Shown piece after piece: positions 1 through 64,000 of a DNA stretch of 64,000 nt (the stretch's first letter is position 1; the number at the start of each line of letters is the position of its first letter). The translations under genes were made by a program, and so were the position numbers. The stretch lies in NCBI GenBank assembly GCA_951813565.1, contig OX638351.1:1024001-1088000 (forward strand). The letters run 5' to 3'. Source of the stretch: an uncultured Poribacteria bacterium (GTDB taxonomy: Bacteria; Poribacteria; WGA-4E; WGA-3G). The notes beneath the pieces are model-generated. The model was not told the DNA's origin. It saw only the letters and a list, made by a program, of their open reading frames with translations, and did no database searches.

Positions 1-118
1 TTTGTGCATATTAGGACGCAAACTGAAAGTTTGCGCTACGATATTTCACGAATAATGAACTGTTCTCTATTAAAAATGGCGTCTGTGTGTCTAAAATCTT
101 ATAGGTAGCAACTTGGGT
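1..118. mobile_element. Right end of a MITE (family A, end ...TAGCAACTTGGGT), cut by the window start
   Basis: ATAGGTAGCAACTTGGGT (101-118) is identical to the right ends of the 50336-50487 and 56877-57028 elements. It is followed by TAATTTA, matching their TAnnnTA target pattern. Confidence 0.7.
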
Positions 119-305
119 TAATTTAACTGAAGAGTGTGCATAAATATTTCAATGTCATACTATGTGCTTAAAGGTAGTAGGCACATGCCGTGGGTTTCCG
201 TCCACAAGTTAAAAAGCATAAAATGAATTGTGCGACTATAAACGGCATTTCTATAAATCAAGAGTCTCTAAAGGCTGTTTCTGCCTATATTGCTGCGCAA
301 AATAA

Positions 306-1367
306 TTATGCACACCCCTCATTTAACTTTGTTACTAATGCTTTTATAACCTCAGTTGTGTTTATTTTCTGCATGCACAAGTGCGGTGTATCCTGTCGAT
401 GGCATGTGCGTTTATAACACGGTCTACACGATACAGGTTTCTCAATGACGGTATGTCCTGTGCCATAAGGTTGGTGACGGTTTGGATCTGTTGGCCCAAA
501 AAGTGCTACAGTCGGAGTTCTAACAGCAGCAGCTATGTGCATCGGACCACTATCACAAGTTAAACAGACTTCACAACGTTCTAACAGTGCGCCAAGCTCC
601 AATATATCTGTTTTTCCTACAAGATCAATTGTAGATTCTGAATGCGGTAACTTTTCCACGAGTGCTTGTTCTGAAGTTGAACCAGTTAAAACTATTTTGA
701 CATTGGGAGCAACACTTGAAATTTGATTGATAACCTCAGCAAAATTACGCACGTCCCACTGTTTCGTCCGCCATGTTGTGCCTAAATTAACTACTATGAG
801 CCGCTCATTAGAAGATACTCCTGCATTCTGAAGTCGTTTTTGAATAGATTCACGATCAGCATCTGTATGCCAGAATTCTAAATTGGTTGATAAGAGACTG
901 CTGGTTGTGTCGCCTGAATTTGCATCAGGAACAGTATTTATATTTAGTAAATGTAGAACGCTTAAATAACGATTAACTTCGTGAAGATTGGTGTTATGTG
1001 GAGAAGATGCAGTGAGTAAAATACCCCGCCCCTTATAGTTTGATCCAACTCGGATTGGGACTCTTGCTATGAACGGCAGCAATGCGTTACGGAACGAGGT
1101 AGGGTGTAAAACAACAGCGATATCAAAATTATTTCCCTTTATCTGACGCACCAATTGTATAAGTGATCGGTATTGACCATCGGTTTTTGTGTCAACAACA
1201 TAGTTGTCAACATAAGGATTCGCTTTCATTAAGTCAACGACAAGTGGCCGCAACAGAACCGTCAGACAGGATTCAGGATACGCCTGCTTGAGCGCTCGCA
1301 AGGCAGGCGTAAGTAGCACCATATCACCAATCCAAGCACCTGTGTGACACGCAAGAATTTTTTGCAT
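306..1367 (-). CDS. Glycosyltransferase family 9 (ADP-heptose:LPS heptosyltransferase-like)
   Basis: WIGDMVLLTPALRALK, CDSGPMHIAAA and ALFGPT motifs. Start moved to ATG 1367, which overlaps the upstream stop (ATGA). Confidence 0.92.
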   Translation of the reverse strand: MQKILACHTGAWIGDMVLLTPALRALKQAYPESCLTVLLRPLVVDLMKANPYVDNYVVDTKTDGQYRSLIQLVRQIKGNNFDIAVVLHPTSFRNALLPFIARVPIRVGSNYKGRGILLTASSPHNTNLHEVNRYLSVLHLLNINTVPDANSGDTTSSLLSTNLEFWHTDADRESIQKRLQNAGVSSNERLIVVNLGTTWRTKQWDVRNFAEVINQISSVAPNVKIVLTGSTSEQALVEKLPHSESTIDLVGKTDILELGALLERCEVCLTCDSGPMHIAAAVRTPTVALFGPTDPNRHQPYGTGHTVIEKPVSCRPCYKRTCHRQDTPHLCMQKINTTEVIKALVTKLNEGCA

Positions 1368-2239
1368 CAAAAATAAAACGGATTTGACCAAGCCTTTTTA
1401 CCTGTCTCATCCATCACTTCAATTCTTACGTATTTCGTACTTTCAGAAACGGTATATGTTGCTTCTGTGAGGAGTTCACCATTTGATGGAAGGAACCGCC
1501 TACCACGGCTACGTTCGGCTTTAAAAACAATTGATTGTGCTTCTGAACACCTGACAGTCATCTTATTATCAGTAAGGTTAATATCCTCAATTTCTGGGCC
1601 GAGTGTTGAATAAAATGCACCTGTTCGGAGTGCCTCCATAATCTTATCAAGTGTCAATTCTTGTGCTTTTACCATTATCCATCCGTGAAAACAGTCGTGC
1701 TCTGTGCCGTGTGCATCGTCAGCTGCAATACCGTGTACCGGTCCACATTTGTCCAATAAGTCATCCCATGACTGCTCCGAAAAACCCTTGCCGATTCCCA
1801 TACAGGTGTCGTTATAGACTTCAACAGCAAAGTAACCCCGCAACGGTAGATAGTCAGAAATTGTGTGTCCACACCAGTAAGGGTGGCATAAAACCGCTTC
1901 TCCGCCTTGCTCTTTTATGTCATCAATCACCGCATTCGGATGCATCTTTGCACAATTCACTGGTTCATGGATATTTATCGCAACAAAGTGGTATGTACCG
2001 CCTCCATAAGGATTTGATGGATGAACTTCGCTACCTGATATTGCCAAAAAGTCAGATGTGCTATAAGCCTGCACATCGTTAACTTTTCGATGATCTGTTA
2101 ACACGAGGAAATCATAACCAGCGTCTTGGTATGCCGCGAAACGGTCTGGGATAGAAAGCTTACCATCAGATTCGGTGCTGTGACTATGTGTATTACCTCG
2201 GTACCATTGCCCCGTTTGCTGAAAAGGATTTATATTCAT
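1367..2239 (-). CDS. PHP-fold metallohydrolase (CehA/McbA-like)
   Basis: GNTHSHSTESDG, LTDH, HP and DDAH metal-ligand motifs. AGGAG SD precedes ATG 2239. Confidence 0.85.
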   Translation of the reverse strand: MNINPFQQTGQWYRGNTHSHSTESDGKLSIPDRFAAYQDAGYDFLVLTDHRKVNDVQAYSTSDFLAISGSEVHPSNPYGGGTYHFVAINIHEPVNCAKMHPNAVIDDIKEQGGEAVLCHPYWCGHTISDYLPLRGYFAVEVYNDTCMGIGKGFSEQSWDDLLDKCGPVHGIAADDAHGTEHDCFHGWIMVKAQELTLDKIMEALRTGAFYSTLGPEIEDINLTDNKMTVRCSEAQSIVFKAERSRGRRFLPSNGELLTEATYTVSESTKYVRIEVMDETGKKAWSNPFYF

Positions 2240-2642
2240 TGTGTACTCCTTGCATGTTGACATGATTTTCTGAATTGATAAGGGATACTGCTAAGTTAGA
2301 TATATATTTTGAACGTTCAGAGTTCCAGCATCACACTACTCAATTTTAACATATTCAAAAACCTTTTGTCAATATGCGGTGTGTAAGGGGGTGTGTAAAG
2401 TTTTTGTAGAAATCCGCCCTACAGTGGAAAACGCCGCGTAATCATTGTAAATTGAACCTATGTAACCAAATATTTACAGGCTCGTCAGAATATTCAGCGT
2501 CATTTAGTTGTCCGAATATTGTAGGATCGATCTCTGATGGCGACCTTCAACCTATTGGGACTACATTGTCGGGAATCGGAGTTCCCTCCTACTAAAATGG
2601 AAACCATGCTTGGATAGGATACGGAAATCTGATCAACGATGT

Positions 2643-3473
2643 TTAGCGCCAACAACCATCTGTATACGCCTCACGATCAAATAATTTCTGACGGAACGGT
2701 GTCGCTTGTTCTATCCATTCCTGGGGTATTTCTTGGGTGTAACGATGCGGAGGTCCCGCCTCTTTGAAAATATCTATAGCGAAGATACGATAAAGCTGCG
2801 AAGAGTCTACAGGTTTCGCTTCTACGCCGTGAAAAATGCGAGCGTCAATGTAGACCATACTGCCCGGTGGCAATTCAAGCCGTTTCTCTTCCAGTTTGCG
2901 TCCAGCTTCTTCGTCGAAGTCACCTGCAAGCATCCGTTCTGGTGTTGCCTCTTGCGTCGGTGCGACCTTGTGGCTGCCGGGTATAACTTTGAGATTCCGA
3001 TCACCGCGCGTGAAACCGTTTGGATAGTACAGAATCTGGATGTAGTAATTGTCGCGTTCCGCGAGGTTGATCGGGTTCTCGTGCTTCCAATGGTGATGGT
3101 CCTGATGGAATTGAATCGGCCCGATCCCGCGGGGTGCGATGTTGAGTGCGGAGTGACAGAAGTGATACGCGTCACCGATCGTTGCGCTTATTAGTGCTGT
3201 AATAAAGGGATCGTCAATAAGTCTGTCGCTGTACTCACGCCGTTCATTCCATGGACGAATAAAATAGGCGCGTTCCTGTTTTTCACCGTTTTTCAACGTC
3301 TCAATGTACTGGCGCGTAGGTTCAAAATGCTGCGTTATCTCTTCAATCAAGCCTTCTCTTCCATCGTCAGTGAAAACATCTGGGTAAGCAATGTATCCAT
3401 CGTTATGAAATGAATTAATGTCTTCCTGCGAGGGACCTGATAAGCGAAAAAGTGAATCAAGTTTATTTTTCAT
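2643..3473 (-). CDS. Phytanoyl-CoA dioxygenase (PhyH) family Fe/2OG dioxygenase
   Basis: FHNDGY N-terminus, HQD facial triad, VIPGSH and the distal FHG. Confidence 0.88.
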   Translation of the reverse strand: MKNKLDSLFRLSGPSQEDINSFHNDGYIAYPDVFTDDGREGLIEEITQHFEPTRQYIETLKNGEKQERAYFIRPWNERREYSDRLIDDPFITALISATIGDAYHFCHSALNIAPRGIGPIQFHQDHHHWKHENPINLAERDNYYIQILYYPNGFTRGDRNLKVIPGSHKVAPTQEATPERMLAGDFDEEAGRKLEEKRLELPPGSMVYIDARIFHGVEAKPVDSSQLYRIFAIDIFKEAGPPHRYTQEIPQEWIEQATPFRQKLFDREAYTDGCWR

Positions 3474-3482
3474 AAGTTAACC

Positions 3483-4955
3483 TCACATTCTGCTGTGCCC
3501 TTTCTGCTTAAACCTTTCCAACAATGCCGTTAACCGTTCCACAATCTCCGGACGGCTTGACCATAGGTTATCTGTTTCATACGGGTCGTCGAAAATATGA
3601 TATAGCTGCCCTGGAGTGCCCGCCTCAGGAGCACTACCACGAGGTGGAGGCCACCCTCCTGAACCTTGTGTTTCCAGAATTAATTTCCATTCTCTGTGCC
3701 GTATAGAAAAAACACCATTACTGGAATGATGCACAATAGCCTCTCGTAGCGCTTTTTCCGTCTCTTCACCTAACAGTGCTGGTAAAATGTTACAACTATC
3801 CTGTCCAGCATCATCGGGAACATCCGTTCCAACAATTGTCGCACACGTCGCCATCAAATCAGTCAGACACACCAATTCATCGGTTGCAGTATTTGGTTCA
3901 ATGACACCGGGCCACCTTGCGATTAATGGCTCACGATGTCCGCCTTCCCAAATATGCGCCTTATAGCCGCGCCAGTCTCCGCAAGATTTGTGGTCGTAAA
4001 GATGATACGGCATTGGGCTATTATCGCCCTGAATTCGGTCGCCGGGTAATGCGCCGTTGTCGCTTGTGACGAAAATCAGTGTATCGTCTGTTTTCCCTGT
4101 TCGGTCTAAAGCCTCCATTACCTGACCTACGATCCAATCCACTAACCAGACTAAATCGCCACGAGGGCCGGCATCACTCTGTCCGCGCGCGAATTCTGGC
4201 ACGACTTCCTCAACACACGGTTCATGCGGTGCCGAGGGTGTCAAATAAAGAAAAAACGGCGCATCCGAATCGGCTTGTCCATCAATATATTCAACAGCTT
4301 TCTGCGCAATCATCGGGTCGGCATCTTTATGTTGCCAACTCGGAGCAGTCATACCCGGTCGACCTGTAAAATCTGGCACGCCACGGTATTCACTTGGAAT
4401 TTCAACAAAAGCCTCATTTTCAATAAAGCCGTAAGGAGGTTGACATGTTGGGCAACCTGCGGTCCCATAGAAATAATCAAAACCAATATCAATTGGCCCG
4501 CCTGTCAACGGCGCGCGAAAATCAATATGTTCTTCCAACTCACGTTTTGCATTACCCCATGGTAACGGAGCATCAAAATCGTGATCGTATCCTGGTTTCG
4601 TTGAAAATCCGATTCCTAAGTGCCATTTACCGACACATGCAGTATTGTAACCTACATCTTTCAGCAAGCTTGCTACTGTCAAACGTTCTGTCTCAATTAA
4701 AGGAGGTTCGTAGCCGTAAAGCACACCGCGCTTTAGGCGACTCCGCCAGCAATATCTGCCTGTTAAGACACCGTATCGGGTGGGTGTACAGACTGCAGAT
4801 GGGGAATGTGCATCGGTGAAGCGAATGCCTTCTTGCGCAAGTTGATCCATATTTGGGGTGGGAATTTTTGAATCAGGGTTGTAGCAGCCGACATCGCCGT
4901 AACCCATATCGTCTGCCATAATAAAAACGATATTTGGTAATTTTTGATTGTCCAT
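3483..4955 (-). CDS. Arylsulfatase (formylglycine-dependent)
   Basis: PNIVFIMADDMGYGD, CTPTR (CxPxR), GKWHLG and SDNG. Confidence 0.95.
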   Translation of the reverse strand: MDNQKLPNIVFIMADDMGYGDVGCYNPDSKIPTPNMDQLAQEGIRFTDAHSPSAVCTPTRYGVLTGRYCWRSRLKRGVLYGYEPPLIETERLTVASLLKDVGYNTACVGKWHLGIGFSTKPGYDHDFDAPLPWGNAKRELEEHIDFRAPLTGGPIDIGFDYFYGTAGCPTCQPPYGFIENEAFVEIPSEYRGVPDFTGRPGMTAPSWQHKDADPMIAQKAVEYIDGQADSDAPFFLYLTPSAPHEPCVEEVVPEFARGQSDAGPRGDLVWLVDWIVGQVMEALDRTGKTDDTLIFVTSDNGALPGDRIQGDNSPMPYHLYDHKSCGDWRGYKAHIWEGGHREPLIARWPGVIEPNTATDELVCLTDLMATCATIVGTDVPDDAGQDSCNILPALLGEETEKALREAIVHHSSNGVFSIRHREWKLILETQGSGGWPPPRGSAPEAGTPGQLYHIFDDPYETDNLWSSRPEIVERLTALLERFKQKGHSRM

Positions 4956-4990
4956 AATACACCGATAGAGAATAGTGGTTATAAACCCTC

Positions 4991-6094
4991 CTATTTTAAT
5001 TTCTCCTTTAATTCCGTGAGTTCTTTGTCAATTGATTCGTCTTCCGCGTAATTCGCAAATTCACGATGCAATTTGACGTCCTTAAATTCAATATCTACTT
5101 CGGAAGCTGCTTTTGCCAAAGCTGCAGCTTCACTTACGTTTTGTCCCATCTTCTTAAGCATCTCAAAAGCTTTATTGTCTTGCAGTTCAGACAATGTTTG
5201 TTGCAGATGTTCTTGGGCATCAACATTTCTGTGTTTTGCAATTACAACTTCTCTTTCTCGCTGTGTTTGCTGTGTTTTTTGCTGGAGTGTGTCAAGAAGT
5301 GTTGTGAGGTGTTCAACTGTCTTTTTTTGTTCTTCCCACTGTTCCTTGTATCGCCTTGCGATTTGTCTATATTCATTACGTTGTGCAAGGTCTTCACGTG
5401 CTAAATCATCTCGTTCCGCCTTAAGCGCGATGATGGCACGTTCTTCACACTTTTCTGCTTGTGCAATTGCTCCGTCATGGGCATTTTGAAACTGTTTTTC
5501 TATTCCGATGGAGGCGTCAACTTTCTGCTTTGCTTCTGAAAAACGATTTGTAATTTCCAGGATCACATCCTCTAATATCTTTTCCAAATCGGTTTCTTTA
5601 TCTATTTTTTCATCTTCGGAGACAATTTCGATTTGAGGAGAGTCGAGTTTGATAACGACCGTTTTCGCAAGTTTATCACCCATTCGCTGTCTGCCTTTTC
5701 CTAAGGCGAATAACCAGTCAATAGGTTGAAATATGGCAGCAAAACGACGAACGAACGCATCTTTATAGTTTGCTTGTTCTCCATCCTTCAAACGGACTAT
5801 TTTAAGAGATAATAATCTCTTTCCAAATCCTCCTCCATCTTCACGTCCGTCCATAAAAAAATAACCATACATCCACAATAAAATGCTTAGGACAAAGAAG
5901 GTAGTTGTGGCGGGATCATCGCCAAACATCATATATTCGTCAAAATCAGTGAAAATTACGGATTGTAAAAGTCCTATTAGCCATAATATAATTTGGCAGA
6001 ACCCCAAGAAACCGATGTCCAGCAAAAACGCACCTAACCTTGCCCAACGAGATGCCAATTTAAACTTTTCTCCAGCGATCTTAACAATAGACAT
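4991..6094 (-). CDS. RDD domain - PspA/IM30 fusion protein (copy 2)
   Basis: N-terminal RDD (LASRWARLGAFLLD, GFGKRLLSLKIVR, QRMGDKLAKTVV). C-terminal PspA-like coiled coil (ALKAERDDLAREDL, SIDKELTELKEKL). Confidence 0.88.
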   Translation of the reverse strand: MSIVKIAGEKFKLASRWARLGAFLLDIGFLGFCQIILWLIGLLQSVIFTDFDEYMMFGDDPATTTFFVLSILLWMYGYFFMDGREDGGGFGKRLLSLKIVRLKDGEQANYKDAFVRRFAAIFQPIDWLFALGKGRQRMGDKLAKTVVIKLDSPQIEIVSEDEKIDKETDLEKILEDVILEITNRFSEAKQKVDASIGIEKQFQNAHDGAIAQAEKCEERAIIALKAERDDLAREDLAQRNEYRQIARRYKEQWEEQKKTVEHLTTLLDTLQQKTQQTQREREVVIAKHRNVDAQEHLQQTLSELQDNKAFEMLKKMGQNVSEAAALAKAASEVDIEFKDVKLHREFANYAEDESIDKELTELKEKLK

Positions 6095-6352
6095 GATCCG
6101 TATTTCTCCATCTTATTAGAGTTTATCATTACCAAAGAAGGTGGTTAAATCTTGTTCTATGGTGGGTACTCCATTTAAGGAAAAATTACACTTGAGGTAG
6201 GTGACAGTTCTGTCTGATTTGAATCAAGATGAGACTTCTTAATCTGAATATTGGTAGATATTGAAATTAATTGGACACTCTACACCAGCGAGGTTTGGAC
6301 ACCTCGCCTACCGCGAAACGAAAGTTATTATTAATTTTCAGGATTGTTATGT

Positions 6353-7423
6353 CTATTGTAATTTCGCCTTTAATTCTGCTAAGTCGTTGTCAAGGGATGC
6401 TTCTTCAGCATAACCAGCAAATTCTTTGTTTAACTTTGTATCCCTAAGATCAATATCCACTTCGGACGCTGCCTTTGCCAATGTCGCAGCTTCACTTACA
6501 TTTTGCTCCATTTGATTGAGCATTTCAAAAGCTGCACTATCTTGAACCTCTGTCAATGTTTCTTGCAGGTGTTGGTGTGCATCAACATTTCTGTGTTGTG
6601 CGATAACAATATCCCTTTTTCTTTCTGCTTCTTCAGTCTTCTGTTGCAATGTTTCAAGGAGCGTAGTGAGTTCTGCCACGACTTGCTTCTGTTCATCCCA
6701 TTGTGCTTTATATCGGTTTGCTAGTTGGCGGTATTCGTTCCGTTGTGCGAGGTCTTCCCGTGCCAAATCTTCCCGTCCTGCCTGAATCGCTATAGTTGCG
6801 CGCTCCTCACACCGTTCCGCTTGGACAACTGCCCCTTCATAAGCGTTCTGAAACTGCTTTTCAATCCCAATAGAGGCATCAACCTTCTGTCTCGCCTCAG
6901 CCAAACGGTTTGTCATTTCAAGGATAGCATTTTCTAAAACTTTTTCGGGGTCTTTTTCAGTTTCAGTTTCGGCTTTGGCTGCGATTTCTTCAAGATAAGG
7001 CTCATATTTAACGACAACTGTTTCAGCGAACTTATCCCCCATCCGCTGCTTTTTACCACCGAGGGCAAAGAGGAGATCAAACGGCTGGAAAAAACCTGTG
7101 AACCGACGAACGAATGAATCCTTGAAGGAACACGGTTTACCATCTCTTAACCGAATAACTTGTAATGACAGTACCCTTTTGCCGAATCCTTGTCCGTTTT
7201 TGAATCCATCCATGAAAAGTAGCCCGGCACTCCATACTAAGAAATATAGCAACGGAAATAAAGGTAGCATAAAAGGACGTTGAAACATGAATAGCAATCC
7301 CAACAGGCTGACTATAATGGAAGAGCAAAAAGAGGTGGCAATTAGATCAAATAAGAGCGCGAACGTCCGAGCAGCTCGTGACGCCAATTTGAATTTTTTC
7401 CCTGCTATCTCAAGTAGTTTCAT
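6353..7423 (-). CDS. RDD domain - PspA/IM30 fusion protein (copy 1)
   Basis: RDD motifs (LASRAARTFALLFD, GQGFGKRVLSLQV, QRMGDKFAETVVV), then PspA helices (DPEKVLENAILEM, AIQAGREDLAREDL, LDNDLAELKAKL). Confidence 0.9.
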   Translation of the reverse strand: MKLLEIAGKKFKLASRAARTFALLFDLIATSFCSSIIVSLLGLLFMFQRPFMLPLFPLLYFLVWSAGLLFMDGFKNGQGFGKRVLSLQVIRLRDGKPCSFKDSFVRRFTGFFQPFDLLFALGGKKQRMGDKFAETVVVKYEPYLEEIAAKAETETEKDPEKVLENAILEMTNRLAEARQKVDASIGIEKQFQNAYEGAVVQAERCEERATIAIQAGREDLAREDLAQRNEYRQLANRYKAQWDEQKQVVAELTTLLETLQQKTEEAERKRDIVIAQHRNVDAHQHLQETLTEVQDSAAFEMLNQMEQNVSEAATLAKAASEVDIDLRDTKLNKEFAGYAEEASLDNDLAELKAKLQ

Positions 7424-7573
7424 TGTGGGAAAGTTCCTTTATATTCAGAAAACCCGTTTGTTACTGAATTATGTTTGAGCAACATTTTTTCATAGAAGAC
7501 TATTTACGGGTTTTCTCCATTATCCATTTATAATAGAGTCTTACAAAGTTAAAAGGATAGCCAAATTATGCAA

Positions 7574-8638
7574 TTACAACGTGGGAACTGTTACTGCTAC
7601 TTCGCGTCCACCTGCTTCTGAAGAATCGATGACTCCCTGAATGATAACGTTTGTGAGCAAAATCTCATAGGGATCAATAGGGGAAGGTTTACCCTCTCTG
7701 ACTGCATCAATAAATGCACTATCTTCTTCATGAAATACACTTACCGATTTAAATTCCGTGTAGGTTTCATCATGGATCTCACCATCTTTGTCGCCATAAA
7801 CACGCACACCATCTTGAGGACCACGGACTTCACCAATACCGATTCGTAATCCGGCTTTTTTGCCGAGAAAAATAGTGCCACCAAGCGAATCCATATTCAT
7901 GCACCAACATGTTTTAAACACTAAGCGTGCGCCGTTGTCAAAAACAACCCATCCTACGCCGAAATCTTCAACTTCTGTCTCTTTGAGTGCGGCATTCCAT
8001 GTATTGTGTAGGCTCAAATAATTTGAGGTAATACCAGAAACAGCAATAGGTTTGGGATGCCCCATTAGATAGAGTGCGGTATCCAATGCATAAACACCTA
8101 TGTCTGCAGATGCGCCTAAACCGGCTGTCGCTTTACGAATAAAACTGCCACCGGGATTTCCGCGCCTCCGATCTGCTACGGTTTCAGCGTAGTATATCTC
8201 ACCAAGTGTGCCAGCGTCAACAATCTCTTTTGCTTTGATGACTTGTGGGGAATAACGGAGTTTGAGTCCAATCATCAGAATTTTGTCATTTTCTACTGAG
8301 GCGCGCCACATAGCTGCTGCACCATCTAACGTAGCCTCCATCGGCTTTTCGCAGAAAACGTGTTTACCTGCGTTTAACGCTGCAACAGTCGGTGCTGCAT
8401 GTACGCCTGTAGGGGTACAAACATACACTGCTTCAATTTCGTCCATTTTGAGCATTTCGTTGTAGTCAGTAAATGTATTTTTAATTCCCCACCGTTCTTT
8501 CGCGCGTTCCAAATTTGCCGGAACCAAGTCAGATGCTGCGATAATTTCAGCACCTTTAATCTCAGCAAGCGTTCCGCAATGTGCTTGCGCAATACCACCT
8601 GCCCCAATTAAACCTAATTTGACTTTTCTCATAGTCAT
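7574..8638 (-). CDS. Gfo/Idh/MocA family oxidoreductase
   Basis: GLIGAGGIA, AGKHVFCEKP and VED motifs. Confidence 0.92.
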   Translation of the reverse strand: MTMRKVKLGLIGAGGIAQAHCGTLAEIKGAEIIAASDLVPANLERAKERWGIKNTFTDYNEMLKMDEIEAVYVCTPTGVHAAPTVAALNAGKHVFCEKPMEATLDGAAAMWRASVENDKILMIGLKLRYSPQVIKAKEIVDAGTLGEIYYAETVADRRRGNPGGSFIRKATAGLGASADIGVYALDTALYLMGHPKPIAVSGITSNYLSLHNTWNAALKETEVEDFGVGWVVFDNGARLVFKTCWCMNMDSLGGTIFLGKKAGLRIGIGEVRGPQDGVRVYGDKDGEIHDETYTEFKSVSVFHEEDSAFIDAVREGKPSPIDPYEILLTNVIIQGVIDSSEAGGREVAVTVPTL

Positions 8639-8948
8639 CTCCTCATCATAGATTTGTTCTATAGATTTTATCTTATTTTTCTGTTAGAAGTCAAGTGAAT
8701 TTCTGACACAGAAATGTGAAAATGCTGATATATTCTGTTTCAGAGAGGCGATACCACATCAAAACATACATCCTCTCGAAAATTTCTTGATATGCAAAGT
8801 GGATTCTGGTAAAATATCTGCAGATTAACAACACGCTACTATGGTACACGCTATTCGGACATTGATACCGCTGATTGTGTAGCGAATCCGTAAGAAACAT
8901 GTAACCGTAGTCACCTATGCGTGAAACACTATCTGGAGAAGAAGAGGT

Positions 8949-9545
8949 ATGACAGCAAACGCGATAACGCTCTTTCGTCTCTTTTTAACCTTTATTGTCA
9001 TTGCTATCTTCAGACAGCATACTTACATAGATATTGCGTGCATTGTAACCATCCTTATTATTTTTATACTTGATTCGGTAGATGGTATTGTTGCTCGTAA
9101 ACAGAACCAAACCTCTACATTCGGTGCTGTTTTTGATATTGCTGCTGACAGGATTGTTGAAAATGTATTCTGGATTTACTTTGCGTTTATTACTGACTTC
9201 ATCCCGTTTTGGATGCCTATTGCAGTGGTGACGCGCGGAATTCTAACTGACGGTATCCGTGGTATTGCGCTTACAGATGGAAAAACTCCTTTTGAAATGA
9301 TGACCATACCTTGGACGCGTGCATTGACAAGTTCTCGTTTTTCGCGATTTTTGTCCGGCTTATCTAAGGTACTCGTCTTCACATTTCTCCCTGCTCTCCC
9401 AGTCCTCAAAAACACTGCGCTCAACATTACAATTATAAATACCTTTGAAACAACGTGTCTCATAATCGCATATATTGCTGTTTCAATCTGTCTGATTCGC
9501 GGATTTCCAGTGCTTGTTGATGGGTGGAAGTACATTAGAAGGTAG
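8949..9545 (+). CDS. CDP-alcohol phosphatidyltransferase
   Basis: ANAITLFR and the DSVDGIVARKQNQTSTFGAVFDIAAD signature. Confidence 0.92.
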   Translation: MTANAITLFRLFLTFIVIAIFRQHTYIDIACIVTILIIFILDSVDGIVARKQNQTSTFGAVFDIAADRIVENVFWIYFAFITDFIPFWMPIAVVTRGILTDGIRGIALTDGKTPFEMMTIPWTRALTSSRFSRFLSGLSKVLVFTFLPALPVLKNTALNITIINTFETTCLIIAYIAVSICLIRGFPVLVDGWKYIRR

Positions 9546-9659
9546 TGCACAGTAGATTCAACCAAGTAAGAAAATTCGAATACAGAAATCTGGAAAAGAT
9601 AACCAATTGGCGTAATCCTACCTGTATTAGTTTTTAAGCAGATTTTAAGAAAGTGTGGA

Positions 9660-10697
9660 GTGAATATGAAAGCAGCCCAATTTTACGGTGGAAAAGATAT
9701 TAGGGTTGAAACAGTCCGAGACCCAACCCCTGATGCTGAACAGGTATTGGTGCAGGTGGAAGCAGCTGGTATATGTGGAAGTGATTTGCACGGTTATCAC
9801 CATCAACCGGACAAGCCTTTGTCACCTCGCATCGGTGGGCATGAATTAGCAGGACAAATTGTTGACATCGGCAAAGATGTTACCGAACGTAAAGCAGGAG
9901 AACGGGTCGCAATTGAACCCATTAGTCCATGCAACAATTGCCCAGAATGTTACAATGGCTACTACAACATCTGCGCAAATTTACGGCACGCTGGTGGCGG
10001 TTTTGCAGAGTTTATGGTTGCACGCACAGCAAATGCATACACCCTTCCTGATACCGTCTCTGTTGAAGGCGGTGCGTTGGCAGAGGTATATGCTGTTGCG
10101 GTGCATGCTGTTAATAGAGCAATGGTATCCCCTGGGGACCGCGTTGCTATTATTGGCAGCGGTCCGGTTGGTTTGACAATTGCGCAAGTAGCGGATATTG
10201 CGGGGGCGACCTCCATTGCAGTTTTAGGAAAACCAGATACACCTATACAGATTGCTAATGAGACGGTTGGCGCAGTACCTATTAATGTAGATAAGGTTAA
10301 TGCTGTGGAAGCCATCATGGATTGGAGCAACGGGCGCGGTGCTGATGTCATTTTTGAAGCGGTCGGTGGCAAGGCAAATACGTTGGAACAAGCTACGCAG
10401 ATTGCAGCAAAAAGGGGACGTGTCTGTATGGTCGGTGGACATGGCGCACCTCTCACTTTTTCGGAGCGGTTTGCTCGCAGCCGTGAACTGACGATAATAT
10501 GGTCATTTTGTTATGGCAGGCGCGGCGGTAAAACTGAGTTTCAAATTGCTATCGATCTGCTCGCTGCTGGTAAACTTGATCCTACCCCGTTGGTCACACA
10601 CCGGTTCAATTTGGACGAGATTACGCAAGCCTTTGCTGTCGCAGCGGGGCGTGACGAACACGGATCCGTAAAAGTTCTCGTAACGCCTAACAATTAA
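9660..10697 (+). CDS. Zn-dependent medium-chain alcohol/sugar dehydrogenase
   Basis: GICGSD, GHE, four-Cys structural Zn site (CNNCPEC...C) and GSGPVG. Confidence 0.93.
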   Translation: MNMKAAQFYGGKDIRVETVRDPTPDAEQVLVQVEAAGICGSDLHGYHHQPDKPLSPRIGGHELAGQIVDIGKDVTERKAGERVAIEPISPCNNCPECYNGYYNICANLRHAGGGFAEFMVARTANAYTLPDTVSVEGGALAEVYAVAVHAVNRAMVSPGDRVAIIGSGPVGLTIAQVADIAGATSIAVLGKPDTPIQIANETVGAVPINVDKVNAVEAIMDWSNGRGADVIFEAVGGKANTLEQATQIAAKRGRVCMVGGHGAPLTFSERFARSRELTIIWSFCYGRRGGKTEFQIAIDLLAAGKLDPTPLVTHRFNLDEITQAFAVAAGRDEHGSVKVLVTPNN

Positions 10698-10708
10698 CGG
10701 AGAAAAAA

Positions 10709-11344
10709 ATGGATATTCTTAAATCACTTGTTTTTGTCGGAACAGAAGGTATTTATCACGACCATGCGGGGAATGGACAGTATTTAACAACGATGCTCAA
10801 TGACAGCGATGGTATTGAAGCCGATTTCTCACGAAACTACAATGTACTTGCTGATGGTCTTGGAACATATAGCACTGTGCTTTTCTATACCGATATTGGT
10901 GAACTTACAGAGGAACAAGAGAAGGGGTTGCTCAACTATATCCAATCAGGTGGTGGTTTTTTTGGACTGCATACCGCTGCTGCTTCCTTCCGAGAATCTG
11001 AAGGGTACCACGGTATGCTTAACGGATTTTTTAACGGGCATAGTCCGTATATGGATTTCACAGTTAATGTAAGCGACTCTGAGCACCCTATTTCCACAGG
11101 GCTAACTGATTTTGAGGTGACAGATGAACTCTACTATCTGAAACACAATCCTGATACTTCACACCATCTAATGCACGCGTATGATAATACAAAAGATGAA
11201 ACCCACGTTATGGCGTTCCATCATAAGTATGGCGATGGTAGAGTGTTTTATTTTGCGTTAGGACACGATCTGGCTGTACTTGAAAACCCGAGTTTTCAAG
11301 AGGTTATACGTAGGGGTGTTTTGTGGGTAGGAAATAGGCTTTAG
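10709..11344 (+). CDS. ThuA-like domain protein
   Basis: YHDH, GGGFFGLH, DELY and GRVFYFALGH. Confidence 0.88.
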   Translation: MDILKSLVFVGTEGIYHDHAGNGQYLTTMLNDSDGIEADFSRNYNVLADGLGTYSTVLFYTDIGELTEEQEKGLLNYIQSGGGFFGLHTAAASFRESEGYHGMLNGFFNGHSPYMDFTVNVSDSEHPISTGLTDFEVTDELYYLKHNPDTSHHLMHAYDNTKDETHVMAFHHKYGDGRVFYFALGHDLAVLENPSFQEVIRRGVLWVGNRL

Positions 11345-11411
11345 AACCGCTAACAATACTTGCACTTACAAAGCGCGCCTACCTCATGTGTCTGTACATT
11401 TTTCGAATTCG

Positions 11412-12368
11412 CTATAAATGGACGTTAGGTTGCTGCGTAAGTATTTCATCAGCAACAGCAATATCTCTATGAATCTGTTGTACTAAAGCGCGCATATTCG
11501 AGAATTTGCGTTCACTACGAATCTTTTCAATAAAGAATATCTCAATAATTTCGCCATATATGACTTCATCAAAATTAAAAAAGTGACTCTCTATCTGGAA
11601 TTTTGTCCCATTAAAGGTGGGTCGGATTCCGATGTTCACCACACCATTTAACCAACGATCCCTCAATTTTGCCCGAATAGCGTAAACACCGTTGGGCGGA
11701 CAAAGTTGCTCACCGTGTTCAATATTCGCAGTTGGGAAACCGAGTTCTCTACCGCGCCCGTCACCGCGTATGATAGTGCCGCTCAACGAATAGATTCTTC
11801 CTAACAACTGTGATGCTAAACCGAGATCGCCCCTTGCAATTGCTTGTCGGATGCGCGTACTATGCACCGGTAAACCATTTAACTCAGTCGGTGGAACAAC
11901 AGTAACACCAAATTCAGATTTGTGTCCTATAGATTCCAGCAGCTCTGCATTCCCTTCCCGATCTTTTCCAAATTGGCAAGCATAACCAACAACTACATGT
12001 TTGGCACGACATATATCAAGCAAAACACTATTGACAAAGGTATCTGGGGACATTGATGCGATCTGTTCATTGAAGTTAACAAAAATTGCAATGTCTATTC
12101 CGAGTTGTTTGAGGACTTCAATGCGTTTTGGCAAACACATTAAAACGGGTGGGCATTTTTCTGGTGCAAGGAACACCAAAGGATGTGGATAGAACCCGAA
12201 GAGAACACTTACAAGATCATCGTCATCAGCACGTGTCCGAACTGTTTTGAGAACATCTTGGTGACCAATATGTAATCCGTCAAATACTCCGAATGTAACC
12301 ACCGCGTCTTGTGTTGATTCAGGTATGGATTCCAAGTTATAATAGGTTTGCAAAATTTTTTTCTCCAC
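11412..12368 (-). CDS. ribF: Bifunctional riboflavin kinase/FAD synthetase
   Basis: GVFDGLHIGH, HSTRIR, GRGRELGFPTAN and NIGIRPT. Confidence 0.97.
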   Translation of the reverse strand: MEKKILQTYYNLESIPESTQDAVVTFGVFDGLHIGHQDVLKTVRTRADDDDLVSVLFGFYPHPLVFLAPEKCPPVLMCLPKRIEVLKQLGIDIAIFVNFNEQIASMSPDTFVNSVLLDICRAKHVVVGYACQFGKDREGNAELLESIGHKSEFGVTVVPPTELNGLPVHSTRIRQAIARGDLGLASQLLGRIYSLSGTIIRGDGRGRELGFPTANIEHGEQLCPPNGVYAIRAKLRDRWLNGVVNIGIRPTFNGTKFQIESHFFNFDEVIYGEIIEIFFIEKIRSERKFSNMRALVQQIHRDIAVADEILTQQPNVHL

Positions 12369-12436
12369 TAATTGTTACTTCCTCAGTAATACACTTTGCG
12401 GAGTAGTTGTAGTGCTGTTAAAGATGAACACTGAAA

Positions 12437-13417
12437 TTAACAATTATTTTGAATATGCCGTTTTGCACTTGCCACGAGTTTTTTAATAGCAGCAGCACAT
12501 GGCAGATTGATACGGCATCCTGAAGCCCGTTCATGACCGCCGCCGTTGAATTCCGCCGCGAGTGCAGCAACATCAACACGACCTTCACTGCGTAGACTTA
12601 TCTTTGTAGTACCATCCGGCAGTTCGCAAACACAAATAGCAACATCAACACTTTCAATCGCTTGAATCTGATTGACAAAACCTTCCAAATCATCCAATGT
12701 TGTTTTAGTTTCATTTAACATTGATTGGGTAACCAAAACCCAGGCTATTTTTCCGTCAGCAGTAAGTTCTAAGGTCCGCAAGGTTTCGCCCAACAAGTGG
12801 ATCTTCTCTAATGACACATGTTCATAGACGTAGCGGTAAACTTCATCTGGTTCAAAATCCCCGATCTCTATCAAATCTGCTGCTATTCGATGTGTCTCTG
12901 GTGTTGCATTGCTATAGCGAAAACACCCAGTATCAAACATTAGCCCAGTATATAGACACAATGCAGATGCTTCATCAATCTGTATTTGTGTGGACTTAAT
13001 AAACTTATAAATAATCTCTGCCGTTGACGAAGCAGTGGGAATAATAATATTGTGGTCTCCGAAAGCCTCCGCAGTAATATGATGATCAATATTTACAACA
13101 GCATGTGTTGGAATCAAACGTTTGCTGAGGAAAGTTCCAATCCGTTCTCGTGAACTTGCATCTAAGACAACTAATATTTCTGGGCGAAAGTCTGTAGATG
13201 CTTTAGCATTCTCAATGTTATCCCTATATGGTAGAAACTGGTACTTTTTCGGAACCAAATCTGTATTAAAGATTCTTACGGTTTTCCCTAATTTCTTCAA
13301 AAATAGGAATAGTGCTAATTCGGAACCGATTGCGTCTCCATCCGGATTAACGTGTGTAGAAATTGCAAACGTCTGATATTGTTCAAATAGGGTAAGGAGT
13401 GCGCGAAAAGTATCCAT
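12437..13417 (-). CDS. nrnA: DHH/DHHA1 oligoribonuclease/PAP phosphatase
   Basis: HVNPDGDAIGS, IDHH, DTGCF and GGGHERASG. Typical position after rbfA. Confidence 0.9.
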   Translation of the reverse strand: MDTFRALLTLFEQYQTFAISTHVNPDGDAIGSELALFLFLKKLGKTVRIFNTDLVPKKYQFLPYRDNIENAKASTDFRPEILVVLDASSRERIGTFLSKRLIPTHAVVNIDHHITAEAFGDHNIIIPTASSTAEIIYKFIKSTQIQIDEASALCLYTGLMFDTGCFRYSNATPETHRIAADLIEIGDFEPDEVYRYVYEHVSLEKIHLLGETLRTLELTADGKIAWVLVTQSMLNETKTTLDDLEGFVNQIQAIESVDVAICVCELPDGTTKISLRSEGRVDVAALAAEFNGGGHERASGCRINLPCAAAIKKLVASAKRHIQNNC

Positions 13418-13422
13418 CTCAG

Positions 13423-13806
13423 CTAATAAATATCTTGTGTTGATTTTTCTGGCACTTCTTCTTCAGTCTCAAGTTCTCTGAGAAGTCCATCTATTTTCAT
13501 AATATGGTCAACCGAATCGTCTAAACTAAACCGAAGTTCCGGTGAATATCTGAGTGCTAAGCGTCGGCTAATTTCACGTCTGATAAACCCTGCAGCGCTT
13601 TTAAGTCCTGCCAAGGATGCTTCCTTTTGTTCTGAATCGCCGATAACACTCACTTTCACATCAACATATTTGAGGTCAGAGGACACTTCTACATGTGTGA
13701 CGGTACAAAAGGCGACACGTGGGTCTTTCACAACCCGTTGAATAACCTCACCCAACTCCCTGTGAATAAGCGCACCGACTCTGTCCTGTCTTCTATTTTC
13801 TAACAT
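13423..13806 (-). CDS. rbfA: Ribosome-binding factor A
   Basis: VKDPRV, VSSDL and LRYSPELRF. GGAGG SD before ATG 13806. Confidence 0.96.
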   Translation of the reverse strand: MLENRRQDRVGALIHRELGEVIQRVVKDPRVAFCTVTHVEVSSDLKYVDVKVSVIGDSEQKEASLAGLKSAAGFIRREISRRLALRYSPELRFSLDDSVDHIMKIDGLLRELETEEEVPEKSTQDIY

Positions 13807-13842
13807 GTTTGCTGACCTCCCGTGCACCAAGTACATCTCTGT

Positions 13843-14127
13843 TTAAAAGAAAAATTCTGTCTCATAATCAACTAAAACTACGGATGAATTTTCCTCAATA
13901 AACTTAACGCTCTGTGCTAATACTTTATTTACAAATTTTACGTCATTCGCAACTGAAACTGCGGCTAAAACAGCAGATTGATGTATATCTTGTGCTTCTA
14001 TTTCAGCAATTGCGAGATTAAATCGGTTTTTGAGTCGCGCAATTATACTTTTGATTACTCTGCGTTTTTCCTTAAGGGATTGGCTCTCTGGTAGATATAA
14101 CTTTATTTTGCAAACACCGATGTGCAT
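13843..14127 (-). CDS. DUF503 (YlxP-like) protein
   Basis: SLKEKRRVIKSIIARLKNRFN. Conserved position upstream of rbfA. Confidence 0.9.
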   Translation of the reverse strand: MHIGVCKIKLYLPESQSLKEKRRVIKSIIARLKNRFNLAIAEIEAQDIHQSAVLAAVSVANDVKFVNKVLAQSVKFIEENSSVVLVDYETEFFF

Positions 14128-14210
14128 TTCTATTGTCTATTTTCTGAAGTGGTATGTTGTTGTTAACTCGCGCGTTTAGTCGTAAAAATAAACCTTCTAC
14201 ATACCCTACA

Positions 14211-14915
14211 TTATCCTTCCAGATCACAACCGATGAAATTTCTGTTTTGAAGGTGCGCTGCTGTCATCACAGAAAACGATCCTGCGGCTGGATCAATTAC
14301 ATAATCACCCTCATTCGTGACAGCAGCAATAAGTTCTGCTTGCAAATTCAGCGGTTTTTGATGGGGATGGTCTTTTGTTTCTTTTTGTTCATGCCAAACG
14401 TCAGGGATGTTATGTATTTTCCAAACTCCTTTTGCTCTTTTCGGCTGCTTTTGAAGAACAACACAGTACTCGCTCACCCGTCTTGTTCTATACCCCATCC
14501 CGATCCTTCCTTTATCCCAGACAATTAAATCCACAACTTCTAACTGCGTTCCATCAAACCAATTTTTAAAACCTTGGCAAAGATGGAACTTGTCGATCCA
14601 TAAAAACAGATGTCCAGACGAGATAAGAACATTGTTAATCCCCTGAATCAATTGCCCAATAATTTCTTCGTTCATTTGCATCAATGAATTTCTGCGTTTT
14701 TCTCGGCTTTTTCCTTCATTGCCGTAATTCATTTTGTCAAGCACGCCCCTATACTGTGGATCAAGGAACGCTACGGGTACCGATTCATTTGGCAGGTGAT
14801 ATAAGAACTTCAAGCCATCCATCTTTAACCTTGAATTCGGTTCAAGGAAATCAGGTAAGATGATGGGAGGGACTTGTAATTCCCGCTCAGTCGAAAAAAC
14901 ATTGTTTTTAGACAT
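14211..14915 (-). CDS. Orphan N6A/N4C DNA methyltransferase (beta-class motif order)
   Basis: Catalytic FLDPQY, HPHQKP, SAM-binding VIDPAAGSFS and RNFIGCD. Confidence 0.88.
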   Translation of the reverse strand: MSKNNVFSTERELQVPPIILPDFLEPNSRLKMDGLKFLYHLPNESVPVAFLDPQYRGVLDKMNYGNEGKSREKRRNSLMQMNEEIIGQLIQGINNVLISSGHLFLWIDKFHLCQGFKNWFDGTQLEVVDLIVWDKGRIGMGYRTRRVSEYCVVLQKQPKRAKGVWKIHNIPDVWHEQKETKDHPHQKPLNLQAELIAAVTNEGDYVIDPAAGSFSVMTAAHLQNRNFIGCDLEG

Positions 14916-15206
14916 GTCAAATGTTTCAGGAGTAAGTTTGATATTCTTATTGATCTATTTTGGAATTGTCAATCCTTAAAAACGCTTGAAATGTACTTTA
15001 GGATACGAATAAAAAAAGATTTTAATAGGACGCGAAACCATCACCTTAATTGTGGATTGCAGATATTTTGGATGAGAGCAACAATGGCAAACCGTTATAG
15101 CGTGCAATTTTCGTTTCAACAAAGGTTATGTGTAAAAATGTTGAAATCAAATTCATGCGAATGGTAGCGGCGTGCTCAAACCAATCTTTTCTGTATTACG
15201 TTAGTT

Positions 15207-17312
15207 TCAGAGAGTCCGAGCCACTTGTTCGTGGACGTAACATTCTAACACATCCCCAACTTTTATGTCATCAAATTCATCAATGCCGATTCCGCATTCA
15301 TAATTGGCTTGTACTTCGTTGACGTTGTCTTTAAAACGTCTGAGTGAGTCGACTTTACCTTCGTAAATCAATCGGTTTTCACGTAGCACGCGAAGAGGTT
15401 GGTTAAATGTAATCCTGCCCCAATTGACATAACTTCCAGCAACTAATCCGATGCGAGGCACCTTAAAGATTTCTCTCACTTCTGCCCGTCCAATAATTAC
15501 TTCCCTAACCTCTGGGTCTAACAAGCCTTCCATTGCTGCGCGGATATCAGAGATGATGTCATAAATAACCGTATAGGTGCGAACATCAATCCCTTCTGCT
15601 TCCGTCGCTTTGACTGCTTCTGTGGTTGGGTGAACGTTAAATCCAACAACAATCGCATCAGACGCAGAAGCGAGTAGGATATCGGTCTCAGTGATGCCGC
15701 CAGTGGCTTCGTGAATAATATTAATTTTCACCTCTCCCGTGCTCAATTTTAACAAAGATTCCGAAATGGCTTGGACTGAACCTTGCACATCACCCTTAAC
15801 AATGACATTCAATTCCTTGATATCGCCTTCTTGAATCTGTTGGAATAGGTCATCAAGGCTCACGTGGCTATGTGTGCCAAGTTTGGATATGCGGTGTTTG
15901 TCTTGTCGTTCTTCGCTAATGGCACGAGCATCCCGTTCCGATTCGACAGCATAAAATAAGTTTCCTGCTTCCGGCACTCCGGTAAACCCAAGTACTTCGA
16001 CAGGTGTAGATGGACCGGCATTCTTAATCCGTTTACCGTCATCACTCATCATTGCTCGCACTCTTCCGGAGTAGCGTCCAGAAACGAACGCATCGCCAAC
16101 TTTCAGAGTACCGCTCTGTACTAAAACGGTCGCAACTGCTCCACGACCTTTATCAACTTGAGCCTCAATAACGACTCCGCGGGCAGACTTATTCGGATTG
16201 GCTTTTAATTCCAAAAGAGCGGCTTCAAGGAGTAGCATTTCTAACAACAACTCTATACCTGTTCCTTCTATTGCCGACACTTCTACACATATCGTTTGAC
16301 CACCCCAATCTTCTGGGACCAATTCGTTTTCAACCAACTGCTGTTTAACAAAGTCAGCACGAGCACCAGGCACATCAATTTTGTTAATGGCAACAACAAT
16401 AGGGACTTGTGCTGCTTTGGCGTGATTAATTGCCTCAATTGTCTGTGGCATTACGCCATCATCGGCAGCAACTATAAGAACAACGATATCTGTTGCCTGC
16501 GCGCCACGTGCTCGCATTGCTGTGAATGCTGCGTGTCCGGGCGTATCAAGAAACACTATGTTCCCATTTTCTAATTCAACATGGTACGCGCCGATATGTT
16601 GTGTTATATTTCCCGCTTCGGATTCGCTCACGTTTGATTCACGGATAGAATCTAAAAGTGAAGTTTTGCCGTGGTCAACGTGTCCCATAATTGTGATAAC
16701 AGGTGCACGCGCGACTAACGATTCGAGAGGATCCTCCTCATCTAACAGAAGTTTTTCTTCTAATGTCTTCTCCTGCACAGCTTCAAAACCGAAGTGCTCC
16801 CCTAAAATTAACAAAGTTTGGTAATCTAAACTTTGGTTAATTGATGCTATCACCTTTAATTTCATCAACTGCATAATCAATTGCGTTGATTGTAAATTCA
16901 GTATTGAGGCTAACGTGCCGACTGTTACACCTTCCTGAACCTTCAAAGGAGCATCGGCGGGCTCTTCTGCTTTTTCTTCTGTTTCAGGTGTTATATCAAT
17001 TTCCTTTTTGGGCGCTATATCAACTTCTTTTTTAGGTGTTATGTCAACTTCTTCCTCAGGTGTTACATTAACTTCTTTTTCTTGATCTGGGCTTATTTCT
17101 TGCTGAGGATCTAACTCGGATTCAACTAACATAATTGTTTCCGGATCCAAAGTACTCATGTGATTTTTAACGGGAACGCCTACTTCTTCCAATATTTCAA
17201 TAAGTTCCTTACTACTTAATCCGCGGCGTTTCGCTAATTCATAAACCCGTACATTTTGACTCGGTGTTGTTTTTTGGTTAGTTTCAGCAGCTTGCTGTTT
17301 TCGTTTCCTCAT
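15207..17312 (-). CDS. infB: Translation initiation factor IF-2
   Basis: [29 protein letters not shown] and NKID. Confidence 0.99.
16983..17078 (-). repeat. Four imperfect 24-nt (8-aa) tandem repeats in the IF2 N-terminal linker
   Basis: [32 protein letters not shown]. Confidence 0.85.
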
Positions 17313-17592
17313 CGGCGATTATCTCCTTATCAAGGAGTGCCTGTTTGAATTCGGTAATAACCGATCCTGACAGTTGCACTCTTAGCAATGCGTTTATCCG
17401 CTTAGGCAATTTAAAAGCATTCTCAATGCAAGACTTAGAATAACAGACGTAAGCACCACGTCCGGGAAGTTTTTTTAACGCTTCCATCTCTAATACTCCG
17501 CCTTTGCGACACACAAAACGGATTAATGTTTTCTGTGGAAATTTTCTATGGCACCCAATACAGGTACGAATAGGTGCTTTAATTTTTTTCAT
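17284..17592 (-). CDS. ylxR: YlxR (DUF448) RNA-binding protein
   Basis: PIRTCIGC and GRGAYVC. Lies between nusA and infB. Confidence 0.92.
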   Translation of the reverse strand: MKKIKAPIRTCIGCHRKFPQKTLIRFVCRKGGVLEMEALKKLPGRGAYVCYSKSCIENAFKLPKRINALLRVQLSGSVITEFKQALLDKEIIADEETKTASC

Positions 17593-17665
17593 TGATTGAC
17601 TGTGGAACAGATCACTTCAAACCATTTAGGTAGTAGCAACCCATAACATATAGGTTGCACGTTTG

Positions 17666-18961
17666 TCAATTCTCTTCAGATTCAGAAGATGCTTCTGAAT
17701 CAGGTTCAATAACGGTTTCTGACGCATCAGTAACGGTTTCTGACTCAACAGTATCCTCCGAACTAACCTCCTCTGAGGCTAGCTCAATAGCAGCGTCAGC
17801 GGTCATATCTTCTACTTCCGCATCTGCCAACGAAGTATCTACTTCCGCATCCTCACTCACATTTTCTTTAAATAATGTTTCCAATGTGACAGGTGATTCG
17901 GATTCACTTTTTATGTCAATGTTCCACCCTGTCAATTTTGCGGCAAGCCTTGCATTCTGTCCCCGTCTACCTATCGCGAGAGACAATTGGTCATCTGGAA
18001 CTACGACGTTCGCACTCATGTCTTCCTCGTTTAGCTCAATCTGGCGAACACCATCTGCAGGTTTTAAAGCGTTAGTGATAAGAACTCGTGCATCCTCGTT
18101 CCATTCAAGGATATCAATCTTTTCGTTTTTAAGTTCGCGAACAATAGTCTGTACTCGCGCGCCTCTGACACCTACACATGTCCCTACAGCGTCAATCCCC
18201 TCTTCGTTTGCAGTGACAGCAACTTTGGCACGGTAACCCGGGTCCCGGGCAACTGCCATCACGCGAACTTGTCCCTCATAAACTTCTGGCACCTCCTGTT
18301 CAAATAGCATCGCGATGAGGTCAGGGTGTGTTCGTGATACAACAACTTGCTCCCCAGTTAAGGTGTTTTTCACCTCTAAGATCAGACACCGCAAGGAGTC
18401 GCCTCGATTATACCGATGAGATGGTGGTATCTGGCTTGCTGGTAAAAGTGCCTCTGTCCGCAAGACATCTGTCCGCTCCAAATCAACAATGGCATTCTGT
18501 TTATCATATCGTTGTAAGTACCCAACGACAACTTCCCCTTCACGTCCCTCAAATTCCCTATAAACCAGTTCACGTTCGGCTTCTCTAAGTTTGCCAAGCA
18601 GAATTTGGCGTCCTAATTGTGCTTGAATCCGACCAAACTCATCAGGGTTAATTTCAACTTCCAGAGTATCGCCGATCTCTACATTTGGATCAAGTTTTTG
18701 TGCTTCCTCAATCGGAATCTCTGTTGAAAAATCCTTCATAATATCAACAACCTTCTTCGGGACGTGACATCTTATCTCTTCCGTGTCAAGCTGAATATCT
18801 ATTGACACCTTAGCTTCTGGGCCGTAGTGTCGCAATGCGATAACACGCAATGCTTCCTCAATTGCCTTGACAAAAACATCCTCTGGTAAATCAGTGTGTC
18901 CCATCATTTGCCGAATAGACTGTTGTAGACTTTCTCTTCTTTCTTGTGTTTTGTGTTTCAT
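17666..18961 (-). CDS. nusA: Transcription termination/antitermination factor NusA
   Basis: FGRIQAQ, LFEQEVPEV, ARDPGYRAKVAV and AIGRRGQNARLAAKLTGW. AGGAG SD before ATG 18961. Confidence 0.98.
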   Translation of the reverse strand: MKHKTQERRESLQQSIRQMMGHTDLPEDVFVKAIEEALRVIALRHYGPEAKVSIDIQLDTEEIRCHVPKKVVDIMKDFSTEIPIEEAQKLDPNVEIGDTLEVEINPDEFGRIQAQLGRQILLGKLREAERELVYREFEGREGEVVVGYLQRYDKQNAIVDLERTDVLRTEALLPASQIPPSHRYNRGDSLRCLILEVKNTLTGEQVVVSRTHPDLIAMLFEQEVPEVYEGQVRVMAVARDPGYRAKVAVTANEEGIDAVGTCVGVRGARVQTIVRELKNEKIDILEWNEDARVLITNALKPADGVRQIELNEEDMSANVVVPDDQLSLAIGRRGQNARLAAKLTGWNIDIKSESESPVTLETLFKENVSEDAEVDTSLADAEVEDMTADAAIELASEEVSSEDTVESETVTDASETVIEPDSEASSESEEN

Positions 18962-19008
18962 ATTACTCCTGCATAGCGAGGTCTGTAAAGTCATATTGCC
19001 TCAACTAA

Positions 19009-19470
19009 TCACCAGATCAGTTGAATATATGCTTTGCAAACCTGCGAAATTTCAATGTGGACGGTTTTACCCGATGTTTGTTCTAAAACGACACATCCGT
19101 CAGCGACATTTACCACTTGTCCTTGCACTTCAAACGCTTGCCCACTTTGCGAAGCGGCTTCAATTTGAACGGTTCTGCCAAGATTTCGCTGGAAATCCGC
19201 CGCTGTTGTTAACGGACGGTCAATCCCAGGTGAAGCGATTTCAAACTGTTTGTACTCAGCTAATATCTGGTGAACTTCTAAAATCGGGCGAACAGCGTTG
19301 TCTACTACTTTGCAATCGGATACCGAAAGCCCTCCCTGTTTGTGAATCAACAACCGTAGTATCCGATTTTTACGGTTCCCGGCTGTTTCTACAGCGACCA
19401 ATTCAAACCCATCTGCATGAAGAAGTGGTGTTAGCATTTCTGCGACGGTAGTTTCAATTCCTTCTGCCAT
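19009..19470 (-). CDS. rimP: Ribosome maturation factor RimP
   Basis: LRLLIHK.GG.S..DC and EIASPGIDRPL. Confidence 0.95.
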   Translation of the reverse strand: MAEGIETTVAEMLTPLLHADGFELVAVETAGNRKNRILRLLIHKQGGLSVSDCKVVDNAVRPILEVHQILAEYKQFEIASPGIDRPLTTAADFQRNLGRTVQIEAASQSGQAFEVQGQVVNVADGCVVLEQTSGKTVHIEISQVCKAYIQLIW

Positions 19471-19487
19471 TTTTACCTTCTATAAAA

Positions 19488-19528
19488 TAAAAAACGCGAT
19501 TGTTCTCGGTTGTTGAGAGTCCTCGCGG
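19488..19528 (-). promoter_or_regulatory. Hairpin plus U-tract in the rimP 5' leader (attenuator-like)
   Basis: Minus strand reads CGCGA-GGA-CTCTC-aacaacc-GAGA-ACAA-TCGCG-TTTTTT, about 20 nt before the rimP start. Confidence 0.45.
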
Positions 19529-19826
19529 TTCTTCGTTAGCAATTTACCAATTCCCTTTCAAGTGGGAACAGACGACTGCTTTAACTACTGCATCAGCATC
19601 AGTAGTATCTAAATTTGACTTGCAAACCTTCTAAATTGGCATTTTACCACTTTCCTTTTTGGGAATCAAGTCAAATTCAAGATTCACACGAATGTGTTTA
19701 AAAAAACCTAAAAACTTCACCGCATAGGTCCTTCTTAATGAAAAAGGTTGCACTTTAAGACGTTTCTGATTTTAAAAGTTTAACCTATCTACAAACTTTT
19801 GTCAAGATTTATTTTTCTGAAAAAGA

Positions 19827-19855
19827 TTGACATTTTTTGCAAATTCTGGTAATAT
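19827..19855 (+). promoter_or_regulatory. Sigma70-type promoter
   Basis: TTGACA-N17-TAATAT. Confidence 0.5.
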
Positions 19856-20325
19856 ACCTCACATACTACAGTGGGGACTTAAGAATGAAGATTCAACATG
19901 CGAACGCCACAGCACTAAAATCCATCACGCTAAGTGTTGTTGATCTTAGTGTATTTCACTCATTAGCGGATTCCTACATCCGCTGGCTTAGCTTGTATCC
20001 TCAATTCTCTTCATTTGCCACCCCCCCCTCCAACATTCGTTAATTTTCATACTACATAAGGTAAATATAACTTCTTTGAAAGCTATGTTACCTTTCATTA
20101 TACCTGCCCGCGCTCTTTGTCTAACCCAGAGAGTTTTATCGCGGGTTTTGTTGTTGCATTGGGAGTATCCTCAATGCTCTGTTTCTTATTCCTACATGCA
20201 CAGATTTCGTGCTACCGTAGGAAAATTTCGTTTTTGTTTACACAAAACGGGAGACGTGTTATACTTAATGCAGGTCTCCTGCTAATGTTTGACTACTTCT
20301 ATAAGTCAAAATAAGGAGAAATAAA

Positions 20326-20853
20326 ATGAGAAAATCATTCAAAGTGCTAACATTAACTTTAATCATAAGCGGTTTACTGGTATCAGGTGTATTTATCACC
20401 AACATGATCCACGCAGCTACAAACGGTGGGGGTGGAACAGGTACTTTATCAGGACTCTGGGCAAATGTATATGTTGGAGGATTAACATACGAACCCTTCT
20501 TTGGATGGACGCAAAGTGACCATTCCTTTGATATAACGAACATGACAGACGATGCTGTGAGTTATACCTATGAGTTCCAACACGGTGTTTGGGAAATCCT
20601 GCAGAAAAACGCACAAGGCGAAGTCACCCTGTCAAGGTTCGTCAACACCAGTACACAATTTCTCACACGTACGGTTGGACCACCGACTTGGTACGACGAA
20701 TTAAATGGTACGCAGGGTGTAGACTGTAGTGGCGAAGATGAAGGTTTGTATTGGATCCAAGCTTATACGTCTGTCCAAGCTTCTATACTCGGTGGTAGTC
20801 TTGACGTTCGGGCAGACGAGGATACAGAATTTGTGATTTTTGAGGATGACTAA
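20326..20853 (+). CDS. Secreted hypothetical protein (beta-rich, acidic)
   Basis: AAGGAG SD. Basic N-terminus, hydrophobic helix and IHA|A cleavage-like site. No family recognised. Confidence 0.75.
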   Translation: MRKSFKVLTLTLIISGLLVSGVFITNMIHAATNGGGGTGTLSGLWANVYVGGLTYEPFFGWTQSDHSFDITNMTDDAVSYTYEFQHGVWEILQKNAQGEVTLSRFVNTSTQFLTRTVGPPTWYDELNGTQGVDCSGEDEGLYWIQAYTSVQASILGGSLDVRADEDTEFVIFEDD

Positions 20854-20875
20854 GAACTTCCTTTCAACCAGCTTT

Positions 20876-20908
20876 ACAGGGATGACATATCAAGTGTCAT
20901 CTCTGTAA
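20876..20908. terminator. Intergenic hairpin
   Basis: TTTACAGGGATGACA-tatcaag-TGTCATCTCTGTAAA. Confidence 0.45.
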
Positions 20909-20929
20909 AACACTTTAGGAGTTAAAACG

Positions 20930-21979
20930 ATGCAGTCAAGAAACACACTCTGGAAAATCACAATTTTCTTCCTGATGGTGTCAATCCTAATATTAACTGA
21001 CACCTCACACGCCATTATTGTTTTTAGAGATAGCCACTCCGGGCAAAGTGAAATCTACATTATGGACGATAATGGTAAGAACGTTCGACAACTCACCCAT
21101 ACACAGCTTTCAGAATACATGCCGAGCTTCTCTCCAGATGGCAGACACATTGTTTTTGTGCGAAACCTGGGACCGGTAGCAGAACCGCGTCAGTTACAGC
21201 AGCTTGATATTTTCATGATGGATGCAGATGGCAGCAATGAAAAACGTCTTACCTTTCACCCCAAAATTGATGTTGCACCTACATGGTCTCCTGATGGACA
21301 ACACATTGCGTTTGCCAGCACCAGAATTGGACATGGAGAAATTTATATCTTGGAAATTGCGAGTGGAAACATTAGGCAACTCACAAAAAACGAAGAGGGA
21401 AATGCCTACTCGTCTGCACCGAGCTGGTCTCCTGATGGACGGCATATTGTCCACGAACAGGTTATTGCAGGCGGTGGACGGCACATCTACATCACAGACA
21501 TAGATGGTAAGGACACCCATCCTTTCCTTAAAGGAGACCAGCTACACTTCGTGGGGGACACGGTAATATCAAAATATGCTCCGCGGTGGTCTCCTGATGG
21601 CAGATACGTTCTGTATTATGAATCTCATAAGAGATATGAAAATGCTCGCGTTGTTAGGCTTGCGAATCATCTTATTGTGGTCGACAAACACGGCGAAAAT
21701 CCAAAGAAGTTGAGAATTCCAAAAAGTTGGTGGTTACACTCAGCATCCTGGGCGTGGGGCGGCACTCACATTCTGCTTGCTGGTGAGAAGGATGGTTTTC
21801 AAAATGAAGGAAAGCGCAATTATGAAATCTACCTTTATCGTCTTTCTAATGGAAAGATAACGCAAATTACAAATACCCTCCACAAAGAATATGATCCGCA
21901 TTGGGTGCTCGGGACGCTCTCCGTTTCGCCGAAAGGTAAATTAGGTGTGCAGTGGGGAAAGATTAAAGAGGAAAAGTAA
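20930..21979 (+). CDS. Secreted TolB-like PD40 beta-propeller protein with C-terminal SVSPKGKL..WGKIK tail
   Basis: Signal peptide and repeated P(S/T)(W/F)SPDG motifs. Confidence 0.88.
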   Translation: MQSRNTLWKITIFFLMVSILILTDTSHAIIVFRDSHSGQSEIYIMDDNGKNVRQLTHTQLSEYMPSFSPDGRHIVFVRNLGPVAEPRQLQQLDIFMMDADGSNEKRLTFHPKIDVAPTWSPDGQHIAFASTRIGHGEIYILEIASGNIRQLTKNEEGNAYSSAPSWSPDGRHIVHEQVIAGGGRHIYITDIDGKDTHPFLKGDQLHFVGDTVISKYAPRWSPDGRYVLYYESHKRYENARVVRLANHLIVVDKHGENPKKLRIPKSWWLHSASWAWGGTHILLAGEKDGFQNEGKRNYEIYLYRLSNGKITQITNTLHKEYDPHWVLGTLSVSPKGKLGVQWGKIKEEK

Positions 21980-22050
21980 ACGCAGTTTCTTCATTTATGC
22001 CCACTTTGTGGATGTTGCCTTACTTTTCCTCACTACATACATTTAGAATC

Positions 22051-22188
22051 ACCCTTACATTTTCATGAAGTTTAATAAATCGGTAATTTGGCGAGGTTAG
22101 GAAACCTCGCCAGCAGCGGAGTGCGCCTACCTTGCGCGGACAGAAAATTATCGAATCAAAAAATTAATTTTCATCTAAATGTAAGGGT
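22051..22188. mobile_element. Nested inverted-repeat element (MITE family C with REP core)
   Basis: Outer IR ACCCTTACATTT/AAATGTAAGGGT. Inner ATGAAGTTTAAT...ATTAATTTTCAT resembles 50676-50790. Core hairpin GGCGAGGTTAGGAAACCTCGCC. Confidence 0.6.
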
Positions 22189-22385
22189 TTATTTTTCCCA
22201 GTATGTCTCCGCGAAATACCAGAAATAAAGTGAGTTCTGTTTTGTGTCCAAAAATTTCATCTCAAGAACTCTCCGACAAAATCTTCTGAAAGAAGCAATT
22301 TGTAAGTAATTCTATAAGCATGTACAACATCGCGTTACAATAAAGGACTTTTTACTTTTCAACGGCACATGTTATACTATTTATT

Positions 22386-23000
22386 ATGAGTATGTTTCGC
22401 GAACATTGGATCGGTGGATTGACTGCTTATAGCACCTTCTTCGTGGTTTCGCTTGCAGCAACAATCTCCGTTTCAATCTTTTACGGATTACCATTCGACT
22501 GGAATCCAACTATTTCGATGGACTCTCTCGGAATCCTTGGGTGTTTTGCCGTCGCTTTGCTATTCGGATTGTGGCCTGACGTAGATATTAAGAGCAGGAG
22601 CCAACAAATTTTTTATACCGTCCTGTTTGTGCTGAACGCTTCGCTTATCCTCTTTCTGCAAAGGTATTTAGAAGCAGCGCTTTTAGGATTATTTGCAATG
22701 CTCCCAATTCTTAGTAGGCATCGAGGATGGACACACTCAAAAATCACTATGATTCTGCTGCCAAGCCTGTTTCTGGTGATTCCGATCTATATAGAGTACC
22801 CGAATTGGGGAACGGGGTGGAAAGACCCTTCCGAATTTTTTGATTCGTTGGTAACGTGGGAGAGTCTTCCCGATACCTTGCGAAGTGGTCTTGCATTCTA
22901 TTTGGCTGGTTTGATTGGATATGCGTCACATCTCTATCTTGATGGTATTTTATTCCGTTCACGCAAAGCACAACAACGGAAAGCACGGACGAACCTATGA
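22386..23000 (+). CDS. Membrane-bound metal-dependent hydrolase (YdjM/DUF457-like)
   Basis: FREH, LWPDVDI, HRGWTHS and GYASHLYLD. Confidence 0.88.
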   Translation: MSMFREHWIGGLTAYSTFFVVSLAATISVSIFYGLPFDWNPTISMDSLGILGCFAVALLFGLWPDVDIKSRSQQIFYTVLFVLNASLILFLQRYLEAALLGLFAMLPILSRHRGWTHSKITMILLPSLFLVIPIYIEYPNWGTGWKDPSEFFDSLVTWESLPDTLRSGLAFYLAGLIGYASHLYLDGILFRSRKAQQRKARTNL

Positions 23001-24319
23001 ATAAGGCAACATTCAACACCAAAGAATTACGTGACAATCCTTTGATACAAGCACTTCACGTTTTTGCTAAAGAGAAAGGGGTTCAACTCTACCTTGTAGG
23101 CGGTAGTGTGCGGGACTTGTTGCTAAATCGACCAACGACAGATTTTGATTTTACGTTGGAATCGGGTACCATTGAATTTGCTAAAATGTTCGCTGACAGT
23201 ATCCGTGCTTCCTTCATTCCACTTGAGGAAGAACCGCCTACCGCACGTGTAATAGTTAAAACGCCACAATCTACACCGACAGAATTGAGTATAGATTTCG
23301 CACAATTTAGAGCCGCAACTCTTACCGATGATCTGCGTTTACGCGACCTCACAATCAACGCAATGGCAATTTCGCTTGAATCGGTGATGGAATCAAATCA
23401 TCCTGAAGTAATTGATCCATGTAACGGAAGAAACGATTTAACAATACGCCAACTCCGTTTTTCGAGTGAACAGGTTATACGCGATGATCCGCTCCGTCTA
23501 ATGCGAATTTATCGTTTCGCAGCACAGTTGGATTTTGAAATATCTCAAAAATCCGTTGAATTCGTTCAAAAGCATAAGCATCTATTGCCACGAGTTTCGA
23601 AAGAACGGCTTCGCGACGAATTTATGAAAATACTTAATGTTGAAAAAGCAACGCCCTATTTGCAGCAAATTCTTGAGATTGGTTTATTAGTCCACATTTT
23701 TCCGAACGTAAAACAGACGCCTACCTTATGGTACACGTTGGAAAACTATGCGGACAATCCGATTCCTGAACCTCTTTTTCCGTATAAGAATGAGATTAAC
23801 AAATATCTCAGTGAAGAATTAGGTTTGTATGCTAACCGTCGATCATTGATTAAACTCTGTCTACTTTTTCAGGGAAATCTTGAAGAAATCGGAAAGTCGC
23901 TTCGACTCAGTCGAAAAGCAGTGCAGTTTATGCAATGTCTTGTTACAGGACATCAACAAATTGTAGACAGAAAATTGACAAAGAAACAGATAATTGATTT
24001 TTTAAGAACTTCTACCTCCGATTGGTGGGGTGTACTTCTGTACTCTGCGGCGAAGCATCGGATGCCGTTAGAAGCACAAAGAAAAATTGTGGAAATCTAT
24101 TACGAACATTTTTTACCTATTCTCAAACAGGGACGCCTCATCACGGGGAGAGATCTGATTCAGAAGTATCATTTGAAGAAAGGGAAAGAAATTGGGATGC
24201 TGTTAAAGCAAATTGAGGAACGGCAATTTTACGGTGAGATTAGGACGCGCGCGGAAGCATTTGCTGCTGTGGAAGCATTAATTCTTAAGCAGGGTAAATC
24301 TTATAGGTGTCAATTTTAA
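22997..24319 (+). CDS. CCA-adding enzyme/poly(A) polymerase family nucleotidyltransferase
   Basis: VGGSVRDLLL, DFDF, DLRLRDLTINAMA, DDPLRLMR and ERLRDEF. Confidence 0.92.
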   Translation: MNKATFNTKELRDNPLIQALHVFAKEKGVQLYLVGGSVRDLLLNRPTTDFDFTLESGTIEFAKMFADSIRASFIPLEEEPPTARVIVKTPQSTPTELSIDFAQFRAATLTDDLRLRDLTINAMAISLESVMESNHPEVIDPCNGRNDLTIRQLRFSSEQVIRDDPLRLMRIYRFAAQLDFEISQKSVEFVQKHKHLLPRVSKERLRDEFMKILNVEKATPYLQQILEIGLLVHIFPNVKQTPTLWYTLENYADNPIPEPLFPYKNEINKYLSEELGLYANRRSLIKLCLLFQGNLEEIGKSLRLSRKAVQFMQCLVTGHQQIVDRKLTKKQIIDFLRTSTSDWWGVLLYSAAKHRMPLEAQRKIVEIYYEHFLPILKQGRLITGRDLIQKYHLKKGKEIGMLLKQIEERQFYGEIRTRAEAFAAVEALILKQGKSYRCQF

Positions 24320-24459
24320 GGATAGATGCTCTTGTAGGAGGGCTTTGTCCGCCCGATTTCTGATTTGTCGGCGTTGAAAACGCCTTGCACAAGAAAAACC
24401 GAATTCAGAAACCTATCTGTTTTTAGGTGTTGAACCTAATTTACACGCTAAATTGACAC

Positions 24460-25221
24460 CTAATGCAAATCCCTATAATCTGGTTGACGTCTACGCAGAA
24501 ATTTCGGAATGAGAGAAACCAGAACGATAAGGACGCCTGCAATAGATAGATAAACTAAGGTTTTATCCAAATTGCCTTCCCCACTGACAAGCGCACCACC
24601 GATTTGAACGTACGCTATAGTCCCAGGTAACATAAAAATTGCTGAAACGAGCGCGTATGTGGAAAACTTAATTTTGGTCAAACCGTAAGCATAGTTTTGT
24701 AAATTAAAGGGGAAGATCGGGACTAACCGCGTGAACATAAGAATGCGCCAACCTTCTTGTTCCACTTTTTCATCAATTTTTTGGAATTGCGCGTTCCCCG
24801 AAACCCAACTTTCAACAAGTTCGCGTGCAACATAACGTGCAGTAAGAAAGGCAAGGGAAACACCAATAATTGCCCCAACCCAAACATAAACAACACCCCA
24901 CACTGGACCGAAGGCAATACCTGAAAGCACTGTAATTGGCAATCCTGGAAAAAAGAAAAGTGTCGCAACAATGTAAAAACCGATATAGATTAACGGCGCG
25001 ATGATGCCGAAACCCGAAACCCATTCTTTGATTTTGTAGACGTTCTTAAGGTCAATGTACTCTATTACGCCGTAATGCTTTAATAAAATATAGATCGCAG
25101 CCATAACACTGATAGCCGTGATCAGTTTAATTGCCTTGCTTGTGATACTCACTACGGCTAAAGCCGTGTGCTTCTTTGAAACACACAACTCTCCTATGTG
25201 ATTCCTGCTTCCGTCTCTCAT
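24460..25221 (-). CDS. TVP38/TMEM64 (DedA/VTT) membrane protein; first about 26 codons derive from an IS605 right end
   Basis: FFPG, RLVPIFPFNLQNYAYGLT and LPGT motifs. Confidence 0.88.
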   Translation of the reverse strand: MRDGSRNHIGELCVSKKHTALAVVSITSKAIKLITAISVMAAIYILLKHYGVIEYIDLKNVYKIKEWVSGFGIIAPLIYIGFYIVATLFFFPGLPITVLSGIAFGPVWGVVYVWVGAIIGVSLAFLTARYVARELVESWVSGNAQFQKIDEKVEQEGWRILMFTRLVPIFPFNLQNYAYGLTKIKFSTYALVSAIFMLPGTIAYVQIGGALVSGEGNLDKTLVYLSIAGVLIVLVSLIPKFLRRRQPDYRDLH

Positions 25222-25249
25222 GCCCTATCCTGAACTGAATGAGGTCTTA

Positions 25250-25338
25250 TACCAAATTAACGAGAATTGCATTGTTTTCATTGCCGATGGTAAGGGCGGG
25301 CACAGAGACCCGCCCCTACGATTTAGGGTAATTTGGTA
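25250..25338. mobile_element. IS630-end MITE (family B), 89 bp
   Basis: TTA[TACCAAATTAAC...GGTAATTTGGTA]TTA. Ends match the IS630 at 46599-47751. Internal hairpin GGGCGGGcacagagaCCCGCCC. Confidence 0.8.
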
Positions 25339-25372
25339 TTATTTGGACTCCACAGGCGTTTATTCTCTCTGT

Positions 25373-25830
25373 CTATCCGACAGCGAGGTGTTTAAGGTTT
25401 ATTGCAGCGTTGACATCTCTATCTATTTGATATTGGCAGACACTGCAATGATACGTTCTTTCTGATAGTGTTAGTTCTTTTTTCTTGTGTCCACAACTTG
25501 AACAGGTTTTGCTACTTGCAAAGAAGTGCGATGCTTCTTTGACAGGTATCCCACGGGCATCTGCTTTTGTCTTGAGTTTATGGAGAAACCCACTGAATGC
25601 ACTATCCGATAACGCTTTGCTAACTTTCTATTTTTTAGCATGTTCGTCACCTTGAGTGTCTCAATGCCGATAGCAGATACGCGATCGACAATATCAGTCG
25701 TTGCTTTGTGGTGCGCATCGTTTCGGATACAAGCAATACGATAGTGGATACGTTGGACCTTGTGTTTTTGCTTGAACCAGTTATTAGACTTAAACACTTT
25801 TCTACTCAACTTGCGTTGTTCTCGTTTAAC
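25373..25830 (-). pseudogene. tnpB: tnpB pseudogene (5' deleted, frameshifted)
   Basis: HKATTDIV..IGIETLKVTNMLKNRKLA (RuvC II). A shifted frame gives SSKTCSSCG..LSERTYHCSVC..DRDVNAAINL (Zn ribbon and RuvC III). Confidence 0.88.
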
Positions 25831-26108
25831 CTACATTCCGCACTTCGAATTTCCGATTTTCGATATTTATTTCTCAAACCTGCGTGGCACCTACATCGAG
25901 CAAGCAATTTCAGGTGAATTAGAGAAAAAGAAAAGTGACAAGTGGAATCTTAATTCACGGCACCAAATCTCTATTATCCGGTACGGATCCTTTCGTGACA
26001 CGGGTTTGTCCTATAAATATTAAATTCTGATTAAACAACTGCGGAATGTGGGATACATGTAAATGTCAAGCGTTTTTGGACCCAAGCATAAATGCTTGGG
26101 ATTGTCAG

Positions 26109-27581
26109 TTAATTCCCTTCAATGATTTGGGTAATTGCCTCCAAATACGCTTTAATCTGTGATCGATATCGTGCTGGAATTCTATCGTTCTCAATAGCTT
26201 GAGCATATTCACGTTGAGCATTAAGGACCACATCGCTAAACGACATATAGTCTGGTTCAGTTCCTGCATTTCTCGCTTTTCCAGTGAAAACCTTTGTAAT
26301 ACTTTTCGTATCTGATACAGTCTCTGAATTCAATTTTAACGCATTTCCTGCAATTTCCAAAGATGGTGTTTCATCGCCTGTAAGCGGTTTTTCGGTAGCG
26401 TTTTCATCAACAGAAGGTGTTGTATCATTGCCAGTGGGTGTAAAATCGGAAGGTCCGCCAGTTTCTTGTGTGCCTTGTGTTTCTTGGCTTCCGGATTCTC
26501 GACCTGGTGCACCGTCACTACTGGCAATTCCACCATTAGGTTGATCGGTTTCAATACCTGCCAAGGCAATATCTTTTCTGCTCTCTGTTATTTGTGCTTC
26601 AAGTTGACTGAGCTGATCAACTTGGCGGAGCGCATCAACAATTTCTTGCAATGTGTCCGGAGAAACTGTCTTTCCCTGAACTTGATCTAATGCGCGACTT
26701 AGTTCCCCTTGCGGAACGTTCTCTGCCAATTTAGTGAAGAGTTTTGCAAGTTCATCGCGAAGTTCAGGTGTAAGTTCCGCTTGTGCCGCAAGGCGTTCAA
26801 GTTCGTCTGTGAGAGCAGTAGTATTCATGCCCTTGAAGTCCTGCGTTGCTTGTGTTGCCTGCGCGATCGCCGACTCATCTGGAAATTCCAATTTTTGTTG
26901 TTGGAGCTTACTATTTAAAGTACGCAAACGTTCTTGGGCAGACGCAACATCTTTTACATTTTTCAGTTGTTTTATTGTTTTTCTGATTTCGTCTTGGACT
27001 ATCGGGTTTTGAATATTCTCAATACCATCCGAAAGGTCTCTAATTGCCGTTTCAATTGCTTCGTGTTCAGCGGTTGTAGGGGGCTGTGGTAGGTCATATT
27101 GGCGAGGCACAGCAAAAGAGAAGCCGATGATTAACAGGGGAATTGACACCCATTTCAGTAGTCGTGGTAGAGCATACGGCATTATCTTCGCCGAATCTGC
27201 GTCTTCAACACCTTTTGCAGAATCAAGAATCTGCAGTTGCGCTATCTCATCTTGTCGGTTTTCCTGTATCAATTCTAATGATGTGCTAACGCGTTCCTTA
27301 AGTTGTAGATTTTCATCAACATAACCCGCAATATCAGATAGCGTTGGACGATGCCTGAAACCAAAACCGATACCGAAACCACCTGCTCCGAAAATTACTA
27401 AAAGTGTGACAAGTGTTATAGAAAAAGGAAAAAGAACGAGGCGAATTCCGATGAACAACACAGCAAGAACGCACATCGCAAAAAAGATGGCTTGTGTAAC
27501 TGTCTTAAAAGTTTTTTGTAAGCGTGATCGGATTCGAAGGGTTTTTAGGCAATTTGTGATCACATTTCTTGGGCTTTCCAT
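26109..27581 (-). CDS. Membrane-anchored coiled-coil hypothetical protein
   Basis: N-terminal TM pair, LQLKERVSTSLE, third TM, Q/E-rich coils, G/S/T-rich linker and C-terminal IPARYRSQIKAYL. Confidence 0.8.
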   Translation of the reverse strand: MESPRNVITNCLKTLRIRSRLQKTFKTVTQAIFFAMCVLAVLFIGIRLVLFPFSITLVTLLVIFGAGGFGIGFGFRHRPTLSDIAGYVDENLQLKERVSTSLELIQENRQDEIAQLQILDSAKGVEDADSAKIMPYALPRLLKWVSIPLLIIGFSFAVPRQYDLPQPPTTAEHEAIETAIRDLSDGIENIQNPIVQDEIRKTIKQLKNVKDVASAQERLRTLNSKLQQQKLEFPDESAIAQATQATQDFKGMNTTALTDELERLAAQAELTPELRDELAKLFTKLAENVPQGELSRALDQVQGKTVSPDTLQEIVDALRQVDQLSQLEAQITESRKDIALAGIETDQPNGGIASSDGAPGRESGSQETQGTQETGGPSDFTPTGNDTTPSVDENATEKPLTGDETPSLEIAGNALKLNSETVSDTKSITKVFTGKARNAGTEPDYMSFSDVVLNAQREYAQAIENDRIPARYRSQIKAYLEAITQIIEGN

Positions 27582-28591
27582 TTCATCTTCTCCGTAGCGG
27601 CAAATACCATCTGAGGTTTAATAGCATTCAGATTTTGGTGTGCAACATCGGCATGTTCGTCCCACTCTTTAGGCGATAAGGTTTGCATCAACTTGCAGCC
27701 TTCCCGTGCGATCACAGTATGTTTGTCCCAAGGTGGTCCCCATTGAGTCGGATTTGACCCACCAAACAGAGCAATCGTCGGGGTTTTCACTGCTGTGCTC
27801 AGATGCATCGGTCCTGTATCGTTACTGATGTAGAGACGACATCGTTGTAGAAGTGCAGCAAGTTGCATCGGAGTTATATTGTTGGCAATAACTGGTGAAT
27901 ACGTCATTTGGTTTGCCACCTGATGCGCAAGTTTGCCCTCTTGTGGTCCTGCTGTTATGATGATATGTGCACCATAGACTTCGTGGAGCATGTCTCCAAG
28001 AACAGCAAAGTTTACTGCAGACCACCGGCGGTAAGACGTCGCAGCACCAGGATTCAAACCGATGATAGGTTTACCGTCATTCAGGTTGCGGTTTTCAAGG
28101 AAATCTTTGCTCCATGCCTTGCCTGCGTCATCTACAAACACCTCTGGCTCATCATCTACAACTTCAATACCCATTGCACGAACGACATCAAGATAACGTT
28201 GCGTTTCGTGCTGTTTGGTGTGATTCGGCACAGCAACATGCAAAAGCCTTTTTCTACCGGTATTGGTTTCAAAACCAACACGGAACGGAATTTTGGCAAG
28301 AAATGTGTGAAGCACTAACCGAAAAGTCGGTTGTAAAACTACTGCCATCTGAAATTTTCGCTGAACAAGTTGATAGATTAGTTTCGGCACTGAAGACTGA
28401 TAAGTCAACACCTCATTTAGATGCGGGTTTGCGGATACTAAATCCTCTCGTGTCGGTGCTACCATGTAAGCGATGTGGGCATCTTGGAAGTGTTGCCGTA
28501 ATGCACGGATGACAGGTGTTGTTAAAACCGTTTCTCCCAGCGGCGCAAGTCTAATAATCAAGATGCGGTTGATTTGCTCAGGGGCAAACAT
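27560..28591 (-). CDS. Glycosyltransferase family 9
   Basis: ILIIRLAPLGETVLTTP, SNDTGPMHL and ALFG. Confidence 0.92.
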   Translation of the reverse strand: MFAPEQINRILIIRLAPLGETVLTTPVIRALRQHFQDAHIAYMVAPTREDLVSANPHLNEVLTYQSSVPKLIYQLVQRKFQMAVVLQPTFRLVLHTFLAKIPFRVGFETNTGRKRLLHVAVPNHTKQHETQRYLDVVRAMGIEVVDDEPEVFVDDAGKAWSKDFLENRNLNDGKPIIGLNPGAATSYRRWSAVNFAVLGDMLHEVYGAHIIITAGPQEGKLAHQVANQMTYSPVIANNITPMQLAALLQRCRLYISNDTGPMHLSTAVKTPTIALFGGSNPTQWGPPWDKHTVIAREGCKLMQTLSPKEWDEHADVAHQNLNAIKPQMVFAATEKMKWKAQEM

Positions 28592-28640
28592 TTGGAATTG
28601 CTTTCATTTCCATCAATTGCTAATTTCTTATTCTTACGGT

Positions 28641-28669
28641 ATAATACCTCAAAACGAATAGGGTGTCAA
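28641..28669 (-). promoter_or_regulatory. Sigma70-type promoter of the GT9 operon
   Basis: TTGACA-N17-TATTAT on the minus strand. Confidence 0.55.
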
Positions 28670-28670
28670 G

Positions 28671-29396
28671 GTGAAATCAAATCTTCAAACGTTAAAAGAA
28701 AGATATTTACAAGGTTGGGAAAGGCAAACAACGGTAATTTTACTTGCTTCTGCCGTGCTGCTAACGTTGCATAGGAAATATAGCCGGACAGGGATTTTTC
28801 GCACACATTTAGCAGGGTATTTTGATAATCTGCCGTTGGTAGAAAGCCACCCTTACTATTACTGGTTTCTGTCAACAGCACTCACACTTTTTCTGATCCC
28901 TGTCATCGTTGCGATATTCGGGACGAAGCAGAGACTAACCGATTACGGAATTCGTTTAGGTAAGCAGAAAGTCGGCTGGATCGTTACTTTGGCGGCATGG
29001 ATTTTGATGATACCTCTGGTTATCATGGCAGTCAAAGTGTATCCGTCTTTCGTTGATAAGTATCCGTTTTGCAAGGCAGTCGCCAGTAGTTGGTTGGCGT
29101 TTTTACCCTATCAACTTGCCTACGGTGTTTACATGTTTTCGTGGGAATTCTTCTTCCGTGGGTTTATGCTCTTTGGGTTGGAGAAAAGATTTGGAAACTA
29201 TAGTATCTTAATACAGACTATTCCGTTCGCAGTGATGCATTTTTCCAAACCGTTGCCAGAAGCACTTGGTTCAATCATTGCTGGTTTATTGCTTGGTGTG
29301 CTTGCTTTGGAAACTCGCTCTTTTGTCTATGGTGCGGCGATTCATTGGCTTGTCGCTATTACAATGGATACAGTTTGTGTCATCATTTCACACTGA
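28671..29396 (+). CDS. CPBP (CAAX/Abi) intramembrane glutamic protease
   Basis: WEFFFRG, FAVMH and AIHW. Confidence 0.88.
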   Translation: MKSNLQTLKERYLQGWERQTTVILLASAVLLTLHRKYSRTGIFRTHLAGYFDNLPLVESHPYYYWFLSTALTLFLIPVIVAIFGTKQRLTDYGIRLGKQKVGWIVTLAAWILMIPLVIMAVKVYPSFVDKYPFCKAVASSWLAFLPYQLAYGVYMFSWEFFFRGFMLFGLEKRFGNYSILIQTIPFAVMHFSKPLPEALGSIIAGLLLGVLALETRSFVYGAAIHWLVAITMDTVCVIISH

Positions 29397-29400
29397 TGAA

Positions 29401-30452
29401 CAGGGTTATTCAGTTTTATGAATTTTCATTTTATAAGGTTAACTGCGAGTTTAGGTTTTGAAGCGAGATATTTGATTGTATCAGAGATAGTGTATACCCT
29501 GCAAATCGTCCTACCGATAATGCTGTATTACGCATTGCTGCCATGACTTGTGGTATAGCACCGCATCGGACAGGAGAGGCATCTTCTCCAAGTACCGTCC
29601 CCCGCATCCAGTGCGACTTGTTCTCTTCTCTATTGACCAATGTCCACGCCGTCCAGTCAGTAAGCGTTCGGCAGATGCTGCTTCGGGTTTAGACTTGTTA
29701 TACCATAGTGAACTTTGTGTGTTTCTTCTTTTGTGTTCAGACTTTTGTCCGTCCAATGATATTGGATCACTTGTGCTATCCCTGGCCAGTCCAGATACGC
29801 ATTGAGACTTGTGCTTGCTTTGGGACACCTTGTCTCAAGTCTACCCTGTGATTTTTCAACTGTCTCGTAAATGTGGATCGGTTTTCCTAAAACAGGGTGT
29901 GTTGTCTCCTCAGAAAGTGTGTCAGGAACGTCTTGAAAAAGTTTCTCAATCGCATCTAAAAGGTCAGGTTGGTTGTCTTTGACAGGGAGCACATAGTCGC
30001 CTTCACGCTCTATGATGGCGTGGCAGAAAGTTCGCTGTGTCAAATTCTTAGAGTTTCTTCTAATGCCTCAACATCTAACTTTTTCAATAGATTATGGATA
30101 GTTGCAGCACAAGGTGTTATCTTCTTTGTGAAACCGAGTGCTTTTGCGAGTGCTGGTTGTGAGCGTGCCCAAGTAGCGATTGATGTCCACCCTTTATGTC
30201 CGCACATCAATCCGATGACGACAAGTGCGAGGGTTGATGTCAGCGGATGTCGTTTCCCTTTATTCTTGCGTGGGTCTTCAAGTTTTGCTAACATATCTAT
30301 CAAGTGGCAAGATTTTCTTCTTGTCATTATTCACCTCAAAATAGGTCGTTTTAAGGTGAACTATAGCAGATATGGTGTAAAAAAACACGCTATATCTGCT
30401 TTTCATAAAAAATAAACACTTATGAAAAAATTTCGAAAACTGAATAACCCTG
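29401..30452 (-). mobile_element. ISAs1-family IS, inactive
   Basis: Perfect 17-bp TIR CAGGGTTATTCAGTTTT at 29401-29417 and 30436-30452. Transposase fragments inside. Confidence 0.92.
29431..30327 (-). pseudogene. ISAs1 transposase pseudogene (internal deletion and frameshifts)
   Basis: DPR..GKRHPL, TQR..C..II..GDYVLPVKDNQ, RGHWSIE and HW...LGEDAS occur in different frames. The IDGK catalytic segment is absent. Confidence 0.88.
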
Positions 30453-30533
30453 GGTTTGCTCAAAAACATTTGAAATTATCTGATTTGTATAGTATAATAT
30501 ATTTTTAAACACAGTACCAATAGGTCTGGATTC

Positions 30534-30881
30534 TTGAAAAACCGCAAATTTGTTCCTAATATCCTCATATTATTTGCGATAGTTTGTTATGTAACATTGC
30601 TTGGCTTTAGTCCGCTGTTGCACGACCACGAACATGCACACGATCATGAGTCTGAACAGGATCATGAGCATGAACACTCTGAGCCATCCCATTCGGAGGA
30701 AAACTGTGCAGCGTGTGCATTTATCAATACCAACGTAGAATTCAAAATCCAGCCAGCTGTTTTAGTCGGACCTTCCCCTTGCTGTGGTGAACCTTCACCC
30801 AGCGAAGTTGTTTTTGTCCCCCTAATACCAGCGACAAATATCCAGAGTCGCGCACCACCTATATTTCCCAATTCCATCTAA
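30534..30881 (+). CDS. DUF2946-like His-rich leader protein with CxxC and C-terminal RAPP
   Basis: N-terminal hydrophobic helix, HDHEHAHDHE...HEHEH, CAAC and QSRAPP. Confidence 0.8.
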   Translation: MKNRKFVPNILILFAIVCYVTLLGFSPLLHDHEHAHDHESEQDHEHEHSEPSHSEENCAACAFINTNVEFKIQPAVLVGPSPCCGEPSPSEVVFVPLIPATNIQSRAPPIFPNSI

Positions 30882-31226
30882 TATTAATTTTGAAATCTAA
30901 AGATATAATCTATCTTTGGTTATAATTTCTTGCAGAAGGCACTAACTTTGTAGAAGCCATAAAGGTTGACAATGGATAGATGTAACTGTGCTTGCGTAGA
31001 TTTACGCGCCTTTGTATCCATTATTTCTGTTTTCCTCCTGCGGCTGGCTCATATTTAGTTTCAAGGATGTGTAGAAAGGGACGATATTTAGCACGTCTTC
31101 CTACAGCACTATCTTTGCACCTATGCATCTACCATGTGCATTTCTATTATTCATGCACATTTTGTACTATAGTTATAAGAATTTTTAGGCACGTATTTTG
31201 TGCCGCAAACAAAATTGGAGAATACA

Positions 31227-31811
31227 ATGTTTACATATTTTTTTGAACGCGACATTACTGTCACCATTTCACGATTAATCTTACTCGCTTTTGTTGCTGT
31301 CCTGCCTTTTATGGGTGGTTGCGGCGAAGATCAAAATCCTATCACGGATGACCATGAGGGTGAGGAAACGATTCACGCTGATTCAGACGGAGTTTTGCTT
31401 AAAGTTGATGGCGTGGAAATCTACCGCCAGCATGAAGGAACTCAAACTGGTGGTATCACTCTTGGCGAAAACGACGAAATTGAGGTGGCAGTTGTCTTTC
31501 TCAACGCGAACGAGGAAGAAATACATCTTGATGAAATTGCTGGAGAAGAAGGTGAGGAAGATGAGCACGGACATGATGAGGAGGAAACCTTCGGCTTAGC
31601 AATAACCGAGTATGATTCAGCCATCATTGACGTCCATTTATCGGAGGAAGATGCGGATCATGGGGATGACGAAGATGAGCATGATGAAGAATCTGAGTTG
31701 AGTTTTGAAGTCATTGGACTAAAAGCAGGCGAAACGACTATCAAACTTCAACTGCTGCACGGTGACCATCCCGATTTCACGGCACTTCCGATACCGGTAA
31801 CTGTCCAATAG
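31227..31811 (+). CDS. Acidic His-rich lipoprotein
   Basis: Lipobox MGG|C, D/E/H-rich loops and C-terminal LLHGDHPDF. Confidence 0.8.
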   Translation: MFTYFFERDITVTISRLILLAFVAVLPFMGGCGEDQNPITDDHEGEETIHADSDGVLLKVDGVEIYRQHEGTQTGGITLGENDEIEVAVVFLNANEEEIHLDEIAGEEGEEDEHGHDEEETFGLAITEYDSAIIDVHLSEEDADHGDDEDEHDEESELSFEVIGLKAGETTIKLQLLHGDHPDFTALPIPVTVQ

Positions 31812-31822
31812 GGAGAATTTCC

Positions 31823-34090
31823 ATGCGTATTATTGGAAATTCAGGTAGTTGTAACTGTGCTACGGTAGGTGCGCTCTTAAAGCGTACCTACCTACTTGCG
31901 CTGACATTAGGAATTTGCTGTATATGCTGCCATATCAGAAACGCCCAAAGTAACCAGGTTACATCTCACCAGCTGCGCGGAGAAGTCATTGACGAGTGGA
32001 GTCATACCCGTCTTGAGGGGGTAAGCGTCCGTATCATCGGACTGGATAAGACAACCCAGACAGACACAAACGGACAGTTTCAGTTTGATGATGTGCCAAA
32101 AGGGCGGTATACACTTCGGTTTACCAAAACTAGCTATCAGCAGTTTGAACAGTTTGTAGAAGTTAATGCGTCTACACCTTATCTCAAGGTTGAACTGGAG
32201 ACGTTGGCGTTTCAACTGCAAACCATCAGGGTATACGGTTTAAATCGCTATCTTTCACAGTTTGAGGAAACAACCGATTTAGCATTGGGTGAGGCAGAAC
32301 TCCAAAGACGGTTAGGTATGACCTTGGCGAACACGTTGGCAAATGAGATCGGCGTTTCACAACGAACGATGGGACGAGCAATCGCTCGTCCTGTTATTCG
32401 TGGATTGGGCGGTGACAGGCTGCTCATTCTTGAAAACGGCGAACGGACAGGCGATAAATCCGCCTCCAGTGCTGACCACGCCGTATCCATTGATCCGACG
32501 ACCGCTGAAGGCGTTGAAATTATACGTGGTCCCGCATCGCTCATTTACGGATCAAGTGCCCTGGGTGGGGTTATCAACGTCAAAAGCAATCACATCCCCC
32601 AAATTCTACCGAGACGGCTCGATATGCATCTAACGTTCCAAGCTGAATCTGTCAACTCAGGTTTGACCGGAACGACAGGTTTTACGTTCCCTATTGGTGA
32701 TTTTGCGGGCAATGTGGAGTGGAATCGGCGGCGCGCATCCGACATACAAACGCCGGTGGGGGACCTCGCAAACACTGCCCTTTCAAACGTCAATTTTTCA
32801 GGCGGTGCCTCGCTGATTAAGCCGTGGGGCTTCATCGGTGCCTCTGGAAGCAGTTATCGTTCAGATTACGGTGTTCCTGGTTCTCCAGAAGGACATATCA
32901 GCGGAGTTAACATCGCACTTGACAAGCAACGCTATGAAGGACAGATGGAATACCGCTTCAATACAAGGATGCTTGAAAAAGTAAAACTCCAAACTGCCTA
33001 TACGCGTTATCAGCATCAAGAGTTGGAGTCGAACGGGACACTTGGTGTGGAATTCGGTGTGCTAACCTACAATTTCTCAGCAATGGCTCACGTGTTAGAC
33101 AACGCCGTTGCGGGTATTTGGGGTGAGTACCGAGACCATGCCACAGGCGGGTTTTACTGGACACCGCACACCCGTGAATTCGCGTTGGCAGGATTCTATC
33201 TAAACCAGCGTAACTTTGACAAACTCACCTTACAAGGGGCTATCCGCTACGACGTTAGGCGGGCGGAACCGTTTAGACCCGGAGCAGTTGTCCGAGCTGG
33301 AACCGTCCAACGCCGTGATTTCAACGGTGTTTCCGGGGCCACCTCTGGAATTTACCATTGGACGGATAGGTTGAGCACTGGAGCGACCCTGATGAAAACG
33401 TTTCGCGCACCCGGTATTGAGGAACTTTTCAGCGATGGACCCCACTTGGCTGTCTTTTCCTACGAAATCGGCAATGCAGAGCTGGAATCTGAGAATGGAT
33501 ATGGCACTGAACTCTTCGTCAAATACGCTAATGATAGGTTCAGATTCAATCTTGCACTTTTCAGGAATCAGATACGGAACTACCTCATTCCGACGAACAG
33601 CGGTCAAAAAGAGTGGGGCAGCGGGGCAGCCGGATGGTTGTGGATTTATCAATACATGGGACACGATGTTGTGATGGATGGGACTGAAATCCAAATAGGG
33701 GGTGAGGTCCTCTCACAGATCCATCTTCAGTTGAATATGAGTTACATCCACGGAACTATTCAAACCAGTGGGCGACCACTGGAGCGTATCCCACCCCTCA
33801 ACGGTAAATTCGTCATCAGCTACACGCCGACACCGTTGCATTTGCATGTTGCAGCCCGTTTTTCAGGCAGCCAGACCCGGCTCAGCGAATTTGAGGAACC
33901 GACAGACGGCTATCTCGTCTATGATATTGGAGGTTATTTCAATTTTTCGTGGTGGCAGCTTGAGAACATGGTGGTTTTCGAGGTTGAAAACCTCCTGGAT
34001 ACAGTATACCGCGAACATCTATCCCGCATCAAAGCGGTAATGCCAGAACCGGGTAGAAATATAAAGTTTTTGTACAAACTTAATTTTTAA
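31823..34090 (+). CDS. TonB-dependent receptor (ZnuD-like, N-terminal carboxypeptidase-regulatory-like domain)
   Basis: RPVIRGLGGDR, EIIRGPASLIYGSSALGGVINV, FRAP..EELFSDGPH, ENLLD.YREHLSR and terminal F. Confidence 0.95.
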   Translation: MRIIGNSGSCNCATVGALLKRTYLLALTLGICCICCHIRNAQSNQVTSHQLRGEVIDEWSHTRLEGVSVRIIGLDKTTQTDTNGQFQFDDVPKGRYTLRFTKTSYQQFEQFVEVNASTPYLKVELETLAFQLQTIRVYGLNRYLSQFEETTDLALGEAELQRRLGMTLANTLANEIGVSQRTMGRAIARPVIRGLGGDRLLILENGERTGDKSASSADHAVSIDPTTAEGVEIIRGPASLIYGSSALGGVINVKSNHIPQILPRRLDMHLTFQAESVNSGLTGTTGFTFPIGDFAGNVEWNRRRASDIQTPVGDLANTALSNVNFSGGASLIKPWGFIGASGSSYRSDYGVPGSPEGHISGVNIALDKQRYEGQMEYRFNTRMLEKVKLQTAYTRYQHQELESNGTLGVEFGVLTYNFSAMAHVLDNAVAGIWGEYRDHATGGFYWTPHTREFALAGFYLNQRNFDKLTLQGAIRYDVRRAEPFRPGAVVRAGTVQRRDFNGVSGATSGIYHWTDRLSTGATLMKTFRAPGIEELFSDGPHLAVFSYEIGNAELESENGYGTELFVKYANDRFRFNLALFRNQIRNYLIPTNSGQKEWGSGAAGWLWIYQYMGHDVVMDGTEIQIGGEVLSQIHLQLNMSYIHGTIQTSGRPLERIPPLNGKFVISYTPTPLHLHVAARFSGSQTRLSEFEEPTDGYLVYDIGGYFNFSWWQLENMVVFEVENLLDTVYREHLSRIKAVMPEPGRNIKFLYKLNF

Positions 34091-34144
34091 CTTATGCTGT
34101 ATGGACAGGTCATTTTTACTATCCATACGATTTTAGGAGAAAAA

Positions 34145-34543
34145 TTGAAAAAATATTTTAGTCAAGAATTAGTAGACAATACTGGCGCATGTCTATCTTT
34201 TGCGTGTGCGGTCCATTGCATGGCGATACCGCTTCTGGTGACCATGTTACCTTTGATCGGTCTCGGTTTCTTTGCGACTGAGCGTGCTGAATTGGTCCTT
34301 ATCACTGGCGCAATTGGACTGGCAATCGCGAGTTTAGCGTGGGGTGTTCGACTCCACCGAAGCTGGCGAGCCTTGTTGATACTAATAGTGGCGTTGGCAT
34401 TCATCGCCACCTCTCGGACAGCCGTTGAAGACACTTTTGAAGTGGTCTTTTACAGTATCGGTGGGATTTTACTCGCCTCCGCACACCTTGTAAATCGGCA
34501 CCTATGTAGGACCTGTCCAGCATGTGAGCTGGGAGATGTATAA
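34145..34543 (+). CDS. MerC-family membrane protein (copy 1)
   Basis: D.TGACLSFACAVHC..P and AHLVNRHLC. TTG start after AGGAG SD. Confidence 0.85.
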   Translation: MKKYFSQELVDNTGACLSFACAVHCMAIPLLVTMLPLIGLGFFATERAELVLITGAIGLAIASLAWGVRLHRSWRALLILIVALAFIATSRTAVEDTFEVVFYSIGGILLASAHLVNRHLCRTCPACELGDV

Positions 34544-34547
34544 AATT

Positions 34548-35504
34548 ATGCAGAGAAAAATTATGCAGAGAATATACATTTCAGTGTGTTTAATAGGTAT
34601 GCTGGTATGGTCTGGCTGTGATCCGAAGGAACAACCGGGTGCTGTCACAGACGATAAACTTCGCGTTGTTACCACAATCGGTATGATTACTGATGTTGTT
34701 AAAAATGTTGGCGGTACGCGCGTTGAGGTAACCGGGATAGTGGAACCTGGAGTAGACCCACACTTTTACAACCCGACTCCTAAAGATGCCCAAAGGCTCG
34801 GTTCAGCACACATCATCTTCTATAACGGGCTGCACCTTGAAGCAAAAATGGGAGCCATCCTTGCAAAGATGTCGGAGGATACACTGACGGTCGCCGTAAC
34901 AGACGCTGTAGATCGGAGTCTATTGCTAACACCCCAAGAATACGAGGGACTCCACGATCCGCACTTATGGTTTGACGTGAAGCTTTGGATGCAAGCGGTG
35001 GGAAAGGTTCGCGATGTCCTGAGTGAATTCGATGCCGGTAATACTGTCTTGTACCGAAGCAACGCCGAACGTTACCTCACGAAACTCGTGAAACTCGATG
35101 AATACGTAAAATCGCAAGTGGAACGCGTGCCATCTCAGCAACGCGTCCTTGTGACGGCGCACGACTGTTTTAACTACTTCGGAAAGGCGTACGGGTTTGA
35201 GGTGCGCGGATTACAAGGTATTAGCACCACGACAGAAGTCGGTATCGCTGATGTACAGGAATTGGCGACGTTTATTGTGGAGCGGGGTATCTCTGCTATT
35301 TTTGTAGAGTCATCCGTCTCTTCACGCAGTCTCGAAGCGGTGAAAGCCGCTGTGAAGTCAAAAGGATTTGATGTAGAGATTGGTGGTGAGCTCTTCACAG
35401 ACGCTATCGGAAACGAGGGAACACCTGAAGGTACCTACATCGGGATGATCCGACATAATATTGATACGATTGTACATGCTTTGATTAGGGAATCGGAGTT
35501 ATAA
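34548..35504 (+). CDS. Zn/Mn ABC transporter substrate-binding lipoprotein (TroA/MntA-like)
   Basis: WSGC lipobox, GVDPH, YNGLHLE, DPHLWFD, HDCFNYFG and GGELFTDA. Confidence 0.93.
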   Translation: MQRKIMQRIYISVCLIGMLVWSGCDPKEQPGAVTDDKLRVVTTIGMITDVVKNVGGTRVEVTGIVEPGVDPHFYNPTPKDAQRLGSAHIIFYNGLHLEAKMGAILAKMSEDTLTVAVTDAVDRSLLLTPQEYEGLHDPHLWFDVKLWMQAVGKVRDVLSEFDAGNTVLYRSNAERYLTKLVKLDEYVKSQVERVPSQQRVLVTAHDCFNYFGKAYGFEVRGLQGISTTTEVGIADVQELATFIVERGISAIFVESSVSSRSLEAVKAAVKSKGFDVEIGGELFTDAIGNEGTPEGTYIGMIRHNIDTIVHALIRESEL

Positions 35505-35566
35505 ACCGTTTCTACAAAAGAATCGAGGATCCTAACCTCTTATACAACGGAGTCTTAAAGATGTAG

Positions 35567-35824
35567 ATGAAATTTTTCAATTCGCAAAAAGAGAGTGACC
35601 CACGTCAACTCGCCCAAGTCAAATCGTGGGTCTCCCAAGCCTTTGGCCTATCAGAAGATGTCTCCGTGATGATTACTCAGTTGCAATGCACCGAAGAAGG
35701 CTGCCCGCCTATTGAAACGGTCATTGCAATCATGGAGACACCGGGAAAGCCCCGGCAATACAAGATTCACAAACCGCTGGCGGAGGTGAAGCAGACGGAC
35801 ATCGTTAGCTTGACCGCTGGCTAA
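35567..35824 (+). CDS. Small conserved-looking protein with CxxxGCPPxETVI motif
   Basis: QLQCTEEGCPPIETVI...KIHKPL. Immediately upstream of the COG0523 gene. Confidence 0.75.
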   Translation: MKFFNSQKESDPRQLAQVKSWVSQAFGLSEDVSVMITQLQCTEEGCPPIETVIAIMETPGKPRQYKIHKPLAEVKQTDIVSLTAG

Positions 35825-35843
35825 ATTCAACAAGGAGAGAAAG

Positions 35844-37196
35844 ATGAACACATCCATGCTAAACAATCAAGTCCCTGTCACCGTGTTGACGGGCTTTTTA
35901 GGGTCTGGTAAAACCACGCTTCTCAACCGTATTCTCACCGAAAACCATGGCAAACGTATCGCCGTCATCGAAAACGAGTTTGGCGAGGTTGGTGTCGATA
36001 ATGATTTGGTCATCGGTGCCGAAGAAGAGATTTTCGAGATGAACAATGGTTGCATCTGCTGCACGGTGCGCGGGGATCTCATCCGTATTTTGGGGAATCT
36101 GATGAAGCGTCGCGATAAGTTCGACTACATCATGGTCGAAACCACTGGGCTTGCGGACCCCGGGCCAGTTGCTCAGACATTCTTCATGGACACCGAAATG
36201 CAGGAGAAACTGCAACTGGATTCCGTCACGACGGTGGTTGATGCCAAACACATCTGGCAGCACATCGATGACAGCGATGAAGCGCGTGAACAGATCGCCT
36301 TTGCCGATGTCATTTTGTTGAACAAGATTGACCTTGTGACCGAGGGAGAGTTAGATCAACTGGAAGCCAGAATTCGCAGCATGAACAGTGCAGCGAAGAT
36401 TTATCGAACGAAAAACGCCGTAGTTGAAATGGACAAGATTCTCAATGTCGGCGGATTCGATCTCGACCGGGCGATGGAGGTTGACCCCCAGTTTATGGAA
36501 CCGGAGTACCCCTTTGAATGGGCTGGTGTTTATAGCCTTTCGGCAGGTACGCATGAATTGGTTCTTCAAGAAGGTCCTGACCCGACAATGAAACTCGCGT
36601 TGGTGCCCGTAAATGAGTCAACCGATGAAGCTTTGGAGGCCGTTGTTGAGCCAGTCGTTATGGTTTTCTCCGATGACGAGCATGAACTTTCGGCGGGTGG
36701 CACCCTTCAACCGAGTGGACAACTCATTGCGTTGAATCTCACAGCCGATGAATTACGCTTTGATGTGCAGATCGACCGCCCCGGTGCTTACGCGCTGTTT
36801 ACCGAGCATCACCCCGACGAATTTCAAGCACAACTCTTTGGCAGCGGTGCCCTTGTCAAGCCAGTTGTTGAACGCGAATTTAAGCCAGACCACGAACATG
36901 ATGACGAAGTCACATCGGTCGGCATCACAACCCTCGGAGACCTCGATGCCGACCAACTGAACGATTGGATTGGCGATCTGCTTCGAACAAAAGGTGTTGA
37001 CATCTTCCGCATGAAAGGTATTCTGAGCATCAAGGGTGAGCCAAACCGTTTCGTCTTCCAAGGTGTTCATATGCTCTTTGACGGTCGCCCGGACCGCCCA
37101 TGGGGTGGTGAACCGCGCTACAATAGCCTCATCTTCATCGGGCGCAACCTCGACCGGGCCGAATTGACTGAAGGGTTTGAAGCATGTCTCGCTTGA
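35844..37196 (+). CDS. COG0523/CobW-family G3E GTPase metallochaperone
   Basis: GFLGSGKTT, ENEFGE, GCICC, ETTGLADP, NKID, HEHD and CobW_C (FRMKG..FQGVH). Carries an extra internal domain. Confidence 0.96.
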   Translation: MNTSMLNNQVPVTVLTGFLGSGKTTLLNRILTENHGKRIAVIENEFGEVGVDNDLVIGAEEEIFEMNNGCICCTVRGDLIRILGNLMKRRDKFDYIMVETTGLADPGPVAQTFFMDTEMQEKLQLDSVTTVVDAKHIWQHIDDSDEAREQIAFADVILLNKIDLVTEGELDQLEARIRSMNSAAKIYRTKNAVVEMDKILNVGGFDLDRAMEVDPQFMEPEYPFEWAGVYSLSAGTHELVLQEGPDPTMKLALVPVNESTDEALEAVVEPVVMVFSDDEHELSAGGTLQPSGQLIALNLTADELRFDVQIDRPGAYALFTEHHPDEFQAQLFGSGALVKPVVEREFKPDHEHDDEVTSVGITTLGDLDADQLNDWIGDLLRTKGVDIFRMKGILSIKGEPNRFVFQGVHMLFDGRPDRPWGGEPRYNSLIFIGRNLDRAELTEGFEACLA

Positions 37197-38239
37197 ACAA
37201 CCTGAGCAACCGCATTCTCCAGCCCTCTCAACTGCGCGAAAATTGGACGGCAACCATCAGCGACCACGTCATTGATCTGGCGTGGTCCCCTGATGGGAAA
37301 TACATCGCTGCCGCGTCGGTTCTCGGTCCGGTGACAATTTTTGAAGGGCATCGTCGAGCGGTTATCCATGCCTTTGAAGGGCATGAATTCGGTACAATGT
37401 CGATCGCATGGCGTCCAGACAGCAAGGTGCTTGCAAGCGCAGGACAAGATGGGAAAATTCGGTTGTGGGATATGACAAGTGGCGAAGCGACCCATTCGCT
37501 TGACGGGGGCGCAGCATGGGTTGAGCACCTATCTTGGAGTGGCGGCGAAAAACCGATACTCGCCTCTGCCGCGGGTCGTAAGTTGAAACTCTGGAACGCT
37601 GGCGGTGAGCTTGTTCGCGAATATCCCGACCATCAGAGCACGATTTCTGGTCTCCAGTGGAAACCGCGTGTAAAGCAACTTGCCTCAATTGCCTACGGCG
37701 GTGCCACGCTGTGGGACCCGCAACAGTCGGAAGCCGTCCGCCGATTGGAATGGCAAGGTTCATCACTCGTGATTGCGTGGAGCCCTGACGGCAAACACAT
37801 CGCCACCGGAGATCAAGATTCGACTGTACACTTCTGGATTATGTCTACCGGTGAGGACTTGCAAATGACTGGCTATCCGACGAAAGTGCGAGAACTCTCG
37901 TGGGATGCCACGAGTCGATACTTGGCTACCGGAGGCGGTCAGGAAGTTACGGTGTGGGATTGTTCCGGTCGCGGCCCGGCAGGGACTAAACCCATTACGC
38001 TTTCCGGGCATCAGGATTTTCTCAGCGTTGTGCGTTTTCAACATCGCGGAAAACTGCTGGCATCAGGCGGCACCGACGGTCTGGTCTACGTCTGGCAATT
38101 GCGAGGCAGAATCAGTTCTCTGGCGGTTCATAAAGCCGCTCTGGCAGCGGGGGTCACAAGCCTCGTTTGGTCACCGAATGACCAGCATATTGCTGTTGGT
38201 GACGAGGCGGGTGGGGTGAGCGTCTTTTCTATAACTTAA
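37184..38239 (+). CDS. WD40-repeat protein
   Basis: Repeated WSPDG and ASAGQDGKIRLWD. Overlaps the GTPase stop. Confidence 0.92.
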   Translation: MSRLNNLSNRILQPSQLRENWTATISDHVIDLAWSPDGKYIAAASVLGPVTIFEGHRRAVIHAFEGHEFGTMSIAWRPDSKVLASAGQDGKIRLWDMTSGEATHSLDGGAAWVEHLSWSGGEKPILASAAGRKLKLWNAGGELVREYPDHQSTISGLQWKPRVKQLASIAYGGATLWDPQQSEAVRRLEWQGSSLVIAWSPDGKHIATGDQDSTVHFWIMSTGEDLQMTGYPTKVRELSWDATSRYLATGGGQEVTVWDCSGRGPAGTKPITLSGHQDFLSVVRFQHRGKLLASGGTDGLVYVWQLRGRISSLAVHKAALAAGVTSLVWSPNDQHIAVGDEAGGVSVFSIT

Positions 38240-38318
38240 AGTTCAACATTCAAACGGAGTCAGTTGTCACAGTTCTTACTTTGGTTATTTAACCAAGCTA
38301 AGATCTTAGGCAATAGTG

Positions 38319-38432
38319 TATAGTAAAGTCAAAATTAAAGAGACATTTCAGTGATTGCGGAGACTGCCTTCTCGTAAGAGCGAGGTTCCCTCGCCCGCTG
38401 TGAAGCGTTTCATTAATTCTGAAATCCACTAT
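38319..38432. repeat. TATAGT-ended inverted-repeat element with internal hairpin
   Basis: TATAGTAAAGTCAAAATTAA...TTAATTCTGAAATCCACTATA. Confidence 0.5.
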
Positions 38433-38613
38433 AGTTTGCGCATCTTGGAACACGGGGAATCATGGCGAATATCATACGCGTATTCGCCCAATAGCATTCA
38501 TACCGTTGATTTACTAACAGTGTGCGTTACGAAAATTGCTTGGACCGAACTCACATTAACATACCTTGTATGGACAAATCTATTATTGCTGTCAATACAA
38601 TTTAGGAGAAAAA

Positions 38614-39024
38614 TTGAAAAAATATTTTAGTCAAGAATTCGTAGACAATACTGGCGCATGTCTATCTTTTGCGTGTGCGATCCACTGCATGGCGATGCCG
38701 CTTTTGATAACTATTTTACCTTTGATCGGTCTCAGTTTTCTCGCCAGTGAACCCGCGGAATTAGCCATCATCGGTGGGGCAGTCGTGCTTGCACTTGGAA
38801 GTATAGTTTGGGGTGTTCGCCATCACCGAAGTTGGCATGCATTCCTCGTACTCGTTGTGGCATTCGCATTTATCGCTACTGCTCACATGGCAGCTGAAGG
38901 CATTTATGAGGTGCTCTTACACAGCGGAGGAGGCATCCTACTTGCATCAGCACATCTCTTAAACCGCCATTTGTGTAAAACTTGCCCTGCATGTGAACAC
39001 GAACATGTTGGTGATTCTCATTAA
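38614..39024 (+). CDS. MerC-family membrane protein (copy 2)
   Basis: Paralog of 34145-34543 with a near-identical 5' end and upstream region. His-containing tail. Confidence 0.85.
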   Translation: MKKYFSQEFVDNTGACLSFACAIHCMAMPLLITILPLIGLSFLASEPAELAIIGGAVVLALGSIVWGVRHHRSWHAFLVLVVAFAFIATAHMAAEGIYEVLLHSGGGILLASAHLLNRHLCKTCPACEHEHVGDSH

Positions 39025-39040
39025 TTCACTAAACGTTTTC

Positions 39041-39082
39041 CATCCAAGTAGGTGCGGTTAGGAAGCCACACCTACTTGGATG
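39041..39082. terminator. REP-like hairpin between convergent genes
   Basis: CATCCAAGTAGGTG...CACCTACTTGGATG. Confidence 0.55.
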
Positions 39083-39108
39083 AATCGCGTTAATTTGGTA
39101 TTAGAAAC

Positions 39109-41928
39109 TTATGACTCAGAACGTTCAAGACGGAGCACGCCGCGATGTTCTGTGCCAACGAAGAAGGCATCTCCATCAACAACGAGAGTATTAATCGTAT
39201 CCGGAATTTCAGGTACAATTTGTTCCCAAGTCCCTGTTTCCTTTTTGAACTGATAGATGCCGTCATCATTCGCTCCATAAACAGCATCCTCTGCTGTTGC
39301 TAACGACTTGATGATTACGGTTTCCCCCGTTTTATCAGTAATTGCATTCCAAACAACACCATCTATTGAATTGAAAACGCCTTTGTCGGTTGCGACGTGA
39401 ACCGTTGAGTCGGTAATGACAATCTGATTGTAGTGTTCAACCGACTGCGGCAAGTTTGATGTCCTGTCGTTCCAATTATCACCACCATCAAGCGATTGAA
39501 AGAGTTGTCCATCTCGCTTACCGACGTATACTGTTTCATCCGATGTAGCAAGTTTAAAACCTCGCGCCATATTTTCATGTGTGAGTTCGCAAGTTTCCTC
39601 TACACCTGTATCGGACCATCTTGTGTCACCAGGTTTCCATCGGAAGAGTTTATAGTTGTACTCCATGTAGTACGTTTCTCCACTCACCGCGAAGTTGCCG
39701 TATAATCCTTCCAACATCAATTCGTAAGCCAGCTGATGATCACCTTGTACTTGACCCAATAGTTTTAAAAAGCGTTCTGCACCAAATTTTGGATCATCCC
39801 GTATTATCTGAGTGGATAAAGACTCAGAATCGTCAGGATCTGTAGAGGAGGTAGAGGAAAAGGAAATCAGTACCGCTTGTCCCATGAGTCGATCAGAATC
39901 GAAGGGAAATGTTGCTTCACCAAAGACAGTCCACATAAGTCTTGCTGAATCTCGCGAAGGTGGTGCCGTTCCCTCAACAGGTCTTAAACAATATTCTCCC
40001 TCAACAGCAACTAAGCAGTTTTTTTCGGGAACGAAACGATAGTAAGCCGTTTCATTATTACGTCGAATTCCTTTAGCATACAGAACACCGTTGTCTTCGG
40101 AAATCTGCACAATTCTCGGTGTATATTCTGTATCTTTAAATTTTGTATTGAATTTTGGTATTTCAGTAGTAACCCTTGGCAAGTCAATCTCCACAGTAGA
40201 CCATGAACTCCCTGCGTTTGTTGATCTGACCACACTCCCAGCAACTGTCGCGTAGAGTGCATTTGGTATATTTGAATCTGGATCCGCATTCAAGCTAATT
40301 AGGTTTTCCACACGACACGCAAACCTTGTATTGAATCGGTGCCAAGTTTCACCGCCATCCGTTGTACGATGAATACCAGAAATTCCACCAGTATAAGAGG
40401 TGGTTTCGTTTAATGCTACAGCACAGTTTACGCTAAACTGCAATGGTGCGATACCAGACTGTTCTATAGTTTTCCAAGTGTTTCCACAATCAGTTGAGCG
40501 TGCTACAATTCCATCCTCGCCACCTACCAGTAAGAGTGTTTTCCCTGATGAAAGAAGTATTATCGGAGGTAAGGATCTCAATATTTTTTCCCGGGCATCC
40601 GTAGGCGTTATATCAGTCCAAGAATTTCCACCATCGGTTGATCTGAATACCCACCATGAATCCTTGCTGATATCACACAAATTATGGTAATTTTCTGTAG
40701 GTGTTCCGTCACCCTCCATTATATTTACCGATACTGCGGCATATATTTGGTCTTCGGTCACCTCCAGAGAATTTACAATCACAATATTGTCTACTGGTAA
40801 GGGCAGGTGTTCCCAAGTTTCAGAGTTATGACGGTATACTCCCAGAGATGTTCCAGCAAATAAGGTGTCTTGGCTGACTCGTAATGTCCTAATACCTGAA
40901 TTCTTTGTCACACGTTTGTCAAAACCCTCGTTCATGTCTATCCACGACTTTCCAGCGTCTTCGGAACGGAAAATACCATGATTTAGAGCGATGTAAAATG
41001 CATCTTCTGTGATCAACAATTCCCTCACATGCCCTTCTGGACAGGGCCCGACAGAATTCCAAGTTTCACCGCCATCAGTTGAGGCAAACATTTCATGAGA
41101 TGGGATAATATAAACCGTTCCATTGTGTTCAGCAATCGGAATACTACCCTTGGTCTTTTCAGGGAAAAAATCCGAGTTAACGGGTTGCCATTCATTTTCA
41201 TTCGCAGGTAATTTGTAGATGCTCTCATAACCCATCACCGCATAGAGTGTCCCATCCGATGTTTTAGCTAATGTGCCTACTGAAGCGGCAACACCGGGTT
41301 CATTCATCTGAATCCACTGCATAATATTCTCTGTAAGATTTTCTGGCAATTCAAAGCCACCTAATGTTTCGCGAACCATTAATTCCTCCTCCTTTAATCG
41401 TTTTCTTGCCCGATGAAGTCTGCTCTTAATCGTATTCACCGGAACATCCAAAAACTCGCTAATATCTTCACAACGCATTTCACCGAGATAGTGAAGCGTA
41501 ATCACAGTATATTCATTCTCAGGCAGTTTATTGAGAAGATGTTTCACTACCTCATGCCGTTTTTCATCTGCGGTAACTTCGCGTTGTTTATCAAGATATT
41601 GGGTATAGAAAATTTTTTCTAACTCTGCTTCAGGCATAGTATCAAGAGATAGAATCGGTAGCTGCGTTTTTCTATAAGAAGCTAAACAACAATTCTTCGC
41701 AATAGCATGTAACCATGCAGCAAAACGGTTCGGATCTCTAAGTGTCCAAAGCTTTTGATAAACCTGAAGAAAGGTGTCCTGCGTAATCTCTTCAGCGAGA
41801 TGGAAGTCACCTAACTTCCGCCATGCAAACGCATGCACCTGCTTCTGATATTTTTCTACCAAAACAGTAAACGCGTTTTGTTCACCACTGAGGGTCTCTT
41901 GAATTAATGTAACATCGTTATTTTGCAT
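39109..41928 (-). CDS. ECF sigma factor fused to a long BNR/Asp-box beta-propeller region
   Basis: Region 2 (AEEITQDTFL..Y..FAAWL) and region 4 (ISEFLDVPVNTIKSRLHRARKRL), then many S.DGG.TW repeats. Confidence 0.92.
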   Translation of the reverse strand: MQNNDVTLIQETLSGEQNAFTVLVEKYQKQVHAFAWRKLGDFHLAEEITQDTFLQVYQKLWTLRDPNRFAAWLHAIAKNCCLASYRKTQLPILSLDTMPEAELEKIFYTQYLDKQREVTADEKRHEVVKHLLNKLPENEYTVITLHYLGEMRCEDISEFLDVPVNTIKSRLHRARKRLKEEELMVRETLGGFELPENLTENIMQWIQMNEPGVAASVGTLAKTSDGTLYAVMGYESIYKLPANENEWQPVNSDFFPEKTKGSIPIAEHNGTVYIIPSHEMFASTDGGETWNSVGPCPEGHVRELLITEDAFYIALNHGIFRSEDAGKSWIDMNEGFDKRVTKNSGIRTLRVSQDTLFAGTSLGVYRHNSETWEHLPLPVDNIVIVNSLEVTEDQIYAAVSVNIMEGDGTPTENYHNLCDISKDSWWVFRSTDGGNSWTDITPTDAREKILRSLPPIILLSSGKTLLLVGGEDGIVARSTDCGNTWKTIEQSGIAPLQFSVNCAVALNETTSYTGGISGIHRTTDGGETWHRFNTRFACRVENLISLNADPDSNIPNALYATVAGSVVRSTNAGSSWSTVEIDLPRVTTEIPKFNTKFKDTEYTPRIVQISEDNGVLYAKGIRRNNETAYYRFVPEKNCLVAVEGEYCLRPVEGTAPPSRDSARLMWTVFGEATFPFDSDRLMGQAVLISFSSTSSTDPDDSESLSTQIIRDDPKFGAERFLKLLGQVQGDHQLAYELMLEGLYGNFAVSGETYYMEYNYKLFRWKPGDTRWSDTGVEETCELTHENMARGFKLATSDETVYVGKRDGQLFQSLDGGDNWNDRTSNLPQSVEHYNQIVITDSTVHVATDKGVFNSIDGVVWNAITDKTGETVIIKSLATAEDAVYGANDDGIYQFKKETGTWEQIVPEIPDTINTLVVDGDAFFVGTEHRGVLRLERSES

Positions 41929-41957
41929 AAGTGCCTCCTAATGGATTTCCCTTATGA

Positions 41958-41990
41958 TATAATGATACATGCAAGAAGGAAAAGGTTGCA
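41958..41990 (-). promoter_or_regulatory. Putative ECF-type (autoregulatory) promoter
   Basis: Minus strand TGCAACC-ttttccttcttgcat-GTATC upstream of the AGGAGG SD. The AAC -35 motif is typical of ECF promoters. Confidence 0.4.
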
Positions 41991-42090
41991 TAAAATGCAA
42001 ATTTTTTTCAAATTCTTCCGAAAAAGGCGTGTAAATATATTCTCAATAGGTAGGATTGAGGTGTATTATACGAGGATTCATTGGTTTTCT

Positions 42091-42388
42091 GTCTGAATCG
42101 CGGATTATGCGGATTTCACAGATTGCGCGGATTTTGGGCAAACCTGCTGTTATAGTAGATTTTACAATTGCTTATACGATGCAACAGACGAGGTTATATC
42201 AAATTAACTTGATTAGTATTTTTAGATAACGTTGGCATTGCGAGGCACGGGGACCTCTCGCTACAGATCACGTTAATTTGGTATTAGTACCTCACCTACC
42301 AGCCAATGTAAGAGGCGCAATGAATTGCGCGACTACAAACATTGATACTCTTAAAATCCGCGAAATCCGCATAATCCGTGATTCAAAC
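42091..42388. repeat. CGGATT-rich long inverted-end element containing nested MITEs
   Basis: TGAATCGCGGATTATGCGGATTTC... and ...AATCCGCGAAATCCGCATAATCCGTGATTCA. Same family as 59412-59594. Confidence 0.65.
42197..42283. mobile_element. IS630-end MITE (family B), 87 bp
   Basis: TTA[TATCAAATTAAC...GTTAATTTGGTA]TTA. Confidence 0.78.
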
Positions 42389-42422
42389 AACAAGTGCGAA
42401 TTGAATTATTTATGTATACCCT

Positions 42423-43052
42423 TCATATTTGTACAAAGGTATCGTAAATAACTTGTGCTTTTTCAAAATCTTCTGGTGTGTTGACGTTGAAAAACGAGTA
42501 TCCTTCAGAATCATACGTTTTCCAAATTTCTGGGGCAAGTGTGAGGACATTTGCTCGTTCCTGTAGGGCATGGACGCGCAAGTCAGGTTCACTTAGCATC
42601 TGTTCAATAATCGGCAGACAACGTTTAGAATATACCGCGCACAGTGTTTGGAGGGTAATTTGCACATCCTTGTTGTGTGAGGAGGGTTCTTTGTCCGTAT
42701 AGGGCATTACAGCATCATGTTCACCTAATACAGAGACCAGATAGGAAAGCAGGTTAGGCATAAGGAAGGGATTATCACAGCCAACACAGATCACTGTTTG
42801 ATGCGAAGCATAGGACAAACCTGCATGAATACCACCTAACGCCCCGGCATTTTGAATAATATCACCGTGCATGTCGATATCAAGATGTGAAAATTCATCA
42901 GGACTGTTTGTGATTAACAGGAGTTCATGTGTGATGGATTGCATGCTGCGGATAACATGACCGATGAGCGTCTCATTACTGAGTCGTAGCAGTGCCTTAT
43001 TCTGCCCCATTCGCCGACTCTTTCCACCTGCCAAGATAACGCCTGTTACCAT
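42423..43052 (-). CDS. mobA: Molybdenum cofactor guanylyltransferase
   Basis: GVILAGGKSRRMGQNKA, CDNP and FFNVNTPED. Confidence 0.93.
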   Translation of the reverse strand: MVTGVILAGGKSRRMGQNKALLRLSNETLIGHVIRSMQSITHELLLITNSPDEFSHLDIDMHGDIIQNAGALGGIHAGLSYASHQTVICVGCDNPFLMPNLLSYLVSVLGEHDAVMPYTDKEPSSHNKDVQITLQTLCAVYSKRCLPIIEQMLSEPDLRVHALQERANVLTLAPEIWKTYDSEGYSFFNVNTPEDFEKAQVIYDTFVQI

Positions 43053-43069
43053 CTACTTTTTTCTCAATT

Positions 43070-44449
43070 CTAATCAACAAGACTCGGTCCATACCGACTA
43101 TTCATCAGAGAACGCAATTCTTCAACAAGCTTCTTTTCGGAGTCAGCGATATTGTGCAATTCGTCTGGATCCTCAACGAGATTATACAGTTCCACGAATC
43201 CATCACTGCTTTCTATTAACTTATGTGTTTGTGTCCGAATACAAGTGAAGTTTCCGAGTCTGCTAACCGTTTCTGAACGATGTGTTTCAGTTTCTCCACG
43301 CACCACTGGTCCGATTGATTGTCCGTCAATATTCTCTAAAACTGGTACTCCCACCAAATCGCAAATTGTAGGATTAATATCAATGAGTTCTACCAACTCA
43401 TTTGAGACACGATTGCCTTCTATTCCCGGTCCGACTACAATAAGCGGAACCCGCAGCGATGCCTCATAAGCCGTGCTTTTTGTGTAAAGTCCATGGTCAC
43501 CGAGCATTTCTCCGTGGTCGCTTGAATAGATAATATAGGTATTGTCAAGCATACCACGTTCTTCCAACGCACGCAACATATTCCCAATCTGATAGTCAAT
43601 CAGTTCAGTTGCCGCGCAATACTGTTGGCGCGTAACCTTAACTTCTTCGGGACTGATATTAACGGTACGTTTTTTTACCCAATCGGGTTTTCCTTCCATG
43701 TCATCCACAATAGCACTTGGCATATCTGCATTTCGGTATTTATCACCGTATTCAGTGGGCGGATCAAACGGGTCGTGTGGTCCAACGAAACTGACGAACA
43801 GGTGCCACGGAAAATCATTAGGGATATTTTCAATAAACTCGGTTGAACGTCTGCCGATATATGAATCCTCAAAATCCTCAGTCGGAAGCACGGAGTCATA
43901 CGACCCGTTTTTTATCCATCCACCAGAAGAACGCCGGTTGCGGTAATCTTGATGAAATTTCTCTAACAATCCTTTTTCTTGTAAATAGTGTGTATAGGGT
44001 CCAATAGGTGTTGCGGAGCCGCCAGCATGCATCTTTCCTTCGCATTCTTCAGGATGCGTAAATCCCCAGTTGTAAGTGCGCGGGCGATCACCGTAGCGAC
44101 CATTATATCCATCCGGTTTTGCAAGGTCAAGTTTGCCGACACATCCTACGCGATATCCATGGTCTCGGAGCTGCTGATAATATGTCGGGATAGAAGTTGG
44201 GTAAAAACTACCATTGCTTAGAGAACCTAAACGCGAGGGTTGTATTCCAGACGCTAAACCTATCCGGGATGGTGCACAAACCGGGGCATTTACTGTGCAG
44301 TTTGGGAAATTTACACCCATTTCTGCTAATCTGCGCATGTTTGGTGTGTTAAGTGCTTCAGGGGCATTCTCATGCGTTTCCAGATAGTCATATCTATGCT
44401 GATCTGACATGATAAAGAGAACGTTTGGTTTATCGGTTTTTCTGTTCAT
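43070..44449 (-). CDS. Sulfatase (choline-sulfatase-like)
   Basis: PNVLFIMSDQHR, CAPSR, PHDP and SDHGEMLGDHG. Confidence 0.93.
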   Translation of the reverse strand: MNRKTDKPNVLFIMSDQHRYDYLETHENAPEALNTPNMRRLAEMGVNFPNCTVNAPVCAPSRIGLASGIQPSRLGSLSNGSFYPTSIPTYYQQLRDHGYRVGCVGKLDLAKPDGYNGRYGDRPRTYNWGFTHPEECEGKMHAGGSATPIGPYTHYLQEKGLLEKFHQDYRNRRSSGGWIKNGSYDSVLPTEDFEDSYIGRRSTEFIENIPNDFPWHLFVSFVGPHDPFDPPTEYGDKYRNADMPSAIVDDMEGKPDWVKKRTVNISPEEVKVTRQQYCAATELIDYQIGNMLRALEERGMLDNTYIIYSSDHGEMLGDHGLYTKSTAYEASLRVPLIVVGPGIEGNRVSNELVELIDINPTICDLVGVPVLENIDGQSIGPVVRGETETHRSETVSRLGNFTCIRTQTHKLIESSDGFVELYNLVEDPDELHNIADSEKKLVEELRSLMNSRYGPSLVD

Positions 44450-44457
44450 ATTTCCTC

Positions 44458-46443
44458 TTAGTTTTCACGATCTTGTGGTGTTGAATTGTTGAGTTCTTGA
44501 AGCTGCTCCTCAATGAAGGCTTTGAGATCATCTTGTTTCTGCTGTTCGGCAAGTTCTAAAGCAGTTTTGAGATTATTTCTAGCTTCTTCAACGTTACCTA
44601 AATCCGCCATTATAGCAGCACGATGAGCATAGGCTTCTGTAAAATCAGGTTTTATGCGAATAGCCTCAGTATAATCCGCAAGAGCATCTTCATACTGCTT
44701 AAGTATAGTTTTCAACATTCCTCGACTATCGTATGCTTTTGCATAGTCCGGACTGAGACAGATTGTTTCATCAAAATCCGCAAGAGCATCTTCATACTGC
44801 TCAAGCATAACTTTCACCAATCCTCGGAAATTGTATGCTTCAGCATGATTTGAGTTGAGGCGGATTGCTTCATCAAAATCCGCAAGAGCATCTTCGTATT
44901 TTTCAAGCTGGGCATATACATATCCTCTATCATAATATGCGTCCGCATTATTTAGATCAAGATTAATTGCTTTATCATAGTCCGCAAGAGCATCAATATA
45001 TTTGCTAAGTTCTTTATTTGCTTTTCCTCGAAAAAAATGACCTTTTGCATTTTCAGGATCCAAACGAATCACCTGGTTAAAATTCGATAATGCATCAGTT
45101 GGTTGCCCAAGAACACCGTATGAATATCCACGCAGATTATAGGCTTTCACAAAAGCTGGATTTATCTGAATTGCCTCGTTGCAGTCGACTATAACAACAT
45201 CATGTTTATCTAGTGAATTATTTGCAAGAGCACGGTTGAAGTAAACATTAGCAGAGTTAAGTCCTAACTTGATTGCTCTATCAAAATCGGCAATAGCCGC
45301 TTGGTGTTTGCCAAGCCGATTTTTAGTAATTCCTCTTGTGTAATAGCCTTGAATAAAATTTGGGTTTAGCTCAATGGCTTTATCAAAATCAAGAATTGCA
45401 GACTCGTGCTTATTTAACAAAGTCTTTACAAGTCCTCTTAGATGATAAGTATGGACATAATCTGGATTCAATTCAACGGCTTTATCAAAATCAAGAATTG
45501 CAGATTGATATTTCTCTAATTGACATTTCGCCAATCCTTTACCGACATACGCTTCTGAATTATTCGATTTCAACTTAATTGCATGATCGAAGTCAGCAAT
45601 TGCAGATTGGTAATCATTAAGTTGAAGTTTCGCCATTCCTCTGCAGCAATAGGCTTTTGCATAACTCGGATTTAACTTAATCGCATGATCAAAATCGTTT
45701 TTAGCTGATTTAATTTGACTAGATTTGCCTTTTGCACAACCTCTGTTAACGTAAAGTTCGGCAAAATCAGGAGCAAAACTGATTGCTTTTCCCAAGTCAG
45801 AAATCGCTTCATCGTATTGGCAAAGTTCCTGCAGTAAGTCACCTCTATTGTTATAAGCTTCCCAAAAATCAGGTTTCAGAGTAATCGCTTTACCATAAGC
45901 AGAAAGAGCTTGCTCTGTCCTTTTCCCTTGATAGAGTAGAAAACCAATGCCAAAAAAGGCATAAGCAGCGAGTTTATCTTCAGTTCCAGTTTTGGTTATT
46001 CCTTCTTCTGCTAACTTTGTATTCTGTTCTGTCAGCTTTGGAACATAAGTATCCTCGTAATCGTTAATGAGGCGAATAATGAATTCCATCAATGGAGCCA
46101 AGAGGTGATTTTCATTCTCACCAACAGAATAGATTAATTCTTCAAGCACATTATCAAGCCACTCATACTCGTTTTCTGTCAAATTGATGACACCATAGTG
46201 TCCATGGCGGTTTCCGAAATCGGTTAATTCATCAAGTACTTCTACTAACCATTGATAGGCACTTTCAGGGTAGGTTGTGAGGACGGCAGGAACGGATCGG
46301 CGAATATGTACCTGAATCTGGGTCGGTTCAGAACTCTCGAACAATTGAGAGTTACTTGTTAGCCCATCAGGAAGTATGGTATCTGAACCCAAATCCGATA
46401 GCATTGAAGACGTATTAAATGTAGGTTGTGTTTCTATCAACAT
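44458..46443 (-). CDS. HigA-like module fused to a long TPR array
   Basis: Residues about 88-135 (TENEYEWLDNVLEELIYSVGENENHLLAPLMEFIIRLINDYEDTYVP) resemble the N-terminal half of HigA antitoxins. About 14 TPRs (AY.NRG...A..DF..AI.L.P) follow. No HTH seen. Confidence 0.85.
   Translation of the reverse strand: MLIETQPTFNTSSMLSDLGSDTILPDGLTSNSQLFESSEPTQIQVHIRRSVPAVLTTYPESAYQWLVEVLDELTDFGNRHGHYGVINLTENEYEWLDNVLEELIYSVGENENHLLAPLMEFIIRLINDYEDTYVPKLTEQNTKLAEEGITKTGTEDKLAAYAFFGIGFLLYQGKRTEQALSAYGKAITLKPDFWEAYNNRGDLLQELCQYDEAISDLGKAISFAPDFAELYVNRGCAKGKSSQIKSAKNDFDHAIKLNPSYAKAYCCRGMAKLQLNDYQSAIADFDHAIKLKSNNSEAYVGKGLAKCQLEKYQSAILDFDKAVELNPDYVHTYHLRGLVKTLLNKHESAILDFDKAIELNPNFIQGYYTRGITKNRLGKHQAAIADFDRAIKLGLNSANVYFNRALANNSLDKHDVVIVDCNEAIQINPAFVKAYNLRGYSYGVLGQPTDALSNFNQVIRLDPENAKGHFFRGKANKELSKYIDALADYDKAINLDLNNADAYYDRGYVYAQLEKYEDALADFDEAIRLNSNHAEAYNFRGLVKVMLEQYEDALADFDETICLSPDYAKAYDSRGMLKTILKQYEDALADYTEAIRIKPDFTEAYAHRAAIMADLGNVEEARNNLKTALELAEQQKQDDLKAFIEEQLQELNNSTPQDREN
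44674..44994 (-). repeat. 102-bp periodic DNA repeats within the TPR array
   Basis: (A/G)TCCGCAAGAGCATC at 44674, 44776, 44878 and 44980. Confidence 0.85.
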
Positions 46444-46598
46444 AGTTTACCTCTTCCAGCTGTCTCTATCATATTCTTCGTGCGTGAGTAAGTGCCTAAT
46501 AGAGACTTCCTGTTTTCTATAATTGATAAATGCGATAAGACGTACATTCCTACCGATGTTGAAAACTGTCAATGTTGTTCTTTCCCCTGGATGACTAA

Positions 46599-47751
46599 TA
46601 CCAAATTAACGTAAGTCATATTGTGTTTTCCATTTTGCAAATCCACTGAAAACCGACATGTTCTTGCACCTTCTTTCTGTTTTTGGAGAACCACTGACAC
46701 CTTTTCACAAGCACTTCTTCAAGGTCTGATAGCGTTCTAAAAACTTTATTGGCAACCACCTCTCGCAACAGAGGCCATAGCCGTTCGGCAGGTTGAAGTT
46801 CCGGTGTATACGGCGGTAAAAAAAATAACTCAATACCTTGTGGGACATCTAAATCCTTACCCGTGTGAAAACCGGCACGATCTAATAAGAGGATTATCTG
46901 TTTCTTGCCTTCCGGGTTTACATCCCGAGCAAACTCTGCCAACGCAAGGTTCATCACTTCAACACTCACACTCGGCATCAGAAGCCAATAAGTCTCACCC
47001 GTCTGTGGACGGACAAAACCGAAACCATAAAGCCATTTATATGACGGACACACCGAGGCTGTCGGTCTTTCACCTTGCTTCGCCCAGACACGCCGATGAA
47101 CCGGCAATAATCCCACGCGTGCCTCGTCTTCTGCCCAGACTTCTACCGATTTCTCCGGGTGCTGACCTTCAAGCTCAGCTACCCGCTCCCTAAGTTTTTT
47201 TTTAATGCTTGCTGCTCATCTGGTGTTGCAGCTGACTGATGTTGAGGACGAGGTGTTTGTAAAGTATAACCGAGACGCTTGAGATATTTCCAACCTGACA
47301 CATTACTGACAGGACGCTTGAGTGTCTCGGATATCCACGCAGCCACCTTCGGACCTGTCCACAGACCGCCATCAGCAGGAGGCGAAGAAAGTGCAGCTTC
47401 AAGGGCTGCTTGCTGTGTTTCATCCAAAATACGCTTGCGTCCATTGTTTTTGCGTTTGTCTCGCATAGCTGCTTCGCCTTCAGCGTTGTAGCGTTTGAGC
47501 AACTTCCGAACCCAGTCCGGCGTGCATCCTACAATCTCAGCAACTTCGCGAGGTGTTCGCGGATGTGTGGTATCAGCAAGAAGCCAAATAATATGCCAGT
47601 GCGTCCGTTCAATAGGACATTCACATTCAAGATACCTTTGTTTCAGAACTTCTACTGAAAAGTGAGGGGAAACCCCATGTTTTTTATTTTTCATCTGATC
47701 ACAATAACACATCCAAAAAATAAATGCAAGAACAATCATATTAATATGGTA
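46599..47751 (-). mobile_element. IS630-family insertion sequence (1153 bp)
   Basis: Ends TACCAAATTAA / TTAATATGGTA, flanked by a TAA duplication (46596-46598, 47752-47754). Confidence 0.93.
46616..47739 (-). CDS. IS630 transposase, two ORFs joined by an A9 slippery site
   Basis: HTH ORF (GLWTGPKV..LKRLGYTLQTPRP) and DDE ORF (AEDEAR, LDRAGFH, LPPYTPELQPAERLW). A9 run at LKKN (plus-strand T9 near 47195-47203). Confidence 0.9.
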
Positions 47752-47984
47752 TAAACTTTCCTGGACTTACTGGGACCGAATCTGCTTGAGGGAACGTTGC
47801 ACGTAGATCAACAATAGATTCGAAAGTGCCTTCCTCCATCAACCCATACCACCGCTGAAGTCTTTGTCTTGCAGTTGAATGTTTCTTTGTAAATTGATCA
47901 AGTTTTCTTTGTCCGGTGATACGCATTCGTAATCTGGAGTTGATCCTCTCTATGTGTATTTACTGCAGACCTCTATTTAAAACT

Positions 47985-48013
47985 ATTATACCATACAAAA
48001 ACCACATTGTCAA
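47985..48013 (-). promoter_or_regulatory. Consensus sigma70 promoter of the higB-TPR operon
   Basis: TTGACA-N17-TATAAT with extended TG (TGGTATAAT). Confidence 0.7.
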
Positions 48014-48828
48014 AAGTTGTCATAATGGGATCAGAGGCATTCAATTTTCGTCTAATTATCCGTTTTAGTTGAAAAGTTGGGACCTAAAAATCGTTCCCAG
48101 ATGCACGAATTGATTGTATTTTTCTTCTCATTTTATTGGAATCATCTCCTTAAAAAGTTACCATACGGTAACTTTTTTCATACCGTGGCAACTTTTTGAA
48201 ATTCGCTATAAGCTCAGTATCTGTAGGGGTTTATAGACATTTTATTTAGATTTTATATTTTTCATCTGCGTTGAGGAACACGGGTTTCCTTTTGCTGGAG
48301 ATATTTTATTTTGATAAGTTTTGCGTTGTCGTCTTTGCATTAGAGAGTTACTTTCGATTTTCGGTGTGTTTGGGGATCGGTTTTCTCTTTTCATACTGAT
48401 ATTATACCAAGCTCTGTGTAGTGATCAGAGGTTTTTGTGGCGTTAGGAACAATAGATATCCAATATATTGACAATAAGTTTGCAGGAAAAATTGGGTTGA
48501 TACGTTTTTTGCATCTTGGATGCGCGTGCATTTTGTTGTCAGCATGGTGGTTGACGCGATTTTTTGGAGTCTTGGGAAAGAAAGAAATCATTGGAGAATT
48601 GAATGGCTCTGATAATGGGATTGCGTAAGAATTCATTTAAAAGATGCGTACACTTTAGAAGACCTCTATACGAAATTTCAGTTGAATTGAAACTATCTCA
48701 AATTCCTTGTAAAGTTTAGACAAAAGTGTGATATAATATCTTTGATCAACATAATATTAAGTGTTTACGCAATGCAGTTTCTGAATAGCTATATGTGTAC
48801 AATTTGGCAATTCTTGGAAGGTAAAATA

Positions 48829-49224
48829 ATGAGTGATAACTCAAGCTACGATGATTTACAAACCCATATCCGTGAACTTAAAACACCATCAATTGAGACA
48901 TGGGAAAATCAGTATAGCCACCGAAATTATAGAATTGAGATTACCAACTTAGAATTTACGGCTATCTGTCCCAAAACAGGATTGCCAGATTACGCTACAA
49001 TCTGTATCACTTACGTTCCAGACCAGCATTGTGTTGAATTGAAGTCGTTGAAGGAGTACTTTGTGTTTTTTAGGGATGTGGGTATTTTCCATGAGCACGT
49101 TGTGAATAAAGTGCTTGAGGATTTTGTTGCGGCGTGTCGACCACGGGAGGCGAAGGTCATAGGTGATTTTAACATCCGCGGTGGGATTAAAACGATCGTG
49201 CGTGCGAGTTATGAGAAGGAATAA
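48829..49224 (+). CDS. queF: preQ0 (7-cyano-7-deazaguanine) reductase
   Basis: EFTAICPKTGLPDY, VELKSLKEY, FHE and RGGI. Confidence 0.95.
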   Translation: MSDNSSYDDLQTHIRELKTPSIETWENQYSHRNYRIEITNLEFTAICPKTGLPDYATICITYVPDQHCVELKSLKEYFVFFRDVGIFHEHVVNKVLEDFVAACRPREAKVIGDFNIRGGIKTIVRASYEKE

Positions 49225-49262
49225 ATTTTGGGACGAATACGAATATCCGCCCCAACAAAGTA

Positions 49263-50291
49263 TTATAAAATCGGTACTGATCGACCTATTCTTGCGGACT
49301 CGTAAAGTGCGTCAAATATTTTTGCCACGTTCAACACCTCTTCTGCTGGTACAGGGGAAGGTAAATCCTTTCGGATAGCCGTGTGGAAAGACTCAAATTC
49401 GCCCGGTAATCCGGTGAGAAGTTTGGGTTCATAATTAACCATCTCATCCTTTTTATCAAGATATATTTGGAGCGGTTCAAAGGTAGCACCTGCTAAATCA
49501 CCCATAAAGAAAGTGCCGCCGATATTCTGAATATGCGATGCCCAAGCGGTTTCTAAAGTCACCGTCAATTCGCCCTCAAACTTGATAGTTCCCATAGCGA
49601 AATCTTCTACCTCAAAGTCTTTAGGATTCCATTTTCCCCACGGATTGATAACGTCGACTCTATCTCCAAATTTCTTTGCTGTCATGCCGAACGCTTCAAT
49701 AGGTTTGGGACAGCCGATCATCCATAGTAGTACATCAAGGATATGTACACCAATGTCAATAAGCGGTCCACCGCCTGCGATAGCTTTGCTTAAAAACGAA
49801 GGGGATGCGGGGACACCGCGCCGTCGCATCGCCATAGCGCGGGCATAGTAGACATCACCAAAAAATCCTTCTTCGTGTAGTTTATGGAGCGTCCGCGCAC
49901 CAGCACCGAATCGAGATTGTAATCCGATTTGTAAAATTTTGCCACTTGCTTTTTGTGCGTCAACCATTGCTTGCCCATCTACCGCATTCGCGGCGATCGG
50001 TTTTTCACAGATAACGTGTTTCCCCGCATTCAAAGCGGCGATAGTCGGTCCAGCATGAAAGTTGTTTGGGGTACAGACACTCACCGCATCTAATTCATCC
50101 ATCTCGACTAACTTTTCGTAATCGGTGAAGACGTTCGGGATGTCATGTTTTTTGGCAAATGCTTTCGCGCGTGCTTTATCAATATCACATGCTGAAATAA
50201 TTGAAACGTCTTTAACGCTGTTATGTCCGGGAAGATGTTTTCCGCCCGCTATGCCCCCGCAGCCAACAATACCCACTTTAATTTTTTTCAT
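49263..50291 (-). CDS. Gfo/Idh/MocA family oxidoreductase
   Basis: GIVGCGGIA, AGKHVICEKP and GGGPLIDIGVHILD. Confidence 0.93.
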   Translation of the reverse strand: MKKIKVGIVGCGGIAGGKHLPGHNSVKDVSIISACDIDKARAKAFAKKHDIPNVFTDYEKLVEMDELDAVSVCTPNNFHAGPTIAALNAGKHVICEKPIAANAVDGQAMVDAQKASGKILQIGLQSRFGAGARTLHKLHEEGFFGDVYYARAMAMRRRGVPASPSFLSKAIAGGGPLIDIGVHILDVLLWMIGCPKPIEAFGMTAKKFGDRVDVINPWGKWNPKDFEVEDFAMGTIKFEGELTVTLETAWASHIQNIGGTFFMGDLAGATFEPLQIYLDKKDEMVNYEPKLLTGLPGEFESFHTAIRKDLPSPVPAEEVLNVAKIFDALYESARIGRSVPIL

Positions 50292-50335
50292 ATTTGTTCC
50301 TTTTATTGAGTGCGAATTCTATTTCGACTATACTA

Positions 50336-50487
50336 ACCTAAGTTGCTACGGACAAGATTTCAAGCTTGCAGACATTGCTTTTTACTGAAAAACAAGGATT
50401 TCCAGCTAATTCTTATGCTTTCTTTTCTAAATCGGGGTTAGAAACCCCTCCTACAAGAGCATTCGCGATATAGGTAGCAACTTGGGT
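50336..50487. mobile_element. MITE family A (152 bp)
   Basis: TIR ACCTAAGTTGCTA/TAGCAACTTGGGT with 7-bp TSD TATACTA. Identical by eye to 56877-57028. Confidence 0.88.
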
Positions 50488-50497
50488 TATACTATAC

Positions 50498-50622
50498 TAT
50501 AGTTTGGACAATTTACATATTGTTCGAGGACTTGCTGAGAAACTGTTAGGTGTCCAATATGAAAACTATATGTTTTTCTCTAACCCAACCTCACGAAAAC
50601 AGCTAAAATTGTCCAAAGTATA
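50498..50622. mobile_element. MITE-like element
   Basis: TIR TATAGTTTGGACAATTT / AAATTGTCCAAAGTATA. Confidence 0.65.
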
Positions 50623-50628
50623 GTATAC

Positions 50629-50904
50629 TATAGTAAAACCTATAATTAATGGGACACTTCTGTAGCGCAAACTTTATGAAGATTAAGAAAATATTTCGGT
50701 AATTCTAATTTTTTCCAAACCCGGTAGGTGCGGTTTCCCAACCGCATCGGAGTTTCTCTAAAATTACTGAATTAATAAATTAATCTTCATTTAGTTTGCG
50801 TCTCATAAGGCACAAACTAAAAGTTTGTGCTACAACTTCTATTGTCCATTATCTTTCCAAGACAAGTTTATCAAAGTGTCCCAATAATTTCAAAGTTCAC
50901 TATA
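50629..50904. mobile_element. MITE family D with nested family C insertion (50676-50790)
   Basis: Reverse complement of 58878-59037, plus an insert bounded by ATGAAGATTAA/TTAATCTTCAT. Confidence 0.8.
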
Positions 50905-51726
50905 AATTGTGACGACTTGTGGTGCTTGTTCCAGCTTCAAATTATGTTCAGCTGCCCACTGTGCTGCTGCGCCACCGCCACCACCAAGAAATTGTTTTCC
51001 AAGGTCATCAACGTTTTTCAGCACATTCTCTTCAGGTTGCTGTTTGTCATTGTAATGCAAAAGATAGCCTTCAGGCTTGAGCCAAGAGTAGTGGTATCCG
51101 TAAATCACAATCTTTGCGGTTTTATCGGTAAAGTTCAGACCTGTAGTGTGATAGATGCGGCTTTCAAAGAAATATGCGTCTCCTGCACGGAGGAGTGGTT
51201 CATCGTAAGGTTCAATCGGGTCAATTTCACCTTCAGGAATGCCCAAAGGTTCACCCGAGGTATGGCTTTTACGGATAAACAGCGTAGCACCAGAATTGGG
51301 CACGTTAAAATCCGTTAAACAATACGCGACCTTCAATCCAACGCGCGGGCAGTTCTTGTGTCCGAGATCTAAATGTACGCCGACATCACGGTGCCACCCG
51401 CGATTCTCAGGCATTTCGTGTGGTTGAGGGAGTTTGTAAAGGAGGGCGGTGTTGGTAATATGTATATTTGTTCCAAGCAGTTGGATCACTAAAGGTATTG
51501 CTTGCGTCTGTGATGTAAGTTCTGCGAAGGCGGGTTCTTGCACCAATCCGTCCCGCTTATGAAGGTAGTGTGCGTCACTTTCAAACGATTCCATGATGCG
51601 GTCACCTGCTTCGGTTAACCGAGCTATGATTTCGTCATCAAGCACCGACCTTACAATAAAATATCCGTTTTCTTCAAATTCATCACGTTGTGCTTCTGTT
51701 AACTGGACGAATTCCATGTGTTTCAC
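50890..51726 (-). CDS. PhyH-family dioxygenase
   Basis: FEENGY, WHRD, SH and YH triad residues. Confidence 0.88.
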   Translation of the reverse strand: MKHMEFVQLTEAQRDEFEENGYFIVRSVLDDEIIARLTEAGDRIMESFESDAHYLHKRDGLVQEPAFAELTSQTQAIPLVIQLLGTNIHITNTALLYKLPQPHEMPENRGWHRDVGVHLDLGHKNCPRVGLKVAYCLTDFNVPNSGATLFIRKSHTSGEPLGIPEGEIDPIEPYDEPLLRAGDAYFFESRIYHTTGLNFTDKTAKIVIYGYHYSWLKPEGYLLHYNDKQQPEENVLKNVDDLGKQFLGGGGGAAAQWAAEHNLKLEQAPQVVTIYSEL

Positions 51727-52019
51727 TCCTTAGTTGCCTTAAACGATTGAGGATATGGTATCATAAATAAAAGTTGGTGTCTATTAAATATATGAAGTAA
51801 ACAGAGCTATTTAGTTTTCGGTTTTTCTGCTATATTTTTTCACATTTCTATATAAAGTTATCTGTAGGTCGAGTTTCACTACTGCTCTACCCGACGGACA
51901 ATATAAACTTTCAGTAACACACATCAACTGAAATTCTTAAAACTAAATGAACTAATACCTTACAGTCTATCTCATAAATCGTTGAATACGGTTCCCTACA
52001 CAGGATCTACGCATTTCCC

Positions 52020-52048
52020 TTGACACTCCATCAAAAATTCCGTATAAT
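52020..52048 (+). promoter_or_regulatory. Consensus sigma70 promoter of nusB
   Basis: TTGACA-N17-TATAAT. Confidence 0.7.
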
Positions 52049-52088
52049 ATAACACAGCATAAACACAATTAAAAAATATGGAACCCTG

Positions 52089-52502
52089 ATGCCCTCTCGT
52101 AGACAGTCGCGCATCGTCGCGATGCAAATGCTATATCAGATTCACCTCACTGGTGAACCGATCCAACTCGTTATTGAACAGTTTTGGCAGAGCCAAGAAA
52201 TATCAGCAGAACTCAGACTGTTTGCTCAACAACTTCTTGAAGGCACCACTTCAAATCTTGAAACGATAGATGTTGAACTTCAAGCCACCTCCAAAAATTG
52301 GAAACTCCACCGCATGCCTCTCGTAGACTTGTGTATCCTTCGGATCGCAACGTATGAAATCCTCTATATCAACGAAATTGATGCCGCAACTTCAATCAAC
52401 GAAGCGGTTGAAATTGCCAAATCGTATAGCACCCCGAATTCCCCAAAATTTGTCAACGGAGTCCTTGACAACATACGAAAAAGACATCAGGAGTTACAAT
52501 AA
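52089..52502 (+). CDS. nusB: Transcription antitermination factor NusB
   Basis: RRQSR..AMQMLYQ, ILRIATYE, INEAVEIAK and FVNGVLD. Confidence 0.97.
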   Translation: MPSRRQSRIVAMQMLYQIHLTGEPIQLVIEQFWQSQEISAELRLFAQQLLEGTTSNLETIDVELQATSKNWKLHRMPLVDLCILRIATYEILYINEIDAATSINEAVEIAKSYSTPNSPKFVNGVLDNIRKRHQELQ

Positions 52503-52572
52503 CCCAGTTTCTCCAGAGGCAAAACCTCTACTTTCAAAGATCGGACGTAAAAACCCCTTCTATAAAATTTAA

Positions 52573-54360
52573 ATGTTAAAACTAAAAATCCTAACACTAT
52601 CCATTCTATTGTTAATTCCGTTGAACCTGAGTGCTGCACAAGAGTTCAAATTCGTAGGAGTATTCGGTGGAAAAGGGGAAGGAGAAGCACAATTCGCGAA
52701 AACCTTGTTTATGGCATTCGGACCTGATAAGGCTATCTATATAACGGATACAGACAACTTCAAAATTCATAAGTTCACAGAGACTGGAGTTTTCGTCTTT
52801 GACATTGAGGTGGCAGATTCCTCGGGGTTTAGATTCATCAACCCTACTGCTATTACTATTGGAATGGATAGTTCTGTTTATGTGATGGATTGGGTGTTAA
52901 AACACATTTCAGGCACAGACGATCCTAAAATCTACAACTACGGCCCCTGTGTCCATAAATTTGATGCACAAGGTCAATTTGTCGCCACTTATCCGATACA
53001 GGATTTCAGTAAAAGACTCACTAACCTTGAAGCGGGCGCGCCCGGTCTGGATAGCGAAGGCAAATATGCACTCATTATCCCACATGGCGACACAAAGCGC
53101 GAATTTTTACTTGCCGTAGATGTTCAGAATAACCTCTATGTTTATGATGATGGCTTAATCTACAAACTTGATGCGAATGGCAAGCCAATTGCTCGCTATG
53201 TTATTGCGCAACCGGGTGCTGGACAGGCAATTCATCCAGCTGATATGACTGTGGACAAAGCAGGAAACCTATACGTTGTGGATAAAAGGGGGCATCGGGT
53301 AGTGAAATATAGTCCGGAAGGAGAGTTTTTGCTCGCGTTTGGTAAATATGGAGATGCAGCCGGACAATTTATTGCACCATTCCGCATTGCGGCATTAAAG
53401 GACGGGACTCTCCTTGTTGCTGACAAGGCGAAGTATCTAAAGGATTTCGTCTCCACACTCCCAAAACGGCTTGATGACCCTACCCCACGCTATGATGGTT
53501 ATGTAAGGTCGTTTCGTTATCGGCTACGCAGAATCCAACGGTTTACAAATGATGGTAAGTATACCCAAAAGTTGCTCGTGCCTTTTCAACGAGAGGCTGA
53601 AACAGATGTCGCACTACAACTCAAAGGTATTGACCAAAGCGGTAATTTATATTATCTCAATCCAACAGCGTTAAGGTTCAGGAAATATGCTCCAACCACA
53701 TCCCTTTTCTCTTCAATGTTCCAAACCGAACTGAAACTTCGCTATACGCGCGAGTTACACGACATAGAAATTGACAATCAGGATGATCTTGACGCGGATT
53801 TATATACTAAATCCGATTTTGATGAGCAAATTATTCAAGACTCAGCAGGGGCAAATTTAACCTTTTCTTATGATTTTAATGAAAATTATCGGCTTGCGCT
53901 GTCCAACCAACTTAGGTTTATTCGAATGACTGATACGAGTTATTACCGAGCACAGGATTTTGAGGATTTCCGTGGCACTTTCAATCAAGACGATAGAACA
54001 ACGGAATCGTCTTGGGATAACCGAGTGCAGTTAGATTTTACTTGGATACGTGACCACAGCGTATACAATTATCGTGAGGCGCGGATTTATGCATACCTTA
54101 GTACAATCCGTCTTGATTTTATCAACGACGCACTTGATAGAAGTAATTTCAGATTTTTTGATTTCTACGCGAGGCTTTCAGACTGGGGCGGAGGTATCTA
54201 TTACGACTTAAGCCGAAAGTTCCGTTTGAACTTAGAAATAACCCACTTCTTTGGGAAAAATAGATATACATATATTGATGAAACAAACGACCTCTATGCC
54301 ACAGGATTTCAGCAAGCGGACACGATACGCGCTGTTTTGTTCATCAATGGATTTTTTTAA
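52573..54360 (+). CDS. Secreted NHL-repeat protein with C-terminal putative outer-membrane beta-strand domain
   Basis: Signal peptide (LSA|A), NHL repeats, amphipathic aromatic strands and terminal F. Confidence 0.75.
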   Translation: MLKLKILTLSILLLIPLNLSAAQEFKFVGVFGGKGEGEAQFAKTLFMAFGPDKAIYITDTDNFKIHKFTETGVFVFDIEVADSSGFRFINPTAITIGMDSSVYVMDWVLKHISGTDDPKIYNYGPCVHKFDAQGQFVATYPIQDFSKRLTNLEAGAPGLDSEGKYALIIPHGDTKREFLLAVDVQNNLYVYDDGLIYKLDANGKPIARYVIAQPGAGQAIHPADMTVDKAGNLYVVDKRGHRVVKYSPEGEFLLAFGKYGDAAGQFIAPFRIAALKDGTLLVADKAKYLKDFVSTLPKRLDDPTPRYDGYVRSFRYRLRRIQRFTNDGKYTQKLLVPFQREAETDVALQLKGIDQSGNLYYLNPTALRFRKYAPTTSLFSSMFQTELKLRYTRELHDIEIDNQDDLDADLYTKSDFDEQIIQDSAGANLTFSYDFNENYRLALSNQLRFIRMTDTSYYRAQDFEDFRGTFNQDDRTTESSWDNRVQLDFTWIRDHSVYNYREARIYAYLSTIRLDFINDALDRSNFRFFDFYARLSDWGGGIYYDLSRKFRLNLEITHFFGKNRYTYIDETNDLYATGFQQADTIRAVLFINGFF

Positions 54361-54904
54361 TATAGTTTCGACTAACCACAATTCAGTGCTGAGAGTATAT
54401 CTATTCGTTAGCATTGACTTCCCCAGACAAAATACGCTTCTGCCCTGACTGCGCGTATCATTCACACCATTTCCCACCTAATCCGCTTGGAACTATAGTA
54501 AATCTAAACATCTCTACACATTTCCTTTTGATTTACAGCGGTTGTAGTTGTGCAATTCATGCAACTCATGCTTACAGTAAAATCTAAAAATATATGAACA
54601 CCTACCATAATGTGAAAATAATTTTGGATTCTACTATAATTTAACACAAAATTCGCTTATAAGTGATGAAAATTTTCCAATTAGGCATAATAAAACTATA
54701 TGTACATTGAATCTAAAAAGAAAAAGTTTGCAATTTTACGAAAAATAACGTATGATTATACGTTACAAGTGAACAATGAGTAGGTATAATCAGAACAACA
54801 GTGATGTAATTCCTATTCAAAAAACGAAATATTGGAAAAGAAACACATCTTCAGATTCTGAAACTATTATTGCAAAGAAATATGCAATTAACAGGAGACA
54901 TACT

Positions 54905-55753
54905 ATGGCAACTTTTGGAACGGGCGACTACCAATATGAGGTAGTGGAAGGTTGGGGTATGATTCCACAACTCGGTCTCGTTTCTGGCGTAGCATGTGAC
55001 TCAAATGACCGTGTTTATGTCTACAACCGCAGTCCACAACCTGCTATGCTGGTTTTTGAAGCAGATGGAACTTTCGTAGCAGAATGGGGCAAGGATATTT
55101 TCCAAAAGCCACACGGTATCTGGATTAGCCCCGAAGATGAAATCTGGACGACAGACACGATTGATCATACTGTGCGAAAGTTCTCGCTTGATGGTGAATT
55201 ATTACAAACGTTCGGCACCGTCAATCAACCGGGTGCACCGGGAACGCCTTTTAATCAACCGACACGTGCTGTTCTCTCAACTTCTGGAGAGATGTATGTC
55301 TCTGATGGCTACGGACAATCGCGAGTTCACAGAATGACTGCCGATGGCGAAGTTATCGTTTCGTGGGGCGCACCCGGAACAGGTCCGGGAGAATTCAACC
55401 TGCCGCACGATGTTACAGTGGACCATAATGATCGGGTCTACATCCTTGATCGAGGCAACCTACGATGCCAGATTTTTAACAATGATGGTGAATTTCTGAC
55501 GGAGTGGACTGACCTTGGTTCACCTAACGACCTATTTATTGATCCCGATAATATCATTCACATCGCTGAAGCACGGCAAAACATCTGTATCATGACTCTT
55601 GATGGTGAAATAATCGGGAGGTGGGGCGAAAAAGGCACAGCACCGGGTCAATTTAGTGATTCGCCACACGGTATTTGGATTGATTCAAAAGGAGACATCT
55701 ATGTCAGCGAAGTTATCGCTGAAAGACGTTTCCAAAAGTTCGCGAGGGTTTAA
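54905..55753 (+). CDS. NHL-repeat protein (peptidyl-alpha-hydroxyglycine amidating lyase-like)
   Basis: PHGI, YVSDGYG, FNLPH and DRGN. AGGAG SD before ATG 54905. Confidence 0.88.
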   Translation: MATFGTGDYQYEVVEGWGMIPQLGLVSGVACDSNDRVYVYNRSPQPAMLVFEADGTFVAEWGKDIFQKPHGIWISPEDEIWTTDTIDHTVRKFSLDGELLQTFGTVNQPGAPGTPFNQPTRAVLSTSGEMYVSDGYGQSRVHRMTADGEVIVSWGAPGTGPGEFNLPHDVTVDHNDRVYILDRGNLRCQIFNNDGEFLTEWTDLGSPNDLFIDPDNIIHIAEARQNICIMTLDGEIIGRWGEKGTAPGQFSDSPHGIWIDSKGDIYVSEVIAERRFQKFARV

Positions 55754-55758
55754 TAATT

Positions 55759-56643
55759 TTGAAAAAGCACTACCTTTATATACTCAGTCTTATTTTTCTT
55801 GCTATTGTAGCATGCACCTTAGCTTTTGCTGATGGGAATCATGAACATTCAGGTGAACAGATAAAAAAGTTGATAACCCAACCGCTAACACTACAATTAG
55901 CGATTATCGCCTTAGTTGTGTCATTTATATTGGGTGGATTACATGCCTTGACACCGGGACACGGCAAAGCGGTTGTGGCGGCGTATCTCGTTGGCACGAA
56001 GGGCAGGATAATTGACGCAGTTTTCCTTGGTCTAATTGTCACCTTTACGCATACCTTCAGCGTTATCACACTTGGTTTTGTACTACTCTTTGCAAAAGAT
56101 CGTTTTGCACAAGAAGATATTGTGCTTTGGTTAAGCCTAATCTCTGGTCTATTGATTGTCTGTATCGGGGGATGGCTGCTCGCAAAAAATATGAAGCAGT
56201 ATTACGGTGGTAAGGCACACAGCCACGGACACGATCACCATACGCATGACCATGCTCACTCACATGGACATTCACACAGTCATGGAGATGGACATACACA
56301 TAGCCATGTTCCTTCAGAACGCACCGGTTTCTGGGCATTGCTATCGCTCGGTATTTCTGGTGGTATTGTGCCGTGTGTAGATGCACTTATCGGGCTCCTA
56401 TTCGCCATTACCCTTGATAAACTTACATGGGGTGTTATTATTCTGTGTGCTTTCTCTCTTGGACTTGCCGCTGTGTTGGTTGCCATCGGCATCCTAATGG
56501 TAATGGCGAAACCGGTTATTGAACGTTTTACGGGAGAAGGCATCTGGCTAAAACGTTTACCAATTATTAGTGCCACCGTTGTTATCGTGCTTGGTGCTGT
56601 ATTAGTATTCAAGGCACTTAACGATGTAGGGATACAGATTTAA
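55759..56643 (+). CDS. RcnA/NiCoT-family Ni/Co transporter with His-rich loop
   Basis: LHALTPGHGK, THT, poly-His loop and GGIVPC. Confidence 0.9.
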   Translation: MKKHYLYILSLIFLAIVACTLAFADGNHEHSGEQIKKLITQPLTLQLAIIALVVSFILGGLHALTPGHGKAVVAAYLVGTKGRIIDAVFLGLIVTFTHTFSVITLGFVLLFAKDRFAQEDIVLWLSLISGLLIVCIGGWLLAKNMKQYYGGKAHSHGHDHHTHDHAHSHGHSHSHGDGHTHSHVPSERTGFWALLSLGISGGIVPCVDALIGLLFAITLDKLTWGVIILCAFSLGLAAVLVAIGILMVMAKPVIERFTGEGIWLKRLPIISATVVIVLGAVLVFKALNDVGIQI

Positions 56644-56660
56644 GCTATACGGTGGAATAT

Positions 56661-56795
56661 TATAGTGGATTCTACAATTAACTGGACATCTGAGCTGTCC
56701 GAGGGAACTCCGATTCCCTACTATTAGTGGTTTCGTCGCGATTCGGAGATCGCTCCTACAGAATATATGTGAACTTATTTACATAATTTACTATA
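56661..56795. repeat. TATAGT-ended element with REP-like hairpins
   Basis: TATAGTGGATT...AATTTACTATA. Internal GGGAACTCCGATTCCC also occurs inverted at about 2571-2586. Confidence 0.5.
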
Positions 56796-56876
56796 AAAAT
56801 CGAAAGACATCTACTGGTAGGCGCGCTTATAAAGCGCGCCGATTCACGGTGTATAACAAATTGTGCATCTATCATA

Positions 56877-57028
56877 ACCTAAGTTGCTACGGACAAGATT
56901 TCAAGCTTGCAGACATTGCTTTTTACTGAAAAACAAGGATTTCCAGCTAATTCTTATGCTTTCTTTTCTAAATCGGGGTTAGAAACCCCTCCTACAAGAG
57001 CATTCGCGATATAGGTAGCAACTTGGGT
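56877..57028. mobile_element. MITE family A (152 bp)
   Basis: Same sequence as 50336-50487, with 7-bp TSD TATCATA. Confidence 0.88.
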
Positions 57029-57069
57029 TATCATAGTCAGAATAGTGAACACTTATTTTAAAGAAAATT

Positions 57070-57951
57070 ATGTCTAAAACCATCGGAATTTTAAGCCCTG
57101 GCGATATGGGACACACCGTCGGAGATGTCCTTCGTCAAAATGGTTTACGCGTTATCAGCTGTCTTGAAGGGAGAAGCCAACGCACTCGTGACCTTGCACA
57201 AAAAGTAGGGATTGTGGATGTGCAGACGTATCCTGAATTTGTCAACGAAGCGGACCTAATTCTATCAATTATGGTGCCGGCACAAGCGATGAACGCCGCT
57301 GAGTTAGTCGCCGAAATACTACAACAGACTGAGACAAACTTAACGTATGTAGATTGTAATGCTATCGCACCACAGACAGTTCGCAAATTAGGAGAGGTTA
57401 TTACATCAGCAGGAGGAATTTTTGTTGATGCATCCATCATCGGACCGCCACCGCGAAGACCGGGGGCAACCCGCTTCTACGCTTCGGGACCGAACCTTGA
57501 TGCTTTCTCTGAGTTGAGTCATTACGGATTAGATGTACGGACGCTCGGAGACGAGATCGGACTCGCTTCGGCGATTAAAATGTGCTACGCTTCTTTGACA
57601 AAAGGATTAACTGCACTTTGCACCGAATTGCTCACAGCAGCAGAGGCGTTAGGCGTATCAGATGCACTTACAGAAGAATTTAAATTGAGTCAGGCAGCAC
57701 TTTATGAACGGATGGAAAGAGGATTACCCAGCATGCCGCCGAAAGCGAGACGCTGGATTGGCGAAATGGAAGAAATATCAGATACTTTTGCACATGTCGG
57801 GTTAACACCAAATATTTTGGCAGGTGCAGCAGATATGTACCGGCTTGTTAGTGAGACACACCTTGCAGACCTATCACCAGAGGCACGGGACCAGTTTCCT
57901 ACGCTGGCAGAATTGATTGCAGTCTTGGCAGAACAAATAGAGAAAAAATAG
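57070..57951 (+). CDS. NAD(P)-dependent oxidoreductase (6PGDH NAD-binding plus DUF1932)
   Basis: GILSPGDMG, DCNAIAP, IIGPPP, ASAIKMCYA..TKG and RWIGEMEEI. Confidence 0.88.
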   Translation: MSKTIGILSPGDMGHTVGDVLRQNGLRVISCLEGRSQRTRDLAQKVGIVDVQTYPEFVNEADLILSIMVPAQAMNAAELVAEILQQTETNLTYVDCNAIAPQTVRKLGEVITSAGGIFVDASIIGPPPRRPGATRFYASGPNLDAFSELSHYGLDVRTLGDEIGLASAIKMCYASLTKGLTALCTELLTAAEALGVSDALTEEFKLSQAALYERMERGLPSMPPKARRWIGEMEEISDTFAHVGLTPNILAGAADMYRLVSETHLADLSPEARDQFPTLAELIAVLAEQIEKK

Positions 57952-57975
57952 TTTCGTGAATAGAAGGACATAGCG

Positions 57976-58794
57976 CTATTTATTTTCTTCTCCTTCAGTA
58001 TCTTCCTCTACTCTAAACGGTTCTGTCATCCACGATTCAAACGCGGCAGCATCCTCAAAAAATGAACGCATCAAGGCAAATTCAGTTGGCGTTGCTATTG
58101 CACATCGCAAATAACCTTCTTGTGTTCCGTAATTCAGCAAACGCCTACGCCATGCGTGGTGAAACACTTCGTTTTCCTCAATTATAAAAGTAGAAATAAT
58201 TCCCATCTTTACAATTTTAGTGGGTAATTCAGCAGTTCCAGAACCTTGATTCATTAAAGGGTCCACCAAATGCTTTTGTAGAATTTCTTTAAACTCCTTT
58301 CCATTATTTGCGGCATCTTTCCCTGTTTTGCTCCAATCACGTATTATGTAATAATAATCTATCCAGATTTCCTGTTCTGCTGGTTCTACTTCTGTTCCCA
58401 AAAAATTCTTAAGTCTATCCAGCACAACGTTTTTATGCGCGAATGTAGGCATTGCGGCGACATAAGCCAGAAAATCCGTATAGTCTTCCGCTTCTTGCCT
58501 TTTCATGTAAGTTAGGTAAGGTTCAGTGGACAATATAACTTCTAAATCCGCTGCACTTTGAGGTTCGGAAGTTTCTCCGCCATCTTCAAGCAGTTGGGAC
58601 AGAAGTTTTTCTTGTTCCGCACTTAGCGGTTCGTTTGCAAATTGTCTTAACGCGCGCTTATACTCAGCATGTTGTGCACCGATCTGTTGCATCTCTTGAA
58701 ACATATCAACAAAAATAGGGACCACAAAAACTAAAACACCTACCAGAAGCAGCACTCCTATACCGACAAGAATTAGACAAGTTGGTTTTTTCAT
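57976..58794 (-). CDS. Membrane-anchored helical hypothetical protein
   Basis: Single N-terminal TM. C-terminus resembles that of 62573-63730. Confidence 0.75.
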   Translation of the reverse strand: MKKPTCLILVGIGVLLLVGVLVFVVPIFVDMFQEMQQIGAQHAEYKRALRQFANEPLSAEQEKLLSQLLEDGGETSEPQSAADLEVILSTEPYLTYMKRQEAEDYTDFLAYVAAMPTFAHKNVVLDRLKNFLGTEVEPAEQEIWIDYYYIIRDWSKTGKDAANNGKEFKEILQKHLVDPLMNQGSGTAELPTKIVKMGIISTFIIEENEVFHHAWRRRLLNYGTQEGYLRCAIATPTEFALMRSFFEDAAAFESWMTEPFRVEEDTEGEENK

Positions 58795-58877
58795 TTGATA
58801 CCCCTTACGAGTTTTATCCTATCGTAGCATTTTTCAAAACAGATTGCAATCTTTATTGTAACGTGAGCAGGGTTATT

Positions 58878-59037
58878 TATAGTGAACTTTGAAATTATTG
58901 GGACACTTTGATAAACTTGTCTTGGAAAGATAATTGACAATAGAAGTTGTAGCACAAACTTTTAGTTTGTGCCTTATGAGACGCAAACTAAAAGTTTTCG
59001 CTACAGAAGTGTCCCATTAATTATAGGTTTTACTAGA
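58878..59037. mobile_element. MITE family D (uninterrupted copy)
   Basis: TATAGTGAACTTTGAAATTATTGGGACACTT...AAGTGTCCCATTAATTATAGGTTTTACTA. Confidence 0.8.
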
Positions 59038-59056
59038 GCGTATCTCATAAATCATT

Positions 59057-59350
59057 TGTAGGGCGAGGTCCCGGGGAATGCCATAAGGCATTCGGACCGT
59101 TGATTTGGTGCCTCGCCATCTCTCTCATAAGTGGAAACAATGGGCGGGCACAGGGACCCGCCCCATAGGTGTCAATTTAAGGATATATCCTCTTGTGGGA
59201 GTGAATCAACGCAGCATGCGCGTATGGCATGCTGCGTTGATTTGGATGAATGCCTACACGCGCATTCAGCGTTGATTTGGCAGCATGCCGGACGGGGAAT
59301 GCCATTTAGGCGTTCCCCGGATATGAATGCCATTTAGGCATTCCCCGTCT
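59057..59350. repeat. Cluster of GC-rich REP-like palindromes
   Basis: GAATGCCAT(T)TAGGCATTC-type units recur. Also GGGCGGGCACAGGGACCCGCCC and AATCAACGCAGCATGC..GCATGCTGCGTTGATT. Confidence 0.7.
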
Positions 59351-59411
59351 ACCACTTGTGCGTAAGTCCTGTTACATAATAGACATTCTAATGATTTAAT
59401 CTGCGTTGTGT

Positions 59412-59594
59412 TGTCAGAATCGCGGATTATCGCGGATTTATCGGATGACGCGGATTTTAAGAACTTTGTATCCGCACGTTCAACGGACGCATGGACGCCT
59501 TCTGTTATTGACCGGACATTATGAAAATGACTTGTTGTTATCAGTATCCAATAATCCGTGAAATCTGCGTCATCCGATAAATCCGCGATTCAGA
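59412..59594. repeat. CGGATT-rich inverted-end element
   Basis: GAATCGCGGATTATCGCGGATTTATCGGATGACGCGGATTT... and ...AAATCTGCGTCATCCGATAAATCCGCGATTC. Confidence 0.7.
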
Positions 59595-59689
59595 AAGTTG
59601 CGCGCGATGCCTCATCTACCCAACGGACAGACATAAGATTTTTCCGTAGATCGATAACTCACAATTAAAACGTTATAATGTCTAATATA

Positions 59690-61522
59690 TTACATCTGCC
59701 CTAATTCCAAAAATACTCCGAACATTTGGATAAGCTGCTTGAAGTCCCCAAGGGCAAGAAATATGTTCGCATCAATCCCATCATCCTGCACTTTTGCAGA
59801 AAAACCGAAGCTATAATTATCTGGAAAATTTGCAAACGTGACCGCAAACATCTGTATTGATGATGCACTATTCGGCTCCACCTTTGCTAACAAAGGTACG
59901 AAATTTTTTACTGCGATAATTGGGGAAACCGCCAAGAAAATGTTGTTGTCTGTTCCCAAACTTTCAACAAGATTTTGAAAACTTGGATTGGCAGAAAACT
60001 TCTCCACCATTCCTGCTTGCCTATCCAGTGCCATTTTAATAGATTCTGCACTGGTGCCTGTTGTCCAAAAAAGTTTGCCCTCTGAAAACGCGTAATACCA
60101 GTGCCATTCTGAGGGAATCAGCTCAGAGGCTTCAGGATACTTTTCTTGACCAGCTATTTTGAAATTGGGAAAAATGTAACTTTTAATCTCAACACCGTTG
60201 TACATTAATGGTTTACCAGCATAAGTATCATGATAGTGATGGAGTTTTTCCAGAAACAGACCATTCATTAAGTCTTTTGTGCTTTGTTCATCTCTCAATT
60301 CATAGATAAACAGAAAATCAGGTATAATGAAGTTCTCAAAATTCACAGAGACACTCCATTGGTCCGCCAGTGATTCATAAAAGCCTTCTACCTCTTGGAA
60401 AAGAGGATGCAAATGTTTCTGTTGTTCTGGTGGATCTTTAGGCAAAACATCAAACCAAAAAGTGCTGATCTCAACTAATAGGTCTGGGGTGCCTTGAAAA
60501 CTGCAGTTCAGTATGTAACTATTTGGCAGTTTGTCAAGGTTAGTTAAATCAGTAGAAGCCATTTTGAACCTATCCAAGAATTTGCTGTCGTTTCTGAACT
60601 TGAAAAACGGTTTGAGGTGGATATCCATATCCTGTACCTGTAGGGAGGCACTGACAAACTGCAACTGTTCAATTAATTTTGCCCACCCGCTAAGTGCATT
60701 TCCAAGGAGTGATGATGTTCCCATAGATAACGGATCATTTTCACCTTCAAGATTCTCTGTCATTGATTCCAGTTCCTCTTCCAGTGAACCATCAAGCTTG
60801 GTAGTGATAGTTTCAACGTCAAAGAGAACTCCCAACTGATCGATGCCTTTCAAAATATCGGTTATGAATATGTTGTAATCAGGGTTATGTGTGATCGCTT
60901 GTATCGTTCCGTTCTGAGTGTCAATGACGTTTTTACAGCCCTCCGAGTGTACTGAAAAGACGAGGATATTCTCCAATATAGCAAAATTTCCGCTACCTTC
61001 GTCAGAACTCCAGTAAGTCACACCTTTATATTCCATGGGAGCACTTCCTTCAGCTTCAGCAGCGATTACCTGTTTTATTGGATCAGGGTCTGTTAGATGC
61101 ACAACCGCTGAAACCTGCATCGGCGTCAAACTGGTGAAAAATACTGCAAAATCTTTGTTTAAATCAAGTCCAATCTCTTTCAAGTCCGCCAAACTTTGAA
61201 AGCCTACTCCAAAAGCATTTGCCAGAATTTTCGCGAGCAACTCTGCTTGCCCCAATTGCGGCAGCATTTCTGATGCCATTACATTAATCCTATGATTTAA
61301 TTCGTTTAAGCTGGGACAGTAAATAAGTCCTAAGGAATTTTTTGGAATTAAATGGAGAACACTATCTTTAGGAACATTGAGCGGCATTGCATCAGATTTT
61401 TGTACAGATACGTCTTTGGGAGCACGTTCAGATTCTGCTACAGCATCTACCAAAAAAACGGTGAATAATATTGTGCCTAAGAATGCTAACGTGATGACTA
61501 AGGGAAAACATCTTTTTTTCAT
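59690..61522 (-). CDS. Secreted hypothetical protein (DUF3352-like alpha/beta repeat)
   Basis: Signal peptide, LHLIP.NS, and two Y(K/N)GV internal repeats. Confidence 0.7.
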   Translation of the reverse strand: MKKRCFPLVITLAFLGTILFTVFLVDAVAESERAPKDVSVQKSDAMPLNVPKDSVLHLIPKNSLGLIYCPSLNELNHRINVMASEMLPQLGQAELLAKILANAFGVGFQSLADLKEIGLDLNKDFAVFFTSLTPMQVSAVVHLTDPDPIKQVIAAEAEGSAPMEYKGVTYWSSDEGSGNFAILENILVFSVHSEGCKNVIDTQNGTIQAITHNPDYNIFITDILKGIDQLGVLFDVETITTKLDGSLEEELESMTENLEGENDPLSMGTSSLLGNALSGWAKLIEQLQFVSASLQVQDMDIHLKPFFKFRNDSKFLDRFKMASTDLTNLDKLPNSYILNCSFQGTPDLLVEISTFWFDVLPKDPPEQQKHLHPLFQEVEGFYESLADQWSVSVNFENFIIPDFLFIYELRDEQSTKDLMNGLFLEKLHHYHDTYAGKPLMYNGVEIKSYIFPNFKIAGQEKYPEASELIPSEWHWYYAFSEGKLFWTTGTSAESIKMALDRQAGMVEKFSANPSFQNLVESLGTDNNIFLAVSPIIAVKNFVPLLAKVEPNSASSIQMFAVTFANFPDNYSFGFSAKVQDDGIDANIFLALGDFKQLIQMFGVFLELGQM

Positions 61523-61679
61523 TTTAATTTCTCCTTATGAATGAATAGCATGGCGTATTCACTCTGGATTTTGGATTGATTTCTATTACATAACCTATAA
61601 AGCAACGAAGGCATCAACAATTGCGAGACACAACGCTATATAGGAATAGTGTCTACCATAGAGACGACTCTCCATTTTC

Positions 61680-62423
61680 TCAAAACTTCGGTTCAAATCC
61701 ATGGGCACGAAGCTTCTCTAAATGCCTTTTCGCTCCTGCTTCTGAAGCAAATTTCTGTATCTCTTGTTTAAAAAGTTCAAGGACTTTGTCTATTACTTCC
61801 TCTTTGTCTATTGCTTCCTCTGAATATTCATATTCTTTTGATAGCAGATGTGCCTTTGCTGATTCAAAAAAATTAGGTGGCATTTCTTCAAGTACTTTAC
61901 CACTTCGGATGTTTTCAAAGTAAGCTTGCTGCTCTTCAGCAGAAAGAGAGTTTAAATGATTTGCAATTTCTTTATTTCGTATTTCTGAATGCTTCTTGAG
62001 TTCATTTATCCTAGCTTTAATTTCATTTAACTCGTTTCTGGCAGTCTCCAGATACTCTCTTTCCTTATCCATTTCCTCGGCACTTAAGTCTTTGTGATTA
62101 GAGTCATTAGACTTATCCGGATGATGTGTGTGTTGTTTTAGTTTTTCTGACACCAAAGGTAATGCTGTGTTTTTTGTGTCCTCACTGTCCGCATGTGTAT
62201 CAGTAGTGTCATCTCGAGAGATTTTCTGCCCTTGAGATGTCTCTACTGACGCAGCGTCTGGTGTTTCGTCCACTATTTTTTCGGATTCAGTTTTGTACAG
62301 CACGATAGAATCACCTGTGAGTTTAGGACGGACAGTGGTGAAATACCATGTTGACCACCCTATTATGACAATAAGAAACAGAAATCCTAAACTGAGAAAA
62401 AAGCGTTTCCATGTAAACATCAT
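61680..62423 (-). CDS. Membrane-anchored hypothetical protein
   Basis: AGAGGG SD before MMFTWKRFF, one TM, then a charged helical domain. Confidence 0.7.
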   Translation of the reverse strand: MMFTWKRFFLSLGFLFLIVIIGWSTWYFTTVRPKLTGDSIVLYKTESEKIVDETPDAASVETSQGQKISRDDTTDTHADSEDTKNTALPLVSEKLKQHTHHPDKSNDSNHKDLSAEEMDKEREYLETARNELNEIKARINELKKHSEIRNKEIANHLNSLSAEEQQAYFENIRSGKVLEEMPPNFFESAKAHLLSKEYEYSEEAIDKEEVIDKVLELFKQEIQKFASEAGAKRHLEKLRAHGFEPKF

Positions 62424-62572
62424 GTCCCTCTTTGGTTTTGAGACAACACTGTATGGTGAAAAATCAATGCTTGCCTCATGTTCAATTATAGTAGATTTAC
62501 AATTACGGTACACTTTGACTGCGTGCCTATAAGTTCATGTCTACTTATTTTACATATTACTATAAGTGCTTC

Positions 62573-63730
62573 TTAGGGTTTTGTTTCAGGCGGCACTGGT
62601 GGCGTAGGAGCTTTCGTTCCCGGTTCAGATAACCATGCCTCTATTTTGGCAGGCGTTCCAAACTGTTTCAGTAACCAATTGGCTGCATCTTTGTCGTTTT
62701 CAAGCAGATGCAGCATACCCGCATTAGTGCCGTGAAGCGATAGAGTCTCCCTAATAGCAGCTATTCGTGCAGGAGGTAGCGATGGAGATGCCCCTTCAGC
62801 GGGCAACGCCTTCGCCTCTCTATTTTTGTTCAAGAGCGTAGATAGAACATCAACAAGCTCACGCTGTGATTTCGCGTCTTGGGGAGTTTCTGTAGGTATT
62901 TTAGATTCTTGTGTGCCTACTTTGGTAAGAGAGTTTGTAAAATTGGACATGTCTTCAGGGACAGTATACTCAACACCTTCCATCTGTCCTGCAGCAATGA
63001 TTTCCCCTTTCATCCACTCTATTTGCTGACCAATTTTGCCTTGAAATTGTCCCATCGTCCACGCAGTATATTCCTGGTCTGTCGCGAGTTCCATCACGGT
63101 AGCCATCATTACTGTTTCAAAGTCACCGGGTGTTGAAGCAACTAATTCGTGAATTCGTTGTGCCATTTGCTGTTCATAATCCGCAGGTTCACCTTCAGGA
63201 AATTGCCTTCGGAAAACATCCATTGATATTTTAGAGAAATCCACCGTTCCTCCGAATGCAGGACCGAGAATATCATAAAGTTCCTGCATATCCATATCTG
63301 GCATTTTGTCGCCAGGTCCTAAGCCCTCAGAGTTTTCTGAAAACCAATTTTTTGCTGCTTGTTGAGCTTCCTCAAATTTGGCTAATTCTTCTGGACTCAT
63401 GGATGATTTTAGTTTGTCCAAGAGCTTCTGCGCGTTTTCAGCATTTTCAAAACCTTTAAAGTTTTCAAAGTCCTCCGAATTGAGGATTTCTTTGGCTTTC
63501 TCTATATCCATACCGAATATGGACTTTTCTGATCCGGACGTTTGAGATGTTGTTTCAGCAGCAATCGCTACATCTTCGGTTTCAGACACTTCAGTCGGTT
63601 CGGTAATTTCCTGAACCGATTCCGTTTTGATTACCGATTCGGTTTGCGGTTCTGATGATAGTAAAAACGCTACTCCAACGATCAAGATAAAGCATATACC
63701 CATTACAATGGGAAACAAACGATTTTTCAT
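62573..63730 (-). CDS. Membrane-anchored helical hypothetical protein
   Basis: AAGGAG SD, N-terminal TM, acidic linker and Pro-rich tail. Confidence 0.78.
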   Translation of the reverse strand: MKNRLFPIVMGICFILIVGVAFLLSSEPQTESVIKTESVQEITEPTEVSETEDVAIAAETTSQTSGSEKSIFGMDIEKAKEILNSEDFENFKGFENAENAQKLLDKLKSSMSPEELAKFEEAQQAAKNWFSENSEGLGPGDKMPDMDMQELYDILGPAFGGTVDFSKISMDVFRRQFPEGEPADYEQQMAQRIHELVASTPGDFETVMMATVMELATDQEYTAWTMGQFQGKIGQQIEWMKGEIIAAGQMEGVEYTVPEDMSNFTNSLTKVGTQESKIPTETPQDAKSQRELVDVLSTLLNKNREAKALPAEGASPSLPPARIAAIRETLSLHGTNAGMLHLLENDKDAANWLLKQFGTPAKIEAWLSEPGTKAPTPPVPPETKP

Positions 63731-63763
63731 GAGAAATCTCCTTTTTCAGTAAATAGTGTGAAA

Positions 63764-64000
63764 TTACCTATTTTGCTTTTCAATGGGGATATGGAACAAA
63801 CCGCGATTTTCGGTAGCAATATAAAACCGCCTGTTATGGATAACAAGCTTGAGAACCTGATCCGGAATTGCTTGCGAGATGAGTTCCCATTCTCCAAGAT
63901 CATCTAATTGGTATATTCCCGTATCGCAAGCACCATAAAGCTTTGTTCCATCAACAGCAAGACTGTCCATGACAACATTTGCTCCTGCACTATCAATTAT
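63764..64000 (-). CDS. 3' end of a beta-propeller protein paralogous to the ECF-BNR fusion (runs off the window)
   Basis: SLAVDGTKLYGACDTGIYQL..WE.I...IPD.V..LV....F..ATENRGLF aligns with the C-terminus of 39109-41928. Confidence 0.8.
   Translation of the reverse strand: MIDSAGANVVMDSLAVDGTKLYGACDTGIYQLDDLGEWELISQAIPDQVLKLVIHNRRFYIATENRGLFHIPIEKQNR

What the first reader, a model, noticed from the sequence alone, without database searches (positions are those of the whole stretch)
44458..47926. HigB toxin paired with a HigA-like module fused to a TPR array: candidate sensor-type toxin-antitoxin or defence system
Seen: a consensus sigma70 promoter (47985-48013) precedes a HigB-family gene. 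Its stop (46447) lies 3 nt before the ATG of a 661-aa ORF, whose SD sits inside the higB end. That ORF has an ~85-aa N-terminal extension, a segment resembling the N-terminal half of HigA (EYEWLDNVLEELIYSVGENENHLLAPLMEFIIRLINDYED), and about 14 TPRs where HigA normally has a DNA-binding HTH. The rebuilt HigB also has an extra loop of roughly a dozen residues (PVSPGKFSHPGERTT) before LTVFNIG. Known: HigB/RelE toxins are ribosome-dependent mRNases, and TPR arrays act as protein sensors in several antiphage systems. Inference: an antitoxin whose TPR array senses a phage or host protein and releases the RNase. I do not know of this architecture being described.
Basis: partly seen in the sequence, partly recalled or inferred. 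Interest (0 to 1): 0.85.

Follow-up and report, generated by a model that had tools for sequence, protein, structure and literature searches.

The report
Antitoxins fused to variable repeat arrays
Sponge-symbiont bacteria (Poribacteria) carry a toxin-antitoxin pair whose antitoxin has lost its DNA-binding part and gained a long, reshuffled protein-binding repeat array, which may let it act as a built-in sensor that frees the toxin, although no trigger has been shown.

Summary
Observation confirmed and extended. The window (Ca. Poribacteria) holds an E. coli-type higB, split by a recent IS630 copy (the uninterrupted allele occurs in 3 of 3 non-RNA public runs laid), followed by an intact 661-aa gene: disordered arm, duplicated helix, HigA toxin-binding core, 14 TPRs, no HTH. 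Intact higB lies directly upstream in 20 of 30 related loci; several paralogue subfamilies exist in one Poribacteria family. A predicted complex scores 0.89 (best control 0.01); the lineage-specific HigB loop docks on the duplicated helix, leaving the TPRs free. The HTH was lost before the TPR arrived. Arrays hold 1-19 repeats, swap blocks, and are under purifying, not positive, selection. In six loci the same protein also ends in a DUF2281-like tail before an intact PIN toxin: one antitoxin, two toxins. Two further unrelated antitoxins are TPR-fused in the same genome; no HigB-TPR fusion was seen in 150 listed matches. Sensing is inferred, not shown; most insertion sites are housekeeping, and a passenger fusion is a live rival. 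Ten literature searches found no description. Verdict: new variant of type II TA, possibly a recurrent sensor-antitoxin class.

The parts
47985..48013 (-). sigma70-type promoter, 12/12 consensus, extended -10
   Evidence: similar element upstream of many family members, no perfect palindrome (arms of 6 or more) in 12 of 12 promoter regions tested
47752..47926 (-). higB, 5' part (codons 1-58), ends inside the family-specific loop
   Evidence: PF09907 E 6e-5; tblastn to two other higB genes of the genome
46596..47751 (-). IS630-family element with terminal inverted repeats and one copy of the 3-bp target duplication; two transposase frames (47179-47739, 46616-47116)
   Evidence: NF033545, DDE_3, HTH_33; 8 full copies at 99-100%; joint 46595 to 47752 without it in 3 public runs
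46447..46595 (-). higB, 3' part with the invariant F-N-I, R, H and Y positions
   Evidence: PF09907 E 2e-13; alignment A4
46450..46456 (-). Shine-Dalgarno-like sequence of the antitoxin gene inside the last higB codons (translational coupling)
   Evidence: sequence; 3-nt gap kept in most relatives
44458..46443 (-). 661-aa HigA-core-TPR antitoxin gene, intact
46279..46443 (-). N-terminal arm, residues 1-55, predicted disordered, fast-evolving
   Evidence: pLDDT under 50; pN/pS 0.51
46183..46278 (-). duplicated HigA helix, residues about 56-87; predicted to touch the HigB loop
   Evidence: pN/pS 0.16
46027..46197 (-). HigA toxin-binding core, residues 83-139, no HTH
   Evidence: pN/pS 0.14
44536..45963 (-). 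14 TPR repeats, residues 161-636
44461..44535 (-). C-terminal capping segment; in 15 distinct relatives it continues into a DUF2281-like tail, absent here

Best explanation
A type II toxin-antitoxin operon of the E. coli HigBA (PF09907) kind in which control has moved from DNA to protein level. Shown by sequence: higB and the antitoxin gene are coupled; the antitoxin keeps only the HigA N-terminal core, has no HTH, carries a duplicated helix and a TPR array of variable make-up. Supported by prediction: HigB is held by the core and duplicated helix, its extra loop included, with the TPRs left free. Inferred: the operon is expressed from a strong, non-autoregulated promoter; the TPR groove binds a protein ligand (most plausibly a phage or other invader protein), which exposes the antitoxin to proteolysis or displaces it, freeing HigB (and, where a DUF2281 tail exists, the downstream PIN toxin) to stop translation, as in a toxin-antitoxin-chaperone system but with the sensor in the same chain. 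Repeat-block exchange would change specificity. In the window's strain the toxin gene has just been knocked out by IS630, so this copy is an orphan antitoxin. About 0.9 for the TA-pair part, about 0.45 for the whole statement.
For: HigA homology chain; the five best Foldseek hits of the isolated domain among 350,542 chains are all E. coli or Shigella HigA, though only at E 0.9-1.7. Complex of the intact L002 pair: score 0.89, best of 3 controls 0.01; the mark was reached by 116 of 157 solved complexes and 2 of 215 mismatched pairs; runs agree in 98% of contacts, partner pLDDT 90; HigB residues 53-60 touch antitoxin 58-66 and 100-109; of the TPR part only residue 169 is named. The core contact can pass by likeness to solved HigBA; the loop and duplicated helix are not in those structures. 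higB adjacency 20 of 30. Purifying selection on toxin (pN/pS 0.26), core (0.14) and TPRs (0.27). Arrays of 1-19 repeats with shared first and last repeats and swapped interior blocks; most variable positions are Pfam 9, 12, 13, recalled as groove positions. Antitoxin-side fusion recurs: DUF2281-like tail with intact overlapping PIN gene in 7 of 15 tail-bearing proteins; an unnamed PIN-partner module fused to TPRs in 22 of 24 best loci, PIN directly upstream in 12; TPR-UPF0175 with a full-length DUF3368 PIN gene downstream in 17 of 24 (query contained a TPR). None of 150 listed HigB matches (of 275) lies in a frame over 208 aa. HigB hits PADLOC PD-Lambda-2_A at E 1e-13. Array collapses to about 2 repeats in a lineage that deleted higB (L025, L027; matching joints).
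Against: No ligand or trigger is known. Groove positions show no excess of replacement changes within repeat types (pN/pS 0.30, against 0.37 for outer helix B; clustering at 65% identity biases both down). Neighbourhoods: 19 of 30 loci follow a type ISP restriction-modification gene or its fragment, but they are one syntenic site; the window's site (sulfatase, mobA, queF side) and most others are housekeeping. Loci are fixed chromosomal sites; no match in 50,697 phage records, 72,556 plasmids or IMG/VR. HTH loss, helix duplication and a long N-terminal arm all occur without TPRs, so they are not TPR adaptations. The loop-TPR link may be one event (HigB tree, support 85/73). Interior repeats are shared with a neighbouring non-antitoxin TPR gene, and TPR proteins are abundant in Poribacteria anyway (23 rows; PMC3909097). 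higB is broken or lost in 9 of 30 loci while the TPR gene mostly persists.
Confidence: 0.45

Rival explanations
1. Passenger fusion: an ordinary HTH-less HigBA pair became joined to a resident TPR gene with its own, toxin-independent job. The antitoxin core tolerates appended domains, and the toxin merely makes the TPR gene hard to lose (addiction that protects a deletion-prone repeat gene or a neighbouring restriction island).
For: HTH-less 75-aa and 105-150-aa antitoxins beside higB exist without TPRs; stand-alone TPR genes with the same repeat types sit beside these operons; TPRs make almost no predicted contact with HigB; the TPR gene survives higB loss in L001, L003, L029, L078, L079; Poribacteria fuse TPRs to many domains (protease-like, FRG).
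Against: Fusions fall on the antitoxin in both gene orders and for four unrelated antitoxins, while no HigB-TPR fusion was seen in 150 listed matches, although fusing to a toxin could simply be selected against; the HigB loop occurs in 24 of 24 TPR-partnered and 0 of 16 other HigBs.
Confidence: 0.3
2. The TPR array is a stability or scaffold module, not an invader sensor: it shields the labile antitoxin (a chaperone in cis), or ties antitoxin turnover to a host stress protein or protease adaptor, or holds two toxins on one scaffold for stress-induced dormancy.
For: Purifying selection with no positive signal; conserved first and last repeats; disordered acidic arm and linker that could lie in the groove (inference); E. 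coli HigBA is activated through Lon under stress (PMC2814082, abstract).
Against: A fixed partner does not need arrays of 1-19 repeats with exchanged blocks.
Confidence: 0.2
3. The pair is decaying: HigB is no longer toxic and the antitoxin core is a vestige.
For: higB broken or deleted in 9 of 30 loci; IS insertion in this strain; Salmonella SehA shows that HigB-like proteins need not be mRNases (PMC12817084).
Against: pN/pS 0.26 for higB, invariant F-N-I, R, H, Y columns in 52 sequences; the IS-free allele exists in public runs with no other differences on two listed contigs.
Confidence: 0.05

Closest known systems
E. coli / Shigella HigBA (YgjNM; PDB 5IFG, 5YCL, 6KML; toxin PF09907)
   Same: Toxin-first operon; HigB profile matches 5IFG_A at E 1e-17; antitoxin core homologous to the N-terminal dimerisation and toxin-binding part (domain roles from PMC7160566 passages).
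   Different: No C-terminal HTH, no promoter palindrome found; duplicated helix in place of the first helix; 7-18 extra residues in a HigB loop; 1-19 TPRs.
HigBAC toxin-antitoxin-chaperone system (10.1101/2024.02.24.581848)
   Same: HigBA unit whose antitoxin has a C-terminal addition linking it to a protein sensor; phage protein binding frees the toxin. Best functional model.
   Different: Sensor is a separate SecB-like chaperone reading a ChAD tail; here there is no third gene in the loci examined and the putative sensor is a fused TPR array.
PD-lambda-2 (PMC9519451)
   Same: Component A is the best PADLOC match of this HigB (E 1e-13); partner is a HigA-like protein with an added C-terminal domain; proven anti-phage.
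   Different: Partner keeps an Xre HTH and carries a peptidase, is itself the toxic part, and a third gene is needed.
ParA-TPR plus TA ternary systems (10.64898/2026.10.19.760177, section 24)
   Same: Predicted TPR sensor linked to type II TA pairs, HigB-HigA among them.
   Different: TPR is on a separate ParA NTPase and the antitoxin keeps its HTH; here no NTPase and direct fusion.
VapC/DUF2281 and PIN/UPF0175 (COG2886) pairs (PMC12654330, PMC4963859, PMC2701414)
   Same: The C-terminal tails of some relatives and of a second TPR family match these antitoxin families and precede PIN genes.
   Different: Known forms are small stand-alone antitoxins; the DUF2281 match is partial and under Pfam's cut-off (23.7 against 26.5 bits).

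Membership tests
Type II HigBA (E. coli type) | Toxin of PF09907 | tested here: met
   Both halves hit PF09907; intact relatives 67-76 bits against cut-off 27
Type II HigBA (E. coli type) | Toxin gene directly upstream of antitoxin gene | tested here: met
   20 of 30 loci intact and adjacent
Type II HigBA (E. coli type) | Antitoxin N-terminal domain homologous to HigA | tested here: met
   Two-step homology to 5IFG_B; weak Foldseek ranks 1-5; no direct profile hit to PDB
Type II HigBA (E. coli type) | C-terminal Xre HTH and autoregulation | tested here: not met
   No HTH family among Pfam hits; residues 161-636 are TPRs; no perfect palindrome in 12 of 12 promoter regions
Type II HigBA (E. coli type) | Direct toxin-antitoxin binding and neutralisation | tested here: inconclusive
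   Prediction supports binding (0.89 against 0.01); neutralisation not testable here
Type II HigBA (E. coli type) | Ribosome-dependent mRNA cleavage by HigB | not testable with these tools
   Conserved R, H, Y columns; activity known for E. coli HigB (PMC2814082 abstract) but not for SehA (PMC12817084)
TAC (HigBAC) | SecB-like chaperone gene and ChAD tail | tested here: not met
   No conserved third gene across the neighbourhood clusters; C-terminus is TPR plus cap. SecB itself was not searched by profile
PD-lambda-2 | Partner with HTH plus ImmA/IrrE peptidase and third component | tested here: not met
   Antitoxin hits no PD-Lambda-2 model
ParA-TPR ternary TA systems | ParA NTPase fused to the TPR sensor | tested here: not met
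   No NTPase domain in the Pfam or NCBIfam rows shown (best 25 of 28 and of 37); the whole length is accounted for by arm, core and TPRs
Anti-phage defence system (any) | Protection against phage | not testable with these tools
   Context only partly defence-like

The most novel reading that the evidence does not exclude
Poribacteria have evolved a general class of one-chain 'sensor-antitoxins': a TPR superhelix diversified by repeat-block exchange, onto either end of which at least four unrelated antitoxin modules (HigA core, DUF2281, UPF0175, an unnamed PIN partner) were grafted independently, so that one binding event can release one or two different RNase toxins encoded on either side. This would be an NTPase-free, recombination-diversified counterpart of NLR-type receptors built from ordinary TA pairs.
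Probability: 0.35. Interest if true: 0.88.

Novelty: new variant of a known kind. Interest (0 to 1): 0.7.

Why it matters
How type II antitoxins learn when to let go of their toxin is an open question; the few solved cases use a separate chaperone or the toxin-antitoxin fusion itself. Here a natural series (HTH-bearing, HTH-less, helix-duplicated, TPR-fused, double-headed) exists within one phylum, with dozens of natural array variants on one toxin-binding core. If the arrays are sensors, this is a ready library of swappable phage or protein detectors and gives a cytoplasmic, immune role to part of the TPR excess of sponge symbionts, usually read as host-interaction proteins. If not, it still documents double-headed antitoxins and an unannotated, widespread HTH-less HigA family.

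Tried and rejected
Direct profile searches of the N-terminal domain against PDB sequences gave nothing; Pfam, NCBIfam and PADLOC have no model for it. Foldseek with the 235-aa model returned only TPR proteins. VIA-align wide search of the 89-aa domain gave generic helical bundles, best Z 6.6, HigA not in the 50 rows shown. ESM Atlas: no usable hit for residues 50-145; the 75-aa form matches unnamed clusters. No match in phages, plasmids or viral contigs. The metagenome scan did not run, as the alignment lacked a conserved stretch. Positive selection on groove positions was looked for and not found. Operator palindromes not found. The one RNA run laid covered only the IS, so expression is not shown. 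Direct self-similarity of the two helices was significant in 3 of 6 proteins (0, 0 and 2 of 2000 shuffles) and not in the other 3 (81, 817, 399). The idea that the HigB loop co-occurs with the duplicated helix as such was rejected: 9 of 9 HigBs with helix-duplicated but TPR-less partners lack it. The idea that TPRs directly replaced the HTH was rejected. Earlier findings of this scan held nothing on this family.
Full report
Setting. The window lies in a single-contig 5.43-Mb genome. All 30 GTDB loci that encode a relative of the N-terminal domain are titled Candidatus Poribacteria, and public runs that hold the stretch include sponge metagenomes.

Observation. On the minus strand: a 12/12 sigma70 promoter with extended -10 (48013-47985), higB starting at 47926, a 1156-bp insertion, the rest of higB ending at 46447, three bases, and a 661-aa ORF (46443-44458). 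The insertion is an IS630 element with 8 full copies at 99-100% identity in the genome and a 3-bp duplication. Without it the frame is 107 aa and 81 of 107 identical to the intact HigB of L002. Of four runs laid, the three non-RNA runs (three samples of one study) each have a contig that joins 46595 to 47752, and two listed contigs do so with no other difference; the fourth, an RNA run, covered only the IS. The knockout is therefore recent and not fixed.

The antitoxin. Pfam finds only TPRs; 14 repeats span residues 161-636. A profile of 27 N-termini found 350 representatives at E up to 0.001, of which 150 were listed; the weaker ones are mostly 55-110-aa proteins with no Pfam family, some named HigA by JGI. 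A profile of 40 such short proteins hits residues 83-139 of the window protein (E 1e-22), a second, partial copy at 46-75, and three HTH-bearing HigAs that follow higB in Poribacteria (E 1e-15 to 1e-25); one of these matches E. coli HigA 5IFG_B at E 7e-12 over both halves. AlphaFold gives a disordered arm (pLDDT under 50 to residue 52), helices 60-80, 90-107 and 116-133, a linker, then TPRs. For the isolated domain Foldseek ranks E. coli and Shigella HigA chains 1-5, at E 0.9-1.7 only. In those species the N-terminal part carries dimerisation and toxin binding and the C-terminal part the HTH (PMC7160566, passages).

The toxin. A profile of 52 HigBs matches E. coli HigB 5IFG_A at E 1e-17 with a 10-residue insertion and L002 HigB matches PADLOC PD-Lambda-2_A at E 1e-13. 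The loop region is 20-31 residues in 24 of 24 HigBs with TPR-fused partners and 13-15 in 16 of 16 others; on the tree the 24 form one side of a branch (85/73, not firm), so this may be a single event.

Predicted complex. For the intact L002 pair (antitoxin 1-235 with HigB, each with its alignment): score 0.89 in three runs, best of three controls 0.01; the mark was reached by 116 of 157 solved complexes and 2 of 215 mismatched pairs; runs agree in at least 98% of contacts; partner pLDDT 90. The core contact resembles solved HigBA and may pass from memory. The informative part is that HigB loop residues 53-60 touch the duplicated helix (58-66) and residues 100-109, and that of the two TPRs included only residue 169 is named.

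Distribution. Among the 30 loci, higB directly upstream is intact in 20, interrupted or frameshifted or without start in 5 (L001, L003, L005, L020, L030), cut by a contig end in 1, reduced to a deletion remnant in 3 (L025, L027, L028) and absent in 1 (L029); some frameshifts may be assembly errors. In 151 genomes of the phylum the domain profile matches 94 of 99 genomes of the window's family and 19 of 26 of a sister family, none in the other 25; these counts include short and HTH-bearing forms. The 150 best of 405 matches all lie in the window's family, 140 of them in frames of 230 aa or more. Twenty further loci picked from the weaker rows show several paralogue subfamilies, most again higB plus core plus TPR, some with a C-terminal HSDR_N_2-like nuclease domain; one such paralogue is in the window's own genome (L032). 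In five sister-family genomes the 10 matches are 75-136-aa proteins without TPRs, two of them 75-aa HTH-less antitoxins directly after higB. Helix-duplicated, TPR-less forms of 104-151 aa also follow higB. The forms thus suggest HTH loss, then helix duplication, then TPR fusion; the order is inferred, the tree being unrooted.

The arrays. 697 repeats from 54 family proteins, 4 neighbouring TPR proteins and 9 other genome proteins fall into 309 clusters; first and last repeats are shared widely, interior blocks are deleted, duplicated and exchanged, and a block of the longest arrays is shared with an adjacent 944-aa TPR gene that has no antitoxin core. Over 330 pairs of like repeats pN/pS is 0.27; groove positions 0.30, outer helix 0.37, core 0.15; arm 0.51, duplicated helix 0.16, HigA core 0.14, HigB 0.26, HigB loop 0.50 (the groove numbering is recalled from the TPR literature). 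So the arrays are maintained and vary by block exchange, with no sign of point-wise diversifying selection. Where higB was deleted at the window's site the array is down to 2 repeats (L025, L027), and contigs in the laid runs show a like deletion and collapse; this is probably one lineage.

A recurring theme. Fifteen distinct relatives end in a DUF2281-like tail (Pfam E 7.5e-5, under cut-off); 7 are overlapped by an intact PIN gene and 2 by remnants; six of the 7 also have an intact higB upstream, giving toxin, double-headed antitoxin, toxin. DUF2281 neutralises VapC in a tested pair (PMC12654330, passages). The window's genome holds two other fusions: a PIN gene followed by a duplicated unnamed module plus TPRs (fused in 22 of the 24 best loci, PIN directly upstream in 12; many weaker matches are short and unfused), and TPRs plus UPF0175 followed by a DUF3368 PIN gene (17 of 24 full length, 2 fragments; the query held a TPR, so fusion was selected for). 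UPF0175/COG2886 is a predicted PIN antitoxin (PMC2701414, passages). By contrast none of the 150 listed HigB matches (of 275) lies in a frame over 208 aa; PIN-side fusions were not surveyed.

Context. 19 of 30 loci follow a type ISP/IIG restriction-modification gene or fragment, but at one syntenic site; L009 follows a DNA methyltransferase and L032 lies by a patatin gene; the window's site and most others are flanked by housekeeping genes (81 and 61 of 140 cluster representatives and controls were scanned). No match in phages, plasmids or viral contigs.

Literature. Ten full-text searches returned no description of a TPR-fused HigA or of these Poribacteria fusions; subscription journals are mostly not covered. 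Read: abstract and section 5 of 10.1101/2024.02.24.581848 (HigBAC); passages of PMC9519451 (PD-lambda-2); passages and section 24 of 10.64898/2026.10.19.760177 (ParA-TPR with TA pairs), whose supplementary figure S8A I could not see and which may show related layouts; passages of PMC11980606 (survey of RelE/ParE toxins, no mention of TPR), PMC12817084, PMC3909097, PMC4963859, 10.1101/2023.12.08.570793, PMC7159879; abstract of PMC2814082. No supplements were read.

Verdict. It works like a HigBA pair, most likely like a TAC system with the sensor in the same chain, but it is not a member of canonical HigBA (no HTH), TAC, PD-lambda-2 or the ParA ternary systems. TA-pair status about 0.9; TPR as a trigger-binding module about 0.45; passenger fusion 0.3; stabiliser or scaffold 0.2. 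New variant of a known kind, interest 0.7.

Noticed in passing
window 48032-48611: A 580-bp repeated element directly upstream of the promoter, with 8 further copies at 92-98% identity in the genome; no Pfam hit for the 81-aa ORF that overlaps it; probably a non-autonomous mobile element.
   Followed up: partly
L124:2230-3634 (G000:C1:5359729-5361133): PIN toxin gene, apparently 5'-truncated next to transposase remnants, followed by a duplicated unnamed antitoxin-like module fused to 6 TPRs, then a 205-aa unknown gene and a GmrSD_N (DUF262) gene. Module matches 84 of 99 genomes of the family.
   Followed up: partly
L128:2533-4711 (G000:C1:896332-898510): 11 TPRs fused to a C-terminal UPF0175 domain, overlapped by a DUF3368 PIN gene; in L165 the same protein also has an FRG domain.
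   Followed up: partly
L126:400-3925 and L127:2559-4121: FRG-domain genes directly before TPR genes, one pair separated by a transposase gene, the other by a stop; an FRG-TPR fusion is seen in L134.
   Followed up: no
L032:2919-7269 (G000:C1:4931918-4936268): Paralogous higB plus HigA-core-TPR-HSDR_N_2 gene, flanked by TPR genes with predicted membrane segments and a patatin gene that matches PADLOC phospholipase effector models at E 6e-80.
   Followed up: partly
L086:1141-1659 and proteins P0109, P0121, P0138, P0176: A widespread 75-aa HTH-less HigA family with no Pfam model (Lamprocystis, Thiodictyon, Anaerolineales; Atlas clusters unnamed), lying directly after higB in L086 and L087.
   Followed up: partly
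L012, L017, L022, L078, L079: Tandem pairs of these operons from different subfamilies at the restriction-modification site.
   Followed up: partly
L120-L122, L033:2128-2463: HigA-core proteins without higB whose C-termini carry one or two copies of a short acidic motif, possibly yet another antitoxin module.
   Followed up: no
window 39109-41928: 939-aa ECF sigma factor fused to BNR/sortilin-like propeller repeats.
   Followed up: no
window 44102-44130: An 11/12 sigma70-like site inside the sulfatase gene, same strand; may be chance.
   Followed up: no
window 47194-47203: Run of A at the junction of the two IS630 frames, with length variants in public contigs; fits programmed frameshifting (recalled for IS630).
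   Followed up: no
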